Translations under genes and position numbers: made by a program
The notes under the pieces: model-generated
Databases searched by the model: none
Seen by the model: the letters and a program-made list of their open reading frames with translations, nothing else
What the model was told of the DNA's origin: nothing
Part shown: positions 1 to 20,000 of the stretch, in pieces
How positions within the stretch are numbered: the stretch's first letter is position 1
Layout: every line of letters starts with the position of its first letter
Assembly (NCBI GenBank): GCA_039621445.1
Contig: CP154954.1
Location: 13,617,670 to 13,637,669, forward strand
Source of the DNA: Euglena gracilis
Lineage: Eukaryota
Length of the DNA stretch: 20,000 nt
Reading direction: 5' to 3'

Positions 1-1177
1 GTTTGGGGTTTCCCCCCCCCGAGGATAATAGTCCCCGGTGCCGGTGCTGGTGGGGGGGGTGGGGGCTGAAAGGGTTTTGGAGCCCATTTGGACAACTTTA
101 AGTCCAAACACCTACCCATGTGTTCCCACTTGTGCTTTTTGTCGGTGAGTCTTTCCTTTAAAATGTCTTCTAGGGGTATGACCCATGGTGTCGACCAACT
201 TTTTTGTCTTAATTTCCAAAAATTCTTTTCATTGACCCCTCTGGGGGGGCTCCCCTCTCTAGAGGGGGGGGGGGCTCCTGGGAACCAACTGTCCAATCAG
301 CGGACTTCCTGTTTTCATCCTCCAGGGTGTTGTAAATTGGGGTGGGAATTTGAAAGATGGAGCTTTTTTGGGACTGCTGGGGCTCATTTGGGGGATTGAT
401 TTGGGTGCTTTCTGGTGGGGTGTTTCTTGATTCCGGGGCAAGGCAAACAGATACCATTCTGGAGAGGATATGGGCCAGGCTTGTTCCATTCAGTCCCAGA
501 TCTTCAGTTACTTCTGCAGCAAAACCTTCAGGGCCTGCAGGGCCTGTAGCAATTGTTGCTCCTCTTGTTGATTCTGGTTGCTGTGATTTTGGTTGCTTTG
601 AAAAGTGCTATTCCAAATTTGCTGAGTGGGGCAAGATGGGGTAATCCATTGATAGGTGGGGACATACTTGAGGCCCTTGTGGGTTTCTGCTTGGGCTGGG
701 ATTCGAACTTGAGCTTGGGGCCACTGGTGGCCATTGATTCATGACCATTGCTTGTCTTGGTTCAGCGGCCTGGGCCCATTGATGCTGGGGCCCTGGGGCC
801 CCTTGGCTGCTGGATGCTGCTGCTGCTGTGTGCGGGACGTTTGGTCGTCTTCTTTGCCAGGGTGGTACATACTTGTCACCCCACCTTTGCTTCAGCCACT
901 CTTTGTGACTGTCTTGCCAACTTCTGGCTCTCTTCTTAGGTGACCGGTGTATGGGAGGCGGTGTCGGGTCAGACTGCAGTCTGGAACAGACTGCGGCGGT
1001 CAGGGCGGGAAGCAACTCGTATAACAACTTCTTCTGCACGTCGGGGACTTCGGGACTGCTGGCAGCGGGCTTGTTCTCATCACAATGCATGGCAATGGGC
1101 TTGTTGTCGTCACAGGCTTGAGAAGCAGGTGTCGATGGACCAAAAGTGGAGACCTCCCCCTTTCCAGCCATGTTCAT
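1..1177 (-). pseudogene. SL-preceded ORF, low-complexity P/Q/S-rich, runs off the window; possibly the N-terminal ORF of a retroelement or a retrocopy
   Basis: ATG at 1177, 7 nt after the SL exon. One frame continues toward position 1 through two isolated stops (TAG 608-610, TAA 209-211); ORFs 608..1354 and 209..457 share this frame. No recognisable domain. Confidence 0.5.
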
Positions 1178-1184
1178 GCGGAGA

Positions 1185-1211
1185 CGAAAAAAATAGACAC
1201 TCAGAAAGTGT
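1185..1211 (-). other. Euglenid spliced-leader exon sequence (genomic copy with no SL intron)
   Basis: Minus strand reads ACACTTTCTGAGTGTCTATTTTTTTCG, matching the Euglena/Eutreptiella SL as I recall it, with one fewer T. It is followed by TCTCCGCATG rather than a GT donor. Confidence 0.9.
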
Positions 1212-1222
1212 GAGTAAGTTAG
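1210..1222. repeat. 13-bp target-site duplication, copy 1 (GTGAGTAAGTTAG)
   Basis: Identical to 2421-2433; the pair brackets the RLE retroelement fragment. Confidence 0.85.
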
Positions 1223-2420
1223 TATATACGGTGGTGGGGCGAACCAAGTCCACCGACCAGTGGCACAGCCTACTGGGTTTGCCAGAGTTCGAGGGAGGGG
1301 GGCTATGTACAGATGGGCGCAGCCCATGGGCAGTGTGGTTGTGTGCGGTGGCAAGGTAGGGGGTAAGGGGGACTAGCAGCGGGGCCAGTGGGCTTCAAGG
1401 CGGTCGTGTAGGTGCCGGGGGTCTACTGCTGGTGGGGTTGGTGCCCTTCGGGCAACCTGGACCGTTATCGGGGAGATCACGTTCGCGGCTGTGGGGCATG
1501 GTTGTGGGCGGTTGGGTGGCTTTGTGGGCCACCGTTTGGCGGCTTTGTGAGCCACCGTTTGGTTCCCGGGCCTCGGTTTCTTTTTCCGGGCGTTGTGGTG
1601 ACCGGCGGGCGTGTTGACGCAATCAGCGCGGAGTCGGTCAGAGAGGTCAACGAAGGAAGTGTTTCGGGCGTAGCATCTGTGCCACTTGGCGGAAGAGGGC
1701 CAACGCGAAAAGCTAATAGCCTTCGGCCTGTCGTGTGCAACGCACGTCACCCTGCTCCCACGTAGCGGTCCGTTTTACCATTCTGGCCAGTAGTTTGGCA
1801 CTTTCCGGTCCCAGCCCACCCCACGTGCCCATTGCCACAGTGGCGAATGACCAACCGCCGTTGCGACATGGGACATCGTATTTGGCGTGTTTCGCTTGCT
1901 CCCGACGCTTAAGGAAGGTTCTCCAGCGTTCCCGGGTCCCGCTTCTCTCCGCAGCTTGCCACCCGTGCGCAACGGTGAGATCGACAGCTGTGGGTTTGCC
2001 ATCTTGCCATAGATCGGCTGGCCGGAGCGAGGTGTCCGGTTGATTGGGCACCTGAACTTCGCGCTGTACACTTTGGCCGTTTGCGGACAGGAGGTTAAAG
2101 AGGCGTCCTGGACGGCATTGTGCCTGTTGGCGAAATTGTTCCGGATACAGCAAATCTCATGGTCACCATAAATATCCGTGGTACTCTGGCAGCCTGCGCA
2201 TGTCCCGTTGGCTTCAGCCAGGGGGAGGCCCAGCCACCAGCTCAGACCCAGGCGGTAGTCGGCCGCGTCAATTGTGGTGTGAAGGGCCTCGTTGGGTGTG
2301 GCGACCATCCAGCCGTGACCGATGCCATGCGCTTGCTCCATCAGCCGGGCTTGATCTCTTGCAGGGATCCGGCTCAGCAGACCGTCCACCGTGGTCCGGG
2401 AGAGCTGGGTCTGCCATCCA
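1223..2420 (-). mobile_element. 5'-truncated CRE-like (RLE-type) non-LTR retrotransposon
   Basis: Bounded by a 13-bp direct repeat. Encodes only the post-RT C-terminus plus ~420 nt of 3' UTR, as expected for a truncated TPRT product. Confidence 0.85.
1647..2420 (-). pseudogene. C-terminal zinc knuckle and restriction-like endonuclease of a CRE-like retrotransposon (frameshifted)
   Basis: YRLGLSWWLGLPL, CAGCQSTTDIYGDHEICC, RHNAVQD; after a frameshift LRPADL..TAVDLTV..REQAKHAKY..FATVAMGTWGGLG; ends FALALFRQVAQMLRPKHFLR* at 1647. Confidence 0.85.
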
Positions 2421-2433
2421 GTGAGTAAGTTAG
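2421..2433. repeat. 13-bp target-site duplication, copy 2
   Basis: GTGAGTAAGTTAG, identical to 1210-1222. Confidence 0.85.
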
Positions 2434-3181
2434 GATGGAAGAACATCCTATTAGGATTTCCTAATGGCTGCCCCTTCTCTCTCCACAGGTGGTATTCTGT
2501 TGTATTCTTATTCCTTTGTTTGTTTTCCTTCTCCCCCGGTCCGGACTTGGTTAACCAGTCCGTCCTCTCTGCATTGCTCGTCATTGGGGGTCGGGACTGC
2601 CCCCCCCACGTTGTGGGCTGGGCCGCCTTGGCGGGGGCCCGTCCTCTTGAGAGGGGGGGGGGGCTGCCCCCCCCCCCCCGCTCTCTCCGGTGTGGAGGGG
2701 GGTTGGTGCTTGCCCCCCTCCCCCCCCCGGCGTGGTTAACTTCAAAAATTGGCCGACGGGGTGTATTTTTTAAAAATTGGTGGAAAATCGGCAGGCCCCC
2801 CCCTCCCCCGGCATGGTGGGCCGAGGACTTGAAACACTTGAAAGGCTCGAAAAAAATGACCACCCGGGGGCTCGAGGCACCCGTTGGGCCTCCGTGGCCC
2901 TGTGGGCCCTCGGGCCCGCAGGCGCCCGTGGACCCCCCTGTGGGCCCCTTCGGCGCCGCACCGTGCGGTGTGGTGCTCGTGCGGCGCGTGTGGCGCCACG
3001 TCTCGTGGGGCGCTTGCCCCTCGGGGCGCTATGTGGGCCGCGGGTGGTGGGCGAGGCCAGCCTTGGGGGGGGCTGTGGGCCCCTCAACCCTTGGGACCCC
3101 CCCCCGGTGCGCTCTTGTGGCCTCCTCGCCCCACCCGGGCGTCCCGTCGCCACTCCTGGCCCCCTCGCCCGTAGGGCACTG

Positions 3182-3308
3182 TGGGGTTGACTTCGCCGAA
3201 ATTGAAATTGAGGTTGAACCTCCAAAACACAACAACAACAACAAACAAAGGAAATCAGCTCGGTCCCTCCAAGGTTTTCCGCACCAACCCCATTTTCTCC
3301 CCCCCCCC
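3182..3308 (-). repeat. Candidate short 3' LTR (3182-3292) with adjacent polypurine tract (3293-3308)
   Basis: Minus strand GGGGGGGGGGAGAAAA is followed by TG. The 111-bp segment has an 8-bp terminal inverted repeat TGGGGTTG...CAACCCCA. No second copy is present in the window. Confidence 0.4.
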
Positions 3309-3393
3309 GGTGGGCTAGCCTCCACAGGTAAGCCGGCCCAGGCTACGTCTGGGTCGGCGGGGGGGGGGCTTAGGGGTCCTCATCGGAGCCGGG

Positions 3394-3893
3394 TCACAAG
3401 GGCTCGAACTCCGCGAGGAGCAGTTGGAGCACTCCGCCGGGCTCCCCGACCTGGTCCCCTTCGGCGTCCTCGGCCTCGGGGTCCCCGGCCGTGGCAGCCG
3501 CGGCGAGGAGGTCCAACGACCCCGACTCGCTTGCCTCCTCCTCGCTCCCCTGGTCGTCCCCTTCGCCATGCGCCTCCGCCTGCACCTCCGCATCCACCCG
3601 CTGCGGCGCTTCCTTGCCCACCAACCGCCCCACCACGCTCCGGAGGTGCTCCACCTCCTCCGCCAGCCCCTCAAGGTAGGCCAGCAGGGAGCGGAGGTCC
3701 TCCGGGCGTGTGGGGGACGGTGGTCGGAGGGAGTCGGCCGGCTGGGGAGGTTCCGCGGGGGTGTCAAGGCGGGGCGCTTGGGGACGGGCAAGAGGGTGAG
3801 GAGGGCGGCGTCCGCCTCGGCGGCCGATGGTGGCGGGGGGACGACGGGAAGAGGTCCAGGGACGTAGGGGCGACGGGGCACGTAGCGCTGCAT
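3394..3893 (-). pseudogene. Putative extra ORF downstream of pol (Pro-rich, amphipathic helix, acidic tail), one frameshift assumed
   Basis: MQRYVPRRPYVPGPLPVVPPPP...PVPKRP, then shifted frame LDTPAEPP...EDLRSLLAYLEGLAEEVEHLRSVVGRL...EEEASES...LLLAEFEPL*. Confidence 0.4.
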
Positions 3894-4089
3894 CCTACGC
3901 ACAAGAGAAGGACGTGCGTGTGCTCCGCCACCACCACAATCCCCACACCCGCCGTCCCCTCGCCTCCACCTCCTACCCCCCACCCTTATTGACCCCGTCC
4001 CCGCCCCCCCCCTCTTCCCGGGGCGGAGAAGTCCCACCACCTCCAACGGAATCCCCTTGGCCGCACAATAATCCACCACATCCTCGTTG

Positions 4090-4222
4090 TAGGGGGGGAA
4101 GAAATCCGACCATGGCAGCCATTGGAGATCCGTCGGATCCCAATTTTTCCACCTCACCTGAAATTCCGGGACCCCCGTTTCCGGGTGGTTCCGGCTGCCC
4201 CTCTAACACCCACTCATCCCGT
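4090..4222 (-). pseudogene. Chromodomain at the integrase C-terminus (frameshifted)
   Basis: DEWVLEG / RNHPETGVPEFQVRWKNWDPTDLQWLPWSDF fits the EyeVE.I...eflVkWkg.....tWep pattern. Confidence 0.8.
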
Positions 4223-4259
4223 CCCACCTCCAGGGGGGCCGCCTTGTCGTTGAAATAGA

Positions 4260-5330
4260 ACAGTGGGAGGGGTCGGTGGAGAACTCGTCCTCCGCGTGAA
4301 TCTTGAGTTGGCTCCGGTGTGTGTCTTGGCGGGCCCCCGGGGCCAGCTCCACCACATATGAGTGGCGACCCCGGCGGGCCACCACAGACCCCCTTTTCCA
4401 CTTGGTGGCCAACTTGTCTGTGCCCGGCTGTGTCTCGGGACGGTACCACACCTTGGCACCGACCTCCAGGGGAGGTGGGTCCCTTCTCTTGGCGTTGATG
4501 GAAGCGCACCGTTTGGCGTGCAAGTCATTCAAGGTTGAGGCCACCTTTTCGTCCATAGCCCGCATCCGTGCCATGAAGTCGGCTGCCCCCTCGGCCTCTC
4601 GTGGGGGCTGGTGGGGCAGGCCTTGGAGTGGCCGGTGCCGCCCGAAGACCACCTCGTAGGGCGACAAGCCGGACTACCCAGGCACATCGTGAAGGTGCCG
4701 GAGAGCCTTGGGTAACAGCACCACCCATGAGGCCTCCTTTTCCGACAAGTCGGCGATGATCTTGGACAGGGTGTTCATCACCCGTTGGCCTGCCACCTCT
4801 GCCCGACCGTTGGCCTGGTGGTGGTAGGCCTGCACGTAGGCACGCTTCACCCCCATGGCGGCGCACATTGTTTGCCACCAAGCCGAAGCAAAGTGGGGGC
4901 CACGGTCCGAGGTCACCACAGAGGGCACCCCGAACATGTCCCAGTGGCGGAACATGGCCTTGGCCACCACCTCAGATGTCAGGCCCTTGTACTTGTGGGG
5001 GGTGGCCACTGTCCACCCACTCTCACGGTCCACGCACAGGGCCAGATAATCATACACCTGGCCCTCGTGGGTCACCTCAGGCATGGCGAACAGGTCCACT
5101 GCCACACTGTCCATGAGGAACGGTGGCACAGGGGTGGCTTCGAGAGCACACTTGAAAGGTGCTCGAGAGGGGTCACAGGCTTGGCAGATTTCAGATTGCC
5201 GCTGGATGCCTTGGGTTATTTTCTCAGCCCCCCTTGGATCCGCGAACCTGTACCACCGCCCCATCTGGTGCCAGAGCCTGGAGGCTCATGGGTGGCCCGC
5301 GTCCCCGTGGTGGGCCCGGACCACGAGCCC
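4260..5330 (-). pseudogene. Retroviral-type integrase (HHCC finger, DDE core, GPY/F-like region)
   Basis: AHHGDAGHP*..CQAC; VAVDLF, VTSDRGPHF, HHQANGRAE; SPYEVVFGR; KLATKW..SYVVEL..HRSQLK. In-frame stops at 5286-5288 and 4674-4676. Confidence 0.93.
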
Positions 5331-6094
5331 CATCAGGCTGTTGGGCACACAGAGGAGCCCGTCCGTGTACATTTTGTCCTCGTACAGACGGACTCCCTCA
5401 GGCCACTCCCCGACAGGGGCCTACACACTTGCATAAACAGGCCCCACACAGGGCAATTGTCATATGCCCGTGACCAATCCCTGTCCATCACTGGGATGGA
5501 GGGATCCTCCTCCACCTCCTCCTGGGTGTGCACCCCCGTGTCTGGAGAAAGTGAAATTGGTTCCCCCACAGGTTCCCTGAGATCCCCCCGGTGGGGATTA
5601 TCGATGGGAGGGTTTGGCTGCAGGTCCTCACTCAGAACTCTTCGCCCTGGTTGGTGTTCCTCATGTCCCCCCCTTCTTGCCGGCTGTTCATTCCCGAATT
5701 CATCCACGAAAAGATGGGCACGTGGGGAACCTCGTGTCTCCCGCGTGTCCAACCCAGGTCCCCCAGGTCCCTCCCCTCCCATGAGGATGGGACCCGAATC
5801 TCCCGAGGGGGCGTCCACAGGCCCCTCCCCCCCTGTGGGGTCAGGGCCAGGGCCCCCTGGCACTGAATCCTCAGCCCCCTCCCCCTCTGTGGGGCTGGGG
5901 CCAGGTCTGTGCTGTGCTGCTGTTTCTCTCCCACTGCGTGTTGTTACCGCCACGTGGAGTTCCGCCCCCCCGTGCGGTGTCCCGCATTCTCGCTCTTCCC
6001 TCCGTTCTTCCTCGATCATGGCCCTCATTGCCTCATCATCCTCCTCGCTCCCGTGGAGGCTGATGTCGGCAAAAGCCTTGGAGGCAGGATATGC

Positions 6095-6520
6095 CCATCT
6101 GCTGAGGGCATCCGCCACCACATTTTCCTTTCCCGGGATGTAGACCACGTGAAGGTCAAACCGGGAGAACATTTCATGCCAGCGTCCCCGCCTCCCGGCA
6201 GGTCCGCTGGGCGTGTTCAGGGTTTCCTTGGCCCAGGCCTCCACGGACTTGTGGTCCGTGAGGACCAACACCGGCTGCAGGTTGTTGTAGGAGGCCCATT
6301 TTTGGAGGGCCAGGATGATGGCGTAGGTCTCCTTCTCCCGCGGAGACCAGCTTTTCACCTGCCCAACTGTGAGTTTTCGGGAGCAGAAAGCCACAGGCAC
6401 GGTTTTCCGTGTTGTGGCCTCCACAGCGGTGGGCATCCCCTCTGTTGGCTCCAAAAACTGTTCAAGGGCTGCCCCCACCGCCTTGTCACTCGCATCAACC
6501 CGGAGAATGAATGGCTGGTC
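6095..6520 (-). pseudogene. RNase H domain of Gypsy pol
   Basis: FILRVDASDKAVGAALEQ, PVAFCSRKL, EKETYAII, VLTDHKS, YIPGKENVVADALSR in ORF 5333..6955. Confidence 0.95.
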
Positions 6521-6559
6521 CGGGTTGATGGTGTGGAGCTCCAATCCCCGGAGGAACTC

Positions 6560-7443
6560 CTGTTTCAGGGCGGTGAAGGCCTCCCGTTCCACTTGGCCGA
6601 ATTTCACAGGTTTTTTACTCCCCTTTTTACCCTCCACTCGTCCCACCTTGAGGATTTCCATCAGGGGGGCTGCATACCGGGCATACTCTTTCACGTAGCT
6701 GGAGTAGTAGTTGGTGACGCCCAGAAAGCCCCTGAGGGCTGTGATCGTGCGGGGCTCCTCCCACTTCTCCAGCGCCATGAGTTTGCCCGGTGCTGGCCTC
6801 CGTTTTCCTCCCCCCAGGATGTGGCCACAGAACTCCACTTCTCTTACGAAGAAGCGGCATTTGTTTTTACCAGGCGGTGCTCCCGCAGTGCCCGCAACAC
6901 TCGCCTTATGTCCTGGTCGTGTGCCTCCAGGGTAGCTTCCTCCGTGCCACACCACTCCGTCCCCACAATGATGTCGTCAACGTATGGGTTGGCGACATCA
7001 GCCACATCCCTCAGCGAGTAGTTGATCACCCGCTGAAAAATGGCCACTCCATTTTTCAGGCCCATCACGACCACACACCACCGCTTGGACCCCCGGGGGG
7101 TGCTGCAGCAGGTGTATGGGCGTGAGTCTTCGTGTAGGGGCACCTGATGGAAGGCATCCTTGAGATCAAGGACGGAGAACAGGTACCTCCGTCCCTGGTT
7201 CACCATGATGTCCTCGATCCTGGCGAGGGGGTATGCGTCCGTCACTGTGGCCTCGTTTAATGCCCGGAAATCCACAACCCCACGCCACTTCCCCTGTTTC
7301 TTGGCCACCACGAACGTAGGGCTGCTCCACGCACTCGGCACCCCCTCCTCCACCTTCTTGTCCCGAACCCACTCGTCCACCAGGTCGCACAGTGCCCTGT
7401 GTCTCTCCCCCGTCAGGTGGATGGGCCTCTGTTTTTTCGCCAC
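6560..7443 (-). pseudogene. Reverse transcriptase of Gypsy pol (frameshift near 6870)
   Basis: WSSPTFVVAKK, WRGVVDFRALN, DAYPL, LDLKDAFHQV, MGLKNG, YVDD (6973-6984), KCRFFVREVEFCGH, LRGFLGVTNYY. Confidence 0.96.
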
Positions 7444-7879
7444 AGATCCGGTTTAAATTCGATTTTCCCTTCTCCCAGGGGCCCTCGAACGATTCTTTCC
7501 CCCCAAATCCTGTCTCGGAGAACCTCTCCCTCGAAGTCCATCCGGAGGGCTGCCCGGAGCTCCTCAGCCCGCTGGCTGGTCACCTGTTCCGCTTGGTGAA
7601 CAAGGATGACCCCTTGGGCGGCCCGTGCCTCGAACTCCCGGGCTGCCCGCAAGAGTTCCTTGGCTACTGTCTCCTGGGTCGCCTCATCCTCGTGCAGGGT
7701 TTTTTCCTCCCACTCAGGCTCCTCGGTGTCCTCCCCCAGGGCTGCCTCTGGCAAAGCAAGCCGCAGTGCTCTGACTTTTTCCACCGTTTTCAGGTATCTC
7801 GCTCACTTTTGTGCCTTTTTATGGGCTGCTGGCTGAACTTGCTCACCCTCCGCATCATTTCCCCGAAGGAGGACCACCT

Positions 7880-9625
7880 GCTCCCCCCTCAATGCCAAGG
7901 CCCGGAGGTGTGGGAACACCCCGAGCTGGTTTTCCTCCAGCCACGGGAAGCCGATGATGGCCTCCACGTGGATGTCGGCCTCATAGAAGGAGGCTGGGGC
8001 AGTCCACAGGGCCCCCTCCCCCTGACCCAGGCCCCCTTCCCGCCGGAGGACCAGGTCCAGGATTGCCTCCCGTTCCCCCCCTTCCATCTTGGCTCCACTT
8101 GCTGTCACCAGGGACAGGGGCTTGGGGGCAGGCAGGAGGTACAGGCCCGGGCGCAAACCGCAAGTACATTAAATACGTCAGGAATTAAACCGCAAGGAAT
8201 TTAATCCGGTGGGGCCCCGCCAGTCGGGGAATTAAATCCGGTCGCCCTTTTTTCCGCCGATTTTTTTTCTCTTCGGCGTCAGGGTTACGTCCCTCGCATT
8301 GTGTAAGAGATTTTTTTTGTGTCGGTTCGCAAACACCAGCAGAAATAAACCATTTTTCAGACGAATTTTCAACTCCGCATTTTTGTGTAAAGGGGGCCTT
8401 CAAACTGAAAAAATGTTCCATTGCTGGACCCTTTTTCCGGGGCGTTGACTGGCGTGGACCCCCACTCTCCCCCCCGTGGGTCCACGACTAAAAAAAACCC
8501 CTGCCCCCAAACTGGCCACTGGTGGAAAATAAGTTGAGTGGAAAATTGGCAACCACATCCACATCACCAGATCAATTTCCCAGTCAAAAAAACAGTTTGT
8601 TGCAAAATGGTGTCATGCTGGCCCAGGGCCTTTTCAGGCCACTGGTGTCAAAATGGTGTCAGTGGGGGGGGGGGGGGCTTTGCAGGCACTGAAAATGAAA
8701 ATTGAACTTTTCAGATAGTTCCACACGGGAAAGGAAACACATTTGTAAATCACAACAATGCAGCAGAAAAAAAAGGATGCACTATGTTACAAAAAAATAC
8801 AATGCAGCAGTTACAAAACATCTTCTTCTCCGGTTTCTCTGTTCTTCAGTTTCTCTCAATTCACCTGATGAAAAATACATGCATCCAAACACAACGGATG
8901 ATGCCACAGAAAATACCCACAGAAAGAGGCATTGCATTAAAAAGCCATTTGATGCCGCAGATGCATGCCACAGACATTTGATGCTACAGCCACAAACTTT
9001 TCATCAAAATTCATTTTCCCAGGCTACAGTGGAAAAGATCAACACAGACTTTCAGTGGAAATGAGCATTTCAGCAGAACAAGGGACAGGGGTCACACCTT
9101 CAACTGTGAAATTGTTTACCTTTAAATTTGCCCATTGCTGCATCTTCTGCCTGCACTCTTGGGAGTCCTGGGGTGTAGAGAAAAAATCGTTTGATTGGAA
9201 AGGGACATAAACCTATCTGTTGAACTTCTCAGCAGCTTAAACCAACTCTTGTACCGCTTGAGGATTCGCCTTTTTATCATTGGGTTCCAAAAACTTCTTC
9301 ATTGGTTTCTGACCAGGTGTGTAACTGTGGTGGTAGCTGAAAGAACGCGTATACATTCGCTAATCGTTCGCTAATTCGGGTAAATAATACTCGGGGGAAT
9401 TAATTCCGTGGACCACCCGAAAGTCGAGGAATTTAACCGGATTTAATTCCCCCGAGGTTTTTTGTCCAACCGAATTAAATGCCCACGAGATTTAGGCCCG
9501 GGCCTGTATGTGTCGGGAAGCATGCCTCTTCGGACCAGGTTCACCTCTGCCCCTGTGTCAATGAGGGCATTGATGAAGTGGGACTGTCCGTCTGGCCCCC
9601 TGGCCTGCACTCGCATCAGCAGCTG
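7880..9625 (-). pseudogene. Aspartic protease split by a TIR element (coding parts ~9507-9625 and ~7880-8141)
   Basis: INALIDTGAEVNLV (DTG 9551-9559)...LPDTY|LLPAPKPLSLVTASG...EAIIGFPWLEE. Removing the insert and one TA joins the halves in frame. Confidence 0.9.
8142..9506. mobile_element. Non-autonomous DNA transposon with TA TSD and 11-bp TIR (Tc1/mariner-like target signature)
   Basis: TA|CAGGCCCGGGC ... GCCCGGGCCTG|TA, subterminal GGAATT(A/T)AA motifs at both ends, AT-rich interior, no transposase ORF. Confidence 0.88.
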
Positions 9626-9749
9626 CCGTTCCCCGGCACCCTGCCCCACCTCACGGAGCAAGACAGAGGGCACCACTCGCTCTGTCTGGGGGTCCCGCTC
9701 TGGCTCCGGAGACTCTGCAGCGTGGGCCTCCGGTGCTGGTGCTGTGGCA

Positions 9750-10350
9750 AGGTCACGGATGAGCGCCTCTGGGATCCGATATTTTAGGTGCCTGGGCAGG
9801 TTTTGGTGTTTGCTTCTGAGCCGGATTTTGTTCCGTCCCTTCTGTCCCCCTTCAGGTACCGGGCTTTCCAGGTTGGAGCAGGTCCGGCCGTCACACACCC
9901 GTGGCCTGAGACCCAAGACATGGGGGCTGCCCCATATCCTGGTGGGCTTCTGGTAGCCCCAGTCTGCATACTGGCAGTAATCCACGTCCACGTGTGGGAT
10001 CCCTGCCATGTACCTGCGGGTCCGCAGGTACCCGTACCGGGGGTTTTCCAGCCACCACCGCTGTGGGCGGAGGTACTGGATGATGGCCAGGGCCGCTGCA
10101 CCAGCCGATCAGCCAATTTAAAATCTCGTTCCCTGGTGGTCAGGGCCAGGCTGAACTCGGTGCAGGGGACCCCGCACACCACCACCTCAAAATCCCCAGG
10201 CTGGAACTGTTTTTTAAAATTCCATTTTAGCACGTCTACACAGATGTCTGGCCGCCACCTGGGGTCCACGTCCACCGACGTAACCTGGAAACCCAGGCTG
10301 CGGTAGACGTCCCCCACTGAACCTGTCCCGCAGAACAGGTCCAGCATCCG
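9750..10350 (-). pseudogene. C5-cytosine DNA methyltransferase domain (one frameshift near 10092)
   Basis: Motif I MLDLFCGTGS (FCGTG 10321-10335), SVDVD, motif IV CGVPCTEFS (PC 10162-10167), motif VI WWLENP (10040-10048), VDYCQY..QKPTRIW, C-terminal KYRIPEALI. The C-terminal half is in frame with the protease. Confidence 0.92.
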
Positions 10351-10504
10351 TCTCGGCTGGTCCGCTCTCCCCACCTGCCCCAGGTGTGCCGGCTTGACCT
10401 GCACTGTGGCCCCCCCAGTCCCAGGGGGTGGCCCTGAAAAATGTGTCCCAAACCTGGTTTTTTTCTCCCTCCCCTTTCGTGTCACCTCCTCCCGCGTGCA
10501 TCAG

Positions 10505-10930
10505 TCTGGGTGCCCGCACAGCAAAAACGCTGTGATGGGCCACTTTGTCCCCCGGCACAACTCCTCCCCTCTGCCGAAAAATCGTGTTCCCTGAGGGAAC
10601 GTGACTTGGCGCACTGCCAAGCCACTGGCCTCCCTATACCAACGCCGCCCCAGCCACCTGGGGGTCACCAGGATGGCATGGGCCTGATCCCTCCTGGTTT
10701 TTTCGAGAACCTCCTGTATTTTTTTATAAGGTGGGTTGATCCACAAAAACCTCCCTGCCCCAGTCCTGTTTGAAGGCATCTTCCCCTTCCCCACTCCTCG
10801 GCCCCCACCAGCGGACAAACCTGCGGTTTTCTTTGGCAGAAAAGGCGTCGACCTCCGGCTGGACCCCCAGGCGGCGGGTACGTCCCTGACGTACTCCTCC
10901 CGGACGTGGTAGTCCTGGGAGATCCACCGG
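10505..10930 (-). pseudogene. Dam-like (phage/DIRS-type) amino-methyltransferase domain, probably N6-adenine (two frameshifts)
   Basis: Joined from ORFs 10724..11020 and 10501..11025: QDYHV..PEVDAFSAKENRRFVRWW..EDAFKQDW..LWINPPY (10726-10737) KKIQEVLEK..AILVTPRW..RRWY. Confidence 0.85.
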
Positions 10931-11650
10931 CAGGGCGACCTCCCAAACCCTGAGGAACGGGCTGGGAGTGGTGCTGGGGGTGGTGTGGGGGTTGAGGTGG
11001 AAGGTGCGGTCCTGACGCACCTCACCTGGCGAATCGAAAAACCTGAATCCCTTTCCGTGCTGGGGGCGGTTTCATCCGTGCCCTTGATGGTTTGGGGAAC
11101 GTTGATGACCTCCCTCGCTGCCTCCCTGATTGATGCCTGTGAGAGCGTTTTGTCTTTTCTTTTTTCTTTTTTTGTTTTGCGTTTTCCCCCTCCCTTCCTG
11201 GTGTTGTGATCTGCGGTAGACTGGGTGTGCTGGAACCCGAAGACCCCTGGGCGGCCTGCTGCGGAGGGCCAGCCGCCTTGTATCCCTTCTCCCTTGTTCC
11301 CGAACCTGAACTCTGACCTGAGCCCCCCCCTGGACTGCCCTCGCTGGGGAAAAGCGCAGCCCAGGGGTTGGCAGAGTCGAATGGGAGGGCCTGCTGGCCC
11401 CCCCAGCCCCTTTTCGTGTCCCAGTCAGGGGGGGCTGGGGGGACCGTGCAGGCCCAGGTCCGGGTCTGCCGTTGGACCTTCCCTTGACCAAAACCCAACC
11501 CTCTCCGTGAACCCTTTCCTCACCCCCCTTCCGAGGGCCGTGCTGGGGGCACCCTGGGCCCCCGTCCCCTCCCTTCTGGCCCCCGCATTTTCAGGCACTC
11601 CCCCGCCGTGGTGGCGTGGAAGTCCCCTTCCCCTTTCCCCTTCTCCACCA

Positions 11651-11746
11651 GCACTGTCGTGCCAGATGTCCCGTTTTCCCGCACTCATAACACTTCTTTC
11701 CTGGGCATTCCCGAGACCGGTAATCTGTGGCCCCGCACTGGCTGTA
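11651..11746 (-). pseudogene. Gag nucleocapsid: two CCHC zinc knuckles, the first degenerate
   Basis: YSQCGATDYRSREC and CYECGKTGHLARQC in ORF 11591..11800. Confidence 0.88.
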
Positions 11747-11799
11747 GGGCTGGTCCACCGAGGGGCCACTCCGGGGGCTCCTCGGGGGGGTTTGTTCCA

Positions 11800-12660
11800 T
11801 GTTGGTGGCTGGGTGGGGGGTTGGGGACCTGGCTGGGCGAAAATCTGGCCGCCCCTGCCAGCTCCCTTGCCGAACCCCTTCCCCTTTTGCCCCGGACTGG
11901 GTGACCTGCGTCCCTCCCGTCCCTTTCCAGGTGACCCGCCTCGGTGCCGTGATTGCCTGTCCTGTGGCCCCTCGGGGCCTTTGGGGGGTCCTGCTTTTGC
12001 TCCCCCCTCAGCTGGCTGTGAAACGGTTTTCTGGGGCTGGGCTGGCCTGGCCTCCTGGGATTTAACTTCAGAGACTGAAAAAATGTCGAGGCCCCCGGCC
12101 CAGTGGTCCTCCTGGTGGCCTGGGACCCCCCGTCCGCCCCAAGAACGGCCATAGCTGTCAGACCGTTCCTGGCACCGCAGCTCGTTTTCAGCGTGTCGAA
12201 AAACCTCTTCCAATCCCAGCTTTGTTTCGTGGGGGGTGATTTTCACTGTATTGCCCCCCTGTAGCATGGCCCCGTTCCTCATCATCAGCCTCTCCAGCGC
12301 CCGTCGGCTGTAGAGCTTGATGAGGAAGGAGTCCCGGTGTGCCCTGACTGTCACCGGCTCCCCCTCACCCACAGCCTCCTGGGCGAGTTGTGCTGCCTTC
12401 TCCACTGTCAACCCTGGGATGTGCCACAGCCGCACTGTGGGCGCATCCTGATTTTTCCGTGTCTGTTCCCTGATTTTGGCCCTTCGCATGGAATCTGGGA
12501 GCAGCTGTAAAACCAGGGCCTGTGCTTCCTCCTCCGAGGGGTTTTCCATCCGGCAGAAAATTAATTTAAACTGGCTTTCATATTCACGCCACGCTGGGAG
12601 GGTTAACTTACCCGTGTTGACTGGTCTGAGGGCCCTGAGCTGCTCATGCAGCGAGGCATG
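11800..12660 (-). pseudogene. Gag, C-terminal part, including an RRM-like segment at ~12235-12441
   Basis: HASLHEQLRALRPVNTGKLTLPAWREYESQFKLIFCRMENPSEEEAQALVLQLLP... continues ORF 14075..15358 in frame once the insertion is removed, and leads toward the zinc knuckles. Confidence 0.75.
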
Positions 12661-14330
12661 GGAGACAAGGCACAGGGGGGGGAGGGGGGGGTCCGAGGGG
12701 GGTGGTTGGAAGCTGTACAGGGGGGGGGGAGGGGGGGGGTCCCCAGAAAATCACAACTGTACTGCCCACCCCCGAGACATTTGCGACATTTTTCGTCCAA
12801 TTGAGGTTGGCAATGATGGATTTTGCGAAATTCAGATGCATTTTGCAAAATATTTGTGTCTTGTAAAAAGAATGGTAGCCAGAGTTTTCACTTTAAACAC
12901 TTAGCAGAAAGGCAGGAAGCAGCTTCAATCACTCCCCCTTGGCACACCATGCGGAATTGAGCCAGGGTTGACGTTTTTTTTTGTTTTTCAACAAAGAACA
13001 AAATATGTTTTTTTTCCAAAAAAGAACACAAAAAAAAAACATGTTTTCTTTTTTAAAAAAGCAAAAATTGACCTTCTTCCTTGCGAAATGGCCATTTTTT
13101 GAGGAAAAAGTTTTAAGGTCATTTTTTTGGTCATCAAAAGTGACGTTTTTTTAGTTTTTCCGGACACTTCATCCAGCACCCTTCACGGACTACGAAGCTG
13201 CAGAGATGAAAAAAGACCTTTTTTCTAAAAAAAAAGTTTCAAAAAAATTCCCCCAAACCCGCCATGAGGTTTTTTTTTTTTTTTTAAAAATTTTTTTTTC
13301 TTAGGGGGTGCCCCCCCCGTGACCCCCCCCCCCCCGTTACATCCCCGTGACCCCCCCGTGACCCGAGAATCGATCCTCCGCCATTCTTTTTTTCAAAAGC
13401 ATTTTTTAAAAAACAATGAACTTTCATGTATCCTTGTCTGCCCAATGCACCTTCATACCAGAGCTGGCGTTTTTTTTGTTTTTTTAAAAAAAAACAAAAA
13501 ACGTGTTTTTTTTGAAAAAAAAACGGCAAAAAAACCGGTTTTTTTAAAAAAACCGGCCGAATCAAGCGCCAAGTCGCCGGCAACGGAAAAACTCAAAAAA
13601 AAACACCACACACATGCAACCCCCCCTTTCCTCGGTTTTGTATTGACCTTTGAAGCATGGGCAAAAGAGGTTGGTTGAGAAAATAGCTATAAAAGTGACA
13701 GAAAAAAATGCAACAATTCCAAGATCATGTTGGGAACTGCCCAAAAAAAATGAAAAAATTTTTTTTCCACCATACCCCCGCTGGCGTTTTTTTTGTTTTT
13801 TTAAAAAAAACACAAAAAAAACAAAAAAAACCGTTTTTTGTTTTTTTGTTTTTTTTTGACTGCCGGCTTTGCTTCATACCCAAAAATGGCCAGAAATCTT
13901 TTCCCCTGAAAGAAGTGCCAAAAACTGGTGCATTTCCCCACCCAAAACGGAATTTTGTCAAAAATGGCCCAAACTTCATCCCAAAAACGTGTTGGTCAAG
14001 AAAATCCTAACAAAATTCCCTTTCAAAAATGACCAATTTTATCACGATGCAACGTCATGAATGTTGCCTCCCGGCTACCTGCAAAGTGGCATACTTCCCC
14101 CGTGACCCCCCCCCCCCCCCCCCCCTGACCCCCCCATGACCCCCCCAACCCGCACGTTTTTTTGTTTCAAAAAAAAACAAGCCGTTTTTTTAAATTTTTT
14201 TTTCATCTGTCTCGGGGGGGGTTGGAAGTGGGGGGGGAGGGGGGGGGGTCCCGGGAGGGGGGGGTTGGAACTGTACAGGGGGGGAGGGGGGGGGGTCCCA
14301 AGGTTTGACCAACTGTACTGCCTTGTCCCC
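12661..14330. mobile_element. Non-coding insertion with 20-bp TSD and 12-bp imperfect TIR; probably composite
   Basis: TGCTCATGCAGCGAGGCATG at 12641-12660 and 14331-14350. Ends read GGAGACAAGGCA and, on the other strand, GGGGACAAGGCA. The interior is made of A/T tracts and poly-G/C. Confidence 0.88.
13890..14040. repeat. Dispersed repeat, homologous to ~19405-19550 plus ~19820-19880
   Basis: Shared AAATCTT.TCCCCT.AA..AGTGCCAAAAA.TGGTGCATTTC...CAAAAATGGCCCAAA...CATCCCAAAAA...GGTCAAGAAAATCCTA...TGACCAATTTT. Confidence 0.8.
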
Positions 14331-15358
14331 TGCTCATGCAGCGAGGCATGGATGTCACCGCCGTATTTCTGGGCCAGCCAGTTCCAGAAATCTTGGAACC
14401 TGACCCGTTCCCCCATCTCCTGTCGCCGATGGAGTTCCAGCCGGCTGCTGTGGTCCAGGCAGCCGGTCAGAACAAGCATTTTAAATTCCTCCCCCACTGG
14501 CTGTCCCATAGAAACCTGCTGCATATAGAGCTGAAATTTTACTGAAAAATCATGAAAATCACCTTTCAGCTCTGGTTTTACAAGGTCTTTGGTGAGGAGT
14601 GTCGCCAGCGGCCCCAAAAACATGGTGGCTGCTGGGCTGGGAGCTGCTGGCGCCATGTGGACCGGAGCTGCCTGGACCCCCCGGACCCAGGCTCCCGTGT
14701 CCTGGGACCCGAAGGCCAGAGGGGCAGCGTTGCACGATGCTGCCCCAGCCTCAGGGGCCCAGGCGAAAGGGTCCATTGCCCCCGTGAACTCCCCTCCTGC
14801 GGGGAATCCACGGGGCTGGGGGGGCCACTGGTGCTCGGCTGATTTCATCCCAGGTTGATCCCTGCCCTGGCCCTGTAGATTTGCTGTGCCTGCTGCCTGT
14901 GGTTTCGCTGTGCTGGACTGTCCCGTCGTTCGTGAATTTTGCTGAGACCGTTGCTGCTCCTGGGCTCCCAACCTGGCCAAAAAATTACAAAATCCGTGAG
15001 CCTTAATCTGGCGTTCCGCTTCCTCCCAATCCTCCCCCTGGAACCCGAACGTGCCAGGTGTCTGGGCAGCTGGGGTCCCTCCAGCATCGGGGACCTGGAC
15101 CGGACTGCCCCCCGCAGCCATAGGACCCTGGGGCTGGCTGCCCCCCGCAGCCATGGGGCCCTGGGGCAGGCTGCTCCCCGCAACCATGGGACCCTGGGGC
15201 TGGCTGCCCCTTGGTGTCGAAGGGCCCACGCTGGCTGGGGGTACATCCCCCTCTGCAGAGGAAACAAAACCAGGGACAACGCTGGGAGTCCTGGCCACTG
15301 AACCCACTGAACCCAGGGAAAACGGCTGAGGCAGAACTGGGGTTTGCAAAACGGTCAC
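14331..15358 (-). pseudogene. Gag, N-terminal part (low-complexity region then helical capsid-like region); true start uncertain
   Basis: ORF 14075..15358: KPELKGDFHDFSVKFQLYMQQV..FKMLVLTGCLD..FQDFWNWLAQKYGGDIHASLHEQ. Position upstream of the knuckles and pol supports gag. Confidence 0.72.
15108..15210. repeat. 33-bp coding tandem repeat, about 3 copies, in gag
   Basis: CCCCCCGCAGCCAT.GG.CCCTGGGGC.GGCTG units encoding GSQPQGPMAAG-like repeats. Confidence 0.85.
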
Positions 15359-16493
15359 TGGTGAAACACGGGGATCTGGCCCCCCACAGCGGCATCACTG
15401 TGCTTTGCTTCTTGGGAAGTTGGGAAAAGGGTTTTTCTGTTACTCTGATTCTCAGTTCCCAAGTAGTGCGCCAAGGCGAAAGCGAAGGCTTTTTTGGGAA
15501 TTGGGAAAGGGAATTGGGAATCAGACGTACACTGTTCCCCTTTGGCTTGGCCTTCCTGAATGGATTTTTCCCTTCTCAATGTTAAGTTGAAGTTGAAATA
15601 TAACTTTCTGGGATTCGGCATGCACAAATCGTTGCTTGAAACATCAGAACCTGGGGGGAAAGGAACAATTAAAAGTCTGAAGGGAAACTTCGCTATTAAA
15701 AGTGCGTAGCCTTCCGCTACCCCCCCCCCCCCCCCCATTTTCCCCCCCCTTATTGTCCCTGGGCCCCGGCCGACAGACGGTTTTTTGGCCCGGCCAATGA
15801 AATTCCTTTGGTTGTCCCCCCCCCTGATTGTCTGATCTTGCCGGGGGCAGGTCGGTGAGACAATAAGGGGGGGGTAACCTGTGAGGCGGAGAGGGGGTGG
15901 AGCAATGCGCATCTCATCGGCAACGTCAGAAACGGTACAAACAGGGGGAAAGAATGTTACCGGCGGTACTGAGGGTACGACCCCAGGGGACCTAGAGAGT
16001 GGCCAGCAAGCAGACCTCCCGGACCAACTACGGTAGCCCATGACCAGGCTTCTGTTGCTCGCAAGCCGGACACACAGGCAGCAAAACGCCAAAGGCCAGG
16101 GCGGAAGGACCGGTCCACACCCCAAAGTCGGTGGCATCTTGGGCTTGGGTAATTCTCGGTCGCGCCTAAACACGTCTGTTTTTGGCGCGTTGTAATGCTC
16201 AGCGGTATTTCACTCAAGCAGCCAGTAAATCGGAGGGTCTCCGAGCCGAAGTTCAAGTGGGGGAGATCTACGGGGGGGGGGGGCCAAAAGTCATATGGCA
16301 TTAAAGGCCGGCCAGCTTTAACCCGTGCGGTTTTATGTCGCCCTCTTGCCCTCCACCCGCTGGGCTTAATCCCTCCCCCCCTCCCGGAGGGGTATGACCG
16401 TATTTATCCCGACCCTGCAAAATTCCGCCCCCCGCCCTTGCCGTGAAAGTGAGTCGGTACCGAAGGCTGCGGCAGGGCATGCAGTGCTCACCG

Positions 16494-16954
16494 GAGGCTA
16501 GGCACAACGGGGGGGGGGGGGGGCGGGGGGGGGGGGGGGAGGGGCGCGCCGGGGGGCCGGGGGGGGGGGGGGGGGGGGGGAGGGGGGTCCGAGGGCGGCC
16601 GCGCGGGCGGAACGCATCCTAAAATCGGTGATTTTCGGATCCAAAAAGTGGTCATTTTTTGCCATTTTTGGGCCATTTTTGACCAAAAAAGTGCTTTTTT
16701 GGCCGCGCGCAGAGCGCGCGGCCCCAAATTTGCCATTTTTTGTCCGAAAATGGTCATTTTTGGTCATTTTTGGGCCTCAAAAAATCGCGATTTTTTCTCC
16801 AAAAAATTTTTTTCTTGGCTATGCTAGGCACAGTGGGGGGAGGGGGGGGTCCAGGGGGGGGCGAGCGGCCGCGCAGGCGGCCGCGCAGGGGCCGCGCGGG
16901 GGGGGGGGGGGGGGGGGGGGGGCCCGGACCCCCCCGAGCGGTGCGCCTAGCCTC
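16494..16954. mobile_element. MITE-like element with GAGGCTAGGC(A/G)CA TIR and 5-bp TSD CACCG
   Basis: CACCG|GAGGCTAGGCACA ... TGCGCCTAGCCTC|CACCG; poly-G and GCGGCCGCGC motifs near the ends, AT-rich core. Confidence 0.8.
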
Positions 16955-17054
16955 CACCGTTCATGGATGCTGGGGGCCAGGCGCCGGGCCACGCGGCCGT
17001 CCGCCTCTAGCGACGCCTCCACTGCGGCCTTATCAGTCTGCCCCCCAGTGCGAT

Positions 17055-17750
17055 CAAAATTTTAAGTCTCACATGGTGGGGGCTGAAAATTAAAATTTAA
17101 GACTCACGAGGGGGGGGGGCTGAAAATTTAAATTTTCAGTCTCACGGCAGGGGGGGGAAATTGATATCCGCAATTTTTCCGCAATTTCCGCAATTTTCCG
17201 CAATTTCTGCAATTTTCCGCATTTTTTCCGCAATTTCCGCAGTTTTTCCGCAATTTTCCACCATTTTTTTTGAAGAATTTTTTCCCCACCACCGAAGATG
17301 GAAGATGCAATGAGTTCAAGCCATTCTTCAAATGGATCAACAGGTGTGCTATTGTGTTTTGTTGTCCCCCCCCAGTTTACCAATTTTTCTCACAGGTGCA
17401 CCACTGGTCACAGGATTGGGTGCGTCCCACCTGTGCAAAGAACATCAAGCGTGTTGATTTGTGCTCGCCTGCATCGACGTGGGTGTTGCGGTGTTCTGAA
17501 CCTCACAATTGAAAATTTTCTCAGTCCCCCCAAGCAGAAATGTGTATACCCGATATCAATTTTTCCGCAATTTTTCCGCAATTTTCGCATTTTTTCTGCA
17601 ATTTTTCCGAAGGCCTCCGATATCAATTCCCCCCCCCCTGCTCACATGAGTGAAAATTAAAAGGCTGAAAATTAAAATTTCAGTCTCATTGGGGGGGGGG
17701 CTGAAAATTGAAAATTTAAGTCTCACATGGGGGGGGGGGGCTGAAAATTC
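17055..17750. repeat. Degenerate tandem array (G-run-CTGAAAATT.AAATTT.AGTCTCAC), interrupted at 17148-17640
   Basis: About three ~37-40 bp units on each side of the inserted element. Confidence 0.75.
17148..17640. mobile_element. MITE-like element with CAG...CTG ends and ~20-bp TIR
   Basis: CAGGGGGGGGAAATTGATATC ... GATATCAATTCCCCCCCCCCTG, with subterminal CCGCAATTTT tandem repeats at both ends. TSD is unclear (CTCACGG vs CTCACAT). Confidence 0.78.
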
Positions 17751-18767
17751 CATGTGGAACAAAACTAGTTAGGTGTGGCACCAAAACGGTCCAAGAAGTT
17801 GCACAAAACTGGCCAAAAGGTGTGGTGCCAAAACTGGCCGCATATGTGGTACCAGACTGGTGCCATGATGTTGCCCGAAAACTGGCCCCCACATGTGAAT
17901 CTGAATCAAACAATTGTAAAGCAAATCATAATGCCCCAGATGACCATTACGTTGTAAACAAAATGGACAAACAAACAAAAAACCTTCGAGTTTCAAGGCA
18001 CAGCAACCATAGTGGGCCGACCTGTTTTTATTTGACGTTGTTTTCTTTGTTTTTTTAATTCTAACAATGTTTTTATTAAAAAAACAAAAAAAAACGCCCA
18101 GTGGGTTTTTAATGTAAATTTTTTTGAATGCACATTTTAAATGATTTTTAGCAACTTCTAGGTAATTTCTGCCAAAAACTTCCTTCCACAAAAATGAATA
18201 AAGTCATAAAATTCCATTTTTGTTGCATTTTTGGATGTTTTTGACCATTTTTGGCAGTTTTTGCACTTAGTAGGATTCAAAGTATGGTTTGGGAGTTTCA
18301 TAACGAGTTTTTTCAATGAAAATTTCCTTTTTTTGATATTTTTTTTTACTGTTTTTGAAGAAGAAAAAAACACGTTGTTTTGTTTTTTATTTATTAAAAA
18401 AAAAAAACAGAAAAGATGCCCACTATGACAGCAACAGAAATCGGAAAACATACACAACGGCCATTCCCAAGAAAAGGGAGCAGTTTAGTAGGGACATGCT
18501 CAGGTCCAGATTAGTCTTCCAATAAGTTCATTTCACGTCAATTCACTAATTCAATGTAAGTCAACATCTTCACTGTAAGTCAACATCCCAAACTTCTCCA
18601 GCAGCAAAACAACCTTTTCAGCTTCTTGGTGTTGACTTGTCACTTGTAACTTGAAGTTGAAACTTGATGTTGATAACATACATTGATAAACCTTCCACCT
18701 TGACTTGCTCGGAACTCAAACACTACCCACTAGAGGCTTTCGGTTGTCGGGATGTGAATCAAGAAAT

Positions 18768-18770
<3 letters not shown>

Positions 18771-18826
<56 letters not shown>
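18771..18826. repeat. (CA)28 microsatellite
   Basis: Perfect CA run. Confidence 0.97.
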
Positions 18827-18830
<4 letters not shown>

Positions 18831-18909
18831 AAAAAATGGGGGGGAATAGGTGGAAAATTATCTGTCGTGGTTCTTATTTCGTTCAGCGATCCACAAACCC
18901 CCCCCGTTA

Positions 18910-18966
18910 GGCTAGGCGCAGTGGGGGGGGGGTGAGGGGGGGGGCGAGCGGCTGCCGGCGGCCGCG

Positions 18967-19001
<35 letters not shown>

Positions 19002-19155
19002 CCGAGGGCGGCCGCGCAGGCGGTGCGGGGCCATTTTCGGGTCAAAAAAGTGGTCATTTTTGGCCATTTTTGGGCCATTTGGGCTCAAAAAAATGTCTTT
19101 TTCTTGGCTATACTTGGCACAGTGCGGGGGGGGGGGGGTCGAGGGGGGGGGGCAA
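18910..19155. mobile_element. Partial relative of the 16494-16954 element
   Basis: GGCTAGGCGCA start, TCCGAGGGCGGCCGCGC, AAAAAGTGGTCATTTTT.GCCATTTTTGGGCCATTT, TTCTTGGCTAT.CT.GGCACAGTG; right TIR missing. Confidence 0.75.
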
Positions 19156-19552
19156 GCAGCAGTGTGGTGCCAAAGTCATTTTTACGAATAAAAGACCATT
19201 CCGTTTCAACGCTGGAATTTTTGTAAAGCAAGCTCCCCAGGGCGATCGCTGGCATGGCCTCCCTTAGCCGGCAAGACGTCCAGCCCCCTATGTCTTTTTC
19301 CATACTTTCGAAAACCCGTCTTTTTGATTTTCGACGACGGTTTTAAACTGATTTAAAACGATGTTTTAAACGACTGATAAAAGACGAGGCCCACACTGGC
19401 GAGCCAAAAATCTTGTCCCCTAAAAAAGAGTGCCAAAAATTGGTGCATTTCTGCAACCAAAACAGATTTTTTTTGCAATTTTTTCCCCCTTCCAAAATAG
19501 CCATTTGGGCCATTTTTTCAAAAATGGCCCAAAATGCATCCCAAAAAATGTA

Positions 19553-19817
19553 ACGTGACCCCCCCCCCCCCTATTTGTCCCCCCCCCCTAATTGGCCGAG
19601 CCTAGGTGGCCAATTAGGGGGGGGGGTCACTCATTTCAGGGGAAAATGCCTTTCGTGTGTTTTACGAGGGTTCACGACTATGAAGGACGGGGTCCAGGTG
19701 GCCAATTAGAGGGGGGGGGTTAGGGGTAACCCCCCCCCTAATTGTCCCCCCCCCTAATTCGCCAGAAGGGGGGTCCGGGCCGCCCAGAGGGCGGCCAAAT
19801 AGGGGGGGGGGTCACGT
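19553..19817. mobile_element. 265-bp MITE with TA TSD
   Basis: TA|ACGTGA(C)nTATTTG ... CAAATA(G)nTCACGT|TA, with internal CCTAATTGGCC/GGCCAATTAG inverted motifs. The paralogous site near 13985-13995 lacks it. Confidence 0.85.
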
Positions 19818-19988
19818 TAACGGTCAAGAAAATCCTACAAACTTCCTTTTCCAAAAAATGAAAAAAATGACCAATTTTGGACATAAAAATCACCCAAAAA
19901 TGACCACTTTCAAACCAAAAGGCATTTTTTTGTTCAAAAATGGCCCAAAAATGGCCAAAAATGATTACGTTTTTGGACCCAAAAATCA

Positions 19989-19994
19989 NNNNNN
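19989..19994. other. Assembly gap or ambiguous bases
   Basis: Six Ns. Confidence 0.98.
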
Positions 19995-20000
19995 CACGAG

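Follow-up and report, generated by a model that had tools for sequence, protein, structure and literature searches.

The window, a 20,000-nucleotide stretch of a Euglena gracilis contig (CP154954.1), contains a long retrotransposon remnant on its minus strand. Read in that direction, the order of domains is Gag with a CCHC knuckle, a Dam-like methyltransferase (MTase), a cytosine-5 (C5) MTase, protease (PR), reverse transcriptase (RT), RNase H, integrase (INT) and a putative chromodomain remnant. A Gag-like open frame (11425 to 12750, minus strand, 441 aa from stop to stop) is assigned to no Pfam family. The zinc knuckle lies in another minus-strand frame (11591 to 12007), in which a canonical CX2CX4HX4C motif starts at 11692 and matches Pfam zf-CCHC at 25.5 bits (cut-off 20.8). 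Because the frame with the knuckle differs from that of the Gag open frame, Gag is frame-broken. An earlier note on this DNA, made from its letters, had spoken of CCHC knuckles in the plural; the zf-CCHC match bears out the motif, but there is one knuckle, not several.

The Dam-like domain, of the type found in DIRS elements and resembling PF05869, occupies 10504 to 10947 on the minus strand. Its motifs are VDAF (at 10852), DAF..W, WINPPY (at 10743) and ILVTPRW (ILVTP at 10674). The N-terminal part (10879-10739) is in a shifted frame, and matches residues 290-333 of an intact relative, P0003, with 50% identity (E 2e-13). Across the whole domain the identity of the window to P0003 is 47-50%. 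Sister contigs differ from the window by one base in length at 10877 and at 10745. A TGA stop (10503-10501), situated between the two MTase domains, terminates the Dam-like one.

The compact C5 MTase domain follows at 9749 to 10360 (minus strand, ~205 aa). It carries DLFCGTG (motif I, at 10341), PC (motif IV), ENP (motif VI, at 10048), KPTRIW (at 9949) and YRIP (at 9781). There is a frame change near 10092, and here too sister contigs show a one-base length difference, at 10092. An open frame of 221 aa (10108 to 9443) holds ENP, KPTRIW and YRIP together with the DTG of the protease (at 9559), so the C5 MTase continues in frame into the protease, as the earlier note had described for the C-terminal half. 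Every Dam-like and C5 motif quoted in that note is present, and all are on the minus strand, a detail absent from that first reading. None of them occurs on the plus strand between 8400 and 13200.

Pfam searches with the window's own pieces fall short for both MTases: DNA_methylase scores 13.1 bits (cut-off 22), and there is no match to Dam. These sub-threshold results are due to the frame breaks. Long relatives match both families (see below). When P0003 is compared with the window by tblastn, it aligns over 10947-10093 with 48% identity and over 10075-9506 with 57% identity, with a joint E-value of 1e-129; without composition adjustment, the figures are 47% and 58%, and 2e-142. The match of the window's MTases to P0003 is therefore far above chance.

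The aspartic protease is in two parts on the minus strand. The first (9506 to 9640) includes the DTG and continues the reading frame of the C5 MTase's C-terminal half, and the second (7803 to 8138) was located by tblastn with P0003 and P0020. Between them lies a secondary insertion of 1367 nt (8139 to 9505, annotated on the minus strand). It has a lower GC content (0.45), terminal inverted repeats that begin CAGGCCCGGGC and a 2-3 nt duplication. In six contigs of a DNA run from the same host (X1), position 8138 is joined directly to 9506, and summed depth in this run is only 21,000-84,000 in the bins inside the insertion (8214 to 9417).

The remainder of Pol is also on the minus strand. RT (6844 to 7452) has YVDD at 6984 and matches RVT_1 at 87.3 bits. 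RNase H (5921 to 6865) is in a further frame, with a frame change near 6865 and an open reading frame (ORF) spanning 5333-6976, and matches RT_RNaseH at 68.7 bits. The DDE integrase (4206 to 5411) contains four in-frame stops, and matches rve at 38.2 bits on 4674-5285. Each of these three scores exceeds its Pfam cut-off, and the order PR, RT, RNase H, INT also emerges from tblastn of relatives against the window. The putative chromodomain remnant (4020 to 4202) is recognizable in its C-terminal half, which aligns with the end of the P0019 chromodomain (33% identity over 52 aa, E 3e-07), while its N-terminal half is cut by a stop at 4205-4203. Pfam Chromo has no match in the window at E <= 0.01. 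Taken with this remnant, the Pfam matches uphold the assignment to Ty3/gypsy.

A repeat search and a sensitive self-blastn found no candidate direct repeat for a pair of LTRs in the 20-kb window. The self-repeats that do occur are the inverted ends of the insertion and low-complexity stretches rich in G or T. Given that this copy is degraded, the missing LTRs inform on the copy and not on the family. The same searches place no direct or inverted repeat at the borders of either MTase, in agreement with the earlier note, which had noticed no target-site duplication or terminal inverted repeat around them. Comparison of the two flanks with the Gag region by tblastx, and with all the relatives' proteins retrieved by tblastn, revealed no second copy there. 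Large ORFs outside the element have no Pfam match, and the window yields no hit to Rfam and none in a tRNA scan.

The window's copy is dead, and the family to which it belongs has a very high copy number. Both MTases are frame-broken with a TGA between them, the protease is interrupted by a 1367-nt transposon, the integrase has stops and no LTR is present in the window. The frame breaks and the dead state of the copy were not part of the first reading. In run X1, 17,317 contigs match the element at >= 90% identity (on 4000-13000). Summed depth in the MTase bins (212,000-298,000) equals that over RT and INT (216,000-412,000). Three runs labelled as RNA (X15, X16 and X19) also have contigs over the MTase region; the label is guessed for two of them, and DNA carry-over is possible. 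A "leaf-litter" label for X19 reflects a 0.10 share of words only.

Relatives of the element are numerous. The piece with the C5 MTase and PR, used as a query, retrieves 65 proteins at E <= 0.001, and an exhaustive search of representatives retrieves 1768 at the same threshold, of which 454 reach E <= 1e-10. Both MTase domains are present in 53 of 214 relatives, in 17 of the 30 that reach RT, and in 7 of the 10 near-complete polyproteins that reach both RT and INT. The C5 domain alone is seen in 12 of the 30 RT-bearing relatives; some lineages may therefore be without the Dam-like domain, or these ORFs may be cut. Five long polyproteins (P0019, P0020, P0013, P0026 and P0049) each match Dam, DNA_methylase, RVT_1, RNase H, rve and Chromo, and long relatives also have Integrase_H2C2. 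DNA_methylase scores 24.4-28.2 bits in all five (cut-off 22). Dam scores are 27-45 bits in relatives and exceed the cut-off of 28.1 bits in four of the five long polyproteins, with P0049 at 27.0 bits. Chromo exceeds its cut-off of 25.1 bits in four of five, with P0026 at 24.5 bits. These intact ORFs, and a depth over the MTases no different from that elsewhere in the element, support the earlier view that the MTases are integral.

The catalytic motifs are conserved across the family. Among C5 segments, PC is found in 82 of 84, EN[PV] in 75 of 84 and F.G.G in 65 of 84. Among Dam-like segments, D.F[AS] occurs in 44 of 46 and NPP[WYF] in 45 of 46, from which we predict that the Dam-like domain probably retains some catalysis. 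Structure prediction for P0009 gives two confident domains (pLDDT > 90 over ~61-200 and 251-420), and the best Foldseek matches of this model are DNMT3B, DNMT3A, DNMT1 and MET1 (E ~3e-8, probability 1.00). A model of the Dam-like domain alone (pLDDT 91.7) has a class I MTase fold. Its top structural match in both aligners is PCIF1, the cap N6-adenosine MTase (VIA Z 10.9, rmsd 3.0, 131 residues aligned; Foldseek E 4.5e-05), whereas the VIA Z-score is 8.3 against T4 Dam and 8.0 against E. coli Dam. Both predicted domains fold as MTases, one resembling DNMT3 and DNMT1 and the other N6-adenine MTases.

Each of the two domains is matched by PHROGs families that carry the annotation "DNA methyltransferase", and the dual-domain profile has a weak match to DNMT1 (E ~1e-3). 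For the Dam-like domain, a profile built from its alignment retrieved no solved structure. Separately, the ESM Atlas returned low scores (0.81-0.82) to small phage-type methylases, which we regard as a lead only. The predicted folds and the motifs of both MTases fit active-type enzymes.

The dual-MTase gypsy architecture is real but already known. The earlier note knew of no such element; a preprint of 22 May 2026 (Fernandez-Moreno et al., bioRxiv 10.64898/2026.05.21.726589), to the extent that its text was available, describes elements with DAM, DNMT and a chromodomain in Euglena gracilis and Cymbomonas tetramitiformis under the name EpiLTR. The Euglena EpiLTRs resemble the element in the window in being an abundant family in this host and in the functional hypothesis attached to them. 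They differ in that no LTR was found in the window's copy; the available preprint text states no domain order for the Euglena elements. The Cymbomonas EpiLTRs are likewise chromovirus-like with DAM, DNMT and chromodomain, and their DNMT is reported to group with that of Euglena. However, the DNMT in Cymbomonas is described as appended at the 3′ end of pol, whereas both MTases of the element in the window lie between Gag and the protease. The preprint places the EpiLTR DNMT as sister to DNMT4.

Other known retrotransposons with MTases are more distant in architecture. DIRS elements (Goodwin and Poulter, as presented in the parts available of PMC5890265 and the preprint) have a similarly short Dam-like domain with D.FA, NPP[YW] and P.W, but encode a tyrosine recombinase, where the element in the window has a DDE integrase (rve), gypsy order and, probably, the remnant of a chromodomain. 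We rejected a DIRS identity, given the rve/DDE integrase in the window and the rve, Integrase_H2C2 and Chromo domains of the long relatives. KnitGypsy-Dnmt3, SymbioDIRS-Dnmt3 and SymbioLINE-Dnmt also have a C5 MTase in a retrotransposon coding region. Their enzymes, however, are DNMT3-type or Symbiodinium-specific DNMTs, and no Dam-like domain accompanies them in the available text of PMC5890265. In the same source (de Mendoza et al. 2018), retrotransposon DNMTs are reported to methylate CG de novo.

The order of the MTase and PR domains varies between clades of relatives and follows the C5 tree. At least five domain orders are seen, each in its own clade of this tree. Mapping the orders onto the tree requires 36 label changes, compared with a mean of 57.0 after shuffling; none of 200 shuffles reached so small a number. 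This agreement indicates a heritable pattern and not random chimerism.

The nearest stand-alone DNMT relatives of the element (L017, L019, L032 and others) occur on virus-like contigs from marine and aquatic metagenomes. These proteins of ~214 aa resemble the element's C5 domain in their compact size, in 31-39% identity over the full length and in matching phrog_757 (PHROGs). Unlike the element, each is a gene of its own, on a low-GC contig that lacks RT, PR and a Dam-like domain. Among the genes nearby are a D5-like primase-helicase and one that weakly matches a double-jelly-roll capsid protein. Neither the clade-wise domain order nor the virus-like DNMT relatives is mentioned in the available part of the preprint. 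One possible, still doubtful, reading is that the dual-MTase gypsy elements, instead of being a minor subset confined to a single alga, form an old group, large and widespread in the environment, whose two MTase modules and protease have repeatedly changed places, and whose compact DNMT may have been shared with or drawn from polinton-like viruses (small dsDNA viruses of protists) and not from a host DNMT.

Our main reading is that the region in the window belongs to the Gag-Pol of an EpiLTR, a chromovirus-like Ty3/gypsy retrotransposon, and that both MTases are built into the polyprotein in the interval between Gag and protease. We put the probability of this reading at roughly 80%. In intact relatives both MTase domains would be translated with Gag-Pol, and so should be located in the particle where reverse transcription occurs. 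Their most likely task would be to mark the nucleic acid of the element itself. The DNMT would place 5mC on new cDNA or on a fresh insertion, which would then resemble host DNA in its default, methylated state. The Dam-like domain, with the NPPY pocket of an amino-methyltransferase, may N6-methylate adenine, whether in DNA, in RNA or in a hybrid of the two, and the chromodomain would steer integration. Self-marking with 6mA and 5mC on the cDNA or insertion site, the function proposed in the earlier note, is also discussed as a hypothesis in the preprint.

The same activities could amount to a truce between host and element instead of evasion. CG self-methylation together with chromodomain targeting would silence and park new copies, which would do less harm to the host and allow a very high copy number. 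We consider this somewhat unlikely. The extreme abundance of the family, as counted in run X1, is what it predicts, and the preprint reports that LTR expression in E. gracilis is low or undetectable and that 5mC is close to the default state at CG. The element's CpG observed/expected ratio of 0.54 can also be fitted to it; this depletion is mild and unspecific, with the element similar to its flanks (0.64-0.67), and argues neither for nor against self-methylation. On the other hand, DAM is tied to 6mA and permissive chromatin in other hosts, according to the preprint. Since both silencing and mimicry predict methylated copies, the present data do not separate them.

A further alternative concerns the substrate of the Dam-like domain alone. 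This domain might methylate RNA (the genomic RNA, a cap-adjacent adenosine or the RNA strand of a hybrid) or might be a non-catalytic module that binds nucleic acid, so that only the DNMT acts on DNA. The top structural match is to an RNA enzyme, PCIF1, and the domain has just ~135 aa. As reported in the available preprint text, the transposon Dam-like domain is without CD-1 (the first catalytic half) and TR-1 of bacterial Dam, such domains did not raise 6mA in Dam-deficient E. coli, and a hybrid substrate is proposed. However, Z-score gaps of 2-3 among Rossmann-fold MTases are weakly informative on substrate, and relatives match Pfam Dam and a DNA methyltransferase family of PHROGs. The near-universal NPP[WYF] motif argues against a non-catalytic module, and DAM-LTR insertions, according to the preprint, carry more 6mA than other LTR elements do. 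We regard this alternative as improbable.

Finally, it is very unlikely that the MTases are a one-off in a single copy, created by nested insertion, chimeric rearrangement or assembly artefact: the preprint cautions that nested insertions and assembly artefacts may yield chimeric transposable elements in E. gracilis, and a real nested insertion does exist in the protease of the window's copy, but intact relatives have both domains in one ORF with PR, RT and INT, host DNA covers the MTases as deeply as RT and INT, the MTases have no flanking repeats and the domain order tracks the C5 tree.

As the architecture has been in the preprint since May 2026, the element in the window is not of a new kind. 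What our analysis adds to the EpiLTR reading is an independent confirmation, from sequence comparison and predicted structures, of the family-wide domains, the kept catalytic motifs and the likely MTase folds. It also adds the rearrangement of domain order between clades and, as a lead, the occurrence of the nearest stand-alone DNMT relatives on virus-like contigs. In the predicted structure, the nearest match to the Dam-like fold is an enzyme that acts on N6 of adenosine in RNA, a point relevant to the negative results of the preprint's DNA-methylation assays. A mobile element with writers for two DNA marks and a chromatin reader would be a striking case of a parasite's engagement with the epigenome of its host.

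The element lies on the minus strand of the window, where a motif scan located every motif quoted in the earlier note: VDAF (10852), WINPPY (10743), ILVTP (10674), DLFCGTG (10341), ENP (10048), KPTRIW (9949), YRIP (9781) and DTG (9559). None of these was found on the plus strand between 8400 and 13200. The minus strand was read in three frames and compared by tblastn with intact relatives. The resulting layout begins with a Gag-like ORF (12750-11425, by frame reading), followed by the Dam-like domain (10947-10504), the C5-MTase (10360-9749) and a protease that starts at 9640, breaks at 9505 and resumes at 8138. Next come reverse transcriptase (RT) (7452-6844; Pfam RVT_1, 87.3 bits), RNase H (Pfam, 68.7 bits), a DDE integrase (Pfam rve, 38.2 bits) and a chromodomain remnant (4202-4020, by alignment). 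The two MTases are thus between Gag and protease as proposed, but the several CCHC knuckles said to precede them amount to one (CX2CX4HX4C at 11692; Pfam zf-CCHC, 25.5 bits), which is in a different frame from the Gag-like ORF. The proposed in-frame passage from the C-terminal half of the C5-MTase into the DTG protease is present as an open frame of 221 aa (10108-9443).

The window copy is dead. Part of its Dam-like domain (10879-10739) is in a shifted frame, with 50% identity to residues 290-333 of the intact relative P0003 (E 2e-13), and a TGA (10503-10501) separates the two MTases. The tblastn alignments place a frame change in the C5-MTase near 10092 and further ones at the transitions from protease to RT and from RT to RNase H, and the integrase frame has four stops. 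At three frame-break sites of the window copy (10877, 10745 and 10092), sister contigs in the host DNA run (X1) show single-base length differences. Repeat search and self-comparison detected no LTR pair across the 20-kb window. A direct repeat of 95 nt, G-rich and with 81% identity between its units, has one unit just upstream of Gag (12675-12766) and the other 1.5 kb further upstream (14232-14322), flanking an AT-rich low-complexity stretch (13000-14000, GC 0.37). This pair may be a remnant of the 5′ region of the element, split by later DNA.

The protease is interrupted at 8139-9505 by 1367 nt of lower GC (0.45). Because six contigs of the host DNA run join 8138 straight to 9506, this stretch is a later insertion. 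It is non-autonomous and transposon-like, with inverted ends of approximately 70 nt beginning CAGGCCCGGGC and a duplication of 2-3 nt (TA or 3-nt). It is also repeated in the host, at about one tenth of the retroelement's summed depth, and RNA-labelled runs have contigs over parts of it.

Elsewhere in the window, a unit of approximately 350 nt occurs at 16495-16861 and 18909-19150 (2.4 kb apart, 76-78% identity), and a 68-nt piece of it is inverted at the window's end (19917-19984). The unit has very long G runs and T-rich stretches resembling GGTCATTTTTGGCCATTTTTGGGCC. An imperfect unit of 9-11 nt (similar to TTTTCCGCAAT) forms short arrays at 17164-17277 and 17541-17616. An open stretch on the minus strand (1713-2330) has no Pfam match and contains a Cys/His-rich motif (C..C ... 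GDHEICC ... RHN), of a kind present towards the C-terminus in some ORFs of non-LTR retrotransposons.

The MTases are an integral part of the element, as the earlier note had supposed. In all five long polyproteins scanned, a single ORF contains Dam, DNA_methylase, RVT_1, RNase H, rve and Chromo domains, nearly all over the Pfam cut-off (the exceptions, just under it, are Dam of P0049 and Chromo of P0026). Searching longer proteins with the C5-MTase/protease piece gave 65 matches. Representatives were also searched exhaustively, with a window frame that runs from the last part of the Dam-like domain into the beginning of the C5-MTase as query; 1768 proteins matched at E ≤ 0.001, 454 of them at E ≤ 1e-10. 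Both MTase domains occur in 53 of 214 relatives. Among the 30 relatives that extend to RT, 17 have both, 12 have the C5 domain only and one has neither; among the 10 that extend to integrase as well as RT, seven have both. These counts are biased, since MTases served as the search queries and contig ends cut many of the ORFs.

Depth in the host agrees with this reading. In the host DNA run, 17,317 contigs align to 4000-13000 with an identity of at least 90%. Although summed contig depth cannot be read as copy number, a module present in one or a few copies would give a deep trough; none was seen over the MTases in this run, where their bins (212,000-298,000) are at the level of RT and integrase (216,000-412,000). 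Bins 8214 to 9417, within the 1367-nt insertion, have 21,000-84,000. No repeats flanking either MTase were found in the window, consistent with the lack of a TSD or TIR noticed previously. Sister copies do not consistently lack the MTases, which are retained family-wide; the window copy represents, in decayed form, a very abundant family.

Four long gypsy polyproteins (P0053, P0059, P0037 and P0039) from the same C5 clades have a DNMT without a Dam-like domain, and P0059 represents a cluster of 158 member sequences. DNMT-only lineages may therefore exist alongside dual ones. P0049, with the order C5-PR-DAM-RT-INT-chromo, matches the RNA-binding domain of the histone-mRNA stem-loop binding protein at residues 553-623 (Pfam SLBP_RNA_bind, 81 bits), a further captured module.

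Among the relatives, domain order is not fixed. We observed DAM-C5-PR (the window's type), PR-DAM-C5-RT, C5-DAM-PR-RT, DAM-PR-C5-RT, C5-PR-DAM-RT and PR-C5-RT-DAM. In a C5 tree (84 domains and four stand-alone outgroup genes; quick search, SH-aLRT support only), the orders cluster by clade: they require 36 label changes, whereas shuffled labels required 57.0 on average and none of 200 shuffles was as low, although labels are blurred by cut ORFs and related rows have common labels through descent. This clustering speaks for rearrangements that were inherited and against chimeras of assembly.

The frame breaks leave the window's own MTase pieces sub-threshold in Pfam. The relatives match Dam and DNA_methylase, and both domains match PHROGs "DNA methyltransferase" families. 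Their C5 segments conserve PC (82/84), EN[PV] (75/84) and F.G.G (65/84), and their Dam-like segments NPP[WYF] (45/46) and D.F[AS] (44/46). In the AlphaFold model of P0009, one of the relatives, two domains are predicted with confidence, and the best Foldseek matches are DNMT3B, DNMT3A, DNMT1, MET1 and DIM2 (E about 3e-8). A Dam-only relative, also modelled (pLDDT 91.7), takes a class I MTase fold. Both aligners rank PCIF1 first for this model (Foldseek E 4.5e-05; Z 10.9, rmsd 3.0, 131 aligned). PCIF1 is a cap-specific mRNA N6-adenosine MTase, so the modelled fold is nearest to an RNA enzyme. T4 Dam (Z 8.3) and E. coli Dam (Z 8.0) stand in the ranking amid many rRNA adenine MTases; since a Z of about 8 is frequent with this fold, the class is secure and the substrate is not.

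Scanning metagenome contigs for a pattern based on a single conserved peptide gave 36 loci, of which 35 have a stand-alone C5-MTase gene (approximately 214 aa where an ORF is listed, in L017, L019 and L032) with 30-41% identity to the TE domain. The contigs of these genes are low in GC and have no RT, protease or Dam-like domain; L001 is the only retroelement. L017, L019 and L032 encode a D5-like primase-helicase (DUF5906 and VapE-like, over cut-off) and match, below threshold, the N-terminus of a large-DNA-virus capsid. Together with L020 and L030, they are marine or freshwater contigs of 13-25 kb with low GC, in which the C5-MTase adjoins the primase-helicase and the weak capsid match; L032 has two MTase copies. 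These five contigs look like polinton-like viruses. The closest stand-alone DNMT relatives thus look viral, and a viral origin of the module is a lead.

Retrotransposon DNMTs are on record from Symbiodinium, in LINE and DIRS elements, and from a Klebsormidium gypsy element (de Mendoza et al. 2018, PMC5890265); the portion of that paper available mentions Dam-like domains in DIRS elements only. The architecture of the window element is covered by a preprint of 22 May 2026 (bioRxiv 10.64898/2026.05.21.726589), the only paper on it that we found in the full-text literature. According to the accessible part, several gypsy lineages have Dam-like domains, and "EpiLTRs" with DAM, DNMT and chromodomain occur in Euglena gracilis and Cymbomonas tetramitiformis, their DNMT being placed sister to DNMT4. 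These DAM + DNMT gypsy elements are of the same kind as ours. The architecture is therefore real but already described, also from a euglenid, a member of the group guessed in the earlier note, which was right on the element's nature and wrong on its novelty. The domain orders and viral relatives are leads that add some value beyond the preprint.

The preprint, as far as available, also reports that TE DAM domains gave no 6mA gain in Dam-deficient E. coli, and that E. gracilis has near-default 5mC at CG and low LTR expression. Given this negative DNA assay and the fold match, an RNA or hybrid substrate is possible for the Dam-like domain. The CpG observed/expected ratio, at 0.54 for the element and 0.64-0.67 for its flanks, decides nothing. 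The analysis documents that the two domains are present, fold as MTases, conserve their motifs and persist across the family, whereas we infer the activity, substrates, timing and benefit of the enzymes in the scheme that we consider most likely. Both MTase domains would be made within Gag-Pol and then packaged. The Dam-like domain would add N6-methyl groups to adenines of DNA, of a hybrid or of RNA, and the DNMT would methylate the cDNA or fresh insertion at CG, such that it resembles a host genome methylated by default. The chromodomain would steer integration.
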